Shown here: positions 1-54,490 of the stretch, in pieces | How the letters are laid out: each line of letters opens with the position of its first letter | How positions within the stretch are numbered: the stretch's first letter is position 1 | NCBI GenBank assembly: GCA_016188295.1 | Contig: JACPIA010000004.1 | Coordinates: 108,478 to 162,967 of the forward strand | Length of the DNA stretch: 54,490 nucleotides | Origin: Candidatus Vogelbacteria bacterium | GTDB lineage: Bacteria > Patescibacteriota > Minisyncoccia > Phycocordibacterales > XYD1-FULL-46-19 | Reading direction: 5' to 3' | Notes under the pieces: model-generated | Told to the model about the DNA's origin: nothing | The model's input: only the letters and a program-made list of their open reading frames with translations | Databases searched by the model: none | Program-made: the position numbers and the translations under genes

Positions 1-794
1 AACGTATTTTCAATAGCATCGGGGGTATCAGCAAAATATTTTTTGGCCGTCTCGGGCGAGATAAACGAGAAATCCTCTTCTTTATTACTAAAGCGTTTAG
101 TCTCGTCAAAATTTTGGGTTTGGATCGCCACTAAAGTGTCGTGAGCGGCGGCATCCTCGGGATAAATATAGTGCGAGTCATAAGTGGCCACAAGTGGAAT
201 GTCTAATTCTCTAGCCAACTTGATAGTAGCCTCCTTGAGCTCGAGTTGTCTCTCTAGCTTAGGATGATGCATTATTTCTAAATAATAATTATCAATGCCA
301 AAAATTTCTTGATGTTCGCGAATAATTAATTTGGCTTGTTCTAAATTGCGAGCCCATAATGCTTTAGAAAATTCACTCCCCATGCAACCGGAGAGGCAAA
401 TCAAACCGTTGCTGTGGGCCCGGAGCAACTCCTTGTCCATGCGCGGTTTATAGTAATAACCCTCGAGGTGGGCGGTGGTAACTAGTTTAAGCAGATTACG
501 ATAGCCAGTCATATTTTTAGCCAGCAAAGTCAAATGGTATCGTCTATTGTCAATGCCGGGCTCTTTGTCTCTGCGACCGCGGGTGGCGATGTAAGCCTCT
601 ACCCCAATAATCGGTTTGATGCCAGCCGCTTTGCAGGCTTTGTAAAAGTCGATGGCGCCATACATTGTGCCGTGATCGGTGAGAGCTAATGCGGGCATCC
701 CAAATTCTTTAGCCTTAGCTACCAACTCGTCGATTTTAGACAAGCCATCCAAGAGCGAGTAGTGGCTGTGAGTATGCAAATGCACAAATGACAT
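1..794 (-). CDS. dnaE: DNA polymerase III alpha subunit, N-terminal PHP domain (partial, continues past window start)
   Basis: Absent from the ORF track because it runs off the edge. Reverse complement from the ATG at 794 reads MSFVHLHTHSHYSLLDGLSKIDELV..GMPALALTDHGTMYGAIDFYKA..GIKPIIGVEAY, the classic DnaE PHP start. The frame stays open to base 1. Confidence 0.85.
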   Translation of the reverse strand, partial: MSFVHLHTHSHYSLLDGLSKIDELVAKAKEFGMPALALTDHGTMYGAIDFYKACKAAGIKPIIGVEAYIATRGRRDKEPGIDNRRYHLTLLAKNMTGYRNLLKLVTTAHLEGYYYKPRMDKELLRAHSNGLICLSGCMGSEFSKALWARNLEQAKLIIREHQEIFGIDNYYLEIMHHPKLERQLELKEATIKLARELDIPLVATYDSHYIYPEDAAAHDTLVAIQTQNFDETKRFSNKEEDFSFISPETAKKYFADTPDAIENT

Positions 795-891
795 AGCCAG
801 ATTATAGCAAAATATGCTATTATTTGAGTGGAGTGGATGTTTAATGTTGGGATTAACACTAAAATCGGCTCGGTGAGCCAAAGGAGGAGAT

Positions 892-1089
892 ATGTTTGCA
901 TCGCTAGTTTTGTTTTTGGTGTTTGGCTTGTCGGGATTACTGACTTTGCGTTTGTCTACCCTAGTACTCTCGGCACTTCCTGAACAACGAAAGTGGAAGT
1001 ATATCCCCATATGGTTGCCGTTATTGGCACTAGCCGGGACATCTTCTTTTTGGTCCCTTGTTGCATCAGTGTATTTGTTTTATTTGTAG
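892..1089 (+). CDS. small hydrophobic membrane protein (65 aa, two predicted TM segments)
   Basis: AAGGAGG Shine-Dalgarno a few nt before the ATG, a strongly hydrophobic sequence, and a rho-independent terminator directly downstream. Confidence 0.6.
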   Translation: MFASLVLFLVFGLSGLLTLRLSTLVLSALPEQRKWKYIPIWLPLLALAGTSSFWSLVASVYLFYL

Positions 1090-1108
1090 AAAAGATTGGA
1101 TCAGTATC

Positions 1109-1143
1109 GCCGCGCGGGTAATATCTCGCGCGGCTTTTCTTTT
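1109..1143 (+). terminator. rho-independent terminator
   Basis: GCCGCGCG..CGCGCGGC 8-bp GC stem followed by TTTTCTTTT. Confidence 0.75.
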
Positions 1144-1325
1144 ACATTATTTTTTCTCATATACCAGATTTCCACGATCGTGGGGATGTCGTATAGATAA
1201 CATAATCTGACGACTTAACATGTCATGACATAAATCTGGTAAGACTTTTTTAAACAACAACAAACTCACGATCGTAGTTTTATTGTTTTATCACAAGCAG
1301 GGTGGTTTTTGTTACAATAACAGGG

Positions 1326-1925
1326 ATGCTAATACCAAAGAGTGTTAAATATGTGGTGGGGGTGGATGAGGTTGGCCGGGGACCCTTGGCTGGGCCAGTG
1401 ACGGTGGCGGCCGTTTGTGTGTCGCTTAAGGTCTGGCAAAAGTTGCCCCGCGTCCGCGACTCTAAACAACTCTCGCTAATGAATCGCCAAAAATGGAAGC
1501 GGGAATTATTAACTCAAAAAAATAAAGGCAAGCTGTGGTGTGCTAGGGCCTCTATCTCCAATACTAAAATTGATGAGATTGGTATTGTTCGGGCGGTCCG
1601 GCGCGCCATTGCTTTGACTTTAACTAAATTAGATTTACCACCGCGCGAGTGCTTAGTATTACTCGACGGCAGTTTATACGCCCCAGCCAATTACCCGCAC
1701 CAAAAAACCATTATCCGAGGCGATGCCTCGGAGACGATTATTGCTTTAGCCTCGATTTGGGCTAAAGTCCATCGTGACGCTTATCTCGCGCACTTAGCCA
1801 AAACTTACCCTCAGTACGGTTTTGAGGTGCATAAGGGCTATGGCACCGCCCTCCACTACCAAGCCCTTCGTCGCCTCGGCCTCACTCCCATTCATCGCCG
1901 ATCCTTTCTCAAAAAGCTGGCCTAA
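1326..1925 (+). CDS. rnhB: ribonuclease HII
   Basis: VGVDEVGRGPLAGPV N-terminal catalytic motif and typical RNase HII length. The ATG at 1326 is preferred over the upstream GTG at 1302. Confidence 0.85.
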   Translation: MLIPKSVKYVVGVDEVGRGPLAGPVTVAAVCVSLKVWQKLPRVRDSKQLSLMNRQKWKRELLTQKNKGKLWCARASISNTKIDEIGIVRAVRRAIALTLTKLDLPPRECLVLLDGSLYAPANYPHQKTIIRGDASETIIALASIWAKVHRDAYLAHLAKTYPQYGFEVHKGYGTALHYQALRRLGLTPIHRRSFLKKLA

Positions 1926-1966
1926 TATTTGCCTTTTTGGGCTAATTATCTTATACTGTCCCCATT

Positions 1967-2188
1967 ATGGTTGTACGCATGCGACACACCCGCGCCCATA
2001 CCGGCAATCGCCGGTCGCATCATGCTCTTGTGGGAGCACGGCTGTCTAAGTGTGTCTCTTGTGGCGCCAGTCATTTGCGTCATCGGGCCTGCTTGGCCTG
2101 TGGCAATTATCGCGGTAAACTAGTAATTGACGTCGTAGCACAGGCAGCCAAAAAACAAGCTAAACAAAAAGTCACCGCCAATCAATAA
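1967..2188 (+). CDS. rpmF: 50S ribosomal protein L32
   Basis: MVVRMRHTRAHTGNRRSHHAL start plus a CxxC..CxxC zinc ribbon. Confidence 0.85.
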   Translation: MVVRMRHTRAHTGNRRSHHALVGARLSKCVSCGASHLRHRACLACGNYRGKLVIDVVAQAAKKQAKQKVTANQ

Positions 2189-2236
2189 AATCTAAATATT
2201 AAGTAATCGTTTCCTCTGCTCTTTTAACAACTTATT

Positions 2237-3139
2237 ATGGCCAATCGCCACTTATCGAGAAGTCTCGCCCTCCAAACATTGTTTGAATGGGATTTTGTCG
2301 GTGCGCCTAACAATCAGATCAAGGCGATTATGACGCGTATTAGTACCGAGTTTGGTCCCGGGCTTGATGATGCCTCTTTTTTAAAAACCTTAGTTAGTGA
2401 TGTGGTGGCCAAGCAAGATAAATTAGATCGAATTATTGAAAAGGCCGCCCCCGACTGGCCCTTATCGCAAATTGCGATTGTGGATCGTAATGTCTTGCGT
2501 CTTGGTTTGTATGAACTTTTATTTGCCCCTAAAGATGAGGTGCCGGCGCGGGTAGCGATTAACGAGGCTATTGAACTCGCTAAAACGTTTGGTGGTGAGG
2601 GCAGTGGCCGTTTTGTTAACGGGGTGCTTGGTGCCGTGTATAAAGAAATGGGAGAGCCGGGTAAAGATGAGGTGCCGGCTAAAAAGCGTCGCCCTAAAGA
2701 TGTGCCCTACGAGCAAATGCCCATAGAGCGTTTGGGTGGGGCGGTAGTGTATACTTGTAACGGCGCCGGTATTGAGCTGGCTTTGGTCCATGATATTTTT
2801 GGCTACTGGACGCTGTCTAAAGGCCACATTAAAGATGGTGAGCCCTTGGAGCTCGGTACCAGTCGGGAGCTTAAAGAGGAGCTAAGTCTAGACATTACTG
2901 TTGGTGAGTTTCTCGGTACTAACGAGTATATTGCCTCGCACCCCGAGCAGGGTAAAATTCGCAAGCAAGTTAATTACTTTTTAGCTGAAGCCAGCGAACC
3001 CAAACAATTAAAATTGGGTGCTAAAAAAGGTTTGACCGAGGCTAAGTGGTTTGCTTTGGCTGATATTCCCGATCTTAAAATGTATGACGATGTGGTGCCT
3101 CTGGTGACTAAAGCGATTACCTTGTTGGTAAGAAAATAA
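2237..3139 (+). CDS. nusB: NusB antitermination factor fused to a C-terminal Nudix hydrolase domain
   Basis: Residues 1 to about 140 look like NusB (SRSLALQTLFEWDF..AINEAIELAKTFGG..FVNGVLG). The C-terminal part carries a Nudix box, GHIKDGEPLELGTSRELKEELSL. Confidence 0.75.
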   Translation: MANRHLSRSLALQTLFEWDFVGAPNNQIKAIMTRISTEFGPGLDDASFLKTLVSDVVAKQDKLDRIIEKAAPDWPLSQIAIVDRNVLRLGLYELLFAPKDEVPARVAINEAIELAKTFGGEGSGRFVNGVLGAVYKEMGEPGKDEVPAKKRRPKDVPYEQMPIERLGGAVVYTCNGAGIELALVHDIFGYWTLSKGHIKDGEPLELGTSRELKEELSLDITVGEFLGTNEYIASHPEQGKIRKQVNYFLAEASEPKQLKLGAKKGLTEAKWFALADIPDLKMYDDVVPLVTKAITLLVRK

Positions 3140-3140
3140 T

Positions 3141-3836
3141 ATGAAACCAGATTTAACTAAATTTACTCAAGCTCTTGATTTAAATTGGTGCGACCAAAAT
3201 TTGTTGCTTGAAGCGTTTACTCATCGCTCTTATCTAAACGAACACAAATCATCTAATCTTAAGCACAATGAGCGTTTGGAGTTTTTGGGTGATGCGGTAT
3301 TAGAGTTGGCGGTGACTAATTATTTATATCAAAAATATCCAGAGAAACCAGAAGGAGAATTGACCGCTTTGCGTGCGGCATTAGTCAATGCTAATACGTT
3401 GTCGGAGGTGGCCGCCCATTTAGGGATGAATGATTATTTACTGCTCTCACGAGGCGAGGCCAAGGACACTGGCCGGGCCCGCCAATATATTTTAGCTAAT
3501 ACTTACGAAGCGGTGTTGGGGGCGATTTATTTAGATCAAGGTTATGATCGGGCGGCCGAGTTTGTGGCCACGACACTATTTAATAAAACCGAGGCTATTG
3601 TGGCTGACAATTTGTGGCAGGATGCTAAAAGCCTCTTCCAAGAGCGGGCTCAGGAGGTAATGGGAGTGACGCCGATTTATAAATTGGTGCGCGAGTTGGG
3701 GCCGGATCATAACAAGCGCTTTACCGTCGGTTTGTATTTAGAAGCGGAGGAGGTCTCCTTGGGTGAGGGTCACTCTAAACAAGAAGCTGAGCAAGACGCC
3801 GCCCAAAAGGGTTTAGAAGTAAAAGGATGGAAATAA
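3141..3836 (+). CDS. rnc: ribonuclease III
   Basis: NERLEFLGDAVLEL RNase III signature followed by a C-terminal dsRBD-like tail. Confidence 0.9.
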   Translation: MKPDLTKFTQALDLNWCDQNLLLEAFTHRSYLNEHKSSNLKHNERLEFLGDAVLELAVTNYLYQKYPEKPEGELTALRAALVNANTLSEVAAHLGMNDYLLLSRGEAKDTGRARQYILANTYEAVLGAIYLDQGYDRAAEFVATTLFNKTEAIVADNLWQDAKSLFQERAQEVMGVTPIYKLVRELGPDHNKRFTVGLYLEAEEVSLGEGHSKQEAEQDAAQKGLEVKGWK

Positions 3837-3837
3837 C

Positions 3838-6081
3838 ATGCAATTAAAGCGAGTGGAGTTGGCGGGGTTTAAGTCGTTTGGTAAAAAAGCCGAGCTCCTT
3901 TTTGATGCGCCGATCACCGCTATTGTTGGTCCCAATGGTTCGGGTAAGTCTAATGTGGCGGAGGCCTTCCGTTGGGTGCTGGGTGAGCAATCGCTTAAGT
4001 CCTTGCGCGGTAAGCGCGGTGAAGATTTAATTTTTAATGGTGAGGGTACCCGGCTCAATCGGGCGAGTGTGTCGGTGGTGTTTGATAATCAAGACAAACG
4101 CTTACCGCTCGACTTTGATGAGGTCACGGTCACGCGCACGGTTTACCGCGACGGTACCAACGAGTACGCCTTAAATGGCAGTGTGGTGCGCTTGCGCGAT
4201 ATTTTAGAATTGCTGGCCAATGTCTCGCTCGGCCCATCGGGGCATCATATTATTAGTCAAGGCGAGGCTGATCGTATCCTCTCGGCTAATTTATATGAGC
4301 GTAAAAAGATGATTGAGGAGGCGCTCGGTTTAAACATTTACCATTGGAAGATCAGTGAGAGTGAGCGCAAGCTCTCCAAAACGGAGGAGAATATCCGTGA
4401 GGTGGAGTCATTGCGTCGGGAGATCGCGCCCCACTTAAAATTTTTAAAAAAACAGGTCGAGAAGGTGGAGCAAGCCGATTTACTTCGCCGCGAGCTCAAG
4501 CAACTTTATTTAGAATATTTAAAACGCGAGTCGGATTATTTAACTAAAACTAAACAAGAATTAGCGGATGCTAAATCTGGTCCGGTCGCTGAATTAAAGG
4601 AAGTAGAGGGAGAGTTAGCGGGAGTCCTTCGACAAGCTCAGGGTAATAATCAAGAACAATTATTACGTGATAAGTTGCGACAGTTAGAGAGTGAGTTGGA
4701 ACATAGACGTCGGGAGTATGAGGAGTTTAGTCGTTCGCTTGGGCGTCTAGAAGGGCGATTGGAAGCGGCTAGGGAAGTGTCAGCCAGCGCGGCTGGGAGA
4801 GATGATGCGCCAGTGTCGGCTAAATTAGTACGCAGTAAATTAGAAGCCGTATTAAGTGAGTTAACTAATGCTGAAGGTGCTAGTGATTTGGTTTTGGTTA
4901 AAAATATTTTGACGCGGGTGAAGGGATTAGTAGCCGGTTTTGTTAATGAGCTGGGAGTAAATAGTGATGTGGGGCAGGCCAGTGATCGAGTGGAATTGAT
5001 CGCTAAATTAGAGTGCGAGCAGACTGAATTAACTAAGGTAATTAAACAAACCAGTGAGCATATTACTAAATTAATGGGTGAGTTGTCTGGTGAGCGTAAA
5101 AATTTAGAGAGCTTGCGCGAGGCGACGCAAGGCGCCGAGCGCCAAAGTTTTGAGCTTAAGACTAAAAAAGCCGAGCTTACTGCTACTTTAAATACCCTCT
5201 CTGCTCAAGTTGAAAAATTAAACATTGAAGAGGCTGATTTTAAACGTGAGTTGGAAAGTGCCGTGGCTCTTACTGACCAAGAGGTGCGGGACTATACCAA
5301 ACATTCAATGTTTGGTTTTGAGGGGATAGAATCGAGGACGATTCAAGAGGAGCGACGTAAACAAATAGAACGAAAGAAGATTAAGCTAGAAGATATGGGT
5401 TTTGAGGGTAGTGATGTGATGACGGAGTATAAAGAGACGACTAAGCGCGATGAGTTTTTGGCTAATGAGTTGGCGGACTTAACCAGCTCGCGACAATCAT
5501 TGGAGAGTGTGATGCTTGAGTTGAAAGACAGGTTGCAAACCGAGTTTAATGGCGGGATTACTAAAATCAATGAACAGTTTGGGCAATTTTTTAAACAAAT
5601 GTTTGGGGGTGGTGAGGGTAAATTGCAAGTGGTTAAAGAGGCTAAAAAACGACGCTCGCTTGCTTCACTTGCTACCGAGCCAGACGAGATAGATTTAGAG
5701 GAGGGTGGCGAGGACGATGAAGCGCGTGAAGGGATTGATATTAATGTTTCGCTACCGCGTAAAAAAGTTAAAGGGTTAGAAATGCTCTCTGGTGGCGAGC
5801 GGGCCCTCACCTCTATTGCCCTCCTCTTCGCAATGTCACAAGTTAATCCCCCACCATTTTTAATTTTAGATGAGACCGACGCTGCGCTCGATGAGGCTAA
5901 CTCGCGTAAGTATGGTGATATGATTGAGAATCTAGCTCATTACTCGCAATTAATTTTGATTACCCATAATCGCGAGACGATGTCCCGCGCTGGCGTACTT
6001 TATGGTGTTACGATGGGCGCTGATGGCCTCTCCAAACTACTTTCCATTAAATTTGACCAAGCCGAGAGTTACGCTAAATAA
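3838..6081 (+). CDS. smc: SMC-family chromosome segregation ATPase, unusually short (747 aa)
   Basis: N-terminus LAGFKSFGKK..GPNGSGKSNV (Walker A), a long heptad-rich middle, and C-terminus LSGGERALTSIALLFA..FLILDETDAALD (signature and Walker B). Confidence 0.8.
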   Translation: MQLKRVELAGFKSFGKKAELLFDAPITAIVGPNGSGKSNVAEAFRWVLGEQSLKSLRGKRGEDLIFNGEGTRLNRASVSVVFDNQDKRLPLDFDEVTVTRTVYRDGTNEYALNGSVVRLRDILELLANVSLGPSGHHIISQGEADRILSANLYERKKMIEEALGLNIYHWKISESERKLSKTEENIREVESLRREIAPHLKFLKKQVEKVEQADLLRRELKQLYLEYLKRESDYLTKTKQELADAKSGPVAELKEVEGELAGVLRQAQGNNQEQLLRDKLRQLESELEHRRREYEEFSRSLGRLEGRLEAAREVSASAAGRDDAPVSAKLVRSKLEAVLSELTNAEGASDLVLVKNILTRVKGLVAGFVNELGVNSDVGQASDRVELIAKLECEQTELTKVIKQTSEHITKLMGELSGERKNLESLREATQGAERQSFELKTKKAELTATLNTLSAQVEKLNIEEADFKRELESAVALTDQEVRDYTKHSMFGFEGIESRTIQEERRKQIERKKIKLEDMGFEGSDVMTEYKETTKRDEFLANELADLTSSRQSLESVMLELKDRLQTEFNGGITKINEQFGQFFKQMFGGGEGKLQVVKEAKKRRSLASLATEPDEIDLEEGGEDDEAREGIDINVSLPRKKVKGLEMLSGGERALTSIALLFAMSQVNPPPFLILDETDAALDEANSRKYGDMIENLAHYSQLILITHNRETMSRAGVLYGVTMGADGLSKLLSIKFDQAESYAK

Positions 6082-6159
6082 TCCCACACTGCGTTGAGTG
6101 CGGGGTAAAATCAATTTACCCCAGAGGACGGTCCTTTGGGGTGGAACATTTATTTATGG

Positions 6160-6199
6160 TAAAGAATAAACCCCGCCCTTCAACAAGTTCAGGACGGGG
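6160..6199 (-). terminator. rho-independent terminator after the 45-aa ORF
   Basis: On the minus strand, ACCCCGTCC..GGGCGGGGT stem followed by TTTATTCTTT. Confidence 0.6.
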
Positions 6200-6205
6200 T
6201 GTAGT

Positions 6206-6343
6206 TTAAGCGGTGAGAGTCTCCTCGTTTTGTTTTGGGTCTGTCTCAAGCCCTTTCCATTTTTTCCAAATTTCATCTTCAGCGTCTGGGGTGAGGGGGA
6301 AGCCTTCGCACAACACAAATACTGGCTCATTTTTCTCACACAT
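6206..6343 (-). CDS. small acidic protein (45 aa), hypothetical
   Basis: Below the ORF-track cutoff. GGAGGAAAAAGTG precedes the ATG at 6343. It reads MCEKNEPVFVLCEGFPLTPDAEDEIWKKWKGLETDPKQNEETLTA and has its own terminator downstream. Confidence 0.4.
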   Translation of the reverse strand: MCEKNEPVFVLCEGFPLTPDAEDEIWKKWKGLETDPKQNEETLTA

Positions 6344-6373
6344 CACTTTTTCCTCCTGTTAAAGAACTAAATC

Positions 6374-6401
6374 AAAAAACCCTCCGAGTGGAGGGCTTTT
6401 T
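6374..6401. terminator. bidirectional-looking terminator hairpin
   Basis: AAAAAA-CCCTCC-GAGT-GGAGGG-CTTTTT: an A-run and a T-run flank a 6-bp GC stem. Confidence 0.6.
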
Positions 6402-6429
6402 GATGAATATGTCACCGAGACCTACTCAT

Positions 6430-6453
6430 ATAAAAACCTTCCACTTTTGGAAG
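6430..6453 (-). terminator. rho-independent terminator of rnr
   Basis: On the minus strand, CTTCCA-AAAG-TGGAAG followed by GTTTTTAT, about 55 nt after the rnr stop. Confidence 0.55.
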
Positions 6454-6509
6454 TTAAGAGCAGACCCAACAAATTTTGACGATTAGTAATCATGTTTAAT
6501 TTAAGTATA

Positions 6510-8411
6510 TTATTTCACCAACACGTAGTCAATTTGTTTGCGGAGAAGATCGGCTTTGACGGCTTTAACTTTGACCGCATCACCAAGGCGGAAGGCTTGG
6601 CCGGTGCGGCGGCCCACCACCGCAAACTTTTTAGCATCAAACTCAAAATAATCATCACCCAAGGCACCCAAGCGGATCATGCCCTCCACGCCGGTGGCCA
6701 CTTCGGCCACAAACACTCCGCGCTCATTAACGCCGGAGATGATCGCTTCAGCCGGCCGGTCTAATTTGTCTTGCATATATTCCACTTGTTTATAACGGAT
6801 ACTTTCGCGTTCAGCCTCGGCGGCTAGGCGTTCCATGATACTAGCGTGAATCATTTGATCGGATAGTTTTTCCAAAGTTTCGGGTGGCGGTTGTTTACCC
6901 TCCAAGTAAATAGCAAGTAAACGGTGCACTAACACATCGGGATAACGACGGATCGGTGAGGTAAAGTGGGTGTAGTAACGGAAGGCGAGTCCGTAGTGCC
7001 CAATATTTTTAGTGGAGTAAATCGCTTTAGCCATCGACTGGACAGTGGCTCGATTAACGATATAAGCCTCTGGAGTATCCTCCACGTCTTTAAGTAGGGT
7101 ATTAATTTGGGCCGGTTTAATATCTTGACCATTGATCTCCAATTGATAACCGAGCGGTTTGAGGAAGTTAGCTAAGTTAGCTAAGCGCTCTTGATCCGGC
7201 TGGTCGTGAATGCGATAGACAAATTTGTCGGCTTGATTTTTATTAAGCTCGGAGACATACTCGGCCACTTTACGATTAGCAAGGAGCATAAAATCTTCAA
7301 CTAAGAGGTGAGTGTCGGTGCGCACCTTGCGTTTGATGTCGATGGGTTTACCAGCGTCATCTAATACAATTTGCAACTCTTCGGTCTCAAAACTGATCGC
7401 TCCCGCTTCCACTTTAGCGGCGCGCAGTTTATAAGCGATCTCATTTAAGATATTTAATTCGGTGTAATATTCACCAGCTTTTTTATCTAACACTTCTTGA
7501 GCTTCCTCATAACTAAAACGTTTGTCGGAGTGAATAATCGTCCGGCCAAACCATTGGTCTGACACTTCGCCATTTTTATTAATCTTAAACACTGCGCCAA
7601 AAGTTAAGCGGTCTTGATCGGGCACTAAACTGCAAATATCATCGGAGAGCACTGGTGGCAACATCGGGATGGTCCGGTCAATTAAATAGACCGAGGTGGC
7701 GCGTCGTTCGGCCTCGGTATCAAGCGCAGTGCTTGGGCGGACATAGTGTGAGATGTCAGCAATGTGGACACCCACCTCGTAAACGTCATCGCCTAAATCA
7801 GCAAAGGAGAGGGCGTCATCAAAGTCTTTGGCGGTAATTGGGTCGATGGTAAAAGTAGTAATAGAGCGGAAGTCGCGTCGATTAGGCACATCCGCAACCA
7901 TATCTTCAGTCGCGGTTTGTTTAATTTTGTCGGTTTCGTTTAAGACCGCGGCGGGGAAGTCGAGGCTAAACCCTTTAGCTATCGCAATGGCGCGCATCTC
8001 GGTCTCATTCTCTCCTGGAATACCAATTACTAGTTTAATTGAGCCGGTAGGGTCTTGAGCGGCGTCGGTCCACTCGTCCAGGGCCACTAATACTTTTTTA
8101 CCAACGGCTTTTTGGGCGGCGCTAGTGTCAGGCAAAACCATAGTCCGGTAAAAGCGCATATCATCAGGGAGTAACACAAATTGACCAGATTTTTCGGTCG
8201 GCTCATTAACAATACCGACAAACATTTGCTTGGCCCGATTTAAAATGGCCTCTACTTTACCGCTCTCACCACTGTAACTAAGGCGCACTTTGTCGCCATC
8301 TAAAGCTACCCCCAAGTCGGCGGTCTCTACTTTAACCTCGCGTTTGTCGGGGAAAACAAAATAGCCTACACCTTTAGGCGAGACTCGGATAACTCCTTCA
8401 GCGATTGACAT
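6510..8411 (-). CDS. rnr: ribonuclease R (RNase II/VacB family 3'-5' exoribonuclease)
   Basis: RNB-domain motifs (TIDPITAKDFDDALS, GVHIADISHYV, HYGLAF..YTHFTSPIRRYPD) and a C-terminal S1-like domain. Confidence 0.9.
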   Translation of the reverse strand: MSIAEGVIRVSPKGVGYFVFPDKREVKVETADLGVALDGDKVRLSYSGESGKVEAILNRAKQMFVGIVNEPTEKSGQFVLLPDDMRFYRTMVLPDTSAAQKAVGKKVLVALDEWTDAAQDPTGSIKLVIGIPGENETEMRAIAIAKGFSLDFPAAVLNETDKIKQTATEDMVADVPNRRDFRSITTFTIDPITAKDFDDALSFADLGDDVYEVGVHIADISHYVRPSTALDTEAERRATSVYLIDRTIPMLPPVLSDDICSLVPDQDRLTFGAVFKINKNGEVSDQWFGRTIIHSDKRFSYEEAQEVLDKKAGEYYTELNILNEIAYKLRAAKVEAGAISFETEELQIVLDDAGKPIDIKRKVRTDTHLLVEDFMLLANRKVAEYVSELNKNQADKFVYRIHDQPDQERLANLANFLKPLGYQLEINGQDIKPAQINTLLKDVEDTPEAYIVNRATVQSMAKAIYSTKNIGHYGLAFRYYTHFTSPIRRYPDVLVHRLLAIYLEGKQPPPETLEKLSDQMIHASIMERLAAEAERESIRYKQVEYMQDKLDRPAEAIISGVNERGVFVAEVATGVEGMIRLGALGDDYFEFDAKKFAVVGRRTGQAFRLGDAVKVKAVKADLLRKQIDYVLVK

Positions 8412-8446
8412 GAGGGGAGTATACCATATATGATGATGAGCGCTAT

Positions 8447-8821
8447 ATGTTAATGATTCGCTTACAGCGTGTTGGCCGCAAAAATGACCCCTCTTTTAGG
8501 ATGGTTGTTACTGATTCTAAAAACAGCACTAAGAGTGGTAAGTTTTTAGAGGTGGTGGGCTCTTATGATGCTCGTTTAGGTAAAAATAAGACCATTCTTA
8601 AGGCTGAGCGGATTAAACACTGGATCTCGGTAGGGGCTCAATTAACTGATACCGTTAAAAACTTACTTATTTCTAAAAAGATTATTGAGGGTAAAAAGAC
8701 GGATTACCGACCTAAACCTAAGCCAGTTGAAAACCCTGAGCCTGTCGAAGCAGTAGAAGAAGTAAAAGAGGAAGTTAAAGAAGGAGAGCCAGTTGCCGAG
8801 CCGGTAGCAGAAACTGTATAA
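8447..8821 (+). CDS. rpsP: 30S ribosomal protein S16 with an acidic Pro/Glu-rich C-terminal tail
   Basis: MIRLQRVGRKNDPSFRMVV is the S16 consensus start. The true start may be the ATG at 8453. Confidence 0.85.
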   Translation: MLMIRLQRVGRKNDPSFRMVVTDSKNSTKSGKFLEVVGSYDARLGKNKTILKAERIKHWISVGAQLTDTVKNLLISKKIIEGKKTDYRPKPKPVENPEPVEAVEEVKEEVKEGEPVAEPVAETV

Positions 8822-8852
8822 TTAACAGATTATCAGGTAAGTAATTACTGTC

Positions 8853-9170
8853 ATGAATAAAGATCAAGAGTTTTTAGAGTCGCTGATTAAATCATTAGTT
8901 GATAATCCGGATGATGTTAAAGTAAGTCGCATTGTTGACGAAATGGGAGTGTTGCTGACCCTTGATGTCAATTCATTAGATATGGGTAAAATTATCGGTC
9001 GCCAAGGTAATACCGCTAAAGCCATCCGTACTTTGCTCCGCGTGGTCGGAATGAAGAATAATGCTCGTGTTAATTTAAAAATCAATGAGCCGGTGGGCGG
9101 TCTCCGCTCCAATGGTCCATCGACCACCGCGCGTTCTGTCGATCAAGCGATCAAAGACCTAGAGTTTTAA
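8853..9170 (+). CDS. KH-domain RNA-binding protein (YlqC/UPF0109-like)
   Basis: GKIIGRQGNTAKAIRTLL GxxG KH motif, and the conserved position between rpsP and trmD. Confidence 0.75.
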   Translation: MNKDQEFLESLIKSLVDNPDDVKVSRIVDEMGVLLTLDVNSLDMGKIIGRQGNTAKAIRTLLRVVGMKNNARVNLKINEPVGGLRSNGPSTTARSVDQAIKDLEF

Positions 9171-9173
9171 ACT

Positions 9174-9911
9174 TTGAAGCAGTTTTACGTTATTACTATT
9201 TTCCCAGACATAATCGACTCTTATGTAAAAGAGTCGATTATTGGTCGGGCGATAAAAGCTAAAAAGCTCGCGGTTAAGGCCGTTAATCCGCGCGATTTTA
9301 GCCGAGATAAGCATCACAAGACCGACCACCGGCCTTATGCTGGTGGGCCGGGGATGGTCATGACCGCCGAGCCAATTTTGCGCGCCGTAGAGAAAATAGA
9401 GCGAACATTAAGTCCACGACAACTCCCGGGGGCTAAGAAGGAGGGGGAGTCGTTGTCGCAGACTAATGTTCGCAAGAGAACAGAGATTATTATTCTCTCG
9501 CCGAGTGGCAAGCAGTTTACTAATCGCGAGGCGATTAAATTAGCTAAATCAAAAAAAGATTTAATTTTTATTGCTGGGCGGTATGAAGGTATTGATGCGC
9601 GGGTTAAAAAGATTTTAAAAGCTAAAGAATATTCTATTGGCCCATACGTGCTAACGGGTGGGGAATTGCCGGCGCTTTCGATGATTGATGCTATTACCCG
9701 CCAAGTACCGGGGGTGTTGGGTGCCGAAGAGTCACTGGAGGAAAAAAGAGTTTCATCTAGTGAGATGTATACTAGACCGGAAGTTTTAATATGGAAAAAT
9801 AAAAAATACCCGGTGCCAAAAGTATTGCTTTCCGGAGATCACAAAAAGATAGACGAGTGGAAACGCAAAAGTCAAGGTCCTGTGGATAACGTAGATCGGG
9901 GCAGGGGGTAA
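9174..9911 (+). CDS. trmD: tRNA (guanine37-N1)-methyltransferase
   Basis: ITIFPDII..ESIIGRA, DHRPYAGGPGMVM, GRYEGIDARV and LTGGELPA motifs, with a TTG start. It contains a roughly 30-aa insertion relative to my memory of canonical TrmD. Confidence 0.85.
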   Translation: MKQFYVITIFPDIIDSYVKESIIGRAIKAKKLAVKAVNPRDFSRDKHHKTDHRPYAGGPGMVMTAEPILRAVEKIERTLSPRQLPGAKKEGESLSQTNVRKRTEIIILSPSGKQFTNREAIKLAKSKKDLIFIAGRYEGIDARVKKILKAKEYSIGPYVLTGGELPALSMIDAITRQVPGVLGAEESLEEKRVSSSEMYTRPEVLIWKNKKYPVPKVLLSGDHKKIDEWKRKSQGPVDNVDRGRG

Positions 9912-9932
9912 AAGGCAAGTGGATAACTAAAT

Positions 9933-9961
9933 TTGACATACTTAACCGACTTGTCTATACT
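9933..9961 (+). promoter_or_regulatory. sigma-70-type promoter upstream of rpoB
   Basis: TTGACA (9933-9938), a 17-nt spacer, then TATACT (9956-9961). A CCCCGAG..CTCGGGG hairpin sits at 10032-10050 in the leader. Confidence 0.6.
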
Positions 9962-10087
9962 ATTCTTGATTAGCTTTTGATTGAGTAACGTCTCGCGAAT
10001 CAAGCCATATTTTGATTATTAGCCCGCCTACCCCCGAGCCGGTCTCGGGGTTGGTATCTGTTTTTAATATTTGCCATTGCCTTGGCT

Positions 10088-13000
10088 ATGATTAAACAAA
10101 AAATATTCTCTCGGCACAAAAAATATTTGTCCGAGATGCCTAATTTGACTGAGCTCCAAACTAAGTCCTATCAGTGGTTGGTTAAGGAGGGACTTAAAGA
10201 GCTCTTTGCCGAATTTTCGCCAGTAAAGGATTATTCCGAGAAAAAGTTTGAGTTAACCTTTGAGGGTTTTCAAATCGACGAACCGCGTTTTAATGAGAAT
10301 CATGCTAAAGCCAATAAGTTATCTTATGAGGCCGCTCTTCGTGTGCGCGTTAAGTTAAAAAATAAGACGCTTAATCAGGATAAGGAGCAAGAAATTTTCT
10401 TGGCCGACTTCCCAATCATGACGGCGCACGGTACGTTTATTATTAATGGTATTGAGCGCGTCGTGGTACCACAAATTGCTCGTAGTTCCGGTGTCTTTTT
10501 TACCGCTAATGAGATTAAGGGTCGCAAGTACTTTGGCGCTAAGATTATCCCGGCGCGGGGTGCGTGGGTTGAGCTTGAGACCGAGGTGGACGATGCTATT
10601 TACGTCCGGATTGATCGCAAACGCAAGTTCCCAGTCAGTGCTTTACTCCGGGTCTTAGCTGCTTTGGCGGAACAAGCTCTCACTGATGAGCAAATTGTCG
10701 CTTTGTTTGATAAAGCTGGCGTTGATGCCACGGCGATTAAAAAAACTCTGGAGAAAGATCATGCTAAAACGGCTGACGAGGCCTACATTGAGATTTATAA
10801 GCGTCTCCGAGACAGTGATTTAGCCACTGTCGCTAATTCTAAGGAGTTTGTGGGGACTTTGTTTGGTCGCGATAAATATGACTTTTCGGCCGTGGGCCGC
10901 TTCCGCTTTAATCAACGCTTTGAGCTACCCGAAGTGGGGGATAAAGAGGGTCGGGTTTTGTCCCTCGCTGACTTGGTTATTATTATTGCTCACATTATTA
11001 AACTCAACACTACTAAAGGGGCTCAAGAGGACGATATTGATAACTTAGGTTTCCGTCGGGTGCGCTCGATTGGTGAAATGTTCCAACAAAAATTGCGTAT
11101 CGGCATGACGCAGATGAAGCGCAATATCCAAGATCGGATGTCGACCGTGGAGTCAACCACGATGTTACCGGTGCAATTAATTTCGCCACGTCCGCTCCAA
11201 GCTCGTCTTAAAGAATTTTTTACCACCAACCAATTATCGCAGTTTATGAATCAAGAGAATGCTCTCTCCGAGATCGAACATTTACGCACTCTATCGGCCC
11301 TCGGTCCGGGAGGTCTCACTCGTGAGCGCGCCGGTCTTGAGGTGCGCGATGTTCACACCTCGCATTATGGCCGTGTCTGTCCCATCCATACACCCGAAGG
11401 TCCAAATATCGGTCTGATTTTACACTTAGCCACTTATGCTCGGGTCAATGCTTATGGCATTATTGAAGTCCCCTACGCTAAAGTTAAAAACGGAGTGATC
11501 ACCAATGAGATCGTGTACTTAAATGCCTTGGATGAGGAAAAATATGCTATTGCTCACGCTGGTACGCCTTACGATGACAAAGGTAAATTACTTAATTCTG
11601 AAGTGGAGGCGCGGATCTTAACTAAGCCAGGTATGGTGGCTCGCGAGAAGATAGATTTAATTGATGTGGCCGCTAATCAGGCTTACTCCATTGCTACCTC
11701 GATGATTCCATTTTTGGAGCACGATGACGCTAATCGGGCGCTGATGGGTTCCAATATGCAAAAGCAAGCGGTGCCTTGCATTGTTCCTGAAGCACCATTG
11801 GTTGCGACTGGGATGGAGAAGAAGGCTGCCGTCGACTCTGGTCGCTTAATTACTGCTCGTCGTGCTGGTACGGTAACAGTAGCTGATGGTACTAGGGTGA
11901 TCATTAAAACTGATGATAATGAGCTGGATGAGTATCCATTTGCTAACTTTCGTAAAACTAATGACAATACTATTTTCCATCAACGGCCAGTGGTCAATGT
12001 GGGCGATGTGCTAAAAAAAGGTCACATTTTATGTGATACCTCATCCACAGTGGATGGTCAAATGGCTCTTGGTCAAAATGCCTTGGTGGCTTTTATGTCT
12101 TGGGGTGGCGCTAACTACGAGGACGCGATCATTATCTCCGAGCGAATGGTTAAAAATAATAAATTGTCGAGTATTTATATTGAGGAATTTGATATTGATG
12201 TCCGCGATACTAAACTTGGTCCCGAAATTACCACCCACGATATTCCCAATGTGGGTGAGAGTAAATTACGTAACTTGGACGAGGAAGGTATTGTCCGCAT
12301 TGGTGCTGAAGTAGGGCCTAATGATATTTTAGTTGGTAAAATTACCCCTAAAGGCGAAACCGAGTTGACTCCGGAGGAAAGGTTGCTTCGTTCAATTTTT
12401 GGTGAGAAGGCACGCGATGTCAAAGATACTTCCCGTCGAATGCCTCATGGTAAAAAGGGTCGAGTTGTGAGTATTAAAATCTTTTCGCGTGAAGCCGGAG
12501 ATAAATTAGAGTCCGGGATTATCAAACGCATTCACGTTGAAGTTGCACAATTGCGTAATATATCGGTCGGAGACAAACTGGCCGGCCGTCACGGCAATAA
12601 GGGTGTAATTTCCCGCATTTTACCAGAAGAGGATATGCCTTACGACGTTTCTGGTCGTCCGGTCGATATTATTTTGACGCCACTTGGTGTCCCTAGTCGA
12701 ATGAACTTGGGCCAGATTTTTGAGATGCATCTTGGTTTAGCCGCTAACACTTTAGGTTATCAAGCGATAACCCCAACCTTTATGGGGGTGACTGATGAGG
12801 AGATCAAACAAGAGTTGATGACGGCCGGTTTTGATCGCTCGGGTAAAGTGACCTTATTCGATGGTCATACTGGCGAACAATTTGATCAACCGATCGCGAT
12901 CGGTTATATGTATATTCTTAAATTGGCCCACATGGTGGAAGATAAAATTCACATGCGCTCCATTGGTCCATACTCGCTGATCACTCAACAACCACTCGGT

Positions 13001-13249
13001 GGTCGCTCCCAGGGCGGTGGTCAACGTTTTGGCGAGATGGAAGTGTGGGCCTTGGAGGGCTATGGTGCCTCGCACACTTTGCGTGAGATGTTGACCATTA
13101 AGTCCGATGATATTGTCGGTCGGTCGGCTACTTTTGACGCTATCATTAAGGGTGAAATTATCCGACCGCCCAATTTACCGGCCTCTTTTAATGTGATGTT
13201 AAACGAGTTGCGCGGTTTGGCTTTAGACATTGACCTAAAAAAGATCTAA
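10088..13249 (+). CDS. rpoB: DNA-directed RNA polymerase beta subunit
   Basis: Full-length RpoB motifs (NQLSQFMNQENALSEIEHLRT, GRHGNKGVIS, GEMEVWALEGYGA). The ATG at 10088 is preferred; a TTG at 10082 is also possible. Confidence 0.95.
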   Translation: MIKQKIFSRHKKYLSEMPNLTELQTKSYQWLVKEGLKELFAEFSPVKDYSEKKFELTFEGFQIDEPRFNENHAKANKLSYEAALRVRVKLKNKTLNQDKEQEIFLADFPIMTAHGTFIINGIERVVVPQIARSSGVFFTANEIKGRKYFGAKIIPARGAWVELETEVDDAIYVRIDRKRKFPVSALLRVLAALAEQALTDEQIVALFDKAGVDATAIKKTLEKDHAKTADEAYIEIYKRLRDSDLATVANSKEFVGTLFGRDKYDFSAVGRFRFNQRFELPEVGDKEGRVLSLADLVIIIAHIIKLNTTKGAQEDDIDNLGFRRVRSIGEMFQQKLRIGMTQMKRNIQDRMSTVESTTMLPVQLISPRPLQARLKEFFTTNQLSQFMNQENALSEIEHLRTLSALGPGGLTRERAGLEVRDVHTSHYGRVCPIHTPEGPNIGLILHLATYARVNAYGIIEVPYAKVKNGVITNEIVYLNALDEEKYAIAHAGTPYDDKGKLLNSEVEARILTKPGMVAREKIDLIDVAANQAYSIATSMIPFLEHDDANRALMGSNMQKQAVPCIVPEAPLVATGMEKKAAVDSGRLITARRAGTVTVADGTRVIIKTDDNELDEYPFANFRKTNDNTIFHQRPVVNVGDVLKKGHILCDTSSTVDGQMALGQNALVAFMSWGGANYEDAIIISERMVKNNKLSSIYIEEFDIDVRDTKLGPEITTHDIPNVGESKLRNLDEEGIVRIGAEVGPNDILVGKITPKGETELTPEERLLRSIFGEKARDVKDTSRRMPHGKKGRVVSIKIFSREAGDKLESGIIKRIHVEVAQLRNISVGDKLAGRHGNKGVISRILPEEDMPYDVSGRPVDIILTPLGVPSRMNLGQIFEMHLGLAANTLGYQAITPTFMGVTDEEIKQELMTAGFDRSGKVTLFDGHTGEQFDQPIAIGYMYILKLAHMVEDKIHMRSIGPYSLITQQPLGGRSQGGGQRFGEMEVWALEGYGASHTLREMLTIKSDDIVGRSATFDAIIKGEIIRPPNLPASFNVMLNELRGLALDIDLKKI

Positions 13250-13253
13250 ATAT

Positions 13254-16200
13254 ATGTCATTACCTACTACTAATAAAAAAGGCGATCGGATTACCGACTT
13301 TAATGCCATCTCGCTTAAGCTTGCTTCCCCAGAACGGATCCGTGAGTGGTCTTATGGTGAAATTACCAAACCGGAAACGATTAACTATCGTAGTGGCCGG
13401 GCCGAGCGCGGAGGCCTCTTTGATGAACGTATTTTTGGTCCGGAAAAAGATTTTGAGTGTTACTGCGGTAAGTACAAGCGTATTCGTTACAAAGATATTA
13501 TTTGTGAAAAATGCGGTGTCGAAGTTACTCGCTCGATTGTCCGTCGTGAGCGTATGGGCCATATTGAGTTGGCTTCGCCGGTGGCACATATTTGGTTTTT
13601 GCGCGGTATTCCGTCGCGAATTGGTTTAGTTCTTGATATTTCGATCCCGGAGTTGGAAAAAGTAGTTTATTTTGCCGGTTATATTATTACTAAAGTAAAT
13701 GAGGAAGAAAAAATTACAGTCCTTAAAGAGCTCGATAATGAGTTTAAAAATAAAATTAAGGCCCTTGAAGATCCGGAGGCTAAAGAACGACTCAAACTAT
13801 CATTACTTGAAGCCCGCCGTCAAATCGAGTCCTTGATTCCGTGGAAAGTACTTGATGAGTTAACTTATCACCGTTTGTCTCTTAAATATGGTTCGGTGTT
13901 TGAAGCGGGTATTGGCGCGGAAGCGGTAGAGAATATTTTTAAGTCGATCAATATTGAGGCCGAGTTGGTTAAAATCCAAGGCTTGTTGGAAAAAGCTTCA
14001 GCACTTGAACGGCCTAAATTACAAAAGCGGTTTAACCTTTTCCGCTCCTTTTTGACGGCTGGTATTCGTCCAGACTGGATGTTTATGCGTGTCTTGCCGG
14101 TGATCCCACCAGCGCTCCGACCAATGGTGGCGCTTGATGGTGGTCGTCATGCCACCAGTGATGTCAATGACTTATATCGTCGAGTAATCAATCGTAATAA
14201 TCGGCTTAAAAAATTAGTTGACTTAAATGCACCGGAAGTGATTTTGCGAAACGAGAAGCGTATTCTCCAAGAAGCGGTTGATGCTTTAATCGACAACTCC
14301 ATTCGTCGGGGTGGTGGCGGTGAGGGGGCGGTGAGCCAAGCTGGGCGTCGACCACTTAAGTCACTGGCCGACTCGCTCCGCGGTAAGCAAGGTCGCTTCC
14401 GTCAAAACTTACTTGGTAAGCGGGTGGACTATTCTGGTCGCTCGGTGATTGTGGTTGGTTCTGAGCTCAAGCTCTCGCAATGCGGTCTGCCTAAGCATAT
14501 GGCACTCGAGCTCTTTAAGCCATTTATTATTGCTAAAATTTTAGAGTCGGAGTTAGCCTTTAATATCCGTGGCGCTAGTCGTTTAATTGATGAGGGAGCA
14601 CCGGAGGTCTGGGCTATTTTGGAGGAAGTGATCAAGGACAAACACGTGCTCTTAAACCGAGCCCCGACCTTGCACCGCTTAGGTATTCAGGCTTTCCGTC
14701 CGGTTTTGATTGAGGGTAATGCCATTCAAGTGCATCCATTAGTGTGCTCGGCCTTTAACGCCGACTTCGATGGTGACCAAATGGCCGTCCATGTACCCCT
14801 CTCCGAGGAGGCTCAAAAAGAGGCCCGCGAATTGATTGCCGCTAATAAAAACTTACTTAAGCCAGGTAGTGGTGATCCGGTAATCAACATGAAGTTAGAT
14901 ATTATTCTTGGTTGCTATTGGGTAACTAGGATTATTGATGGTGGTAAGGGTGAGGGCAAAATTTTTGCTGGTCCTAACTCGGCGATTATGGCCTATGATT
15001 TTGGCGAGCTTGATCTTCGCGCTAAAATAAAAATAAAAGGTGGTAAACCAGAGAAGTATGGCGAATTGGCTGGCGAATTATTTGAGACTTCTGTCGGACG
15101 GATTTTGTTTAATAATAGTCTGCCTAATTCGATTCCGTTTATTAACAATGAGATTAATCTTAAAGTACTTAATCGTTTAACCGAGGACTTAATTGCTAGT
15201 GGTGATCCGACGGTGGTCGCCGATATTCTAGATCGAATTAAATTATTTGGTTTTAAATTCTCGACCAAGTCGGGTGTGACCTGGGGCTTGGACGATGTCG
15301 TGGTGCCTAAGGAAAAGGAGCCGATTATTGCTGAGGCTCGCGCCGAGGCGGCCTTGATTGAAGAGAAATATAATGAGGGCTTACTCTCGGATGATGAAAA
15401 ATATCGGATGATTATTGAGTTGTGGCTCCGGACTAAGTCTAAAGTGGAGAAGGTGATCCCCGGAGGCTTGCCGATTAATGGTTCTGTTTTGGATATGATC
15501 CAATCTGGTGCCCGAGGTTCTATGGCCCAAGTGACTCAAATGGCCGGAATGAAGGGTTTGATTGTCAACCCGGGTAATCGCTTGATCGACTTCCCAATTA
15601 TCCCATCGTACAAAGAGGGTCTCTCACCAATTGAGTACTTTATTACTACGCACGGTGCGCGTAAAGGTCTCGCCGATACCGCGCTTAATACCGCTAAGGC
15701 TGGTTACTTGACGCGTAAATTAGTGGACGTGGCTCAAGATTTGGTGGTGCTCCATGAGGATTGTGGTGACAAAGAGGGTCGAGTGATTACTAAAGATAAT
15801 ATCTTAGGTTTTGATACGGGTATCTCTAACAGTATCCGTGGCCGGATCCTACTCAAAGATTTAGTGTCTCCAGACGGTGAGACTTTATTTAAAAAAGGTC
15901 ATTTGGTAACGCGTGAGGATGCTCACTTAGCCGAGAGTAAAGGAGTAACTGATGCTCATATTCGCTCACCGCTCGCTTGTCAAGTTGGCCGTGGTATTTG
16001 TCAAAAGTGTTATGGGGCCGATCCGGGTCGTGGTGGTTTAGTCAAACATGGTGAGCCGGTTGGTATTGTAGCTGCTCAGGCGATTGGCGAGCCGGGGACA
16101 CAGCTTACGATGCGGACTAAGCATGCTGGTGGAGTGGGTACTAGTGGGGTGGACATTGTCGGTGGTTTACCTCGAGTAGAAGAGATCTTTGAGCGACGCA

Positions 16201-16916
16201 TTCCTAAGGTGCCAGCTTTGATCTCGGAGATTGATGGTGAGGTATTAGAGATCAAAAACGATACCAAAGAGCAAACGATTGTTATTTTGGCTGATTTGGA
16301 GTATCGCAAAAAAGTCAGTAAAGATAACACGGTTGAGTATAAAGTGCCACTGGTCCGAACTTTGTTGGTAGAAAAAGGCAGTCAGATTAAAAAGGGTGAT
16401 ATCTTATCTGATGGCGCCGCGGATATTTTATCACTATTTAAATTTGCCGGTCGCGAACAGACCGAAAAGTACATCATCAAAGAAATTAATGCCATTTACG
16501 AGTTGCAGGGTGTGTCCATCTCGCGTAAGCATATTGAGCTAATGATTCATCAAATGTTCTCGCGTCGTAAAATTAAAAATCCGGGAGCTAGCCGTTTTAC
16601 CGTCGGTGAAGTGATTGAGATTAATGAGCTTTTGGAAGAGAATGAGGAGTTAGCTAAGCAGGGCAAAGAAGAGGCTACTGGCGACTTGACCATCTTAGGC
16701 ATTACTGAGGTTGCTCTCTCCACTGCCTCATTCCTCTCAGCGGTCTCTTTCCAACATACCACTAAAGTATTAATTGATACCGCGATTAAAGGTGGTCTGG
16801 ATCGGCTCCGCGGTTTGAAAGAGAATGTTATTATTGGTCGCTTGATTCCAGCTGGTACCGGTCTGGCGAGTCACGAGACTAAAGTCGCGGCCGCTAGCGC
16901 CGATACGGAAGGATAA
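13254..16916 (+). CDS. rpoC: DNA-directed RNA polymerase beta' subunit
   Basis: Zinc motif CYCGKYKR..CEKCGVEV, catalytic NADFDGDQMAVH, and a trigger-loop region. It starts 4 nt after the rpoB stop. Confidence 0.95.
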   Translation: MSLPTTNKKGDRITDFNAISLKLASPERIREWSYGEITKPETINYRSGRAERGGLFDERIFGPEKDFECYCGKYKRIRYKDIICEKCGVEVTRSIVRRERMGHIELASPVAHIWFLRGIPSRIGLVLDISIPELEKVVYFAGYIITKVNEEEKITVLKELDNEFKNKIKALEDPEAKERLKLSLLEARRQIESLIPWKVLDELTYHRLSLKYGSVFEAGIGAEAVENIFKSINIEAELVKIQGLLEKASALERPKLQKRFNLFRSFLTAGIRPDWMFMRVLPVIPPALRPMVALDGGRHATSDVNDLYRRVINRNNRLKKLVDLNAPEVILRNEKRILQEAVDALIDNSIRRGGGGEGAVSQAGRRPLKSLADSLRGKQGRFRQNLLGKRVDYSGRSVIVVGSELKLSQCGLPKHMALELFKPFIIAKILESELAFNIRGASRLIDEGAPEVWAILEEVIKDKHVLLNRAPTLHRLGIQAFRPVLIEGNAIQVHPLVCSAFNADFDGDQMAVHVPLSEEAQKEARELIAANKNLLKPGSGDPVINMKLDIILGCYWVTRIIDGGKGEGKIFAGPNSAIMAYDFGELDLRAKIKIKGGKPEKYGELAGELFETSVGRILFNNSLPNSIPFINNEINLKVLNRLTEDLIASGDPTVVADILDRIKLFGFKFSTKSGVTWGLDDVVVPKEKEPIIAEARAEAALIEEKYNEGLLSDDEKYRMIIELWLRTKSKVEKVIPGGLPINGSVLDMIQSGARGSMAQVTQMAGMKGLIVNPGNRLIDFPIIPSYKEGLSPIEYFITTHGARKGLADTALNTAKAGYLTRKLVDVAQDLVVLHEDCGDKEGRVITKDNILGFDTGISNSIRGRILLKDLVSPDGETLFKKGHLVTREDAHLAESKGVTDAHIRSPLACQVGRGICQKCYGADPGRGGLVKHGEPVGIVAAQAIGEPGTQLTMRTKHAGGVGTSGVDIVGGLPRVEEIFERRIPKVPALISEIDGEVLEIKNDTKEQTIVILADLEYRKKVSKDNTVEYKVPLVRTLLVEKGSQIKKGDILSDGAADILSLFKFAGREQTEKYIIKEINAIYELQGVSISRKHIELMIHQMFSRRKIKNPGASRFTVGEVIEINELLEENEELAKQGKEEATGDLTILGITEVALSTASFLSAVSFQHTTKVLIDTAIKGGLDRLRGLKENVIIGRLIPAGTGLASHETKVAAASADTEG

Positions 16917-16921
16917 TTAAG

Positions 16922-18601
16922 ATGTCAGTTATCGTCGAACAAATTAAATCCCGACTCGATATCGCGGACGTCGTTTCCGCTTACTTAAAATTGGAAAAGG
17001 CCGGCCATAATTTTAGGGCTCGCTGTCCGTTTCACAACGAAAAAACGCCATCGTTTTTTGTTTCGCCCAGCCGGCAAAATTATCATTGTTTCGGTTGTGG
17101 TAAGGGCGGGGACTTAATTAATTTTGTCGAACAAATTGAGGGACTCGACTTTATGGGCGCACTCGAAGTTTTGGCTCATCGAGCGGGGGTGCCCTTTGAC
17201 CGCGGAGCGCTTAAAACAGACAACACTCTAGATCGCTTACGTACTATCCTAGAAGATGCCACTTATTTTTTTGAATCTAATTTAACTAATGATGAATCAG
17301 CTCAAAAATATTTAAGTGAGCGAGGGATTACAACAGAGAGTATCAAAAAATTCCGTGTTGGTTATGCGCCTGATGGTTGGCGAGTGTTATCGGAATATCT
17401 ATTGGCGCGACGATTTAATGAAGAGGAATTAGTGTTAGCTGGTTTAGTGATCAAAAAAGAAGATACCGGACGAGTGTATGATCGCTTTCGTGGTCGGATT
17501 ATGTTTCCGATCACGGACGCGGTTGGGCGAGTGATTGGTTTTAGCGGGCGAGTGATTGTAACCAGCGAAGCCGAAATTGCTAAGTATATCAACACGCCTC
17601 AAACGACGCTTTACGACAAATCAGTTGCGTTATTTGGTATTGCTCACGCTAAACAAGCGATTCGGGAACGTGATCGCGTGGTGTTGGTAGAAGGGCAAAT
17701 GGATTTAGTAATGGCCCATCAAGTCGGTACGACCGAAGCAGTGGCGGTCTCAGGCACTGCTTTAACTGATCGTCACTTATTAGCTCTTAAGCGTTTAAGT
17801 AATAATGTGATCATAGCGTTTGACGCTGATAGTGCCGGAGTGACAGCTTCACGGCGGGCGGTAGATTTAGCGTTATCACTCGGTCTGGAAGTGCGGATGG
17901 CGCCATTACCATCCGGTCAAGATCCGGCGGATTGCATTAAGACCGATTCACGAATTTGGCTAGAAACATTAGACAAAAATATCCACGCTATTGATTTTTA
18001 TTTAGCCGAAATCAGACGGAGCGAGACTAATCCGCGGACAATTAAACAACGAGTTAGCGCGGAAGTGGTGCCCGCGATTAGTCGTCTGCCCGATGCTTTG
18101 GAGCAATCGCATTTTGTGAGCAAGGTGGCGGCGGCCATTGGAGTCAGTGAAATGCCATTGTGGGAGGAAGTTAAAAAGCGGATAGTGCCCATGCCGCGAG
18201 TAATCTCGCGTGCCGAGTCTGTCGAGGCGCAAAAAGTCGAAGCCCCAGTTAGTCGTTTAAGTATGATCGCTGAAAAGTTGTTGGGTATTTACTGGTGGAC
18301 TAATGATGACGATATTTTGCAACAAGCGGGTGAGTATTTAATTACGCTTAAGACAAAGTTAATGCCGCGACAAAACGAGTTAGCTCTTAAGGCCGAAATT
18401 ACTTACAATGAGCCCAAACGGGCCATGGGGGAGATTAGAACTTTACTCCTTGAGTTTAAACGTGAGGTCTTGCGCGAGGAGTTGGAACAGGCGACTAAGG
18501 AGCTCCGCCAGGCCGAAGAATTGGGAAATGCCGAAGCGGTGGACAGTGCTCTAAAAAAATGCCAAGATATTTCACAGTCTTTACATTTGATTACTTTATA
18601 A
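16922..18601 (+). CDS. dnaG: DNA primase
   Basis: Zinc-binding CPFHNEKTPSFFVS..HCFGCGKGGD and TOPRIM (LVEGQMDL, AFDADSAG). Confidence 0.9.
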   Translation: MSVIVEQIKSRLDIADVVSAYLKLEKAGHNFRARCPFHNEKTPSFFVSPSRQNYHCFGCGKGGDLINFVEQIEGLDFMGALEVLAHRAGVPFDRGALKTDNTLDRLRTILEDATYFFESNLTNDESAQKYLSERGITTESIKKFRVGYAPDGWRVLSEYLLARRFNEEELVLAGLVIKKEDTGRVYDRFRGRIMFPITDAVGRVIGFSGRVIVTSEAEIAKYINTPQTTLYDKSVALFGIAHAKQAIRERDRVVLVEGQMDLVMAHQVGTTEAVAVSGTALTDRHLLALKRLSNNVIIAFDADSAGVTASRRAVDLALSLGLEVRMAPLPSGQDPADCIKTDSRIWLETLDKNIHAIDFYLAEIRRSETNPRTIKQRVSAEVVPAISRLPDALEQSHFVSKVAAAIGVSEMPLWEEVKKRIVPMPRVISRAESVEAQKVEAPVSRLSMIAEKLLGIYWWTNDDDILQQAGEYLITLKTKLMPRQNELALKAEITYNEPKRAMGEIRTLLLEFKREVLREELEQATKELRQAEELGNAEAVDSALKKCQDISQSLHLITL

Positions 18602-18610
18602 TTTTTATAT

Positions 18611-19846
18611 ATGAAAAAAACTAAAAAATTACCAAAACGCAAATCGGTTAAGAAAGTGGCTAAAAAACATCCGCCAGCTGGCGGAAAGAAAAATAAAACT
18701 AAAGCTAAAGTTAAACCAAAAAAGAAAGTCATAGCTAAAAAACATCCGCCAGCTGGCGGAAAAAAAGTGGTGGTGACCAAAGAAAATCTAGAGGCTAAAA
18801 AGCGAGCTTTGATTGTTAAAGGTCGGGGTCGAGGCTTTATTACTTATGCCGAGTTGTTAAAAGAATTTCCACTGATTGAACAAGATATCTTTTTTTTAGA
18901 TGAATTGTATAACAAATTAGAGGAAGCCGGGATTGATGTGCTTGAAGAGGGTGGTTTTTTGAATGATGCGGTGGTAGTACCCGAGAAGATTAAAGTAACG
19001 ACCACTCGTGTTGACGGCGGTCTCGACTCGGTCCAAATTTACTTAAAAGAAATTGGCCGTCACAAGCTCTTAAATGGTCAAGAAGAAAAAGATCTAGCTA
19101 AACGGATTTTAGAGGGTGATGATGACGCTAAAAAAGGTTTGGCTAATGCCAACCTCCGTTTAGTAGTATCGATTGCTAAAAAATATATTGGTCGCAGTAG
19201 TGATCTTACCCTGCTCGACTTAATCCAAGAAGGTAATCTCGGTCTCTTTAAAGCGGTAGAGAAATTTGATTGGCGTAAAGGTTATAAATTTTCCACTTAC
19301 GCTACGTGGTGGATCCGCCAGGCAGTCACTCGAGCGTTAGCTGATCAGTCTCGGACGATTCGGATCCCGGTGCATATGGTTGAGACCATTGCTAAATATA
19401 AACAAGTTTACCGTCGCTTATCACAGGATTTAGGCCGTGATCCGTTGCCGAGTGAGATTGCCACTGAAATGGGGGTAGATGTGGAGAAAGTGCATACGAT
19501 TGAAAAGATTGATCAAAGTACTGCTTCACTTGACCGTCCTACTGACGATGATGATGAAAAGTCGAGCTTGGGTGAATTTATTGCGGATGACAAAATTGCC
19601 TCACCGGATCAGGATGTCTCACGGCGAATTTTGCGGGATCAGATTGAGGAAATCTTATCTGATCTCTCGCTTAAGGAGCGGCGTATTTTAGAGATGCGCC
19701 ATGGTTTGCGTGATGGAGTAATGCGCACCCTAGAGGAAGTCGGTAAAGAGTTCGGCGTCACCCGCGAGCGTATCCGCCAAATCGAAGCCAAAGCTCACGA
19801 AAAAATTCGCCACCACGACAAAGCTAAACGTTTGATGGGGTATTAA
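18611..19846 (+). CDS. rpoD: primary RNA polymerase sigma factor (sigma-70 family) with a Lys-rich repeat-bearing N-terminus
   Basis: Region 2 ([29 protein letters not shown]), region 3, and region 4 ([20 protein letters not shown]). The N-terminal 60 aa are K-rich with [10 protein letters not shown] twice. Confidence 0.9.
18659..18687. repeat. 29-nt repeat containing the 16-bp perfect palindrome TCCGCCAGCTGGCGGA (copy 1, in-frame in rpoD)
   Basis: GCTAAAAAACATCCGCCAGCTGGCGGAAA. The palindrome lies at 18670-18685. Confidence 0.9.
18734..18762. repeat. 29-nt repeat containing the 16-bp perfect palindrome (copy 2, in-frame in rpoD)
   Basis: Identical 29-mer. The palindrome lies at 18745-18760. 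Confidence 0.9.
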
Positions 19847-19848
19847 GG

Positions 19849-20538
19849 TTACTTCAATAGTTTGTCAATTGCCGTAGTAACGTCAATGAGGGGGACAGCG
19901 CCGGGGAGAGTATTAATTTGACCATTAGGGCCTAAAACGATCGGGTAAGGGGTGCCCTGAGCGCCGGCTTTAAGAGCGCTTTGAACACTCGCCTCGATTT
20001 TGGTATCAAATTGGCCACTTTTTAAACAAATTTCAAATTTAACCACATCTAGTTTTAACTCATCGGCAATTTTAGGCAATTCGGCTGGATCTAAACCATC
20101 ATTACCGGGCGTGACCTCAAATACCCGATCGATAAATTGCCAAAAGGCCTCTTCGCCACCTTGCTCGGCGGCGCACTCACTAGCTGCCGCTTCATTACGG
20201 GCTTTGCGATGTAGAGAGTCGATAGGGTAATGGCGATAGACCCAAGCCACTTGTTTGCCATCATATTTAGCCACAACCTCCTTCATAGTGTTGTGGAAAC
20301 GCTTGCAAAATGGGCACTCTAAGTCCGAGTACTCCACGATTTTAACTGGAGCATTAATATCACCACGGAGGTGGTCGACACTAGTAACCGGATCAATCTC
20401 AGTGTTTATCGGTGTAATCGGTTTATTATCATCACGAGGTATGGCCGGGCCAAAGTAAATCGCCCCAGCAATTAACAAGCCGACGATGATGATACTGACG
20501 GGGATTGCGTAATTGGTATTATTATTTTCCATATTCAC
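19849..20538 (-). CDS. membrane-anchored DsbA-family thiol:disulfide oxidoreductase
   Basis: N-terminal TM helix and a thioredoxin-fold CPFC active site. Confidence 0.75.
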   Translation of the reverse strand: MNMENNNTNYAIPVSIIIVGLLIAGAIYFGPAIPRDDNKPITPINTEIDPVTSVDHLRGDINAPVKIVEYSDLECPFCKRFHNTMKEVVAKYDGKQVAWVYRHYPIDSLHRKARNEAAASECAAEQGGEEAFWQFIDRVFEVTPGNDGLDPAELPKIADELKLDVVKFEICLKSGQFDTKIEASVQSALKAGAQGTPYPIVLGPNGQINTLPGAVPLIDVTTAIDKLLK

Positions 20539-20543
20539 TCATC

Positions 20544-20876
20544 TTACTTGATATTACTGCCGGGGGGAAGAGGCTGGTCGGGGGTAAGCAAAGCCAGCGT
20601 CTCCCCCGCACTAGCCGCTAAAAGCATTCCCTGACTCTCGAGACCCATCAACATCCGTGGTTCTAAATTAGTGACAATGACCACTTGTTTGCCGAGTAAC
20701 TCGGCCGGGTCGTAATACTTACCAATTCCACTTATGATTTGCCGGTCGGTATCGGAGCCATCATCAACGATTATTTTTAACAATTTTTCTGAACCTTCCA
20801 CTCGCTCGGCAGTTTTGATTTGGACGATTTTGAGCTCGGAACGGGCAAAATCGTCGTAGGGGATAGTATTAAGCAT
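20544..20876 (-). CDS. tRNA-binding domain protein (CsaA/Trbp111/EMAP-like)
   Basis: KIVQIKTAERVEGSEKLLKIIVDDG..QIISGIGKYY..GKQVVIVTNLEPRMLMG OB-fold tRNA-binding signature. An internal ATG is chosen as the start. Confidence 0.7.
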   Translation of the reverse strand: MLNTIPYDDFARSELKIVQIKTAERVEGSEKLLKIIVDDGSDTDRQIISGIGKYYDPAELLGKQVVIVTNLEPRMLMGLESQGMLLAASAGETLALLTPDQPLPPGSNIK

Positions 20877-20942
20877 AATCGGTTTATTATAACAAAAATA
20901 CCGGACATCCATTTGGATGCCCGGCGCGGATCGGGGAGGGGA

Positions 20943-21170
20943 TTAGGTAGTGGTGGCCAAGACTGGGAAGGGGCAAAAACGAACCCTCTTTCTTTGGGCT
21001 ATCTGCCGCAATTCGTTTTCTTTGACAAATTTCTCGTAGCACTCCGGGCAATAACTATGAGAGATTTGTCCATCATCGATGAATTCCGGCCTTTCTTCCC
21101 ATACCGCTCCAATGCGGTTTGATCCCTTTCGAAATTTTCCGCATTGACAGCATCTTACTTCTATTTCCAT
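20943..21170 (-). CDS. small zinc-ribbon protein (75 aa), hypothetical
   Basis: GGAGG lies 7 nt upstream of the ATG. CxxC..CxxC is arranged as CCQCGK...CPEC. Confidence 0.5.
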   Translation of the reverse strand: MEIEVRCCQCGKFRKGSNRIGAVWEERPEFIDDGQISHSYCPECYEKFVKENELRQIAQRKRVRFCPFPVLATTT

Positions 21171-21276
21171 ATCCAGTCCTCCATTGTTAATTTGATCCTT
21201 TTTTATACTAGCAGACTAATGGTATCGTGTCAAGTGTTTTGGCTGACTAGTTTTAAGATGATATAATTCGCGAGTT

Positions 21277-23076
21277 ATGACGGCTAAAAATAAGTGGAAT
21301 TTAACCCCGCTCTATAAGGGGGATACTGATCCTAAATTGAAGTCTGATTTGGCTAAAATCAAGACTGCTGGTTTGATGTTAGCGGCCCGCTGGCGCGGTC
21401 ATAATGACTGGCTGGCTGATCCTAAAATCTTACGCCAAGCTTTAGATGAGTACGAGACTTGGGCGCGAGAATTGAGCACTTCCGGTAAGGCTGGTTTTTA
21501 CTTATCATTGCGATTGGCTCAAGATGAAAACAATAATCAACTTAAAGCCCTTAAAACTAAAGTGCGAGATGTAGCAATGGTGGTCGGTAATGAACTGGAG
21601 TTTTTTACCAATCGCTTGTCTAAATTAGATCGTGACGAGCAGGAGCGTTTGTTAATGGCCGGAGAACTTAAACCATACCGCCACTTTTTAGAGCGATTAT
21701 TTGCCACTGGTCAATATACCCTCTCCGAGCCGGAAGAAAAGATTTTAACTTTAAAGTCAGCTGGTTCGCACGAGCGCTGGGTGGATATGACTTCTTCTTT
21801 TTTGGCCGCCGAATCAGCGGTGGTGTTGACTCCTAAAGGCCAAAAAACTAGACAGCCGCTCTCGGTAATTAGCTCTTTAACCTCTCATCGTAAAAAAGCA
21901 GTCCGTGACAGTGCGGCAGTGGCTTTTAATCAAATTATAATGCGTCAGGCGTTGGTGGCCGAGCACGAACTAAATGCTTTGTTGGAAGATAAAAAAGTCA
22001 ATGATGAACTACGGGGCTTTAAGCGTCCAGACGCGGGGCGACATTTGGGCGATGATATTGAAACGGCTACCGTGGATGCGCTCCTCAAAGCGGTATCGGC
22101 CAATTTTGAAATAGCTCAGAGATATTACAAACTCAAAGCCAAATTGTTGGGAGTTAAGAAACTCAAATACTATGAGCGTAATCTGCCTATTAATCGTACG
22201 ACTACTACCTACCATTGGTCTGCAGCCATCAAATTAGTAGCACAATCTTTAACTCAATTAGATCCGGAATTTGGCGCCATAGTTAAACAATTCTTAGATC
22301 AAGGTCGCTTTGATGTTTATCCTAGGTCAGGCAAATCAAGTGGCGCTTTTTGTGCTTCTAATCTATTGGCCCAACCAGTGTATGTGATGTTAAATCATAC
22401 TAATGAGCTTCGCGATGTTCTTACTTTAGCTCATGAGATGGGACACGCTATCAATTATGAGCTGATGCGTAAAAATTGTCACGCCTTAGATTTTGATACC
22501 TCGCTAGCTACCGCTGAAGTGGCTAGCACTTTTATGGAGGATTTCGTACTGGAACGCTTGATCCATAAAGTTGGTCAGCGCGAGCGTCTAGTGCTAATCA
22601 TGGCTAAATTAAATGACGATGTTTCATCCATATTTCGCCAAGTGGCTTGTTATTTGTTTGAACAAGAACTCCACGCCACCTATCGCCTGAAAGGCTATTT
22701 ATCTAAAGAGGAGATTGGTCAAATATTTAAAAAGCATATGAGAGCTTATATGGGGCCGGCAGTAGAGCAAACAGTGGGAATGGCCGAAAATTGGTGGGTC
22801 TATTGGAGTCATATTCGGAATCATTTTTACGTTTACTCTTATGCCAGTGGTCTCTTAATCTCTAAGGCTTTACAAGCTAAGTTGCGACAAGATGAGCGCT
22901 TTATGGAGCAGATCAAAGAATTTTTAAGTGCCGGAATGTCGGCTTCACCGGAGACACTTTTTAATCGCATGAGGGTGGACATTACCGATCCTAAAACATG
23001 GACTCAGGGGCTTAAAGAGGTCGAGCTACTATTGGTTGAGGCTGAAAATTTAACTAAAAAATTAGATAAAAAATAA
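21277..23076 (+). CDS. pepF: M3-family oligoendopeptidase F
   Basis: HEMGHAINYE zinc motif and a PepF-like length of 599 aa. Confidence 0.8.
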   Translation: MTAKNKWNLTPLYKGDTDPKLKSDLAKIKTAGLMLAARWRGHNDWLADPKILRQALDEYETWARELSTSGKAGFYLSLRLAQDENNNQLKALKTKVRDVAMVVGNELEFFTNRLSKLDRDEQERLLMAGELKPYRHFLERLFATGQYTLSEPEEKILTLKSAGSHERWVDMTSSFLAAESAVVLTPKGQKTRQPLSVISSLTSHRKKAVRDSAAVAFNQIIMRQALVAEHELNALLEDKKVNDELRGFKRPDAGRHLGDDIETATVDALLKAVSANFEIAQRYYKLKAKLLGVKKLKYYERNLPINRTTTTYHWSAAIKLVAQSLTQLDPEFGAIVKQFLDQGRFDVYPRSGKSSGAFCASNLLAQPVYVMLNHTNELRDVLTLAHEMGHAINYELMRKNCHALDFDTSLATAEVASTFMEDFVLERLIHKVGQRERLVLIMAKLNDDVSSIFRQVACYLFEQELHATYRLKGYLSKEEIGQIFKKHMRAYMGPAVEQTVGMAENWWVYWSHIRNHFYVYSYASGLLISKALQAKLRQDERFMEQIKEFLSAGMSASPETLFNRMRVDITDPKTWTQGLKEVELLLVEAENLTKKLDKK

Positions 23077-23119
23077 ATCCCCAATGTCTAAATTGACTTA
23101 GAGGGGAGATGATTTTTGT

Positions 23120-23211
23120 TGGTAGTCCTGGGTGGAGTCGAACCACCATCTCCTTTCATGAGCAGGAGGCCATCATGATCAGAAAGGGCTCTGACATTGA
23201 GCTACAGGACT
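23120..23211 (-). tRNA. tRNA-like gene (92 nt) with a 24-nt segment in place of the 7-nt anticodon loop; identity undetermined
   Basis: On the minus strand: AGTCCTG TA GCTC AATGTCA GAGC C CTTTC [TGATCATGATGGCCTCCTGCTCAT] GAAAG GAGAT GGTGG TTCGACT CCACC CAGGACT A CCA. The acceptor, D, T and anticodon stems are perfect and CCA is encoded. No 7-nt U33/R37 loop is recoverable. Confidence 0.55.
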
Positions 23212-23222
23212 ACAACGATGTA

Positions 23223-23251
23223 TTACTAGCAGTCATGATTAGTATTGTCAA
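23223..23251 (-). promoter_or_regulatory. sigma-70-type promoter driving the tRNA-like gene
   Basis: On the minus strand, TTGACA (23251-23246), a 17-nt spacer, then TAGTAA (23228-23223), ending 11 nt before the tRNA-like 5' end. Confidence 0.55.
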
Positions 23252-23278
23252 GTGGTAGTTGAGTCTGTTAGAATAAGT

Positions 23279-23296
23279 CAGATTCCGGGATAGCTC
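23279..23296 (+). repeat. 18-nt direct repeat CAGATTCCGGGATAGCTC (left copy)
   Basis: Identical to 23585-23602, which is the 5' end of tRNA-Asn plus 5 upstream nt. Confidence 0.9.
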
Positions 23297-23326
23297 TCCG
23301 CCAGCTGGCGGAGGTAGAGCGATTGG
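23284..23326 (+). pseudogene. tRNA-Asn 5' pseudo-fragment: D-loop replaced by the 16-bp palindrome, anticodon arm deleted
   Basis: TCCGGGATAGCTC-[TCCGCCAGCTGGCGGA]-GGTAGAGCG-ATTGG, compared with the intact gene TCCGGGATAGCTC-AGC-GGTAGAGCG-[GTCGCCTGTTAAGCG]-ATTGG. Confidence 0.7.
23297..23312. repeat. third copy of the 16-bp palindrome TCCGCCAGCTGGCGGA
   Basis: Exact match to the two rpoD copies. Confidence 0.9.
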
Positions 23327-23347
23327 GTTAAGATAATTTATCTATTA

Positions 23348-23599
23348 ATGTTCATTGTCTACGCTATATACAATTCTAAACATAATAAGATTTATATAGG
23401 GCAGACAAGGGATATTAATTTGCGGCTTAAAATGCACAGCGATAAAATATTCCATAATAGTTATACTTCTAGATTTGATGGCTCGTGGGAAGTGGTCTAT
23501 ACTGAAAAACTTCCTGACCGTTTTTTAGCCCTTAAACGAGAAAAACAGCTAAAAAGTTACAGAGGTAGACAATTCATAAAAAACCAGATTCCGGGATAG
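23348..23599 (+). CDS. small GIY-YIG nuclease-family protein (83 aa)
   Basis: VYAIY..KIYIGQT..R..REKQLK is the GIY-YIG core. The last 10 nt, including the TAG stop, lie inside tRNA-Asn. Confidence 0.7.
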   Translation: MFIVYAIYNSKHNKIYIGQTRDINLRLKMHSDKIFHNSYTSRFDGSWEVVYTEKLPDRFLALKREKQLKSYRGRQFIKNQIPG

Positions 23600-23602
23600 C
23601 TC
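23585..23602 (+). repeat. 18-nt direct repeat CAGATTCCGGGATAGCTC (right copy)
   Basis: Identical to 23279-23296. Confidence 0.9.
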
Positions 23603-23664
23603 AGCGGTAGAGCGGTCGCCTGTTAAGCGATTGGTCGTAGGTTCGATCCCTACTCCCGGAGCCA
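23590..23664 (+). tRNA. tRNA-Asn (anticodon GTT)
   Basis: TCCGGGA TA GCTC AGCGGTA GAGC G GTCGC CTGTTAA GCGAT TGGTC GTAGG TTCGATC CCTAC TCCCGGA G CCA. Clean cloverleaf. Confidence 0.95.
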
Positions 23665-25233
23665 TGTGGGATTAGCCGAGTTAAAAGCTCGGCTTTTCTC
23701 TTTATTAGAGCCTTCATTCGGAGGTTTGAACGTGCCAGAATTTTTTGCGGACGGATTTGAGACGAGAATCATCGGCAGAAGTGCAGAATCCGTGTCAATG
23801 CTTATGTTTTTGTCCTTTAGGAGGAGGTTCGAACCTAAGGCGGATAAAATGACTTTTCTCGCGTGCTGGCCCCGTTCCGTGAATGCTTCTTTGGCATCGG
23901 TTGCGAACTTGATCACGTTATCGGCCGTCTGCAGCCAGCTGTCCACCCGCGCGTCAGTATCATTCAAAAGCTCATGCAGTTTTGCTTTCTCCTGATTGAT
24001 CGTTGATTTTTTTCGTGCAAATTCTTCTTCGCTTATTTCACCAGCGGCACGCATATCGATAAGAGCATCCAGCTTCCGCACGCACGCTTCGTAATTTTTC
24101 TGCTGATTGGAGAGGATTGCATTTCGATCAGCTGCCTCCCGGCCATTTTCATTCTGAAGCCACTTCATTGCCCAGCCGTGAAATTCTTCCGGCGGCCGGA
24201 CTTTAGCGAGCGTGCCGGTGATCTGCTTTTCCATCTCTTTTACTTCAATACATTTTTGAGCGCACGGACCCTTGCGTTTGGTGCAGTGGTAGTAGGTGTA
24301 GCGGTGAACATTGCCGTTTTTATTTTTCTTGGTCTTGTTTTCTGCCGTGACCATGCATCCACACTCGCCACACCGGATCATGCCGGTATAGGCAAATGAA
24401 TGGGCTTCCGGTTTTGGCTTACTGCCTCGGCCCAGGAGAACCTGGACGCGGTCATATTCATCGCGAGTGATCATCGGTTCGTGCTTGCCCTTATGCCAGT
24501 TGCCCGATCCGGCCGGCCATTCAAACCAGCCGTAGTAGAAGGAATTGTAGAGCACGCGGTAGAAGCCACTCCGTGCCAATTTCTTTAAGCCCCATTGATT
24601 GACAGCAATTTCGTGAACACGCGGCGCGGTATAAGTTCCGCTTAAAATCATATCGAACATTTTCCGAATGATTGGAAACATCTTCGGGTCTTTGCGAATC
24701 GTTTTAAAGCCTTTCATTTTATCCGGTGTATTCATGTAGCCGATTGGAGCAACGCCAGGGTGCCAGCCCATTTCCACCTTACGTCTTAGCCCACGCTTTA
24801 CGTCCACGCCCTTATTATCGTTTTCCAATTTCGCCTGACTACACAGGAGGTTCAATAAAAATTTATCATTCGGTGAATTCTTAAAAGCCTGTCCAGGTGT
24901 GCGGATTTCGAGGAGCTTGTTCTGATCCATGAGATAAACTAGATAGCCGGTGTCCACGGAATTACGTGATAACCGGTTCGGATGCCACGCAACAATACCC
25001 TCGGCTTCGCCTTTCTCAATCCGTTTTATCATCGCGTTGAAGATTTCCCGGCCGGGTGCTTTGGCTGAATAGGATTCTTCGAGGCGTTCCACCATTTGAA
25101 GCTTTTCCCGTTTTGCGAGTGCTTCCAATTCGCTCTTTTGCGAGTCAATCGAGAGGACCTGTCTGTCTTCTTGTTCTGAAGATTTTCGAGCGTAGAGGAA
25201 GTACTTGAGTTTTGGTTGTACTTCCTGGTTCAT
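23650..25233 (-). CDS. large serine recombinase (integrase)
   Basis: N-terminal resolvase domain (YARKSSEQED catalytic Ser, NRLSRN), recombinase domain, Cys-rich zinc ribbon (CGECGC..YYHC) and a coiled-coil tail. Confidence 0.85.
   Translation of the reverse strand: MNQEVQPKLKYFLYARKSSEQEDRQVLSIDSQKSELEALAKREKLQMVERLEESYSAKAPGREIFNAMIKRIEKGEAEGIVAWHPNRLSRNSVDTGYLVYLMDQNKLLEIRTPGQAFKNSPNDKFLLNLLCSQAKLENDNKGVDVKRGLRRKVEMGWHPGVAPIGYMNTPDKMKGFKTIRKDPKMFPIIRKMFDMILSGTYTAPRVHEIAVNQWGLKKLARSGFYRVLYNSFYYGWFEWPAGSGNWHKGKHEPMITRDEYDRVQVLLGRGSKPKPEAHSFAYTGMIRCGECGCMVTAENKTKKNKNGNVHRYTYYHCTKRKGPCAQKCIEVKEMEKQITGTLAKVRPPEEFHGWAMKWLQNENGREAADRNAILSNQQKNYEACVRKLDALIDMRAAGEISEEEFARKKSTINQEKAKLHELLNDTDARVDSWLQTADNVIKFATDAKEAFTERGQHARKVILSALGSNLLLKDKNISIDTDSALLPMILVSNPSAKNSGTFKPPNEGSNKEKSRAFNSANPTWLRE
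23675..23703 (+). terminator. rho-independent terminator after tRNA-Asn
   Basis: GCCGAG-TTAAAAG-CTCGGC followed by TTTTCTCTTT. It lies antisense within the last codons of the recombinase ORF. Confidence 0.65.
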
Positions 25234-25234
25234 A

Positions 25235-26098
25235 TTAGTTTTGGAACAAGTCGGTGGTGTTCAGATAGTAAATCAGTTTACCGCCGCTTGATATTATGAT
25301 TCTGGCAATCGGGTGCTGCCACGGATCGCCGGTCAGTCCGTCCGGCAGTGAGACGTTTTTGTCTTCCCATTGCCATTCGTTGGCAGCCGGGTTTGCTGCG
25401 CCTGGTTTACTTGAGATGTATTGGAGCTGGATGTCGGAGCGAAGCATGAATTTCGTGTGTTCCGGGTCTCTGCCGAAATAAGCGAAGGCAATTTGTTCGA
25501 TTTCAGCTTTGGTCTTCAGCGGAGTTTCCAGCGATCCGTTACCAGGGCAATTACCTGGCGTGGTAGCGTTGCGTTCTATCGGATAGACAATTCCGATTTC
25601 CACGACCTGATTCGTTTTTTGCGTTACCTGATATTGATAAACTTCGCAGCGGTCGTTGATGTAATCTGTTTGCTGGAAGATATAGACCGGCCGGTCCCAT
25701 TCTTCGGGATTGTCGGCCGTAAATCCGCCGTCGTTCTGTTTAACGTTGCTTAAGACGGCAAAGTTCGAGGGATGATTATTTTGTCCGGTGTATTGCAACT
25801 CCAGATTCGGCTCTCCCATGAACGTTCGGATTGTTTGCTCGGCTTTCACAAGCTCTATTTGGCTTGGAGGATTGTCATTTACAAAAATCCTACCGTCCGG
25901 AGTTTTGCACTGATCTGGATAATGCTTAACGATCGGGTAACCGGCCTCAGAGCATTGCTCGAATGTCGTAATTGAGGCTACGTCTGCATTCGTGCCTCCG
26001 CGCGGTGCTTTGTTTCCTAGAAGGTAATAAACCCCGAATCCTGCCCCAAAGACCGCTACAAGGGCGATTACGGTGGTTATTTTGGCTTTGTTTGTCAT
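25235..26098 (-). CDS. hypothetical membrane-anchored or secreted protein (287 aa)
   Basis: N-terminal TM/signal-like helix. No family recognised. Confidence 0.5.
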   Translation of the reverse strand: MTNKAKITTVIALVAVFGAGFGVYYLLGNKAPRGGTNADVASITTFEQCSEAGYPIVKHYPDQCKTPDGRIFVNDNPPSQIELVKAEQTIRTFMGEPNLELQYTGQNNHPSNFAVLSNVKQNDGGFTADNPEEWDRPVYIFQQTDYINDRCEVYQYQVTQKTNQVVEIGIVYPIERNATTPGNCPGNGSLETPLKTKAEIEQIAFAYFGRDPEHTKFMLRSDIQLQYISSKPGAANPAANEWQWEDKNVSLPDGLTGDPWQHPIARIIISSGGKLIYYLNTTDLFQN

Positions 26099-26265
26099 AT
26101 GATTGTTTTCATTAATTATTTTCTCGACCTAAGCACAACATGGTCCTAAGGTCGAAAGAAGTCAAACACTTAATTACTTACATTTTACGCCTTTATTTAC
26201 AGGTTGGGTATCTATTCTTGTACCGATTTTGTTCGCCTTTTATTTGGTTATCTTCTCGAAAATCT

Positions 26266-26298
26266 GCCCAAGTTTCACCCAAGCTTTGCCCAACCCCT
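26266..26298. repeat. three iteron-like direct repeats with an 11-bp period
   Basis: GCCCAAGTTTC / ACCCAAGCTTT / GCCCAACCCCT starting at 26266, 26277 and 26288. Confidence 0.6.
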
Positions 26299-26381
26299 AT
26301 TTTTTAATTTTTGACGAGCCATCTCGCTTTATTTAAGCTTTATTATTTTTCCTTCTTACTCAATCTTTATTACTAAGTGCT

Positions 26382-26822
26382 TCATGGTGGACCCGGGCCA
26401 TGATTCTCTAAGACACCTGACCGTGCTTCATTATGAACCCCGGCAGACTGGAGAAGTCTGGGGTTGAGGCGATACAAAGTTCCGGCCCACCGGCCGCGCT
26501 CTGATGTTCCTGGTCTGGTTTCTATCAGCCCAAGACCGGCAAGTTTCTTTCTCACACGGCGGCATGTTGATCTGCTGAACCCGAACGAAGCGAACCCGCG
26601 CTCTTTATCTTCGCGCGTGGTAAATAATCGGTCGGTATGCCAAAACCAGCCGTCTGCATTTGCATAGCGGTTTGAGAGATGGCAGATAACCATGAGAAAA
26701 TCCCGCTCGGCATGTGTAAGCGAATTCTTCAGCCGGTCGTCATCGAAGACCAGGTGAGGAGCTGGAAAGAAATTTAAGCTTTTACCACGTGTTGTCCGGT
26801 TCGGTTTGTTCATATGATTCAC
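26382..26822 (-). CDS. hypothetical protein, possible winged-helix DNA-binding or replication-associated
   Basis: C-terminal FSRSTCRRVRKKLAGLGLIETRPG resembles a wHTH. Weak call. Confidence 0.4.
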   Translation of the reverse strand: MNHMNKPNRTTRGKSLNFFPAPHLVFDDDRLKNSLTHAERDFLMVICHLSNRYANADGWFWHTDRLFTTREDKERGFASFGFSRSTCRRVRKKLAGLGLIETRPGTSERGRWAGTLYRLNPRLLQSAGVHNEARSGVLENHGPGPP

Positions 26823-27090
26823 TAAATATTTCAGCTACTTTTTCACTGACGGCTTTCTCGACCAGGACGCCGACTTCGTGGTTAATTGGATGAAAAATAT
26901 TAATGTTTTGTCCGGCCACTTTGCGTGTTGGATACACAAGCCGGTATCCGCCCTCACGTCTGGAGAACACGGCCACCGATCCCATCCAGAATTTGCTGTC
27001 CAGAACAAACGAAACAAACCCAAGGAGGCCGTCCTGGGGTTTAACCGGGTAGAACTGTATTTCGCTAATTGTGGTTGGTGTTGAGATCAT
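26782..27090 (-). CDS. SpoVG-family protein
   Basis: IQFYPVKPQDGLLGFVSFVLD..VAVF..YRLVYPTRK..IFHPIN..V..AV matches the SpoVG pattern (DGrm.A.aSitlD, PSkr, HPIN). Confidence 0.65.
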   Translation of the reverse strand: MISTPTTISEIQFYPVKPQDGLLGFVSFVLDSKFWMGSVAVFSRREGGYRLVYPTRKVAGQNINIFHPINHEVGVLVEKAVSEKVAEIFSESYEQTEPDNTW

Positions 27091-27265
27091 GGCTTTTCAC
27101 TACTTTTTCTTTGAAGTCGTCGATGTTTGGCTCACCCATGTAGGTGATCTTGTAGAGTTTGAAAAGATTATTCGCGCGCAAAGCAGCCTCCTCATCGGAG
27201 AGCTTTACGCCGTAGCGTTTTTCGTAAAGCGTTTTAAATTCTTGGATTGCTTCTTGGGGCAACAT
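27065..27265 (-). CDS. hypothetical small protein (66 aa)
   Basis: ORF only. No clear Shine-Dalgarno sequence. Confidence 0.35.
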   Translation of the reverse strand: MLPQEAIQEFKTLYEKRYGVKLSDEEAALRANNLFKLYKITYMGEPNIDDFKEKVVKSHDLNTNHN

Positions 27266-27377
27266 AAAAGGCTGGCCCCTGCCGGGAGCTAGCCTTTATC
27301 TGTCTAATCAAATTCGTCGGTCTAATCGAGGCACCTCAGCCTCAGAGGGAAATTATTTATTATCAGAGCGAGCCGGA

Positions 27378-27505
27378 AAACAAAAAACGGGACCACGACT
27401 CTTGTCATCAAATGCACACGCCAAATGGCAGTGCCGATAACAGTAGTCGTAGTCCCGTCGCGTTTAGACTGAGAACTCAGTCGCCGTCAGACCAACTAAC
27501 TCTGA
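27378..27505 (-). ncRNA. candidate small RNA or terminated leader (about 125 nt)
   Basis: A minus-strand promoter at 27542-27513 is followed by a GACTGAG..CTCAGTC hairpin. A GGGACTACGACT..AGTCGTGGTCCC stem then precedes GTTTTTTGTTTT. There is no ORF. Confidence 0.35.
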
Positions 27506-27512
27506 TATGTGT

Positions 27513-27542
27513 ATTTTAACGGATTTCTCCAGGGACCGTCAA
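27513..27542 (-). promoter_or_regulatory. sigma-70-type promoter (minus strand)
   Basis: TTGACG (27542-27537), an 18-nt spacer, then TAAAAT (27518-27513). Confidence 0.5.
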
Positions 27543-27559
27543 CACCCTGCTGTGGGTAT

Positions 27560-28333
27560 TTAGATGCTATTCAATCGTTTCTCAGCAACTTTTATATATT
27601 TATCCTCAGTCTCAACGCCTATCCACTTTCTACCTAAACGTTTGGCTACAGCAGCGGTTGTACCGCTTCCCAGGAAGGGATCGAGGACAATGTCGCCTTT
27701 GTTGCTGCTAGCAAGAATAACCCTCTCGAGAAGGTTTTCTGGCTTCTGTGTCGGATGAGCTGATCGACCGGTTTTATCCTTCACTCGTTCTTTACCCTGT
27801 ACAATAGGCATAATCCAGAGATCGCGCATTTGTTTTTCGGACCCATCCTTAGCTTTATCGGGGTTCATCTTTTTGATAACAGAGTAATTAAATACCCATT
27901 TCTTACCCTTCGAGAAAAATAATATGTATTCGCAAGAATGAGTAAAGGTGCGTCGAGTCATGCTTGGCATAGCGTTATTCTTGTGCCAGGTAATAATATT
28001 CCTTGGAATGAATCCGAGAGTCTTAAGAGTCATGACTAGCTCACCGATATTGTGATACGTACAGGAGATATAAATACTGCCAGTCGGTTTTAAGACTCTT
28101 TTGCAGGCCTCTATCCATTCTTTGGTAAATTTTAGGTACTCAGCTTCGGTCATCTGGTCCCACTTTTCGTTAACCATGAACCAATCTCCGCCCGTTTTAT
28201 TTCCTTCCCATTTAAGACCATTTCCCGAAAGGTTGTATGGAGGATCGGCAAAAATCAAATCCACGCTTTCTTCCGGGATGTCTTTATTCAATATTGTCCG
28301 GCAATCGCCTTTGTGAATGGTGTTTAGCTTCAT
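27560..28333 (-). CDS. beta-class DNA N6-adenine (possibly N4-cytosine) methyltransferase, HinfI/CcrM-like (M2)
   Basis: Motif IV IFADPPYN precedes HPTQKP and motif I DPFLGSGTTAAVA (beta order). An ATGA overlap couples it to the upstream REase stop. Confidence 0.85.
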   Translation of the reverse strand: MKLNTIHKGDCRTILNKDIPEESVDLIFADPPYNLSGNGLKWEGNKTGGDWFMVNEKWDQMTEAEYLKFTKEWIEACKRVLKPTGSIYISCTYHNIGELVMTLKTLGFIPRNIITWHKNNAMPSMTRRTFTHSCEYILFFSKGKKWVFNYSVIKKMNPDKAKDGSEKQMRDLWIMPIVQGKERVKDKTGRSAHPTQKPENLLERVILASSNKGDIVLDPFLGSGTTAAVAKRLGRKWIGVETEDKYIKVAEKRLNSI

Positions 28334-30147
28334 ACTTGTGCTGATAAAATTTCTCTAGACCATTGTTCGACGACTCCAGGTATTTGTGAGGTCCAAATGT
28401 CAGAGCTAGGTGCGGTGCTGGTCAAGTTGATTATGGAATCGTAAAGATTCATAAGTTGCCGGTGATCAAGTCGTTGACCACGGTCTTTGATTGCGATAAT
28501 CGCTTCCAATAATTTTGTGAGTTCGTTAATTGTCAACGGCACAATCTTTTGTCGACGTCCTTCATATTCGTATTTAACAGCTGTCCAGAAAGTGTTTACT
28601 GTATCTCTGTGCAAAGTCGGAGCGACAAATAAACAGTAAGTATCTTTACTATTATTTGCGTCCTCGAAGTCCCTCAGATGTCTCATTACTGGCTGACCTT
28701 CCTGCATCCACTGAGCACGGTTAGTAAGCATAGTAACCTCACATACTCCGTTGAAGGCATCATAGAAACATTCGATATCTGGTTTGTTTGCCGGGGCAGT
28801 AAAGGTTGGCTGGTTATCGTCTCCTACCGGATAATTTGGCTTGATTGCAAGTGCGTCATTAATGGCATTCAAAGCTAAGATAGCTAAATGTTCAAGCTCA
28901 ATACTCTTTTTCTCTTTGGACTGTCGGATGTTGCGTAGCCGATCTATGTATTCTCTAACTTTATCGACATTTTGAGATACAAAATGATCTTCAGTTTCTT
29001 GAAGAGTTCTACGGTAATCCCTCAATTCACCGACATATACTTTTAGTTGTTCAACTGAAAGACGATCGGTGTTCTTAAATTCAAAATTAGGTATTTGTAT
29101 TCTTTGTTCTCTGAGCTGGTTTTGATACTGCCTAATATCATCAGCAGTATAGTTGCTGATTCGCACCAATTCTGTTTGAGTTTCCCAAGGCAGAATCGGC
29201 AGATTGATGTCAGAAATGTAATCAATGTATTCTTCCGCTGTAAAATCTTGGCTTGAACCATTGTCCGTCTCCAATATCTTTTGAATTTCAATACTTCTCC
29301 TTGGCTCAAGATCAATGTAATAGCCGTTGCCACGTAAGTGGAAGTATCTGGTCATTCGGAAATAACGACGAATATTGTCGCCGTAGTCCCTGGCATGTTC
29401 CATATTTTCAAAATCTTCAAAGTTTTCGCTTACATAACTATGGATGTACGCTTGCTTTTCTCTTTCATTTGCAAGTCTTTCGAGGCCCGTTCGGAATTCT
29501 AATACCTTACGAGCTTGGGCCTGAATATTTTGATAGCTAATAAGTGTAGGAATAAAAATATCAAATTCAACCTGAGAAAGCCCTTTTTCTGTAAGTCCGC
29601 GCTCGTGACAAATTTTATTTACTTCATTGATGAGATGGAGCGTCGCAATGAAAGGTTTAATGTCATACCCGTCTTCAACCTTAAAATCTCTTGAAAGAGG
29701 ATTCGGTAATTGCCATTTAAGAAAACTCTTGAAGAACATTTCACCAAGATCGGCATCTTCTTCCAGCAGGTACTCTCCAAAAGAAGTTATCCGAATCCGA
29801 CCCTGATCATCTATTTTCGCCAATCCCATCTTCTTAATCGGATTGAACGATTGTCGACCACGCATATCACCAGCTCCTACATAATTTCTAGCATTCAAAA
29901 TTTCTTCAGCCTGTTCGTAGGTAAGTGTCTCTGAATTTTCCAATAATTCTCTGTGTTCTCGAGAGAGATTGTTTGTAAACTGCTTGTTCCCAGCACCATA
30001 TAATTTATGTTGAATCAAAAGAATTTGGAATCGTCTTTGAGTATCATGATTCCAAACCTCGCCATCTAATGGCTTAAGGGCAACCAGAAAGTTCCTGATT
30101 CTCTCTGGGTTTCTAACCGTTGTTGATATGCTCCAAATTTTTTTCAT
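28330..30147 (-). CDS. AlwI / N.BstNBI / MlyI / PleI-family type IIS-like restriction or nicking endonuclease
   Basis: N-terminus WSISTTVRNPERIRNFL; mid RRYFRMTRYFHLRGNGYYIDLEP; C-terminus PDIECFY..CEVT..YCLFVAPTL. These parallel what I recall of N.BstNBI (TRYFRYTGLFVARGNQLVLNPE; PDMEIIY..GEVT..YCLFIAPEI). Confidence 0.7.
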   Translation of the reverse strand: MKKIWSISTTVRNPERIRNFLVALKPLDGEVWNHDTQRRFQILLIQHKLYGAGNKQFTNNLSREHRELLENSETLTYEQAEEILNARNYVGAGDMRGRQSFNPIKKMGLAKIDDQGRIRITSFGEYLLEEDADLGEMFFKSFLKWQLPNPLSRDFKVEDGYDIKPFIATLHLINEVNKICHERGLTEKGLSQVEFDIFIPTLISYQNIQAQARKVLEFRTGLERLANEREKQAYIHSYVSENFEDFENMEHARDYGDNIRRYFRMTRYFHLRGNGYYIDLEPRRSIEIQKILETDNGSSQDFTAEEYIDYISDINLPILPWETQTELVRISNYTADDIRQYQNQLREQRIQIPNFEFKNTDRLSVEQLKVYVGELRDYRRTLQETEDHFVSQNVDKVREYIDRLRNIRQSKEKKSIELEHLAILALNAINDALAIKPNYPVGDDNQPTFTAPANKPDIECFYDAFNGVCEVTMLTNRAQWMQEGQPVMRHLRDFEDANNSKDTYCLFVAPTLHRDTVNTFWTAVKYEYEGRRQKIVPLTINELTKLLEAIIAIKDRGQRLDHRQLMNLYDSIINLTSTAPSSDIWTSQIPGVVEQWSREILSAQV

Positions 30148-30154
30148 AGATTTA

Positions 30155-31849
30155 TTATTTACCTGTAACTTTGCAGTAAAATACTCGCTCGGTATGGCCC
30201 AGTGCTTCGCTTTTACCGGTAGTAAATGCTTTATATTCTCGCTCGAAGACTTCGACTTCTCCTCGCTCCTTCAAAATCTCAATAATCCTGTGATCTGGTA
30301 TTTTAGCATTGGATCGTTCGTTCATTTTCTCGCCGGTATTGTTGTATGAGACTAGAATATGTTTTGTTTTTGCGTTCTGTATCAAGTCTTCGAAAGCGTG
30401 AACCGCACCTTTTAAACAGTAGCGACTTTTTAAATGTGCGCGGTCTACCATTTTTTTGCCTATGCCCTCAACTTTTGGTTTCTCCCAGGTAGCAATATTC
30501 TCTAGTAGATGGTAGGAATCTCCATACTGCCTTGAATTGTATGGCGGATCAATATAAAGCACATCACACGCGATTTCTCTAATCAATTGGTTTGCGTCTT
30601 TTTGATGAACTTCGTTGTTAAGATTGTTTTTCACATCAATGCCCGGCATTAAAAGTCGCAGGCTCTGTATCGTATCAAGTTTCTTTCTATAGGTCTCATA
30701 ATGGCCAACAGTATTAGCCACTTTATCAATTGCGTAAATTAATGAGGTCAACAGAATATTTTTCTCTTCTTGGTCGATCTCCCCATCTTTACATAGTTTT
30801 TCTATTTCTTCTCTGACCGCTCCAATTTTCTGTGCATTTTCCTTAGTAAAATAAGAGCCGCCAAAAATCTCCGATACGTAATTCTCTTTCTTCGGCTGGA
30901 GGTTATTTAAATGTTCGATGATGTTTGATATTTTTTCTTCGTTGTAATTTTTAGTGTTCAGCCAGCATTGGAGAGATGTAAAGCTGCTATCAAGAATATC
31001 GTTCGAGATGATTTTGGTATCTGGCCTATTGAAGTAATGTCCAACAACTCCGGTACCCGCAAAGATATCGCAAAAGCTGTAATAGCCACGACATTTATCA
31101 GCTACTATGTCTCCTATAAAACCGAGGAGTTTAGTTTTGTTGCCCAAAAACCTTCGGTTATGTATTTGAAGTAATCGTTGTTCGCTTTTTTGAGGATAGA
31201 CGAACAGGGGGAGCTGGGCCGGTTTAGGTAGAGAATCGAACCTGTTTCGTAATACGCCCGTGACTTTGCCTCTGATCTCGACATTCTTAGTGAGTATAGG
31301 TTTATAACTTTCATTGGCTGGCTGAAGTCTGATACCGTTTTTTTCTTTGTAGATTCTTTTAAGAGTAGCTTCGTTTCCATTTATAATAGCCACGCCGATC
31401 TCGCCATTATCAACCACTGGTTGTTCGCGGACAATCACAGTATCACTATCAAAAATTCCGGCGTCCTGCATACTGTCTCCGCGAACTTTTAATGCATAGT
31501 GTCGGGCATGGCCTGATGTAAAATCCTTAGGCACGGAAATAGTTTCTGGTATTTCTATGGCCTCTATTGGTTCACCGGCCGCGATCATACCCAGCAGAGG
31601 GATTTCTATAAAATTATTTGAGCCTCCTTCCGTTCGGCCATTAACCTCAATAGCTCGAGCAAGATTGTCGAATTTTTTTATATAACCTTTATCAATGAGA
31701 GCATTAATATGCTGATGAACTGTTGATACAGCAGAAAGGCGTAGTTTTTTCTTTATTTCTTCCAGAGTCGGAGAGTAGCCCTGATCATCAATGAAAGTTT
31801 TTACGAAGTCTAAGACTTCTTTTTGTCGTTTAGTGACTGGAATACCCAT
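30155..31849 (-). CDS. fusion protein: complete LexA (wHTH plus S24 autopeptidase) joined to an alpha-class (Dam/D12-like) DNA N6-adenine methyltransferase (M1)
   Basis: Residues 1 to about 205 align to LexA: RQKEVLDFV..SPTLEEI, cleavage-site AAGEP, Ser in VRGDSM, Lys in TLKRIY. Residues from about 225 to 564 hold RFLGNKTKLL, motif I DIFAGTGVVG and motif IV YIDPPYNSRQY. Confidence 0.8.
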   Translation of the reverse strand: MGIPVTKRQKEVLDFVKTFIDDQGYSPTLEEIKKKLRLSAVSTVHQHINALIDKGYIKKFDNLARAIEVNGRTEGGSNNFIEIPLLGMIAAGEPIEAIEIPETISVPKDFTSGHARHYALKVRGDSMQDAGIFDSDTVIVREQPVVDNGEIGVAIINGNEATLKRIYKEKNGIRLQPANESYKPILTKNVEIRGKVTGVLRNRFDSLPKPAQLPLFVYPQKSEQRLLQIHNRRFLGNKTKLLGFIGDIVADKCRGYYSFCDIFAGTGVVGHYFNRPDTKIISNDILDSSFTSLQCWLNTKNYNEEKISNIIEHLNNLQPKKENYVSEIFGGSYFTKENAQKIGAVREEIEKLCKDGEIDQEEKNILLTSLIYAIDKVANTVGHYETYRKKLDTIQSLRLLMPGIDVKNNLNNEVHQKDANQLIREIACDVLYIDPPYNSRQYGDSYHLLENIATWEKPKVEGIGKKMVDRAHLKSRYCLKGAVHAFEDLIQNAKTKHILVSYNNTGEKMNERSNAKIPDHRIIEILKERGEVEVFEREYKAFTTGKSEALGHTERVFYCKVTGK

Positions 31850-31951
31850 AAGTTTGATTGATGCTTAAAGCTGAAAGTGCTATATTTCTAGTATACCGAA
31901 AATCTTACGAAAACGGAAGCGAGTCGGTTGTGGATTACTAAAGTAGCGAAT

Positions 31952-32749
31952 ATGGAATTAGAACCATTTAAATTGCCTGCCCTTGAAGCACTGGCAAAAA
32001 TAATCGGAGATAACTACACCGGGTCGGAAATATCCGAGCTTTTTCGTAAAGCAGGCTTTTCGGAGATATCACACGATGGTGGCACGAAGTGGCGATTTGT
32101 TTATGCTGCCCTGGAAGCGATGCAAAAACAGACTTACGGTACGTTTAATATCGCGAAGCTGATTCAACAACTTTGTGATCCGCAAGAGTATTTTTCGGCT
32201 CCAGAAAAACACGAGGTCATTTGTAAACAAGTGAACCAAATTTTAAGGTTTTACGGCTTGCTGGTTGGTGATGATGGGAAGCTACGGAAGTCTGGGGAGA
32301 AGGTCACATCTTTATCAAAATCCATACCGGAAAACGCCAAAATCTTTGATGACCGTAAATTCCACAATAAAATTTCCCAGCATGCTCGCAAGTTATTTAC
32401 CGAGGGCAATTATTTTCATGCAGTTTTTGAATGCTGCAAGGTCTATGACAAAGAGATCCAAGAAAAGTCTCAGATGTCTGAGTACGGATCGCGATTAATG
32501 GAAAGTGCTCTTTCGCTTACCGGTACGCTTAAGCTGAACGCGCAACAAACAAGAACTGAAAAGAATGAACAAGAGGGTGTTATGCATCTTTCGGTAGGTC
32601 TAATGCGGGCCATCCGCAACCCCCAAGCCCACGAGCCAGCACTTGATTGGCCTATTGACCGAGAAGCGGCTTTGGATCTGTTGTCGTTTTTGAATTTTCT
32701 TTTTAACAAAATAGATAAGACAATTTATTTTAATCAAAAATCAAATTAA
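31952..32749 (+). CDS. Ymh/TIGR02391-like protein (265 aa from the ATG at 31952)
   Basis: The C-terminal LSVGLMRAIRNPQAHEP..DREAALDLLSFLNFLFNKID matches my memory of the Hypoth_Ymh (RNxxAH) domain. The N-terminal half is unassigned. Confidence 0.55.
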   Translation: MELEPFKLPALEALAKIIGDNYTGSEISELFRKAGFSEISHDGGTKWRFVYAALEAMQKQTYGTFNIAKLIQQLCDPQEYFSAPEKHEVICKQVNQILRFYGLLVGDDGKLRKSGEKVTSLSKSIPENAKIFDDRKFHNKISQHARKLFTEGNYFHAVFECCKVYDKEIQEKSQMSEYGSRLMESALSLTGTLKLNAQQTRTEKNEQEGVMHLSVGLMRAIRNPQAHEPALDWPIDREAALDLLSFLNFLFNKIDKTIYFNQKSN

Positions 32750-32753
32750 CGTT

Positions 32754-35700
32754 ATGAGCAACTTTTCAGATACAAGAGGTTCAATATGGCGAAAGTGGGA
32801 CCTGCACGTCCACACACCAGGCACCAAAAAGAATGACCAGTATAAAGCCGATAATGGTGCGGATGTCTGGGATATCTTTTGTAAGAAGATCGAGGATTCT
32901 GATGTTCAGGCCGTGGGCATTACAGACTACTTTTCAGCTGATAGTTACTTCAACTTCTTAGGTAAATTTGGAGCAAAATATCCCGACTCCCAAAAGGCTT
33001 TCTTTCCGAATATTGAACTTTGTACCAACGATGTTGTAAATGCCGGGAACGAAGAAGTAAACTTGCATCTAGTCTTTAATCCATCGGCCCCGGAAATAGA
33101 TGCAAAAATTAGGACATTTCTCCAGAGTCTAAAGACAAATAAGACTGTGTCAGGAGGTCGCAATATAAAAGCCTCTGAGCTTTCGTCGCAGACTGATTAC
33201 GAAGAAGCAACAACTACCCGACAATTTATCGAAGAGGCCTTGAGTGAAACTTTTGGCGACAAAGTTGACTTAACGGAATATGTGATCGTGTTGACTGCTG
33301 TAAACGGAGATGGTCTACGGACCGAGACCGAAGATGTAGGCGGCAAGAGGCGAGGTAAAAAAAGAAAAGCTGTCATCACTGATGAGCTTGATAAATTCAG
33401 TAACGGTTTTTTTGGGAATTCTGGCAATACAGCTTATTTTCTTAATAAGGACAGGTTTGAAACTGATGAAGAAATTGAGCCGAAACCTGTTGTTACCGGA
33501 AGCGATGCCCATTCTTTCGCAGATCTCGATGAATGGCTTGGTAAGATTGTTCTTAAGGACGGCGTAGTTATTAAACAATCCGTATGGATTAAAGCTGACC
33601 TTACCTTTGAAGGATTGCGTCAGATAATTTTTGAACCCGAATGTCGAGTATTTATAGGAGAGGAACCGGATACAGAAATTCGAGCACGTTCAAATCCCAG
33701 AAAATTTATAGAGTCAATTCGCATTACGCACATTTCGGGATACGACGGTCGATGTGGTACTTGGTTCAAGGACGAGAATATCCCCTTAAATAAGGAGCTG
33801 GTTGCGATTATCGGGAATAAAGGCAGCGGAAAAAGTGCGCTTACCGATGTCATTGGGCTTCTAGGAAACAGTCATAACCAGAAATATGAGGTGTCGAATG
33901 GTAAAACCGAAGAGCTTTTTTCTTTTTTGAACAAAGAGAAATTTTTAAAGGGACACTGTGCGGCAAATTTTAATGGCGAGCTCCATTGGTATGCCGGTGA
34001 CCCCGATGTGAGATTATTGAATGCCGAAACAGATATTAGTGTTTTGGAGAATGTAGAGTACCTGCCTCAGAAGTATCTCGAAAAAATATGCTCCAATATC
34101 GAAGACGATGAATTCCGGCACAAACTAAATGAAGTTATTTTTGGCTACGTTGAAGATAAAGACCGTTACGGGAAAACTAGCCTTGAAGCCCTAATAGACT
34201 ACCTATCAAATCAAACTCGGGAGGATATAGCGTTAGCTCAACATACGCTCCATGAAGAGAATGAGAAAGTGGTTGCCGCAGAGAAAAAACTCTCCTTAGA
34301 TTACCGTAAAGAAGTTGCAGATAAGATTCGTTTACGCAATGAGGAATCCGCTGCGCATGACAAAACTAAGCCTACGGTCGTTCCGAAACCAGTTGAAGGC
34401 GGAGATGTAGCAACAAAAAACGCAGCTGATATAGCTAAGATTGAAACAGAGATCGCTGCTCTTGATTCGAGCATTCGAGAATTACAGAAAGAGCAAACCG
34501 CAGTTTCAAAGGACGCTGAGGAGCTTCGGCAGCTTAAACAGACAATTGAACGGCAGGTTAAAGCCATATCTGATCTAAAACCAAAATATGACGCGCTTTT
34601 AACTGCCTCCGGTATAAGGTTCGACGACCTTGTTACGTTTTCTGCAAAATACGAGAAACTTGATGAGGTGGTCCAAAACAAGGCTAGCAGGATTGGTGAA
34701 ATTGAAATTCAGCTCAGAACGGAAGAATCTGTTGCTAGTCTTGATCCTGTGTTGAGAGAAAATGCGGAAAAACAAAGTCTGGTATGTAAGCGTTCACAAC
34801 TTGAAAAACAGCGTAAAGAAATTATTGATCAGCTTGATAAGCCAAACCGCGAATACCAGGCATATCTTAAAGAAGAAGCAAAGTGGCAAAAGCGTAAGCA
34901 AGAGATTGATGGTGATAACGCTACACCTGATCCGGAAACACTCAACGGGCTGAAGCAAGAGTTAGAACGGATTACCAGCGTTTATCCCGAAGAGCTTCGG
35001 CTTGTGCGTAATAGTAGGGACCAAGCAAGTAAGGCTGTTCTTCAGAAAAAAGAAATACTGATTTCCTTCTATAACTCTGTTAAGCAATCAATAGATAAAG
35101 AGATCGAACGATATGCTGAAGATCTGGGCGACTATGAAATTTCGATTGAAGCAAGTTTGCGTTTCGATACGATTTTCCATGATGAGTTTTTTAAATATAT
35201 TAATCAAGGTGTAAAAGGCAGCTTCTATGGCTATGAAGAAGGCAAAACGCTTTTGAAACAACTTACGGAAAAAGTGAATGATTGGGAAAATGAGAACGAG
35301 GTCATTGCGACGCTGCAGAGCGTGGTATCACATTTGGATAGCGACGAACGTGAGGGTTTAGCTTCTGACGGTAAAGCTCGGGATGTTTTTCGACAAATGA
35401 AGCAAGGTAAAAATCCAGTGGATTTTTACGATTTTCTTTTCGGATTCGGATACCTTCAGACAAAATATGATCTTCGTGTTGATGGAAAAGACTTGAGTGA
35501 ACTTTCGCCAGGCGAGCGAGGAGGACTCCTTCTCATTTTCTACCTCATGCTTGATAGAAGGGATATACCTCTCGTAATAGACCAGCCCGAGGATAATCTG
35601 GACAACAAGAGTGTTTATGAGATTCTCGTCACCTTCCTAAAGAAAGCAAAAAAGCGTCGCCAAATAATTATGGCCACACATAATCCCAATCTTGCTGTCG

Positions 35701-35894
35701 TCGCTGATGCAGAGCAGATTATTCATGTTTCCATCGACAAAAAGAATAAAAATGATTTCGACTTCTCGCCTGGTGCAATCGAAAACCCCGACACCAACAA
35801 ACGAGTAATAGATATTCTTGAGGGAACGCTTCCAGCCTTCGATAACCGCAGATTGAAATACAGGAAACAGATCAAGAATGCGCCTACTGTGTAG
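32754..35894 (+). CDS. PHP phosphoesterase domain fused to an SMC/ABC-type coiled-coil ATPase (1046 aa)
   Basis: PHP ligands WDLHVHTPG, ITDY, NIEL, NLHLVF and TGSDAHS. Walker A is IIGNKGSGKSALTD. A coiled coil of about 300 aa follows, then LSPGERGGLLL, Walker B LVIDQPEDNLD and ATHNPNL. It starts 4 nt after the Ymh-like gene. Confidence 0.8.
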   Translation: MSNFSDTRGSIWRKWDLHVHTPGTKKNDQYKADNGADVWDIFCKKIEDSDVQAVGITDYFSADSYFNFLGKFGAKYPDSQKAFFPNIELCTNDVVNAGNEEVNLHLVFNPSAPEIDAKIRTFLQSLKTNKTVSGGRNIKASELSSQTDYEEATTTRQFIEEALSETFGDKVDLTEYVIVLTAVNGDGLRTETEDVGGKRRGKKRKAVITDELDKFSNGFFGNSGNTAYFLNKDRFETDEEIEPKPVVTGSDAHSFADLDEWLGKIVLKDGVVIKQSVWIKADLTFEGLRQIIFEPECRVFIGEEPDTEIRARSNPRKFIESIRITHISGYDGRCGTWFKDENIPLNKELVAIIGNKGSGKSALTDVIGLLGNSHNQKYEVSNGKTEELFSFLNKEKFLKGHCAANFNGELHWYAGDPDVRLLNAETDISVLENVEYLPQKYLEKICSNIEDDEFRHKLNEVIFGYVEDKDRYGKTSLEALIDYLSNQTREDIALAQHTLHEENEKVVAAEKKLSLDYRKEVADKIRLRNEESAAHDKTKPTVVPKPVEGGDVATKNAADIAKIETEIAALDSSIRELQKEQTAVSKDAEELRQLKQTIERQVKAISDLKPKYDALLTASGIRFDDLVTFSAKYEKLDEVVQNKASRIGEIEIQLRTEESVASLDPVLRENAEKQSLVCKRSQLEKQRKEIIDQLDKPNREYQAYLKEEAKWQKRKQEIDGDNATPDPETLNGLKQELERITSVYPEELRLVRNSRDQASKAVLQKKEILISFYNSVKQSIDKEIERYAEDLGDYEISIEASLRFDTIFHDEFFKYINQGVKGSFYGYEEGKTLLKQLTEKVNDWENENEVIATLQSVVSHLDSDEREGLASDGKARDVFRQMKQGKNPVDFYDFLFGFGYLQTKYDLRVDGKDLSELSPGERGGLLLIFYLMLDRRDIPLVIDQPEDNLDNKSVYEILVTFLKKAKKRRQIIMATHNPNLAVVADAEQIIHVSIDKKNKNDFDFSPGAIENPDTNKRVIDILEGTLPAFDNRRLKYRKQIKNAPTV

Positions 35895-35901
35895 TTCAGA
35901 T

Positions 35902-36117
35902 TTAATGTTTAACCCTTTCCATCCACCTCATCGCTTCCTCCGTAAATGGTTCTTCTCCCCGGAGCATTTTGACGGCAGCCTCCATTTCGTAGGAGTGCCA
36001 ACCGCTTAAAATAACGGTTCTAAGTTCTCGCACAGCTCGGAGCCATAGAATCAGATACGAACTCCATTTTTGAAGACGAGAGGGTTCGCTCGCCCAGCCC
36101 CGACAATGGCTGGGCAC
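35902..36117 (-). CDS. hypothetical ORF (71 aa), possibly a gene fragment at the element edge
   Basis: ORF only. Its start is buried in a GCCCAGCC..GGCTGGGC hairpin. Confidence 0.25.
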   Translation of the reverse strand: MPSHCRGWASEPSRLQKWSSYLILWLRAVRELRTVILSGWHSYEMEAAVKMLRGEEPFTEEAMRWMERVKH

Positions 36118-36161
36118 ATCATTTCAGATTTCGCCAAGATCAGACTTATATTATATAAATA

Positions 36162-36410
36162 ATGAAAATCGCGGTTAAGGTTAAACCGAGTGCTCGAGAA
36201 GATAAGGTGGAAACACCAACACCTAAATTATTAAGTGCCGGAGATGAGTTAGAGATTTACACTGTTTGGGTTAAAGCGTTGCCGAAGAAAGGTAAAGCTA
36301 ATGATGCAACAATTAAATTATTAGCTGATCATTTTAAAGTATCGTATTCTCAAGTGCGACTTGTCTCTGGTGTTACCGGTCGACGCAAGATTTTTGAGAT
36401 ACGTGATTAA
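36162..36410 (+). CDS. DUF167 (YggU-like) protein
   Basis: KVKPSAREDKV..KGKANDATIKLLADHFKV..V.LVSG.TGRRKIFEI is the DUF167 pattern. Confidence 0.7.
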   Translation: MKIAVKVKPSAREDKVETPTPKLLSAGDELEIYTVWVKALPKKGKANDATIKLLADHFKVSYSQVRLVSGVTGRRKIFEIRD

Positions 36411-36543
36411 TTAACTTAATGGTTCCATATGGCACTCATTTTGTTTATCATGGCATCGTTAATGAAATCACAGTGATCAGGAAAATAAAAAATCATTGGT
36501 ATTACGGCTGGGGTGTCCGATTGTGGTTTTGGCCGAAGATGTT

Positions 36544-36570
36544 CATTGTCAAGGCCTCGCCTTGACAATG
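36544..36570. promoter_or_regulatory. perfect 11-bp inverted repeat CATTGTCAAGG-CCTCG-CCTTGACAATG
   Basis: Seen directly. It lies just upstream of the promoter of the 713-aa gene. Confidence 0.5.
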
Positions 36571-36584
36571 GTGATTGAACATCC

Positions 36585-36613
36585 TTGTTGTAAATGAGGA
36601 CCAGTGCTATACT
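36585..36613 (+). promoter_or_regulatory. sigma-70-type promoter
   Basis: TTGTTG, a 17-nt spacer, then TATACT, ending 14 nt before the ATG at 36628. Confidence 0.45.
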
Positions 36614-36627
36614 AAATAATACATTAT

Positions 36628-38769
36628 ATGCGTCGGTTTTTGGCGATATTCTTGGTAGTCGGCCTTATCGGTGTTGGTTTGTTTAGTGCTTCCAGTTTGA
36701 GTGCTAATTCACTCGTCGGTAATCTTACGGCTCGTCTCACGGCCGCAGTAGCGTTGACGCCAGAACAATTAATTGAGAGTCTTTGGTCTCAGGTACGAAT
36801 TCTCCAAGCAATTTTAGCCGAATTATTGCGAGTGCGTGGCTTGGCACCGGGTAGTGTGGGTTCATGTCGAACAATCACTACCCAATTAGTATTAGGTAGT
36901 CGCGATACCACCACCGGTGGCGATGTTACTCGATTACAACAAGTTTTGCGAAGAGAAGCCCTTTTAAACGTAGCACCGACTGGTTATCTGGGGCCACTGA
37001 CCTATCAGGGATTATTATCTTTCCAAAAACGTTACGTTTTGGTCGGCTGGCCGTCGACTCTCGCTAAACTGAATATGATATTGTGTCCGACTGTTTCTAC
37101 TGTCGCTTTAACAACAGGAACGAGTACTGGAACGGGTTCGGTTGTTAGTCCGGCTGGCGGAGGCGGAGGTGGTTCAACTGGTTCACCGGCTCCAACCACA
37201 CCGATCAGCTCTCAACCAACGACCCCAATCACTCAACCACCAAATACTCCATTACCACCTCCGCCGCCCCCAACCATCCCAGAAATTCCTGATAATCTTT
37301 TGGCTCACTTAACTGATCCTGATTCGGGTTGGACCAGTTTTGATCAGCCGGCTTCCGGTCACATTATTTTTGTCAGCCAAAGTGGCGCTGATACTAATAA
37401 TGGTTTAAGCGCCGCTACCGCAGTAAAAACCATCGCTAAAGCCAAGAGTTTGGCGCGCAACTGTACTAACGGTTCACCTTACTGGATTTTATTTGAAAGA
37501 GGAAAAGTCTGGAGCGAGTCTTTTGGCGATCTTAAACTTTCTGGTTGCAGTTCTAGTCAACCATTAGTTGTCGGTTCTTATGGTGTCAGCGGTAATCGGC
37601 CGATTTTAGCTGGTCTTAAAGCTAATGATCCGACACCTAGCGTTTCCAATGTGGCACTGGTTGGACTTAAATTTACCGGTCCGCTAGCATGGCGTGCTCC
37701 CGGTAGTAATATTTTGATTGAAGACAGCTATTTTGCCAATGGTCTGGGCGCTATTGAAGCGCTCAATGGTGCCATCAGTCAATTAACGATCCGCCGCTCG
37801 ATTATCGTGGATGCAGTGGTAGCGACTGGTCGGGCTCAGGGTTTGTTTGTCCGGGGGGTCAATGGACTCACGATTGAGGAATCGGTCTTTGATCATAATG
37901 GTTGGCGCGCCGAAGGCAGTTTATCGGCTAATGCCGCTCAAGAAAATCACAATATTTATCTCCGGACCGATAATAATAATGTGGTTGTCCGGCGTAATAT
38001 TATTGCTCGGGCTTCCAGTCACGGTCTCCAAGCGCGAGCCGGAGGTGAGATTACTGAAAATTTATTTATTCGTAATCCGATTGCCGTGTCTTTTGGTTTT
38101 GTCTTGGGTAATCAAGAAACTAAAGCCGGTGGGGTGACCGGAGCAATTACGGATAATATTATTCTTGAAGGGACGGATATGATTGCGACAACTCCAGCTT
38201 TGCCGCGCGGTTTTGGTTTAGAATTGGGTAATGTCCGCAGTGCTACAGTTAGCGGTAATGTGATTGCTCGCGATCAAAGCGGTGGCACTGGTCCGTTGGG
38301 GATTAAACTTTCCGGCACTAATGGTCTTGGTGTTAAAAATATCGATTTAACCGATAATATTATTTACGAATGGCGACGGCCGATTTTAATCAATAATAGC
38401 GCCGGTACCGTCGATAATATCTCGATCAATGATAATGTCTTAGTCTCTAGTCGCACTGGCAAGCAATTAGTGGAGTTGGAGCGGGATTTCAGCTCCGACC
38501 AAGTTGATTTTACCGGCAATGGCTACTGGCTTAGTGGAGGTGACGGTTGGTTTAAGGTAGCAACCAGCACTATTGCTTTAGCTGATTGGGTCGACACGTC
38601 CGCTCGCCAACTGGATTCTTCTTTAGTCAACTTAAATCGACCGACGGTACCCGGTGGTTATAGTGGTCTGCTCAATACGCTTCGTGGACAAAACAAAGAT
38701 AATTGGCGCGATGATTTAATGCCGCCGGATATTCTTGACGATATTCGCAATCAACTCAATGATTTTTAG
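36628..38769 (+). CDS. secreted peptidoglycan-binding protein with a right-handed beta-helix (pectate-lyase-fold) domain
   Basis: Signal/TM helix, PG_binding_1-like GGDVTRLQQVLR..GYLGPLTYQGLLSFQ, a Gly/Pro-rich linker, and repeated beta-helix turns (NIIARASSHGLQA, ITDNIILEG, VSGNVIARD, LTDNIIYEW). Confidence 0.7.
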   Translation: MRRFLAIFLVVGLIGVGLFSASSLSANSLVGNLTARLTAAVALTPEQLIESLWSQVRILQAILAELLRVRGLAPGSVGSCRTITTQLVLGSRDTTTGGDVTRLQQVLRREALLNVAPTGYLGPLTYQGLLSFQKRYVLVGWPSTLAKLNMILCPTVSTVALTTGTSTGTGSVVSPAGGGGGGSTGSPAPTTPISSQPTTPITQPPNTPLPPPPPPTIPEIPDNLLAHLTDPDSGWTSFDQPASGHIIFVSQSGADTNNGLSAATAVKTIAKAKSLARNCTNGSPYWILFERGKVWSESFGDLKLSGCSSSQPLVVGSYGVSGNRPILAGLKANDPTPSVSNVALVGLKFTGPLAWRAPGSNILIEDSYFANGLGAIEALNGAISQLTIRRSIIVDAVVATGRAQGLFVRGVNGLTIEESVFDHNGWRAEGSLSANAAQENHNIYLRTDNNNVVVRRNIIARASSHGLQARAGGEITENLFIRNPIAVSFGFVLGNQETKAGGVTGAITDNIILEGTDMIATTPALPRGFGLELGNVRSATVSGNVIARDQSGGTGPLGIKLSGTNGLGVKNIDLTDNIIYEWRRPILINNSAGTVDNISINDNVLVSSRTGKQLVELERDFSSDQVDFTGNGYWLSGGDGWFKVATSTIALADWVDTSARQLDSSLVNLNRPTVPGGYSGLLNTLRGQNKDNWRDDLMPPDILDDIRNQLNDF

Positions 38770-38779
38770 GCTGGTGCCT

Positions 38780-39610
38780 ATGACAGCCGTTCGGGGAGTC
38801 ATTATTATTTTGATAATTTGGCTGGTGGGTGGCAGTTATTTTTTGGTGCGACAAAATATTGATCAGCAACAGTTGGCAACGGAGTGGGAGCTTAAGACTC
38901 TGGAGCTTGAGCGAGAGAATGATTATTTAACGCGTCAGTTGGCAAATGAGCGCGAACGCAATAATACTTTTTCCAGTCAGATCGATGAAATTTCTTCGAC
39001 GGTCAATGTCTTGGAAAAATTACGTCGTATTGACCCTGAATTATTGCGCAAATATTCCAAAATTTATTTTTTAAACGAGAATTACATTCCTGCCAGTTTA
39101 ACCAAAATCAGCAGTCGTTATTTATATCGACCCGAAAATGAAGAAAAAATTCAGACCGATATCTGGCCGTATTTGCGCGAATTGTTGCGGGCGGCGGATA
39201 ATGACGACATTGATCTTAAAATTATCTCCGCTTACCGTTCTTTTTTTGAGCAGTATAATTTAAAGACCAATTATAAGGTAATCTACGGTTCGGGGGCTAA
39301 TCAATTTTCAGCTGATCAGGGTTATTCCGAGCATCAACTGGGTGCGGCTCTCGATTTTACCACTGGTGCCGTGACACCGACTACTCTAGAGTTTGAACAA
39401 TCCAAGGCTTATACTTGGTTAATTAATAATGCTTATAAATATGGCTTTATTTTGTCTTATCCCAAAGGTAATACCTATTACCAATTTGAGCCATGGCATT
39501 GGCGCTTTGTAGGCAAAGACTTGGCTGGGGACTTACATCGTCGGGGACAAAATTTTTACGATCTTGACCAACGGGAGATTAATGAGTCTCTAGTTAATTT
39601 ATTTGATTGA
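38780..39610 (+). CDS. VanY/M15B-family D-alanyl-D-alanine carboxypeptidase
   Basis: SAYRSFFEQ, SEHQLGAALDF and EPWHWRFVG zinc-peptidase motifs, with an N-terminal TM. Earlier starts at 38759 and 38735 are possible. Confidence 0.8.
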   Translation: MTAVRGVIIILIIWLVGGSYFLVRQNIDQQQLATEWELKTLELERENDYLTRQLANERERNNTFSSQIDEISSTVNVLEKLRRIDPELLRKYSKIYFLNENYIPASLTKISSRYLYRPENEEKIQTDIWPYLRELLRAADNDDIDLKIISAYRSFFEQYNLKTNYKVIYGSGANQFSADQGYSEHQLGAALDFTTGAVTPTTLEFEQSKAYTWLINNAYKYGFILSYPKGNTYYQFEPWHWRFVGKDLAGDLHRRGQNFYDLDQREINESLVNLFD

Positions 39611-39980
39611 GTTTAGAGTTATACCCGGTTATTAACAGTTTATTCAGGTTATGATAACGTTATTTAGATTGACAATTTAAATGATGGGATCATAATATGA
39701 TTACAAGTTTACTCCTCAATTGGGTAGGTTCCGGATCACATTATTAAGGGACCACATTACACTCAATCTTCGGATTGATGACCAGGTACCCACTTTAGAT
39801 CGCCGCGGATACTTTATCTCAATGAGGAATAAGCTGCCAAGAGAAAAACCGACGCTGACGAGGCTCGGTCTTTCTCTTAATTACTGTGGATTACTGGCTG
39901 GCACTTAATTGGGTTAGCGTTATAATTAAAGAGTAAGGTCGAATTTACTCCTTTAATAAAAACATTGCTATAATTAGAGT

Positions 39981-40196
39981 ATGAAAATACTTCACACTGT
40001 TGCTTTTGTTCTGGCTGTCATCGGTGGTCTTAATTGGCTGCTTGATGTCTTTAACTGGAATGTGGTTAATATGATTTTTGGCGTCGGATCGACTGTTACC
40101 CAAGCGATTTATGTTTTGGTTGGCCTCTCGGCGATTTACCTTATCTTTACACACAAAACAACTTGCAAGATGTGTGTTAAAGGCAACTCAATGTAA
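39981..40196 (+). CDS. DUF378-family small membrane protein
   Basis: LAVIGGLNWLLDVFNWNVV..IYVLVGLSAIY pattern. Confidence 0.7.
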   Translation: MKILHTVAFVLAVIGGLNWLLDVFNWNVVNMIFGVGSTVTQAIYVLVGLSAIYLIFTHKTTCKMCVKGNSM

Positions 40197-40271
40197 TTCA
40201 GTTTTCGGTCGGATTACTTAAAGATCTCTTTGGCTCGCGCTAGGGAGATTTTTATGTCATACTAATAATTA

Positions 40272-41240
40272 ATGACTTGGTCGGCGCTTATTGTTTTGGT
40301 ACCATCTTTTCTTTTACTATTGGCGATTTTAGAAGTGATACGTTTAGCTCATGAGCGTGATGAGTTAAGAAAACGCGAACAATTTGTAATTAAACAAGTA
40401 GAAGCTCACAAAGAGTTAACTCAAGCTAAAATTAAAGGAGAATTTTCGGAGCGGGAGCAGGCGATCGGCGCCCGTGAGCTCGAGGCCACCTTTGCGACTA
40501 ATCGCTTAGAGGATTTTGAAGCAACTAAATCAAAATTTGTGTCGGTCACCGCTCATCAAATGCGTACACCTCTGGCGGCGATCAAATGGACTTTTCATAT
40601 GCTTTCTAAGGGCGATCTTGGGCCGATTACTGATGATCAAAAGACATTTATCGATAAAGGCTTACTTAGTACCGATCGAATGATTCGGATTGTCAATGAT
40701 TTATTATTGGTTGACACTTCGCCCGATACTGTCCACAATCTTAATTTAACAGCGGTTGATCTTAAACAATTAGTAGCAACGATTGTTCAAGAGTTTATGC
40801 CTCAGGCTTTGAGTAAAAAAATCAAATTGCAGTTTATTAGTCCGGATCAGTCTTTACCGACTATCAAAGCGGATGCCGGTAAACTGCGAATGGTGGTGGA
40901 AAATTTACTCGATAATGCTATTAAATACACACCGGTTGACGGTGAGGTCACAGTCAATTTACTGGACACGGCACTCAACAGTCCTAAACCTAGTCTGGAG
41001 TTGGTGGTGGCGGACAGTGGCATCGGGATTAAATCAACCGATCAAGCTAAGATTTTTAATAAATTTTTTCGTGCCGGTAATGCCGTATCAATGGAGCCAG
41101 ATGGTAGTGGTTTAGGCTTATATATTTGCAAAGATATTGTCAAAAAACACGGCGGTACGATGTGGTTTCAAAGTCCAATTAATGGCGGTGGTACCGCTTT
41201 CCACCTCTTGCTACCCCTAGTTGGTCCAATTATGGTATAA
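40272..41240 (+). CDS. sensor histidine kinase
   Basis: H-box SVTAHQMRTPL, N-box DNAIKYTP, G1 DSGIGI, G2 GSGLGLYI. Confidence 0.85.
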   Translation: MTWSALIVLVPSFLLLLAILEVIRLAHERDELRKREQFVIKQVEAHKELTQAKIKGEFSEREQAIGARELEATFATNRLEDFEATKSKFVSVTAHQMRTPLAAIKWTFHMLSKGDLGPITDDQKTFIDKGLLSTDRMIRIVNDLLLVDTSPDTVHNLNLTAVDLKQLVATIVQEFMPQALSKKIKLQFISPDQSLPTIKADAGKLRMVVENLLDNAIKYTPVDGEVTVNLLDTALNSPKPSLELVVADSGIGIKSTDQAKIFNKFFRAGNAVSMEPDGSGLGLYICKDIVKKHGGTMWFQSPINGGGTAFHLLLPLVGPIMV

Positions 41241-41268
41241 TCGAGCTATACTAGTTTAAGTCCTAATC

Positions 41269-41637
41269 ATGGCTATTAAAAAAATATTTATCGTTGAGGA
41301 TGATGAATTTTTACGTTCATTAACTGTTAAGCGTTTGGAAAAGGAGGGTTATGAAGTAGCCGTGGCCGAGGATGGTGACAAAGCAATTGACTTAATTCCT
41401 AAAGAAAAACCAGACGCGGTCTTACTTGACTTACTTTTGCCCGGCAAAAGTGGTTTTGAAGTGTTAGAAAAATTGAAAGAGGGTGATGATCTTAAGGGTG
41501 TGCCGGTGATTGTCTTTTCCAATCTTGGCCAACGCGAGGATATTGATAAAGCTAAAAAGTTGGGAGCAACTGACTTTTTAATCAAAGCCAACTTTACTTT
41601 GGATGATGTGGTCGCCAAATTAGGTAGCCTAAAATAA
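41269..41637 (+). CDS. stand-alone response-regulator receiver protein (CheY-like)
   Basis: VEDDE, LLDLLLPG, FSN and K in the expected positions. There is no output domain. Confidence 0.85.
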   Translation: MAIKKIFIVEDDEFLRSLTVKRLEKEGYEVAVAEDGDKAIDLIPKEKPDAVLLDLLLPGKSGFEVLEKLKEGDDLKGVPVIVFSNLGQREDIDKAKKLGATDFLIKANFTLDDVVAKLGSLK

Positions 41638-41641
41638 CGAT

Positions 41642-42604
41642 ATGGGGACAATCCGAGTCGGTGTTGTCCGTGGCGGATTAGGTGGGGAGTACGAAGTCTC
41701 GCTTAAAACTGGTGGCAGTGTCCTCCGTCATTTACCGGCTCACTATTTGGGTCGCGATATTTTAATTACCAAAGATGGCCAATGGCACTTGGGTGGCCTG
41801 GTCACTACTCCTGATCGAGTGGCAAAAAGTGTGGATGTTATTTTTAACGCTTTACATGGCGAGTTTGGCGAGGATGGTCAAATCCAAAAACTATTTGATG
41901 ATTTGGGAGTTAAATATACTGGTGCTGGCCATTTAGCCTCAGCAGTAGCCATGGATAAACAAACTAGTAAGATGATGTTTACTAAAGCGGGGCTAAAAGT
42001 GCCTTGTGGTAAATTAGTCCGGGCTGATCAGGATGTTGCGGAGGTGGTAGCTCTTATCTTCCGCCAATTACCACCGCCGTGGGTGGTTAAACCAGCTGAT
42101 CGTGGTTCGTCGGTCGGTTTATTTTTAACTAGAACGGTTCAACAATTAACTGATGCTATTAAATCTTGTTTTACCTACACTGATAATGTGTTAGTGGAGG
42201 AGTATTTACGAGGTAAAGAGGCGACAGTGGGCGTGGTCGAAGGTTTAAGAAATAAGTCCCTTTATGCTTTATTACCAATTGAAATTCGTCGTCCTACCGG
42301 TAAAGCAGTCTGGGATTATGGCGATAAATATAACGGTACGACGCAAGAAGTTTGTCCCGGTAATTTTACTATAGACGAAAAGGAAGAATTATCACGTCAA
42401 GCGGCTTTGGCGCATCAGGTGCTTGGCTTGGCTCATTATTCACGCTCGGATTTTATGGTGACACCACGAGGGATTTATATTTTAGAAACTAATTCTTTGC
42501 CGGGGATGACCAGTGAATCGCTTTTACCCAAAGCGCTTCAAGCAGTTGGTATCGAATATCCTCATTTTCTGGATCATGTGCTACGATTAGCCCTCAATGA
42601 CTAA
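41642..42604 (+). CDS. ddl: D-alanine--D-alanine ligase
   Basis: ATP-grasp layout, FNALHGEFGEDGQIQ, VKPADRGSSVG and ILETNSLPGMT. Confidence 0.85.
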   Translation: MGTIRVGVVRGGLGGEYEVSLKTGGSVLRHLPAHYLGRDILITKDGQWHLGGLVTTPDRVAKSVDVIFNALHGEFGEDGQIQKLFDDLGVKYTGAGHLASAVAMDKQTSKMMFTKAGLKVPCGKLVRADQDVAEVVALIFRQLPPPWVVKPADRGSSVGLFLTRTVQQLTDAIKSCFTYTDNVLVEEYLRGKEATVGVVEGLRNKSLYALLPIEIRRPTGKAVWDYGDKYNGTTQEVCPGNFTIDEKEELSRQAALAHQVLGLAHYSRSDFMVTPRGIYILETNSLPGMTSESLLPKALQAVGIEYPHFLDHVLRLALND

Positions 42605-43880
42605 ATTTAAGCGCCTAAAGCGTTTCCGCTACTTTTTGACGGCCATTACCATCGGTTGGTTTTTGGCTTTTCGCCAAGTCAAACGGAGCTCGCATTGGAG
42701 CACGGTGTTGATTATTGTCGTGATGGCTCTGACCTTTTTAAATTTAGTCGTGGTTAGTGGTATTTTGGTCGGTTTGATCCAAGGGTCAGAGAATACTTTT
42801 CGGGCCCGCTACACCGGTGATATTATTATTTCGACCTTAAAACAAAAAAACTATATTGAGCATAGTCCGGAGTTGATTGCTCTAATTAAAACTTTACCTT
42901 GGACAATAGGTGTTACCGCTCGTTATATGGAAGGTGGAAGTATTGAGGCTAATTATCAAACTAGGATTAATGAGCGCGATCCGATCGAGAGTGCGGGGGC
43001 GATTATTACCGGTATTAATCCGGCGGATGAGGAGGTAGTAACCGGCATTTCCAATTTAGTTACCGAAGGCCAATATTTAGCGCCATCTGATTATGATCAA
43101 ATTGTGATTGGCTATCAGTTGTTACGTAAGTATTTACCAATTGATTCACCGGGACTCCAATTACTCGACAATGTAGGAGTGGGGAGCAAGGTTCGTTTGG
43201 TTTTAAACGATAATACCCGTGAGTATACCGTCAAAGGGATAATCCATGGCAAGGTGGATGAGATTGGTCGGCGGGTGTTTATGGTTGACAGCCAATTGCG
43301 TCCGATTATTGGTCGAGGAGATTACAATGTGGATGAAATTTCAGTCCGCTTAAAACCGGGCGTTGATCCCAATATCGTTAAACAAGCTATTTTGGCGACT
43401 GGCGCCGGTGAGTGGGCTAAAGTCCAGACGTGGGTTGATGCTCAACCTAAATTTCTTAAAGATATTAAAGACACTTTTGCTTTATTGGGCAATATGATTG
43501 GCTCGATCGGCTTGGTAGTGGCGTCGATTACTATTTTTATCGTCATTTTTATCAATGCGATCACTCGGCGCAAATATATCGGTATTTTAAAGGGAATCGG
43601 TATTGATGCAGTGGTGATTGAATTTGCTTATGTAATTCAATCACTCTTTTACGCCAGTGTCGGCACTTTGCTTGGGGCCGTCATTTTGTTTGGCGTACTC
43701 CAACCTTATTTAGCGGCTCACCCGATTGACTTTCCCTTTAGTGATGGGATCTTGGTGGCGACTGTTAATGGCACTTTACTACGAGTACTGGCTTTAATGG
43801 TTGCCACGTTGATTGCCGGTTACATTCCAGCTCGGATTGTCGTTAAGCAAAATACTTTAGATGCTATTTTAGGACGTTAA
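42597..43880 (+). CDS. ABC transporter permease, FtsX/MacB-like
   Basis: N-terminal TM, a large extracytoplasmic domain, and three C-terminal TM segments (FtsX fold). Confidence 0.75.
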   Translation: MTKFKRLKRFRYFLTAITIGWFLAFRQVKRSSHWSTVLIIVVMALTFLNLVVVSGILVGLIQGSENTFRARYTGDIIISTLKQKNYIEHSPELIALIKTLPWTIGVTARYMEGGSIEANYQTRINERDPIESAGAIITGINPADEEVVTGISNLVTEGQYLAPSDYDQIVIGYQLLRKYLPIDSPGLQLLDNVGVGSKVRLVLNDNTREYTVKGIIHGKVDEIGRRVFMVDSQLRPIIGRGDYNVDEISVRLKPGVDPNIVKQAILATGAGEWAKVQTWVDAQPKFLKDIKDTFALLGNMIGSIGLVVASITIFIVIFINAITRRKYIGILKGIGIDAVVIEFAYVIQSLFYASVGTLLGAVILFGVLQPYLAAHPIDFPFSDGILVATVNGTLLRVLALMVATLIAGYIPARIVVKQNTLDAILGR

Positions 43881-43888
43881 ATTAATTT

Positions 43889-44563
43889 ATGATTACGGCT
43901 AAAAATCTGATTAAAAAATATGAATCCGGTGATGGCGAATTAGTGGTTTTAAAAGACTTGAGTATTAATATTCCAGCTGGTCAATTTTTAGCTATCACCG
44001 GGCGCTCCGGCTCGGGCAAAAGCACTCTGTTATACCAATTGGGTTTATTAGATCGGCCTAATAGTGGCGAGATTACTATCGATCAAACTGATGTCATTGC
44101 TTTAAATGATGATGATCGTACGCGTTTTCGTCTTTATGAACTAGGTTACGTTTTTCAGGATTATGCTCTTTTACCCGAGTTGACAGCACTAGAGAATGTG
44201 ATGGTACCGTTATTGATGCAGGGTCTTAATTACGAGCAAGTAGTGGCTAAGGCGCGCCAAGCCTTGACTCAAATTGATTTAGTTGATCGGATGGATAATT
44301 TACCCAGCCAACTCTCGGGTGGCCAGCAACAGCGGGTAAGTATTGCCAGAGCGATTGCTCATGAACCCAAAATTATTTTTGCCGATGAGCCGACTGCTAA
44401 CTTAGATCGCGAAACTGCTCAAGTGGTACTGGGTTTATTTAAAAAACTGCATCAAGCAGGTCAGACTATTGTGATGGTAATTCACGAACAGGAGTACACT
44501 AAATTAGCCGAGCGAGTGATTACACTTGATGATGGACAGATTATATCAGATGTGCTACAGTAA
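43889..44563 (+). CDS. ABC transporter ATP-binding protein (MacB/LolD-type)
   Basis: GRSGSGKSTL, LSGGQQQRVSIARA and IFADEPTANLD. Confidence 0.9.
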   Translation: MITAKNLIKKYESGDGELVVLKDLSINIPAGQFLAITGRSGSGKSTLLYQLGLLDRPNSGEITIDQTDVIALNDDDRTRFRLYELGYVFQDYALLPELTALENVMVPLLMQGLNYEQVVAKARQALTQIDLVDRMDNLPSQLSGGQQQRVSIARAIAHEPKIIFADEPTANLDRETAQVVLGLFKKLHQAGQTIVMVIHEQEYTKLAERVITLDDGQIISDVLQ

Positions 44564-44571
44564 AATGGCTA

Positions 44572-45999
44572 ATGTCTAAACTAAATTACTGGCTTGGCCG
44601 TTATCCCAAAATAATCGCCCTGATGGCGATTATTGTCGCTGTCTTGAGTCTGATTTGGGGATTTAATTTAGATCATAATACCGAGACCATTACCGTAAAA
44701 CGACAGGATTTAATCCAAACGATCCAAGCGAGTGGTCAGGTCCGAGCGGTGGGTCAAGTTGATCTCTCGTTTGCCAAAAATGGTCGGGTGGCGCAGGTCA
44801 ATAAACAACCGGGTGATCGGGTTTATGCTAATGAGGTGATTACTACTTTAGACCAAGCCGATTTATACGCCGATCGTCAAAGCGCCGAAGCCACTTTAAA
44901 ACAAAATAAGGCTAAAGTGGTAAGCGCTAAAGTGGCTGTCGCTGATGCCAAACAAGCTTTAGCTGATGCGGTAACTGAGACTTTTGCCGAAGCCGACAGT
45001 ATCATGGGTACCACCATTGACGAATTTTATGACAGCACTGGTTGGGATAGTGCAAATGTTGTTATCACCTTTCAGGGATCGTCACTGCGCGAACGTTTAG
45101 GAGGCTCTCGGAGTTTGGCGCTCCGTAATTTAACCGCTTGGGAAAAAGCCTTAGAGATTGATACTGATCCTCTGGTGTTGGCACCCCAAGCTAAGGATTA
45201 TCTAAATCAATTGGTAGAATTTATAGCCGACCTCTCCTTTGCTGTTAATTATTTAGATGATCTTGATGACGAAGCCGCTATTGCCGGTGCCCGCTTGACG
45301 ATTAATGCTCTAGTGGGGAAGTTGTCCGCCGCTAGTGAAGAATATCGGTCAACAGTGGCTGATCTCGCGGTCCAAGAGACTTTGATTGATGAGGCCCAAG
45401 CGGCTATTGCTAAAGTTGACGCCGAGATCGCTAAAGGGATCATTAAAGCCCCGATCAATGGCTTAATTACTAAACAAGAAGCGGTGGCAGGAGAGAGTGT
45501 CGAGGCTAATGTGGTGGTTACCTCGGTTATTGCGGTTAATCAAGATTTTGAAATTGAGGCCCTTATTCCGGAAATCAATATCGCTAAAGTGTCTATTGGT
45601 AATCAAGTAAAAATTACTCTTGATGCTTTGCCGGATGAAATTTTTAAAGGTACGGTAACAATAGTCGATCAAGGCGAGACCATCCGTGACGGTGTGCCTA
45701 ATTTTAAAATTAAAGTGCGGGTCAAGACTGATGATCAGCGGATTAAAACCGGTTTGACCGCTAATCTGATTATTGAGACAGCTAAAAAATCTAACGTGTT
45801 AGTGGTGCCGGTGTATGCATTGAAGACCGATTTGCCAGTTGGAGGAAAGTCTGGCAGAACAACGGTTAAGATCAGAACCGGTAAGCAGATTATCGAACGA
45901 GTAGTTACTATCGGCCAAATTGGTGATGGGGGTATGGTTGAGATTGTATCGGGCTTGAAAATTGGTGAGGAGGTTATTATTACACCGACAGTAGAATAA
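44572..45999 (+). CDS. HlyD/MacA-family periplasmic adaptor
   Basis: N-terminal TM, a coiled-coil hairpin, and beta-barrel motifs. It lies in an operon with the ABC pair. Confidence 0.7.
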   Translation: MSKLNYWLGRYPKIIALMAIIVAVLSLIWGFNLDHNTETITVKRQDLIQTIQASGQVRAVGQVDLSFAKNGRVAQVNKQPGDRVYANEVITTLDQADLYADRQSAEATLKQNKAKVVSAKVAVADAKQALADAVTETFAEADSIMGTTIDEFYDSTGWDSANVVITFQGSSLRERLGGSRSLALRNLTAWEKALEIDTDPLVLAPQAKDYLNQLVEFIADLSFAVNYLDDLDDEAAIAGARLTINALVGKLSAASEEYRSTVADLAVQETLIDEAQAAIAKVDAEIAKGIIKAPINGLITKQEAVAGESVEANVVVTSVIAVNQDFEIEALIPEINIAKVSIGNQVKITLDALPDEIFKGTVTIVDQGETIRDGVPNFKIKVRVKTDDQRIKTGLTANLIIETAKKSNVLVVPVYALKTDLPVGGKSGRTTVKIRTGKQIIERVVTIGQIGDGGMVEIVSGLKIGEEVIITPTVE

Positions 46000-46004
46000 A
46001 AAAT

Positions 46005-46031
46005 CACCCGCTGTCGTGATGGCAGCGGGTG
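46005..46031 (-). terminator. rho-independent terminator (minus strand; may also stop the plus-strand efflux operon)
   Basis: CACCCGCTG..CAGCGGGTG 9-bp stem. On the minus strand it is followed by ATTTTTTAT. Confidence 0.65.
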
Positions 46032-46049
46032 GTAAAGCAGGTAGAGCGA

Positions 46050-46640
46050 CTAAGCAACAATTCCCGAAGACAGAAGCCCCTCGAAAGCTTTTTTCCAGCG
46101 AACAGCGCCAGCTTCTGCCAATGGTCTGGCGGCTTCGAGGAGCGCGGCCGCTTCGCGCTCGAGGCGCCTGCGAGTTCGTTTTTCCTCCTGCTTAGCGAGG
46201 TGTTGGTGAGCCTTTTGGACCGCTTCCATCGTCCGCGAGTACTGCTCGGCAGCTTCGATGATGTCGAAATGTTCGGCGGACACGATCTCCCTTAAGTTTG
46301 CGACTTCGTCGTGAACAAATTTGGTGATGTTCTTGCCCGCACCGGCATTCCGAAGTTTACTGATTTCATACTGAAAACGAGTGTCGGGTGCCTTACGGAT
46401 GAAAGACGCCGCAACGTTGGAAAAATGTCGATCGGCATCCTCAAGGACAGACATGGCGCGATCAAACTCGGTATGCTCGAGGTGTTCGAATCCCAAGTCA
46501 ATCTTGAGCATAATCTTCTCGAGGAGTTTGAACCTATCGACGAGGTGGCAGACCATGCTGATGGTGTTGAACAACGACTCTGTGAAGTTATTCACCTCTT
46601 TAAACGAGTACTTCTGCTGAATCGGCAGCGGGAAACCCAT
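46050..46640 (-). CDS. hypothetical all-helical protein (196 aa), compositionally GC-rich orphan
   Basis: AAGGAG lies 7 nt before the internal ATG at 46640. No family recognised. Confidence 0.5.
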   Translation of the reverse strand: MGFPLPIQQKYSFKEVNNFTESLFNTISMVCHLVDRFKLLEKIMLKIDLGFEHLEHTEFDRAMSVLEDADRHFSNVAASFIRKAPDTRFQYEISKLRNAGAGKNITKFVHDEVANLREIVSAEHFDIIEAAEQYSRTMEAVQKAHQHLAKQEEKRTRRRLEREAAALLEAARPLAEAGAVRWKKAFEGLLSSGIVA

Positions 46641-46699
46641 GACGTTTCTCCTTTGTTTTCGGGCAGTCAAGCCCTTTAAATCCCCTTACTTTCTTAGAC

Positions 46700-46722
46700 C
46701 TAAAACCTGTCTACGGGACAGG
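46700..46722 (-). terminator. rho-independent terminator of the SAM methyltransferase gene
   Basis: On the minus strand, CCTGTC-CCGTA-GACAGG followed by TTTTAG. Confidence 0.5.
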
Positions 46723-46758
46723 CCTCTATCTACCATCCTAGCATATCCACCTATTTTG

Positions 46759-47478
46759 TCAAGTTTCGACTTGAAGGGTCAAGTGGCTAGGAGTACTTTG
46801 GCTGATGTTGAGTAATTGATGATAGTGAGGCTCATTTTGCCATTCTTTAAGTTTTTTAGTTGGATATTTAAAATCAGCATTATTATAAGCAACTACGTAC
46901 AAATGTGGCGCTAAAAAACTGGCCAAATAATCTAAAAAATAATTAGTAAAGATAAACGGACGAATTTGTTTAACGAGCCAACCGGCCCGCTCGACAGTCA
47001 ATTTTAAACTTTCTCGGGTAAAGAAGTTTACATGGGCTGCGGCCAAAGCGCCTCTAAATTTACTTAGTCTCATCAGCCAGGCCAAGCGGGGGATCACCGG
47101 CACACCTAAAACCAGCACAGTATCAGCTGCGGCAACCGTTTTTAATTTCATTAAAAAAGTATGAGGGGCCAGTAAATGCTCAAATAAGTTATTAGCCCAA
47201 ATCGCCTCAAATGGCTTGTCTAAAATCAGTTGATCAATTAGTTCTACATTACCTTTGATTATGTTAATGCTTTTGGCTCTGGCGTAGTCCACTTCTGCCA
47301 CTGTCGAGGTAACACCTAAACTGTCTGGTCCAAAGTGGATGAGATACTCGCCATAGCCGGAACCAAGGTCTAACACTTTTTTAGTTCTCAATGCCAATGT
47401 ATCCAAAATTCGATTGAAGGTTTTGGAGTGAGCAACTGGCGCAAATCGCTTATCGGGATTGGTTAAATAGTCATTCAT
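46759..47478 (-). CDS. class I SAM-dependent methyltransferase
   Basis: VLDLGSGYGEY motif I with downstream acidic motif II. Confidence 0.7.
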   Translation of the reverse strand: MNDYLTNPDKRFAPVAHSKTFNRILDTLALRTKKVLDLGSGYGEYLIHFGPDSLGVTSTVAEVDYARAKSINIIKGNVELIDQLILDKPFEAIWANNLFEHLLAPHTFLMKLKTVAAADTVLVLGVPVIPRLAWLMRLSKFRGALAAAHVNFFTRESLKLTVERAGWLVKQIRPFIFTNYFLDYLASFLAPHLYVVAYNNADFKYPTKKLKEWQNEPHYHQLLNISQSTPSHLTLQVET

Positions 47479-47551
47479 TATGTCGAATTCGGAATTGTGG
47501 TCATTATACCAAATTTGATTTAGATAAAAAAAAATGAGATAGTAGTCAAAT

Positions 47552-47627
47552 GGGCCCTTAGCTTAGTTGGTAGAGCGCCTCATTTGCAATGAGGAGGTCA
47601 TCGGTTCGAATCCGATAGGGTCCACCA
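47552..47627 (+). tRNA. tRNA-Cys (anticodon GCA)
   Basis: GGGCCCT TA GCTT AGTTGGTA GAGC G CCTCA TTTGCAA TGAGG AGGTC ATCGG TTCGAAT CCGAT AGGGTCC A CCA. Confidence 0.95.
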
Positions 47628-49140
47628 AATGATAATTTTGATCAGCAGAATGCTGATTTAGTTCGTAGATTAGGCCTAATTTGGCGGTTCCAAATCCTTT
47701 TCCTCGTGTATACGGGATTCCCTCGGGGAAAACTAGTTTCTGAAACTTCGGCTGTAGGTGCGGTACAAGGTCAAACCACTGTCGGCCGAGGTCGGATATA
47801 AAGTTTGTGGCATAAATGACAGTGCCTTCTAGATCGAACTGTTCGATCCTTGCTTCGTTGGACGATATCCTCGTAGCGGCCATTTCGTTTTCTACTTCAT
47901 CCTTACGCTCCACGAATTCCTCTTTCGTGTAGGACCCATCCTCTCGCATTTCGTAGATGCGTTTTTTCTTTGCCTCGAGCATTTCCATTTTCTTATTCCA
48001 CTTTTCTACCTCGAGCTCGAACCTATGGCCCTTGGCTCGCCACATGTCTATGGCGGTTTCTTTCAGTGCTTTCAGGAACGCTTCTTTGGGTGTTATCTGC
48101 GCAAGGTAGGTAGAGAATTCTTTTTCCAGCTCTAACTTCTTTATGCTCTTTCCAAACTCACTGCATGTCTTATTTCCGCAGTGATAGTAGTTGTATCTGC
48201 CTCCCATACCGCCCCGTGGCGCGCTTCCGGTAAGTCCTCGTGAGCACGATCCGCACATAACCGTTCTCCGGAGTGGAAAGTCGGGATTAAATTTATTGTA
48301 TTTCGTCATCACTCTCTTTTTACCGGAGAGGATCATTAAAATCTGGTACATCTCATCTTTGGTGATCATGGGTGTATGCAAACCCTCTACATCTTTGCCT
48401 GTCCACGGATTGGCGATAATTCCGGCATAATACTTCAAATAGTTTTTAAGCATTCTGGCTACGAGCTGTGGTGAGCTTTTCTTGCCGGTTAAGTCTTTCA
48501 AGCCCCACTCATCGAGTTTCCTTGCCAGCTCGCTTTGCGAATGGAGTCCATTGGCAAATTCTTTTAAGGCTCGCTGGATGATCGGGAATATTTCCTCGTG
48601 AGGCGGATCGGCATAGGTCTTTTTCTCGCCATGTTTCTTAAAATTCATACACTTGTATCCGATCGGTGGTTTCCACGGATAGATGCCCTGATTAATTCGG
48701 GCGAGCATGCCGTCGCTACAGCGTTGTTTTCGTATAGCATTATCAAACTCGGCGATACCGGCAAGGAATGTTTCAAGGAGCTTGGCAACTGGCTCGTTGC
48801 CAATAGGCTCGGTGACCGAATGCAGAGTTACTCCATAGGTGGCCAGTATTTTTCTGATGGCGAAGTGGTCATCGGCATTTCTCGCAAACCGATCGACTCG
48901 CAACACCACAAAGGCCTGCACCTTATCTTTATTCTTGCGACAGAATTCCAATGCATCGAGGAATTTCTTTCTATTCTGAAGACTCAAGTCTTTTGCACTT
49001 TGGCCTTCCTCGCAAAAAACTAAGTCAACATCAAGACCCTTCTCTTTGCAGTATTTTCGGCAAAGTTCCTCCTGATGTTCCAGTGAGGTTCCTTTGACCT
49101 GTTCGTCGCTTGATACTCTTGTGTAAATTATTGCTTTCAT
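47563..49140 (-). CDS. large serine recombinase (integrase)
   Basis: IIYTRVSSDEQ catalytic Ser, VDRFARN, recombinase domain, Cys-rich zinc ribbon (CGSCSR..YYHCGNKTC) and a coiled coil. The last ~22 codons are antisense to tRNA-Cys. Confidence 0.85.
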   Translation of the reverse strand: MKAIIYTRVSSDEQVKGTSLEHQEELCRKYCKEKGLDVDLVFCEEGQSAKDLSLQNRKKFLDALEFCRKNKDKVQAFVVLRVDRFARNADDHFAIRKILATYGVTLHSVTEPIGNEPVAKLLETFLAGIAEFDNAIRKQRCSDGMLARINQGIYPWKPPIGYKCMNFKKHGEKKTYADPPHEEIFPIIQRALKEFANGLHSQSELARKLDEWGLKDLTGKKSSPQLVARMLKNYLKYYAGIIANPWTGKDVEGLHTPMITKDEMYQILMILSGKKRVMTKYNKFNPDFPLRRTVMCGSCSRGLTGSAPRGGMGGRYNYYHCGNKTCSEFGKSIKKLELEKEFSTYLAQITPKEAFLKALKETAIDMWRAKGHRFELEVEKWNKKMEMLEAKKKRIYEMREDGSYTKEEFVERKDEVENEMAATRISSNEARIEQFDLEGTVIYATNFISDLGRQWFDLVPHLQPKFQKLVFPEGIPYTRGKGFGTAKLGLIYELNQHSADQNYHLVDPIGFEPMTSSLQMRRSTN

Positions 49141-49149
49141 AATGTCTTT

Positions 49150-49172
49150 TTTGGTGGACCTAGATTTCAAAC
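49150..49172 (-). repeat. inverted degenerate copy of the tRNA-Cys 3' end
   Basis: The minus strand reads TTTGAAATCTAGGTCCACCAAA, compared with the tRNA TTCGAATCCGATAGGGTCCACCAAA. There is an exact 11-mer, GGTCCACCAAA. Confidence 0.5.
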
Positions 49173-49199
49173 ACACCCTATACTAATTCGTTGGACAAG

Positions 49200-49646
49200 C
49201 TAAGCTCGGTTGCCCACAGCTTGTTTTCTTTTTTTGACACTCTCCAGTATTTCCTTTATCCGATCGGTGTCCCGGTGATAATCGTTACCAGTGTAAGGAT
49301 CATAATCTCTGGTATTAACCGGACCCAACACAAAGTCCAGAATAGTTTTAGCGGCTCGGAATTTTATCGCATCACTTCTGGCTCCCATAAGTGAGACCAG
49401 CATTCTGGCCGCGGTATCGGCGTGTCTTGCGAGCACCGTATCGGTCTCTCGGTCGCGGACACCATTTCTTTCTTTTTCGTATCGTTCGTATTCCTCCTTG
49501 AGTAAACCGTCAGACCGAAACCATCTTTTGACACTGACGTGTGAGACTTTGAGCAGTTGTGCGATCTCCGAATAGGTAAAATCGCCATATTTTAAGCGGA
49601 TCGCATTCTGGTATTTTTCGTTTTTTATATCTACAGTTTTTGCCAT
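49200..49646 (-). CDS. HTH DNA-binding protein (possible regulator or recombination directionality factor)
   Basis: YSEIAQLLKVSHVSVKRW HTH. It lies directly upstream of, and co-oriented with, the recombinase. Confidence 0.5.
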   Translation of the reverse strand: MAKTVDIKNEKYQNAIRLKYGDFTYSEIAQLLKVSHVSVKRWFRSDGLLKEEYERYEKERNGVRDRETDTVLARHADTAARMLVSLMGARSDAIKFRAAKTILDFVLGPVNTRDYDPYTGNDYHRDTDRIKEILESVKKRKQAVGNRA

Positions 49647-49667
49647 TTGGGTATCATCTAGTATCTT

Positions 49668-50444
49668 TTAAAGGGTTAATAATGTATTGAAGTACGCTCC
49701 TTTTCTCTGAATCGACCCCTCCGGACTGTCGCGCATCAGCTTGTAGGTCTGCTCGAGCTTCGCCAATCCATACTTTTTGAGAGCTGAAAGCATAAAGCTC
49801 ATATCCGCTTCCTCAAGGTATTGAGCAATCTCCAAACATCGCTCCTCCTCAAAGCTTTTAGGACTGAAACTTCTTACGGGACGACGAGTCGATCGATTGT
49901 TTTTATTCTCTTTCTCGTTGTCGTTCTTGGGACTTCTGCCGAACGAACTTTTTTGATTGAATGAAAATCGCTCTACCAAAGCACTTTTATCGCTTTCTAA
50001 CTTCTGCCGAACATCATCAACTTCTGTCGGCACTTCTGCTTGTGATTGCTCATCAGTAGTGCTCTCACTTCTGCCGGACTTCTGTCTTTGGCAGTGTGCA
50101 AGGTCTGTAAATGTGCCATTAGATAAAGGATAATTGGCAATATCAACATGGAATGAACTTCTGCGACCTTGCTGTCCGGCAAACCATATCCACTTCTTAC
50201 GCTTCAGGTTCAACATCAGCCGGTTGATATGATTTTTGGAATACTTTTCTTTGAAATCTTTAGATAGTCCGGCATAGCTCACATGAGCTTTGCCGTTCCG
50301 GGGATTGGCATTGATCCAAAGCCAGACGAGTACTGAATACTCCTCAAACCGTAAATACCCGTCCACAAGGGCGGTCTTGATGCTTCGGGGAAGCTTTACG
50401 TAATCGTTATTGTCTATTTTGAAAGGTAGATTTTCCATATTCAT
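49668..50444 (-). CDS. hypothetical protein, possible wHTH or replication-associated
   Basis: ORF with a basic, low-complexity C-terminal half. Weak call. Confidence 0.4.
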   Translation of the reverse strand: MNMENLPFKIDNNDYVKLPRSIKTALVDGYLRFEEYSVLVWLWINANPRNGKAHVSYAGLSKDFKEKYSKNHINRLMLNLKRKKWIWFAGQQGRRSSFHVDIANYPLSNGTFTDLAHCQRQKSGRSESTTDEQSQAEVPTEVDDVRQKLESDKSALVERFSFNQKSSFGRSPKNDNEKENKNNRSTRRPVRSFSPKSFEEERCLEIAQYLEEADMSFMLSALKKYGLAKLEQTYKLMRDSPEGSIQRKGAYFNTLLTL

Positions 50445-50462
50445 ATTCCATGTTGGACCGGT

Positions 50463-50729
50463 TTAACTCATGGCATCGTTATACATGAGCGACTTCAGTT
50501 CCTTGATTGCCGTGACAAACGCTTTAGCGTTGACCTCGACCAGACCGGCAAAGAAGGCGCTTACCAGCTGGGGACGATCTGGCTCATTGGTAAAAATAAA
50601 ATGAAACCGGCGCGAGTCGGCTTTGTCTATGCCTAGCAACGTGTACCCCTTGGCCACAAGGAAAGCGGCCGCGTAGAAGTCGCTGGTAGCGAAATTATTG
50701 CTGTTGTCCGGTTGGTTTTTCATGCTCAT
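50463..50729 (-). CDS. DUF5659-like protein
   Basis: SDFYAAAFLVAKGYTLLGIDK..RRFHFIF matches my memory of DUF5659. Confidence 0.55.
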   Translation of the reverse strand: MSMKNQPDNSNNFATSDFYAAAFLVAKGYTLLGIDKADSRRFHFIFTNEPDRPQLVSAFFAGLVEVNAKAFVTAIKELKSLMYNDAMS

Positions 50730-50937
50730 TTTTATTATCTTTATCCTCTTTTTCTTTCTTGGCTTTTATTCTTTCTGCCTGCCATTGCTCAAACATAACT
50801 TCAGCCAGCATAAATAGGCCGTCTCTGATTTCCTCAATTTGTTTATCAGAGAGCTTGGGATCGTTGATTAATTCTTTTACTCGCTCGACGCTTAATATGC
50901 ATATATCGTAGCGAGCGGAGCACATCTCTTTACACAC
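50695..50937 (-). CDS. hypothetical small protein; start uncertain
   Basis: ORF only, with a Lys/Glu-rich C-terminus. Confidence 0.3.
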   Translation of the reverse strand: MCKEMCSARYDICILSVERVKELINDPKLSDKQIEEIRDGLFMLAEVMFEQWQAERIKAKKEKEDKDNKNEHEKPTGQQQ

Positions 50938-50954
50938 TCTTTAGGTAAATTCAG

Positions 50955-50984
50955 AAAACAAAAAAGACGGCTGTTCATGCCGTT
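50955..50984 (-). terminator. rho-independent terminator after the 207-aa gene
   Basis: On the minus strand, ACGGC-ATGAACA-GCCGT followed by CTTTTTTGTTTT. Confidence 0.6.
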
Positions 50985-51027
50985 TGTAAAAAAGTTATTA
51001 AGAAGGGTTGGGAGAGTACCAGCAGTT

Positions 51028-51651
51028 TTATTCCTTTTTCAAAATTATGCCGGGATAAATCCGGTATCCGGAGTCTCGATATCCTTCTACGATTTTAAAG
51101 ACATCAAGTTCTTTATGTGCAATCCGATTCATGGCATCGACTGCGCTTTCAAGTGATTTTCTAGATGCAAAACCGCAGATTTCTATTAGAGTCTCAGTCG
51201 GCACATAAGTTTTATGCGCTATCAACGTCCGGATCATCTTGTCCCGGTAGCTATTCGCCTCCACACGGTAGCAGTGATCGATTTTAGGTTCGCAATACAG
51301 CTCGTTGTCGACCGTGAAAAAGACCACTGTTTTGTTTTTGACCGGTTGGACCGGCGTGGTTACTTTTTCAAACCAATAATCCACTACGTCCTTGGCAATC
51401 TTTTTTCTTTCGCTTTTGTTTTGTTGCTCGTATTCCTGTATGCCAGACAAAATTCTTTCCGTCTTGGCTAGATGCTTCTTGTATTCCTGTTGAGTTTGTC
51501 GCAACTCGTCGCTTATTGTCTTTATGACTCCTGTCGCTTCTTTCAAAGTCAACACCAGTCCGGCATTATCAAAAGCATTTCGGACCGCGTCCCTCGCTAC
51601 GCCAATATTAAAAGTGTAGATTGTGGCCAGTGTGGCCGTTTTCATTTTCAT
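51028..51651 (-). CDS. hypothetical protein (207 aa)
   Basis: GGAGG lies 6 nt before the ATG at 51651. No family recognised. Confidence 0.5.
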   Translation of the reverse strand: MKMKTATLATIYTFNIGVARDAVRNAFDNAGLVLTLKEATGVIKTISDELRQTQQEYKKHLAKTERILSGIQEYEQQNKSERKKIAKDVVDYWFEKVTTPVQPVKNKTVVFFTVDNELYCEPKIDHCYRVEANSYRDKMIRTLIAHKTYVPTETLIEICGFASRKSLESAVDAMNRIAHKELDVFKIVEGYRDSGYRIYPGIILKKE

Positions 51652-51666
51652 ATTCATCCTCCAGTT

Positions 51667-51718
51667 AAACAAAAGGCTCGCGATCCGTAATCACAAAAGT
51701 GACGTTAGATCGCGAGCC
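51667..51718 (-). promoter_or_regulatory. leader hairpin: perfect 11-bp inverted repeat plus T-run immediately upstream of the SD
   Basis: On the minus strand, GGCTCGCGATC-(22 nt)-GATCGCGAGCC followed by TTTTGTTT and then AACTGGAGG. Confidence 0.5.
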
Positions 51719-51968
51719 CTTGAACTCGGAATACCTTTCAGGTTGCCCCGTGAGGCACTTATTTAACTGTTGGATTTATTTTACCACTTTTAGCTGTTTG
51801 GCCATAGCTTTATATGTGCATATTTGTACCGGAAAGCACCTTAAAGGTGACTTCCAGCACGCATTTCCGTAATGATACAAAAGTGTCATATTACGGAAAC
51901 GCCAAGGAAGGCTGGGCCTATTTAGTAAATACCCTAAAAAGCCTTTATTGCCGGCACAAAACCGGTGC

Positions 51969-51997
51969 TTGACTTCTCTATATCAGTAGAGTAGTAT
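51969..51997 (+). promoter_or_regulatory. sigma-70-type promoter of the AAA ATPase gene
   Basis: TTGACT, a 17-nt spacer, then TAGTAT, about 42 nt before the ATG at 52040. Confidence 0.5.
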
Positions 51998-52039
51998 AGT
52001 AAGTGATGTTACTATATCACCCCAAAAGGGTACAAAAAT

Positions 52040-53473
52040 ATGGACGAAATCCTTAAATACGTACAAAACCAACTGGTACAGGCCCCTTTCCGGCTTAAGT
52101 CCTACACTCAGGATGAGCAAGGCAAGAAGTATCCGCAGAGAAATATTTATGTCAAAGTTGATAAATACTTTCGGGATTTTTTGCATAACCCAAATGCCCA
52201 GGACCGTTGGATTATAATCCCAGGACTTCGTGGTGTGGGTAAAACTACAATCCTTGCACAGCTGTTCTTAAATCATCAGCAAGAGGTCGGCGATCGTAGA
52301 ATGCTCTATGTCTCATTGGATGAAGTGGTGAACGTACTCGGCTCGTCTTTGAAAGATGTTTTGACAGCCTACGAAAAGATAATTGGTGAAAGTTTTGAAA
52401 AGCTTACCCAGCCTATTTTTATATTTATCGACGAGGCACAATACGACCCCAAGTGGGCATCGGTATTAAAGTCTGTGTATGACCGGTCAAATAAAGTTTT
52501 TGTCGCATGTAGCGGTTCATCAGCTGTTTCTTTGCAGACAAACCCTGATGTCATCCGCCGTTCTATTTTCCAGAAACTTTTTCCAACAAGCTTCTCTGAA
52601 TTTTTGATGATTCGTGATGGAAGATTACCTATCAAAGGTCTGAAGCAAAATATTAAAGATGCCCTATTCAACGCTGACTCTGCAAAAGATGCGTACGAAA
52701 AGCTAAAAAAATATGAGCAAAGCGTAGTGAGTGCTTGGTCATCTATAGATCGTCACTACGTTGATGAATATTTGAAGATCGGTACTTTGCCATTCGCTAT
52801 CCGGATGAAAGATGAGACGCGAGTTTATCAAACTATTACCTTACTCTTAGATAAAGTAATCAATCAGGACGTTCAAAGTCTTGGCCGTTTTGATACCAAG
52901 ACTCTGATTTATATTAAGAGGGTACTATTTCTGCTTGCCGAGTCTGACGTGGTGAGTATCCAGAAACTTGCCACAACGCTTGAGACTAGCGTCAACACCG
53001 TTTCCAATATTCTTGAGGTGTTGGAGCAAGCCGAGTTGCTTATCCGTGTTATGCCTTACGGTTCGAATTCAAAAAAAGTTAGGAAGCCATCACGCTACCA
53101 GTTTATGTCTAGTGCCATGCGATCAGCATTTCTCTCGGTTGCCGGCAATGAACAGATTTTTGCCAGTCAGAAAGGCCGTCTTATGGAGGATATAGTAGCC
53201 ATGACACTATACAGGGAGTTCGTAGCCAACAGTCGCGGTGCTTTAAATTACGACAGCTCAAAAGCTGGTGCAGATTTTATTCTTACTATCGCCGGTAAAA
53301 ATATTATCCCGATTGAAGTTGGTGTTGGTGAAAAGCTTGGTACGCAAGTTCGAAGCACCATGAAGAAAGTCGGATCGGCCAAATACGGCATTGTGATCTG
53401 CAAAAATTCACTTACCTTACTGGAGGATGCCAATGTGGTTAAAGTCCCACTGGATTACTTCTTGTTAATATAA
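52040..53473 (+). CDS. AAA-family ATPase with a C-terminal DUF4143 / PD-(D/E)xK-like domain
   Basis: Walker A GLRGVGKTT, Walker B IFIFIDEAQY, and C-terminal GADFIL..IPIEVGVGEK nuclease-like motif. Confidence 0.7.
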   Translation: MDEILKYVQNQLVQAPFRLKSYTQDEQGKKYPQRNIYVKVDKYFRDFLHNPNAQDRWIIIPGLRGVGKTTILAQLFLNHQQEVGDRRMLYVSLDEVVNVLGSSLKDVLTAYEKIIGESFEKLTQPIFIFIDEAQYDPKWASVLKSVYDRSNKVFVACSGSSAVSLQTNPDVIRRSIFQKLFPTSFSEFLMIRDGRLPIKGLKQNIKDALFNADSAKDAYEKLKKYEQSVVSAWSSIDRHYVDEYLKIGTLPFAIRMKDETRVYQTITLLLDKVINQDVQSLGRFDTKTLIYIKRVLFLLAESDVVSIQKLATTLETSVNTVSNILEVLEQAELLIRVMPYGSNSKKVRKPSRYQFMSSAMRSAFLSVAGNEQIFASQKGRLMEDIVAMTLYREFVANSRGALNYDSSKAGADFILTIAGKNIIPIEVGVGEKLGTQVRSTMKKVGSAKYGIVICKNSLTLLEDANVVKVPLDYFLLI

Positions 53474-53477
53474 ATTT

Positions 53478-53936
53478 ATGCCAAAGGAAATCGCCATCAA
53501 AAACTTAATATTTGTAGATTGCGAGGGACACGGTCCGGCGCCGACACTCAACGATGCGGCGGCTTTTGAGTTTGGCGCGGTCGCTTATCCCCCAAAACAA
53601 ACATTCCACGGAACAGGGGCGACAAAAGAAACGTTCGAAAATTTCGACAAATGGATTGCGTCTGTCATAGAGAAGGGATTCAGGCCGCTATTCGTGAGCG
53701 ACAACCCGGCTTACGACTGGCAGTTCATCAATTACTATTTCCATCTTTTTCTCGGTAGAAACCCATTCGGTCATTCGGCAAGGAGGATCGGTGATTTCTA
53801 TGCTGGGCTTGTTGGCGACTTCACGAATGCAAGCTCATGGAAAAAGCTACGAGTTATGGCGCATGATCACAACCCGGTCAATGATGCCATGGGCAATCTC
53901 GAAGCGTTCGAGAGGATATTAAATGGCGAAAGATAA
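53478..53936 (+). CDS. DEDDh (DnaQ-like) 3'-5' exonuclease
   Basis: Exo I FVDCEG, Exo II SDNPAYDW, Exo III HNPVNDA. It starts 4 nt after the ATPase gene. Confidence 0.6.
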   Translation: MPKEIAIKNLIFVDCEGHGPAPTLNDAAAFEFGAVAYPPKQTFHGTGATKETFENFDKWIASVIEKGFRPLFVSDNPAYDWQFINYYFHLFLGRNPFGHSARRIGDFYAGLVGDFTNASSWKKLRVMAHDHNPVNDAMGNLEAFERILNGER

Positions 53937-53951
53937 TCACCAATAACATTT

Positions 53952-54356
53952 ATGCCAAAGGAAATCGCCATAACAACAAAACAGGAAACTTACTACAAAT
54001 GCACTCATTGCGGAGATGAGATTTTTTGGAATACCCATAAAAAATTCACCTACTGCAAGTGTAAGAAAATTTGGGTTGATAGTTGCGAGGATTACGTCCG
54101 GGTTGGTGGAAACGAGGAAGACCATAAGGTGATCAAGACGGTCAAGTCTCTGCTCCAACAACACCACTTCAGTTCCCGAGAGGAGCGGAGACGTATTCTC
54201 TATGCCATTGTCCGCTACTACAATCATCTTCGCCCCCCATCAATCTTTGGGCGGAATCTCTCCCTTCACTTGTCTCGAACACTGCATTGCCACCACCAAA
54301 AAAGAACTCCAGGAATTACAGAGAAGTGTTACCAACCCTTGATTTATGTACACTAG
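53952..54356 (+). CDS. small Cys-rich (zinc-ribbon-like) protein whose ORF runs on into a transposase remnant (chimeric reading frame)
   Basis: The first ~65 aa carry CTHCGDE..YCKCKK..SCEDY. The same MPKEIAI start appears in the preceding gene. Confidence 0.4.
   Translation: MPKEIAITTKQETYYKCTHCGDEIFWNTHKKFTYCKCKKIWVDSCEDYVRVGGNEEDHKVIKTVKSLLQQHHFSSREERRRILYAIVRYYNHLRPPSIFGRNLSLHLSRTLHCHHQKRTPGITEKCYQPLIYVH
54160..54342 (+). pseudogene. 3' remnant of a DDE (rve-type) transposase, frameshifted in a C6 run
   Basis: Reads ..ILYAIVRYYNHLR and then, after a +1 shift at CGCCCCCCAT (54231-54240), PHQSLGGISPFTCLEH, which is the conserved YN..RPH.sLGG.sP tail. Confidence 0.5.
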
Positions 54357-54379
54357 ATTAGCACTCTAATTGCATCACT

Positions 54380-54490
54380 TCACTTCTTCAGAAAGAGCTG
54401 CTTAGGACTTTTGAATTTCAATCGTTTTCGTTCTCGATCGTTGAGTCGCCTGACGACATCCGCCAATTCTTTTGGAGTAATCACATTGAA
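54380..54490 (-). CDS. C-terminal end of an IS30-like transposase (partial; N-terminus beyond window)
   Basis: The minus strand reads FNVITPKELADVVRRLNDRERKRLKFKSPKQLFLKK*. This resembles the IS30 tail LN.RPRK.Lg.ktP.e.F. Confidence 0.5.
   Translation of the reverse strand, partial: FNVITPKELADVVRRLNDRERKRLKFKSPKQLFLKK

Follow-up and report, generated by a model that had tools for sequence, protein, structure and literature searches.

An apparently cleavable LexA module fused to the first methyltransferase of a type IIS restriction-modification operon in a Candidatus Vogelbacteria bacterium

Gene organization of the locus

The window is the whole stretch of 54,490 nucleotides that was analysed, from contig JACPIA010000004.1 of a Candidatus Vogelbacteria bacterium. 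An open reading frame (ORF) of 564 amino acids starts with ATG and runs uninterrupted over positions 30155..31849 of the minus strand (-). It encodes a LexA module followed by a DNA methyltransferase (MTase), M1, and is the promoter-proximal gene of an operon that continues with a restriction endonuclease (REase), R, and a second methyltransferase, M2. The features of the three genes are as follows.

31640..31849 (-): LexA winged helix-turn-helix (wHTH) DNA-binding domain, aa 1-70 (LexA_DNA_bind, TIGR00498)
31601..31639 (-): variable LexA hinge, aa 71-83 (pLDDT below 50, low conservation)
31250..31600 (-): Peptidase S24 self-cleavage and dimerisation domain, aa 84-200 (Peptidase_S24, 104 bits)
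31574-31579 (-): codons of the cleavage site A91-G92 (motif IAAGEP)
31472-31474 (-): codon of the nucleophile S126 (motif GDSM)
31358-31360 (-): codon of the general base K164 (motif TLKRIY)
31157..31249 (-): flexible LexA-MTase linker, aa 201-231 (from pLDDT, about 25-35 aa disordered)
30158..31156 (-): alpha-class D12 N6-adenine DNA methyltransferase M1, aa 232-564 (MethyltransfD12)
30155-30157 (-): stop codon of M1
28330..30147 (-): R, type IIS restriction (or nicking) endonuclease of the AlwI/N.BspD6I family (RE_AlwI, 279 bits)
27560..28333 (-): M2, beta-class N6_N4 methyltransferase, CcrM-like (N6_N4_Mtase, 228 bits)

A sequence-only reading of this DNA had described the ORF as a complete LexA fused to an alpha-class DPPY methyltransferase at the head of a LexA-M1/REase/M2 operon. 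The three domains are all matched by the Pfam models, namely LexA_DNA_bind (PF01726; aa 4-66, 62.5 bits against a cutoff of 23.7), Peptidase_S24 (PF00717; aa 84-196, 104 bits) and MethyltransfD12 (PF02086; aa 234-501, 116 bits), and the motifs IAAGEP, GDSM, TLKRIY and DPPY are present where they had been read. The protein scores 189.7 bits against the NCBIfam lexA equivalog TIGR00498, the cutoff of which is 110.95. This match spans positions 3-201 of the 203 positions of the model, indicating that the LexA module is complete and not a fragment. The 564-aa protein has the wHTH, the S24 domain, the Ser/Lys dyad and, in the connecting strand, the Ala-Gly site of a LexA.

The recognition helix of the fused LexA is VSTVHQHINAL, and the wHTH aligns to Thermotoga maritima LexA (3K2Z). 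In the AF2 model, the N-terminal 200 residues are LexA-like and a disordered linker sets them apart from the MTase domain, so that the structure prediction proposed earlier gives the expected architecture. The helices of the wHTH lie at residues 7-23, 29-36 and 41-53. The pLDDT is below 50 at residues 71-78 of the hinge, which is the least conserved segment (mean pairwise identity 0.33), and again at residues 203-239 of the linker. When this model is used as a Foldseek query, the S24 domain matches LexA C-terminal domains with TM-scores of 0.72-0.85; the structural matches include the C-terminal domains of the lambda and 186 repressors and PDB 8TRG and 8GMS.

The MTase core starts at LQIHNRRFLGNK, and stand-alone and RadC-fused relatives start at the same point. 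M1 belongs to the D12 (alpha) class, because its FxGxG motif, FAGTG (263-267), lies upstream of DPPY (434-437) and it matches PF02086. It also matches the PADLOC model MTase_II PDLC03373 with 361 bits. F263, G265, G267, D434, P435, P436 and Y437 are invariant in the M1 of 37 orthologues.

The RE_AlwI and N6_N4_Mtase matches lie downstream of the fusion. R is labelled 'Type II nicking endonuclease' by PADLOC (444 bits) and matches the large subunit of N.BspD6I in the PDB (E 4e-34), and M2 matches CcrM (6PBD, E 3e-62). The junctions had been given as a gap of 8 nt followed by an ATGA overlap. The overlap of R and M2 by these 4 nt is correct, but the gap from the M1 stop to the R start is 7 nt (TAAATCT), which is a trivial correction. 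With RE_AlwI, a D12 M1 and an N6_N4 M2, the operon is a type IIS system of the AlwI/N.BspD6I family, in which the endonuclease is flanked by two MTases, one per strand of the asymmetric site, and the same M1-R-M2 order is found at dozens of loci. The site of M1 is predicted to be of the GAGTC type with m6A as the product, given that R resembles N.BspD6I and M2 resembles CcrM. Site avoidance is uninformative for specificity, the observed/expected ratio being 0.88 for GAGTC and 0.87 for GGATC.

The operon lies in a low-GC defence island with an adjoining serine recombinase. No internal terminator or convincing internal promoter is detected in it by a generic promoter/terminator scan. The ORF list contains no small Xre-type C gene between or upstream of the three genes, and LexA is the sole regulator-like domain that Pfam finds in them. 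The operon, which has neither a C gene nor a C-box, does not belong to the class of C-protein-controlled restriction-modification (R-M) systems.

Distribution and conservation of LexA-methyltransferase fusions

When proteins from independent assemblies (JGI, ENA, NCBI and Logan) are clustered at 90% identity, the same three-domain ORF is found in about 85 of the clusters. These LexA-D12 orthologues are 59-96% identical to the fusion; the length (555-566 aa) and the junction are conserved, and the ORF is uninterrupted in the finished genome CP006914.1 (WWE3). The frameshift that might have split it into two genes is seen neither in the window nor in this complete genome. The distribution is patchy across different classes of the candidate phyla radiation (CPR).

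The conservation of the cleavage site and catalytic dyad was judged over four alignments. A91, G92, S126 and K164 are invariant in all four, which include those of the 37 orthologues (59-96% identity), of 24 fusions taken from genomes that represent species and of 40 long sequences that represent 50%-identity clusters. The active site is still invariant among distant fusions, although their overall identity is only 24-35%. The mean pairwise identity is 0.70 and 0.68 for the LexA domains as compared with 0.74 for the MTase. Judging from these alignments, the cleavage site and the dyad are under strong purifying selection. The decay of the Ala-Gly site or the Ser/Lys dyad that would speak against a functional LexA is absent from the 37 orthologues and the 40 distant fusions, and the fused LexA, with site and dyad intact, is apparently cleavable.

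The D12 fusion is one member of a large LexA-MTase family. The partners of LexA among the 40 representatives are N6_N4 (27/40), Eco57I/N6_Mtase/MmeI (about 7), D12 (5) and C5 (2), and no other kind of partner than a methyltransferase is found among them. By domain assignment, LexA thus forms the N-terminal part of fusions with DNA methyltransferases of at least four unrelated families in Patescibacteria. Proteins of this type are currently annotated either as 'LexA' or as 'methylase'. The sequence-only reading knew of no other MTase with a whole LexA. This holds for the literature searched, in which LexA-methyltransferase fusions and LexA-controlled R-M systems are undescribed, a statement that does not extend to the study of the SOS network of Patescibacteria by Sanchez-Osuna et al. 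(2017, Environ Microbiol 19:3465). It does not hold in the sense of a one-off, given the roughly 85 clusters and the wider family.

The survey of this architecture and its neighbours shows that it is widespread and that most neighbours are type II REases. The families adjoining the fusions are MvaI/BcnI, Bsp6I, TaqI, BsaWI, NgoFVII and HNH, and the nearest 'free' LexAs lie 1-2 nt upstream of R-M genes or overlap them. The gene downstream of the fusion is convergent in 18 of 21 other fusions. The 3' ends of the two genes overlap or abut in 17 of these 18, and no box is found within 200 nt upstream of the convergent gene in any of them (0/18). Because the REase is convergent, the LexA-controlled promoter would drive the MTase alone in most relatives, suggesting that the regulatory logic concerns modification more than the expression of the whole R-M system. 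The earlier proposal that LexA couples DNA damage to R-M expression is narrowed in this respect, since control in most relatives would fall on the MTase only.

Two loci (L031 and L019) gave full-length matches in tblastn, but proved on translation to carry separate adjacent lexA and MTase genes; they are counted as association and not as fusion. A phage origin was rejected. Viral contigs gave free LexAs of at most 52% identity and two long ORFs, and no close LexA-D12 fusion was found in the scan of these contigs.

Separate host lexA gene

The near-identical complete genome CP006914.1 carries a separate, vertically inherited lexA gene of 208 aa at 147.7-154.3 kb, with a TTCG-N7-TTCG box. Its product is 77% identical to other WWE3 LexAs among the matches listed, and the same matches put the WWE3 LexAs at about 48% identity with the fused module. 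On this comparison, the fused LexA is an extra paralogue and not the global SOS regulator of the cell. The host LexA, having a box of the same class, could be the real regulator of the operon promoter, in which case the fused module would be redundant or otherwise employed.

Candidate promoter and putative operator

Two features lie upstream of the ORF.

31890..31918 (-): candidate sigma-70-type operon promoter, read from the sequence
31897..31911 (-): putative LexA operator (SOS box), direct repeat TTCG-N7-TTCG, TTCGTAAGATTTTCG, from cross-locus conservation

The candidate promoter consists of a -35 element TTCCGT (31918-31913), a spacer of 17 nt and a -10 element TATACT (31895-31890), and the TTCG-N7-TTCG box lies wholly inside the spacer. 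The promoter is not flagged by a generic consensus scan, because its -35 element is weak. The -10 element is conserved as TATACT or TATAAT in all relatives. The box lies in an island, ATTTTCG..A.ATTTT.GGTATA.T, which is invariant across nine fusion promoters, the flanks of which diverge.

The exact TTCG-N7-TTCG box is found upstream of 41 of 87 LexA genes, as compared with 1.1% of random windows. LexAs with the helix (S/A)T(V/I)H have 37 TTCG boxes versus 2 TTCT boxes, and those with the helix STAH(F/Y)(H/Y) have 8 TTCT boxes versus no TTCG box, an association of helix class with box type for which Fisher's test, which ignores kinship, gives p = 1.4e-7. This co-variation is phylogenetically non-independent and could partly reflect host-lineage dialects of the SOS box. 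LexA evolved direct-repeat motifs several times, as stated in a passage of PMC7739468 that cites the Patescibacteria study.

A search of the 54-kb window for TTTTCG-N5-TTTTCG and TTCG-N7-TTCG finds no second box in a promoter context. The box counts in the window are by themselves not above chance, so that it is conservation across loci, not the statistics of the window, that speaks for the operator. As read across the loci, the direct-repeat box travels between hosts with the cassette. The fused LexA probably represses its own promoter through this putative box. A GAGTC sequence is present just upstream of the -35 element (31921-31925). It is not conserved in one of the other loci (L005), and control of the promoter by methylation was for this reason dropped.

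Comparison with known systems

The methyltransferases of the SsoII/Ecl18kI/EcoRII/MspI type repress their own promoter with an N-terminal HTH (PMC3874152). The LexA-MTase resembles them in that a DNA-binding domain is located N-terminal to the MTase, the putative operator overlaps the M promoter, the MTase level would feed back on its own transcription and the REase is often convergent. However, the examples known so far have a C5 MTase body and a simple HTH that takes no signal, whereas the fusion carries a whole LexA, with a wHTH and an S24 domain with an intact active site, on a D12 body, and its family spans D12, N6_N4, C5 and Eco57I/MmeI-type enzymes. Because the S24 active site is intact, the repressor is in principle destroyable by a RecA* signal. 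The fusion would work like the SsoII-type family without being a member of it.

Like the systems with C proteins, the R-M cassette carries its own transcription factor, which makes its regulation portable between hosts. C proteins are, in contrast, small separate Xre-type HTH activator/repressors that mainly time the REase and have neither a protease nor a link to DNA damage. The fused module shares with canonical LexA the full-length equivalog match, the fold, the cleavage site and dyad, and a direct-repeat box with 11-bp periodicity in its own promoter; such direct-repeat LexA boxes are found in Alphaproteobacteria, Acidobacteria and Patescibacteria. It differs in that it bears a 340-aa enzyme, is a horizontally moving paralogue and has, as far as seen, one promoter.

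The lambda CI and 186 repressors and SetR of SXT-type ICEs are element-borne, self-cleaving repressors of the S24 type, through which DNA damage switches on the genes of the element. They are stand-alone proteins that control lysogeny or transfer genes, whereas here an R-M cassette is the element, and its repressor is joined to an antitoxin-like methyltransferase. In the alleviation of type I restriction after DNA damage, HsdR is degraded by ClpXP, and in the DpnII system a competence promoter drives the induction of the DpnA methylase. The balance is moved towards protection in both cases when repair, recombination or incoming DNA leaves sites unmodified, as in the logic proposed here, but neither uses LexA or a fused repressor. 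A parallel layout is given by the RadC(HhH + JAB)-D12 fusions (P0091-P0120), in which a DNA-binding and peptidase-like region likewise precedes an orthologous MTase (58-65% identity) in the same AlwI-type M1-R-M2 operon. The N-terminal module is RadC instead of LexA in these proteins, which occur in other bacteria.

Discussion

The gene encodes a bifunctional protein, in which M1 is the first methyltransferase of a type IIS R-M cassette that moves horizontally and the complete LexA is probably the internal repressor through which this cassette responds to a signal. A LexA-M1 dimer would sit on the box and repress its own operon, so that the level of the methyltransferase would be sensed and kept low and steady, much like that of the MTases with an N-terminal HTH. 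RecA on single-stranded DNA would trigger self-cleavage at A91-G92, the single-stranded DNA arising from UV or chemical damage, from phage replication, or from nicks and breaks made by the nuclease of the cassette at under-methylated sites. The cleavage would part the DNA-binding domain from the S24-MTase body and de-repress the promoter, giving more M1; R and M2 would also rise in this operon. It is rather likely that the LexA module acts as a repressor of its own promoter and undergoes cleavage when RecA is activated, with DNA damage leading to more methyltransferase expression. The fused family probably ties DNA modification to a DNA-damage signal.

The balance of modification and restriction in this operon is not shifted by de-repression alone, because R is co-transcribed with M1 and M2. 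Since the related REases are mostly convergent and lack a box, the conserved payoff would most likely be a damage-induced rise in modification, which would be the counterpart of restriction alleviation in a type II system and would limit self-restriction by feedback. The mobile cassette would also gain self-contained autoregulation. A wider proposal can be made only tentatively, with the balance somewhat against it: a self-cleaving LexA, fused to or translationally coupled with the MTase of many unrelated type II systems, may replace C proteins in Patescibacteria and a few other lineages and form a closed loop that senses autoimmunity. Nicks or breaks at unmodified chromosomal sites, caused by the cassette's own nuclease or by repair or recombination synthesis, would generate RecA*, which would cleave LexA-M; MTase transcription would be de-repressed and protection restored. 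In the convergent systems, de-repressed MTase transcription would also interfere with REase transcription.

Self-repression with damage-dependent release has to be weighed against other readings. The lexA and M1 genes might really be two genes joined by an artefact of sequencing, assembly or gene calling, as the full-length tblastn matches of L031 and L019, which proved to be separate genes, illustrate. However, no interruption of the ORF is seen in the window, in the roughly 85 independent clusters or in CP006914.1, and its length and junction are conserved. The survey of these clusters refutes the artefact, the chance of which is negligible. It is highly improbable that the protein is the housekeeping SOS master regulator with a captured methyltransferase. 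It does match the LexA equivalog with a full score and has a box of the same class as the host SOS boxes, but CP006914.1 has a separate lexA gene of 208 aa, which largely refutes this reading. In addition, the fusion has a serine recombinase as its neighbour in an island of low GC, is patchy across the CPR classes and has no second box in a promoter context in the 54-kb window. LexA might alternatively be a targeting device, the affinity of which for RecA filaments or SOS boxes brings the MTase to recombination or repair intermediates, such that the nuclease would meet newly made or incoming DNA only once it has been methylated. LexA docks in the groove of the RecA filament (PDB 8TRG and 8GMS, both among the structural matches), and a flexible linker of about 25-35 aa would let the MTase reach nearby DNA. 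This reading is nevertheless very unlikely, because it leaves unexplained both the conserved operator in the fusion's own promoter and the unfused lexA-MTase pairs.

The LexA module may be a constitutive DNA-binding and dimerising autorepressor of the SsoII type, with a peptidase that is unused physiologically and no link to DNA damage. Self-repression by MTases with an N-terminal HTH is established (PMC3874152), and the position of the operator is compatible with simple autorepression. This reading is unlikely, however, because the active site should decay if unused, whereas Ala-Gly, Ser and Lys are invariant at 24-35% identity and the S24 domain is conserved as well as the MTase. The cut at A91-G92 may instead be a post-translational switch that affects how stable or how active the MTase is, or how it oligomerises, for example because the C-terminus ending in IAA and the new N-terminus target the fragments to ClpXP or Lon. 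Methylation by M1 would then fall upon damage or infection, and the nuclease would be turned on the cell or the replicating phage, in a manner resembling abortive infection. LexA and MTase are joined physically and not merely in an operon, and the recurrence of this with four MTase families suggests that their covalent attachment is important in itself. Cleavage would leave an N-terminal fragment with the (nearly) invariant residues I89-A90-A91 at its end, which resemble the VAA terminus by which ClpX recognises cleaved E. coli LexA. Yet lexA and MTase genes also occur as unfused pairs, so that the two need not be covalently joined. With M2 in this operon, GANTC-type sites would remain protected, and the long disordered linker gives no structural reason for cleavage to alter the MTase activity. 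A switch of this kind is therefore rather improbable.

R-M systems are toxic unless modification stays ahead of restriction, and the known solutions are C proteins, autorepression by HTH-MTases, promoter methylation and antisense RNA. A methyltransferase with an apparently cleavable LexA would be a fifth solution, which listens to the DNA-damage signal. The recurrence of the fusion with at least four MTase families and many nucleases, together with the invariant active site, points to selection for a function rather than to an accident. If the autoimmunity-sensing loop is true, it would be the first mechanism of type II restriction alleviation and the first direct wiring of the SOS signal to R-M modification. 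The module might also be of use in synthetic biology as a compact damage-responsive repressor-enzyme module. The finding could explain how type II systems spare the host after repair, recombination or a move into a new genome, and how mobile defence cassettes bring portable regulation into the tiny genomes of the CPR.

Domain organization of LexA-M1

LexA-M1 is encoded by a single uninterrupted ORF of 564 amino acids with an ATG start. The sequence-only reading had assigned to this ORF a full LexA followed by an alpha-class adenine methyltransferase, and both the profile searches and the structure prediction bear this out. Pfam detects three domains.

Pfam domains of LexA-M1 (window 30155-31849, minus strand)
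aa 4-66, LexA_DNA_bind, 62.5 bits
aa 84-196, Peptidase_S24, 104 bits
aa 234-501, MethyltransfD12, 116 bits

Against the NCBIfam lexA equivalog TIGR00498 (cutoff 111), LexA-M1 reaches 189.7 bits and covers model positions 3-201 of 203, indicating that the LexA module is complete and not a remnant. Thermotoga maritima LexA (3K2Z) aligns end to end with residues 5-201 (E 2.8e-31). The motifs quoted in that reading are all present, namely IAAGEP (A91-G92), GDSM (S126), TLKRIY (K164) and DPPY (434-437), and the FAGTG motif of the methyltransferase is located at residues 263-267. The AlphaFold2 model, which is built on 37 orthologues and has a mean pLDDT of 74.9, consists of three folded modules that are set apart by disorder at residues 71-78, the usual LexA hinge, and at residues 203-239, a linker. 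Its best Foldseek matches in the PDB are the full-length LexA structures 3K2Z, 3JSO, 1JHH and 8TRG. Sequence, fold and motifs all place LexA-M1 in the LexA family as a genuine member.

Conservation of the fusion

In a search of 5.8 billion proteins, the three-domain architecture of LexA-M1 recurs in about 85 clusters (clustered at 90% identity). Their lengths are 555-566 aa and their identities 59-96%, and they stem from Patescibacteria assemblies (JGI, ENA, NCBI and Logan), with WWE3, Daviesbacteria, Parcubacteria and Saccharibacteria among the source names. The finished genome CP006914.1 (candidate division WWE3 RAAC2_WWE3_1) carries the fusion with 97% identity and the same neighbours, indicating that the window derives from a close relative of RAAC2_WWE3_1. 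That the fusion is an artefact of a frameshift or misassembly can practically be dismissed, because independent assemblies and a finished genome share the architecture of the uninterrupted ORF.

A91, G92, S126, K164, F263, G265, G267 and D434-Y437 are invariant in the alignment of the 37 orthologues. The mean pairwise identity is 0.70 and 0.68 for the LexA domains and 0.74 for the methyltransferase, so that both parts are conserved to about the same degree. A91, G92, S126 and K164 are also invariant in 40 distant fusions despite overall identities of 24-35%. Thus, the cleavage site and the Ser/Lys dyad proposed from the sequence are strictly conserved.

Association of LexA with other methyltransferases

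With the LexA part as the sole query, fusions of LexA to other methyltransferase families appear among the nearest relatives. The best 80 LexA loci of species-representative genomes include about 23 ORFs with lengths of 477-643 aa, and all 24 long ORFs tested from these genomes contain LexA_DNA_bind, S24 and a methyltransferase domain, which is N6_N4_Mtase (14), D12 (9) or C5 DNA_methylase (6). Likewise, when 1.84 billion cluster representatives are searched exhaustively with HMMER, the nearest relatives of this LexA are mostly long proteins with an N-terminal LexA. LexA and S24 are found in 40 of the 40 tested, and in every case a DNA methyltransferase is the partner (N6_N4, 27; Eco57I/N6_Mtase/MmeI-type, about 7; D12, 5; C5, 2). 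In the other fusions, the immediate downstream gene is convergent in 18 of 21 and encodes a recognisable type II nuclease in about 14 cases (MvaI/BcnI, Bsp6I, TaqI, BsaWI, NgoFVII, HNH or Endonuclease VII).

R-M genes also accompany the closest free LexAs. Two of them (P0196 and P0157) stop 1-2 nt short of large Eco57I-type genes, one overlaps a C5 methylase gene by 8 nt (L136), and separate LexA-like genes lie just upstream of the same M1-R-M2 cassette at two loci (L031 and L019).

Loci with an unfused lexA directly upstream of or overlapping an Eco57I-type, C5 or D12 methyltransferase gene
L080, 3001-6124
L081, 3001-6612
L136, 695-2405
L031, 8001-9648
L019, 8001-10197

These loci indicate that the association of LexA with R-M genes is wider than the fusion. 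They include bins labelled Pseudomonadales and Clostridia, labels that may be unreliable, and the association may extend beyond Patescibacteria. More distant LexAs are found in classical SOS contexts, for example beside a Y-family polymerase.

Operon partners

The gene order LexA-M1, endonuclease, M2 with an ATGA overlap stands as first read, but the gap between M1 and R, given there as 8 nt, is 7 nt.

28330-30147, minus strand, R, AlwI-family endonuclease (RE_AlwI 279 bits; PADLOC 'type II nicking endonuclease' 444 bits; N.BspD6I large subunit in the PDB, E 4e-34)
27560-28333, minus strand, M2, CcrM-like beta-class methyltransferase overlapping R by ATGA (PDB 6PBD, E 3e-62)

GAGTC, the site expected of an N.BspD6I-like or CcrM-like system, occurs at 31921-31925, 3 nt upstream of the -35 hexamer of the operon promoter, but is probably incidental, because it is not conserved in the 97%-identical locus of CP006914.1. 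Downstream of M2, three small overlapping ORFs of 146, 102 and 66 aa (26382-27265, minus strand) are kept at 82-95% identity in CP006914.1 and may belong to the island described below. In PADLOC, the 146- and 102-aa ORFs have no family match.

Putative operator

An invariant island, ATTTTCG(T/G)(A/T)A.ATTTT(C/T)GGTATA(C/A)T, is located upstream of all close orthologues, while its flanks diverge, and it also precedes fusions to other methyltransferase classes.

31918-31913, minus strand, weak -35, TTCCGT
31911-31897, minus strand, direct repeat TTCG-N7-TTCG (putative box), inside the invariant island
31895-31890, minus strand, good -10, TATACT

The repeat lies wholly within the 17-nt spacer between the -35 and -10 hexamers. 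For 41 of 87 LexA genes, counting both fused and free ones, the 150 nt upstream contain an exact copy of it, as compared with 1.1% of random windows from the same loci. The typical layout, TTGAC..TTCG-N7-TTCG-(G)TATAAT, is also found at the housekeeping lexA of CP006914.1 (TTGACATATTCGTATAATGTTCGGTAGTAT). According to PMC7739468, which cites a Patescibacteria study on this point, direct-repeat motifs have evolved several times in LexA. A second dialect, TTCT-N7-TTCT (e.g. GACTTTCTATTTATTTTCTATTATAAT), accompanies LexA modules with the helix STAH(F/Y)(H/Y) and is located upstream of the LexA start at L089, L090, L094, L096, L103, L105, L106, L110 and L143.

Recognition helix and upstream box (numbers of genes)
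(S/A)T(V/I)H..: TTCG 37, TTCT 2, no box 11
STAH(F/Y)(H/Y): TTCG 0, TTCT 8, no box 2

The box type therefore co-varies with the recognition helix of the protein encoded downstream (Fisher p = 1.4e-7, phylogeny ignored), as direct autoregulation predicts. Between them, the two dialects offer a natural swap of specificity at the G/T position of the repeat. In 17 of the 18 convergent systems, M and R overlap or abut at their 3' ends, and none of the 18 has a box within 200 nt upstream of the nuclease gene, suggesting that the putative LexA-controlled promoter drives only the methyltransferase in these systems.

Genomic context

Other WWE3 genomes contain a 208-aa lexA, which is about 48% identical to the fused LexA module. 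A WWE3-specific search detects this gene, the host lexA, in CP006914.1 at 147.7-154.3 kb, and the fusion is located at about 751 kb of that genome. LexA-M1 is an additional LexA, neither the housekeeping LexA nor the global regulator of the cell.

The GC content falls from about 0.45 to 0.39-0.42 around the fusion, and this low-GC segment adjoins a large serine recombinase and a PD-Lambda-3-like Ymh/TrlF gene pair. It is a defence island set among core genes (rpoB/C, dnaG and rpoD), and the recombinase and low GC suggest an integrated mobile island.

23650-25233, minus strand, large serine recombinase (Resolvase and Zn_ribbon_recom), bordering the R-M/defence segment
47563-49176, minus strand, large serine recombinase of the same domain composition
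31928-32749, plus strand, Hypoth_Ymh/TIGR02391 protein (PADLOC PD-Lambda-3_B, 118 bits)
32754-35894, plus strand, TrlF-family AAA ATPase of 1046 aa (NF045780, 645 bits; weak Ppl/AriA/GajA matches)
31858-31886, plus strand, promoter-like site facing Ymh/TrlF (TTGATG-17-TATATT with TG)

The Ymh and TrlF genes run divergently from the R-M operon and probably represent a second defence system of the same island. The operator could also gate them, because the LexA box is located just downstream of the -10 facing them; this arrangement is also present in CP006914.1 and absent from the other fusion loci. Elsewhere in the window, NusB (aa 7-136) and a NUDIX hydrolase (aa 181-282) share a 300-aa ORF (2237-3139, plus strand), an odd pairing for an antitermination factor.

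Proposed mechanism

A LexA-M1 dimer bound to the box would repress the operon and thereby provide a mobile cassette with self-contained feedback on the methyltransferase level. RecA on single-stranded DNA would stimulate self-cleavage at A91-G92, which would detach the DNA-binding domain, open the promoter and raise the methyltransferase level; here the nuclease and M2 would also rise. We consider this core of repression and cleavage rather probable. The purpose is less certain. A damage-induced rise in modification is favoured, because the methyltransferase is the conserved control target across the family, and a simple defence boost is less likely. Cross-regulation between host LexA and LexA-M1 in both directions is likely, because host LexA has the same class of box.

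LexA-M1 might instead be a constitutive autorepressor with an unused protease, but this is unlikely, since the active site is invariant across very divergent fusions. It is similarly unlikely that the main effect of cleavage is on how stable or active the attached enzyme is, perhaps as an abortive-infection switch. The covalent link between LexA and the methyltransferase agrees with such a role, as does the IAA end that the cleaved N-terminal fragment would have, like the VAA end of cleaved E. coli LexA, which is recognised by ClpX; however, lexA-methyltransferase pairs also occur unfused, and protection by M2 would persist. That LexA serves to bring the methyltransferase to RecA filaments is very improbable and leaves the operator unexplained. 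We give even less credence to LexA-M1 as the housekeeping SOS regulator, which the second lexA contradicts.

Comparison with known systems

The closest functional analogues are methyltransferases with an N-terminal HTH, which repress their own promoters (PMC3874152). LexA-M1 would work similarly but is not a member of this group, because it carries a full, protease-containing LexA and an enzyme body of a different class. C proteins of R-M systems are absent here. Like self-cleaving phage and ICE repressors, LexA-M1 would give a mobile element an SOS input. Many other bacteria and archaeal bins have the same M1-R(AlwI)-M2 cassette, with an orthologous D12 methyltransferase (58-65% identity) as its first gene. 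In these sister cassettes, a complete RadC is fused N-terminally to the methyltransferase (P0091-P0120; loci L007-L030, e.g. L009 8001-9026; UPF0758_N HhH at aa 4-78 and RadC JAB at aa 102-218), a parallel 'DNA-binding + peptidase-like' module at the position of LexA.

Database labels of the fusions are 'transcriptional repressor LexA', 'adenine-specific DNA-methyltransferase' and 'Modification methylase StsI'. A literature search, with the Patescibacteria SOS study outside its scope, found no description of LexA-methyltransferase fusions or LexA-controlled R-M systems. Autoregulation of methyltransferases is already known, and the apparently signal-cleavable repressor is what seems new. The fusion is a robust, widespread and directly testable finding, whose key biochemical steps we infer from sequence. 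The damage-induced rise in modification, if true, would correspond to restriction alleviation in a type II system and would act as feedback against self-restriction.

What the first reader, a model, noticed from the sequence alone, without database searches (positions are those of the whole stretch)
31952..35894. Two-gene module: Ymh(TIGR02391)-like protein plus a PHP-nuclease/SMC-like ATPase, a candidate defence system
The two genes are separated by 4 nt and are divergent from the R-M operon inside a mobile element.

- **Large protein:** it joins an intact-looking PHP metal site (HxH, D, E, H, DxH) to a Walker A/B, signature-motif ATPase split by a coiled coil of about 300 aa. This is an SbcC/Rad50-like layout.
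- **Comparison:** by architecture it resembles the single-gene PHP+ATPase system I recall as Ppl (Gao et al. 2020) and the TrlF-type ATPase annotation.
- **Difference:** here it is paired with a Ymh-domain protein whose N-terminal half is unassigned.

A partnered form, particularly in a CPR-like host, may be a distinct system.
Basis: partly seen in the sequence, partly recalled or inferred. Interest (0 to 1): 0.7.

Follow-up and report, generated by a model that had tools for sequence, protein, structure and literature searches.

The report
Two separable defence genes sharing an operon
The two genes are real and both look like anti-phage genes (an RNA-cutting HEPN protein and a nuclease-ATPase related to Ppl), but each belongs to an already catalogued family that mostly occurs without the other, so this is probably a local stacking of defence modules and not a new two-gene system.

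Summary
geneA (31952-32749, 265 aa) and geneB (32754-35894, 1046 aa) are 4 nt apart and diverge from an AlwI-type restriction-modification (R-M) operon, next to a serine recombinase and tRNA-Asn.

- **geneA:** a Ymh/TIGR02391 HEPN protein with an invariant Rx4H motif. It matches the PADLOC model PD-Lambda-3_B over its full length. Its "unassigned" N-terminal half is a mobile domain that is fused to TIR in other proteins.
- **geneB:** a TrlF-family ATPase (NCBIfam 645 bits, cut-off 350), not Ppl (81 bits, cut-off 1000). The PHP fold and its metal ligands are supported.
- **Pairing, geneA side:** geneA followed by a TrlF gene at the same 4-nt junction recurs with five very different TrlF alleles. 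The same slot also holds AAA_13 ATPases and UvrD helicases.
- **Pairing, TrlF side:** none of 92 other TrlF-type (TrlF-family and related) loci has a geneA relative nearby.
- **Cassette swap:** a contig whose geneA protein is identical to the window's carries a TrlF only about 27% identical. The breakpoints are clean, at 32806/32807 and 35908/35909.

Best reading: these are co-transcribed but separable defence modules. A functionally coupled, split PrrC/RloC-like system is not excluded.

The parts
23650..25233 (-). Large serine recombinase abutting tRNA-Asn (23590-23664). It is the likely integrase of the island that carries the finding.
   Evidence: Pfam Resolvase, Recombinase and Zn_ribbon_recom; tRNA. 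Related islands L094/L095 have the same backbone with different cargo.
27560..31849 (-). Type IIS-like R-M operon: N6_N4 methyltransferase (27560-28333), AlwI-family endonuclease (28330-30147) and a LexA-S24-D12 methyltransferase fusion (30155-31849). It is divergent from geneA.
   Evidence: Pfam; PADLOC MTase_II and REase_II, with the best REase model being 'Type II nicking endonuclease' at 444 bits over its full length.
31858..31886 (+). Promoter-like site (TTGATG-17-TATATT with an upstream TG), 66 nt before the geneA ATG, inside a 102-nt intergenic region conserved in related islands.
   Evidence: consensus match only; site counts are not above the shuffled controls; conservation in L007, L010 and L014.
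31952..32290 (+). geneA N-terminal helical domain (aa 1-113). It is a mobile module with no Pfam model.
   Evidence: AlphaFold pLDDT is about 90. It is conserved in A2 (F31, K33, G35, H41, D42, T45, K46, W47 invariant). 240 representative proteins match at E <= 0.001. Seven of the 10 long ones scanned carry TIR in place of HEPN (one of them weakly) and two carry HEPN plus TPR.
32330..32716 (+). geneA HEPN domain (Ymh family, aa 127-255). The R222-N-P-Q-A-H227 (Rx4H) motif lies at 32615-32632.
   Evidence: PF09509 E 8e-33; TIGR02391; PADLOC PD-Lambda-3_B over its full length and Aga_HEPN; R222, N223, H227 and E228 invariant in 22 sequences.
32750..32753 (+). 4-nt spacer (CGTT) between the geneA stop and the geneB start. 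The same TAA-NNTT-ATG junction appears before other TrlF alleles and before a UvrD gene.
32778..33653 (+). geneB PHP phosphoesterase/nuclease domain (aa ~9-300). Candidate ligands are H18, H20, D58, E88, H105, D251 and H253.
   Evidence: Alignments A3 and A4; AlphaFold model and Foldseek PDB hits to PHP proteins.
33813..35864 (+). geneB ABC/SMC-type ATPase: Walker A (aa 354-361), a long helical insert (~aa 490-730 coiled-coil-like), then signature, Walker B and H-loop (aa 917-978). There is no CxxC hook.
   Evidence: Pfam SMC_N, AAA_21 and AAA_15; NCBIfam TrlF_fam_ATP 645 bits over its full length; motif positions.
32807..35908 (+). Exchangeable TrlF cassette: the body of geneB without its first 53 nt, plus 14 nt after the stop.
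   Evidence: blastn of window against L010: 98.8% identity up to 32806, nothing across 32807-35908, then 89.6% from 35909. L007, L011 and L012 have the same breakpoints, and L014 breaks at 32819.

Best explanation
The locus is a small defence island on a serine-recombinase integrative element, probably in a CPR (WWE3-like) bacterium. It stacks three separable modules.

1. **R-M system.** An AlwI/nickase-family type IIS R-M system.
2. **geneA.** A one-protein abortive-infection-type module. Its mobile N-terminal domain is inferred to be a sensor or adaptor. Its Ymh-family HEPN domain is inferred to cut RNA through the Rx4H site and to stop growth of the infected cell, as the related PD-lambda-3 system does.
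3. **geneB.** A TrlF-family enzyme with the architecture of Ppl. By analogy with Ppl, it is inferred to be a PHP exonuclease that degrades phage DNA from free ends and is gated by its ABC-type NTPase.

geneA and geneB are probably co-transcribed, but neither needs the other. The TrlF open reading frame is a cassette that recombination replaces wholesale downstream of an unchanged geneA.

**Shown:** family memberships, motif conservation, PHP fold, the neighbourhood statistics and the breakpoints.

**Inferred:** all activities, the trigger, co-transcription and the anti-phage role.
For: **Memberships**
- TrlF family: 645 bits against a cut-off of 350.
- PD-Lambda-3_B: full-length match, E 7.6e-35.
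- PF09509 and TIGR02391.

**TrlF stands alone**
- None of 8 geneB-type loci at 57-85% identity (L001, L002, L003, L005, L006, L094, L096, L098) has a Ymh neighbour.
- None of 4 plasmid loci does, out of 1147 plasmid records with TrlF-type hits.
- None of 80 IMG/VR loci of TrlF and related ATPases does. The neighbours of the strong TrlF hits there are mostly singletons.

**geneA stands alone**
- Homologues at about 30% identity are solo genes beside Hachiman, MazEF or RES-Xre on plasmids.
- Others are annotated 'protein Ymh' in Streptococcus prophages.
- Others sit inside type I or type III R-M operons, as Anantharaman et al. 2013 described (PMC3710099).
- The N-terminal domain occurs with TIR in place of HEPN.

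**No co-evolution**
- L010 encodes a geneA protein identical to the window's (100%; 98.8% at the DNA level across the shared region). Its downstream TrlF is of the L007 type, which is about 27% identical to geneB in its N-terminal 500 aa and 40% in its C-terminal 150 aa. The breakpoints are clean.
- In a neighbour-joining tree, geneA proteins next to TrlF are interleaved with those next to AAA_13, UvrD and SMC_N genes.
Against: - Within the geneA subfamily at 73% identity or more, every intact copy seen is followed by a large NTPase. The gap is 5 nt or less in most cases, with two exceptions at 21 and 199 nt. The partners are TrlF (5 alleles), AAA_13 (3), UvrD (2), ResIII (1 lineage) and SMC_N (1). 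This is more regular than random stacking would suggest.
- In one island lineage, three different TrlF alleles occupy the same slot. A TrlF therefore seems to be kept there.
- PD-lambda-3, the only tested system with this HEPN protein, was cloned as a block of three annotated proteins described as 'Nuclease, HEPN'.
- No experiment exists for the TrlF family as an anti-phage gene. The Photorhabdus work found a temperature phenotype mapped to trlG, not trlF (PMC7554251).
Confidence: 0.55

Rival explanations
1. The pair is a true two-component system, a split analogue of the anticodon nucleases PrrC and RloC. In this reading the Rad50/SMC-like ATPase (here TrlF, elsewhere AAA_13) senses DNA ends, restriction failure or nucleotide depletion. 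It then licenses the HEPN RNase encoded just upstream, and the PHP nuclease adds DNA degradation.
For: - The 4-nt junction and a shared promoter-like site.
- geneA followed by TrlF recurs with five alleles that are 22-30% identical, across three locus types: the AlwI island, a HinfI R-M locus (L008/L009), and a locus with a methyltransferase and a ResIII-REase gene (L020). All score above the TrlF cut-off at 645, 492, 576, 405 and 356 bits.
- The other commonest partner is AAA_13 (L017, L021/L022, L023). From my own memory, not tested here, this is the Pfam family of the PrrC/RloC ATPase domains.
- More distant geneA relatives sit between hsdS and hsdR, the classic PrrC position.
- Anantharaman et al. 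2013 already proposed Ymh-ATPase fusions as functional analogues of PrrC/RloC.
- The first 17 residues of TrlF survive the cassette swap.
Against: - An identical geneA protein works beside TrlF alleles only about 27% identical. UvrD and ResIII helicases fill the same slot.
- None of 92 other TrlF-type loci has a geneA relative (see the best explanation).
- No Ymh-TrlF fusion protein was seen. Among the long proteins that carry the geneA N-terminal domain, the extra domains were TIR or TPR.
- geneB has no CxxC hook.
Confidence: 0.3
2. geneA belongs functionally to the divergent R-M system as a PrrC-like guard of restriction, and TrlF is an unrelated cargo gene that landed in a recombination hotspot behind it.
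For: - The Ymh family is typically embedded in R-M operons.
- In L008, L014, L020 and L026, geneA always lies next to R-M genes.
- The R-M, intergenic and geneA block is conserved as a unit at 77-99% identity while the downstream gene changes.
Against: geneA is transcribed away from the R-M genes in the window. Plasmid and prophage homologues have no R-M neighbour. This reading overlaps with the best explanation and is not exclusive of it.
Confidence: 0.1
3. The genes are not for phage defence. TrlF would be a DNA-repair enzyme (a nuclease plus SMC-like ATPase, as in SbcCD), or the pair would be an addiction module that stabilises the integrative element.
For: - The architecture resembles SbcCD in general terms.
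- TrlF genes are very common on conjugative plasmids.
- The Photorhabdus locus gave a growth phenotype, not a phage phenotype.
Against: - The distribution is patchy and driven by horizontal transfer.
- The genes sit constantly among R-M, Abi, toxin-antitoxin and Hachiman genes.
- The alleles are replaced wholesale.
- The families are related to the tested defence genes Ppl and PD-lambda-3.
Confidence: 0.05

Closest known systems
TrlF (Photorhabdus laumondii temperature restriction locus trlR-trlF-trlG; NCBIfam NF045780)
   Same: geneB matches the family model over its full length, well above the cut-off (645 against 350 bits). It has the same N-terminal PHP domain ('histidinol phosphatase' in the old annotation) and the same ABC-type ATPase.
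   Different: There is no trlR or trlG next to it in the window. The partner here is a HEPN protein. One related locus (L020) does carry a TrlG-like gene (SLFN_AlbA_2 plus HATPase_c_4) four genes upstream of its TrlF. The function of TrlF was not established in that paper.
Ppl (Gao et al. 2020; single-gene anti-phage PHP exonuclease-NTPase)
   Same: The domain order is the same: PHP, then a Walker A lobe, a long helical insert and a C-terminal ABC lobe. The C-terminal lobe is detectably homologous. Like Ppl, TrlF-family genes are usually stand-alone.
   Different: The Ppl models are not met (80.7 bits against 1000), and only about 120 C-terminal residues align. No phenotype is known for TrlF.
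PD-lambda-3 (Vassallo et al. 2022; abortive-infection system, 'Nuclease, HEPN')
   Same: geneA matches component B from end to end, both the N-terminal domain and the Ymh HEPN domain.
   Different: No component A (the nuclease) is present. Neither geneB nor nine other island ORFs hit PD-Lambda-3_A. The adjacent nuclease here is a PHP-ATPase of about 1000 aa.
PrrC / RloC anticodon nucleases
   Same: An ABC/Rad50-like ATPase together with a HEPN-type RNase, encoded next to or inside R-M loci as a second line of defence.
   Different: In PrrC and RloC the two are one polypeptide. Here they are two genes, the ATPase carries an extra PHP nuclease and no zinc hook, and tRNA cleavage is untested.

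Membership tests
TrlF family AAA-like ATPase (NF045780) | Full-length match above the curated cut-off | tested here: met
   645.2 bits against a cut-off of 350; aa 8-1037 on model positions 1-944 of 944.
TrlF family AAA-like ATPase (NF045780) | N-terminal PHP domain with conserved metal ligands | tested here: met
   H18, H20, D58, E88, H105, D251 and H253 are conserved in A3 and A4. The model has a PHP fold by Foldseek. Pfam PHP itself gives no hit.
TrlF family AAA-like ATPase (NF045780) | Operon with trlR and trlG, as in the founding locus | tested here: not met
   No AlbA_2/HATPase_c_4 gene and no small regulator gene was found among the ORFs of 80 aa or more scanned beside the pair.
Ppl | Match to the Ppl family models at their thresholds | tested here: not met
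   NCBIfam Ppl_antiphage gives 80.7 bits against 1000. The best stretch of the PADLOC Ppl hit covers only aa 912-1032.
Ppl | PHP exonuclease plus NTPase in one polypeptide, acting as a single gene | tested here: inconclusive
   The architecture is met. Relatives are usually stand-alone. The activity is not testable here.
PD-lambda-3 | Component B (HEPN protein) | tested here: met
   PDLC03987: E 7.6e-35, aa 3-258 on model positions 4-264 of 270.
PD-lambda-3 | Component A (nuclease) encoded alongside | tested here: not met
   No PD-Lambda-3_A hit for geneB or for nine other island ORFs.
HEPN superfamily, Ymh family | Pfam PF09509 above the gathering score, and an Rx4-6H motif | tested here: met
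   113.3 bits against 25. R222-x4-H227 is invariant in 22 sequences.
HEPN superfamily, Ymh family | RNase activity | not testable with these tools
   It needs a biochemical assay.
PrrC/RloC anticodon nucleases | ATPase and HEPN nuclease fused in one protein; CxxC hook in RloC | tested here: not met
   They are separate genes. geneB has no CxxC.

The most novel reading that the evidence does not exclude
In CPR-type bacteria, the Ymh-HEPN protein and the large DNA-dependent NTPase encoded 1-5 nt downstream form a modular two-gene abortive-infection system. The downstream gene can be TrlF, AAA_13 or UvrD. This would be a split PrrC/RloC analogue with an exchangeable sensor: the NTPase detects phage DNA ends or failure of the neighbouring R-M system and switches on the HEPN RNase. 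In the TrlF version, the PHP exonuclease would in addition enlarge the nicks or cuts made by the adjacent nickase-like restriction enzyme.
Probability: 0.25. Interest if true: 0.6.

Novelty: new member of a known kind. Interest (0 to 1): 0.3.

Why it matters
The TrlF family is very widespread: more than 3200 protein clusters close to geneB, and hits in 1147 plasmid records. It is named in NCBI annotation, yet I found no paper that tests it against phage. This locus adds circumstantial evidence that TrlF is a defence gene, because it sits in an R-M island, it is replaced wholesale between near-identical genomes, and it is related to Ppl.

The locus also offers a natural experiment. The same HEPN gene sits beside three unrelated TrlF alleles, which could be used to test whether the two proteins talk to each other.

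If the pair does turn out to be coupled, it would extend the PrrC/RloC logic to a split form with an exchangeable sensor.

Tried and rejected
- **Genome-collection scan with geneB as a single sequence.** An alignment query would have been better.
- **My first home-made TrlF HMM.** It was contaminated by a seed (L060) that is really HsdR. Pfam and NCBIfam corrected this, and the L054, L060 and L062 'TrlF' calls were withdrawn.
- **Shared adaptor domain among the upstream neighbours of TrlF genes.** All-against-all BLASTP found none.
- **Sequence search of the PDB.** geneB gave only generic ABC-transporter lobes, and the geneA family profile (alignment A2) gave nothing.
- **Foldseek of the geneA model.** Nothing below E 0.8, so the HEPN call rests on Pfam, PADLOC and the motif.
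- **Search for att-like direct repeats bounding the island.** Nothing convincing was found. Long repeats are not expected for a serine recombinase, from my own knowledge.
- **Promoter and terminator scans.** Promoter-like sites are no more frequent than in the shuffled controls and terminator-like sites only slightly more, so the promoter is a suggestion only.
- **Literature searches.** I looked for TrlF as a defence gene and for Ymh in recent defence papers. Only the Photorhabdus paper and the 2013 HEPN survey turned up. The primary Ppl mechanism paper is not in the library, so I cite a review.
- **Cluster look-up for host naming.** It returned no names.


Full report
**What is there**

The window carries two + strand ORFs 4 nt apart: geneA (31952-32749, 265 aa) and geneB (32754-35894, 1046 aa). 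They diverge from a - strand R-M operon made of three genes:
- an N6_N4 methyltransferase;
- an AlwI-family endonuclease, whose best PADLOC model is a type II nicking enzyme;
- a LexA-S24-D12 methyltransferase fusion.

A large serine recombinase abuts tRNA-Asn 6.7 kb to the left. G+C falls to 0.39-0.42 across 28-36 kb, against about 0.45 in most of the rest of the window. Related contigs share this block and then diverge about 150 nt after geneB. The 'mobile island' description therefore holds. The closest homologue clusters are named WWE3 and Paceibacteria, which fits a CPR host, although I could not name the host directly.

**geneA**

- The C-terminal half is a Ymh-family HEPN domain: PF09509 at E 8e-33 and a TIGR02391 match.
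- R222-N-P-Q-A-H227 is invariant in 22 homologues at 51-81% identity.
- The whole protein, not only the HEPN part, matches the PADLOC model PD-Lambda-3_B (aa 3-258 on model positions 4-264 of 270, E 7.6e-35).
- PD-lambda-3 is an E. coli system listed as 'Nuclease, HEPN' by Vassallo et al. (supplement). It is used as an abortive-infection control in PMC13190303.
- The AlphaFold model (pLDDT 88.7) shows a helical N-terminal domain (aa 8-113) and a helical HEPN domain (aa 127-255). It has no PDB fold neighbour.

Searching 1.84 billion representative proteins with aa 1-120 alone gave 240 matches at E <= 0.001, in proteins of very different lengths. Of ten long ones scanned:
- seven carry a TIR domain where geneA has HEPN (one of them weakly);
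- two carry HEPN plus TPR repeats;
- one has no Pfam hit.

The 'unassigned' half is therefore a mobile module that is combined with alternative effectors. Anantharaman et al. 2013 described the same behaviour for the AbiJ-NTD domains that accompany Ymh and TIR. That is the architecture of a self-contained sensor-effector protein.

**geneB**

- NCBIfam places it in the TrlF family over its full length (645 bits, cut-off 350). The Spaf_1101 and Ppl models are far below threshold (113 against 475, and 81 against 1000).
- PADLOC finds only the last 120 residues of Ppl.
- The ABC-type motifs are all present.
- The PHP assignment rests on three things: conserved ligands in close (A3) and distant (A4) alignments; a confident model; and PHP-only top hits in the PDB, namely RNase AM, BAD_1165, PolC and Pol III alpha.
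- The name TrlF comes from the Photorhabdus temperature restriction locus, where the phenotype mapped to trlG and the role of trlF stayed open.
[quoted passage not shown] NTPs bound to its PHP and NTPase domains hold it in check, and 3'-OH ends trigger it.

**Is the pair conserved? The TrlF side**

| Sample | Loci with a geneA relative |
|---|---|
| geneB-type genes at 57-85% identity (L001, L002, L003, L005, L006, L094, L096, L098) | 0 of 8 |
| Plasmid loci inspected, from 1147 plasmid records with hits | 0 of 4 |
| IMG/VR loci of TrlF and related ATPases, within 4 kb | 0 of 80 |

The neighbours of the eight geneB-type genes include a type III-like R-M, an XhoI R-M, a Schlafen-type helicase, DUF4365 or nothing notable. 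The neighbours of the strong TrlF hits in IMG/VR are mostly unrelated to one another. TrlF genes therefore behave as stand-alone genes, often beside R-M systems.

**Is the pair conserved? The geneA side**

A metagenome scan with the family alignment gave 80 loci.

| Partner of geneA | Loci | Position |
|---|---|---|
| TrlF-family gene, four further alleles (492, 576, 405, 356 bits) | L007/L010/L011/L012, L014, L008/L009, L020 | Downstream, same 4-nt junction |
| AAA_13 ATPase | L017, L021/L022, L023 | Downstream |
| UvrD helicase | L018, L019 | Downstream |
| ResIII helicase | L024, L026 | Downstream |
| SMC_N ATPase | L013 | Downstream |
| hsdR, hsdS, hsdM | More distant relatives | geneA sits between type I R-M genes |
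| GmrSD | L029-L031 | Upstream |

The five TrlF alleles, counting the window's, are only 22-30% identical to one another. Homologues on plasmids and in prophages are solo genes next to Hachiman, MazEF or RES-Xre. In a neighbour-joining tree, the geneA proteins next to TrlF are mixed with those next to AAA_13, UvrD and SMC_N.

**The cassette swap**

L010 encodes a geneA protein identical to the window's. Its DNA is 98.8% identical up to window position 32806, which is codon 18 of geneB, just after the conserved WRKWDL. It then shows no similarity until 35909, where identity resumes at about 90% (alignment). In between it carries a TrlF of the L007 type, about 27% identical to geneB in its N-terminal 500 aa, with QTQT in place of the PHP HxH. 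L014 has a third allele in the same island. Conversely, the geneB-type cassette occurs without geneA in L005 and in L094/L095. The exchangeable unit is thus TrlF alone.

**Interpretation**

The simplest account is layered, separable defence modules that share a transcript: R-M, a Ppl-like DNA exonuclease and a HEPN abortive-infection protein. I give this 0.55.

The main rival, at 0.3, is a real two-component system: a split PrrC/RloC analogue in which an SMC-like ATPase licenses the HEPN RNase.
- For it: in the close geneA subfamily, a large NTPase always follows, usually at 5 nt or less. A TrlF is retained in one island through three allele replacements. The hsdS-geneA-hsdR arrangement of distant relatives is the classic PrrC position.
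- Against it: an identical geneA sits beside radically different TrlF proteins, helicases occupy the same slot, and 92 other TrlF-type loci lack geneA.

**Novelty**

Both genes are members of catalogued families: NCBIfam TrlF, and TIGR02391 / PADLOC PD-Lambda-3_B. The arrangement is a local one. I rate it a new member of a known kind, with interest 0.3.

What would raise the interest is a demonstration of coupling, or the first phage phenotype for a TrlF-family gene.

Noticed in passing
window 30155-31849 (-): A 564-aa fusion of a LexA DNA-binding domain, an S24 autopeptidase and a D12 N6-adenine methyltransferase is the first gene of the R-M operon. It is conserved in L007 and L014. An SOS-type cleavable repressor fused to an R-M methyltransferase could tie R-M or geneA-geneB expression to DNA damage. 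The 102-nt divergent intergenic region is conserved, including TAGTATACCGAAAATCTTACGAAAAYGGAAG.
   Followed up: partly
window 28330-30147 (-): The AlwI-family endonuclease matches the PADLOC 'Type II nicking endonuclease' model best and over its full length (444 bits). A nickase next to a PHP exonuclease raises the idea that TrlF processes restriction nicks.
   Followed up: no
L007 6827-9706 and L010 1896-4775: The alternative TrlF allele has QTQT where the PHP HxH motif should be, and about 80 extra residues before the ITDH motif. Its PHP site may be inactive, yet it scores 492 bits on the TrlF model.
   Followed up: partly
L020 183-1556: A TrlG-like gene (SLFN_AlbA_2 plus HATPase_c_4) lies in the same locus as a TrlF gene, with a methyltransferase, a ResIII-REase gene and geneA between them. 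This echoes the Photorhabdus trlF-trlG linkage. The TrlF in L003 follows a Schlafen group 3 helicase.
   Followed up: no
L094 and L095: These carry the same kind of serine-recombinase island (SpoVG-like small genes and a 527-aa recombinase) with an 85%-identical TrlF. The R-M is Eco57I-methyltransferase/XhoI and there is no geneA. The island backbone exchanges its defence cargo.
   Followed up: partly
window 23120-23664: A 25-nt direct repeat (23272-23296 and 23578-23602) covers the 5' end of tRNA-Asn. ARAGORN also calls an unusual 92-nt tRNA-Asp with anticodon ATC on the - strand at 23120-23211. These may be remnants of integration.
   Followed up: no
L147-L180 (IMG/VR): A separate group of ATPases of about 650 aa, with only weak similarity to the TrlF C-terminal lobe, has a conserved downstream partner of about 390 aa in 16 loci. 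It is a different two-gene family, which I did not identify.
   Followed up: no
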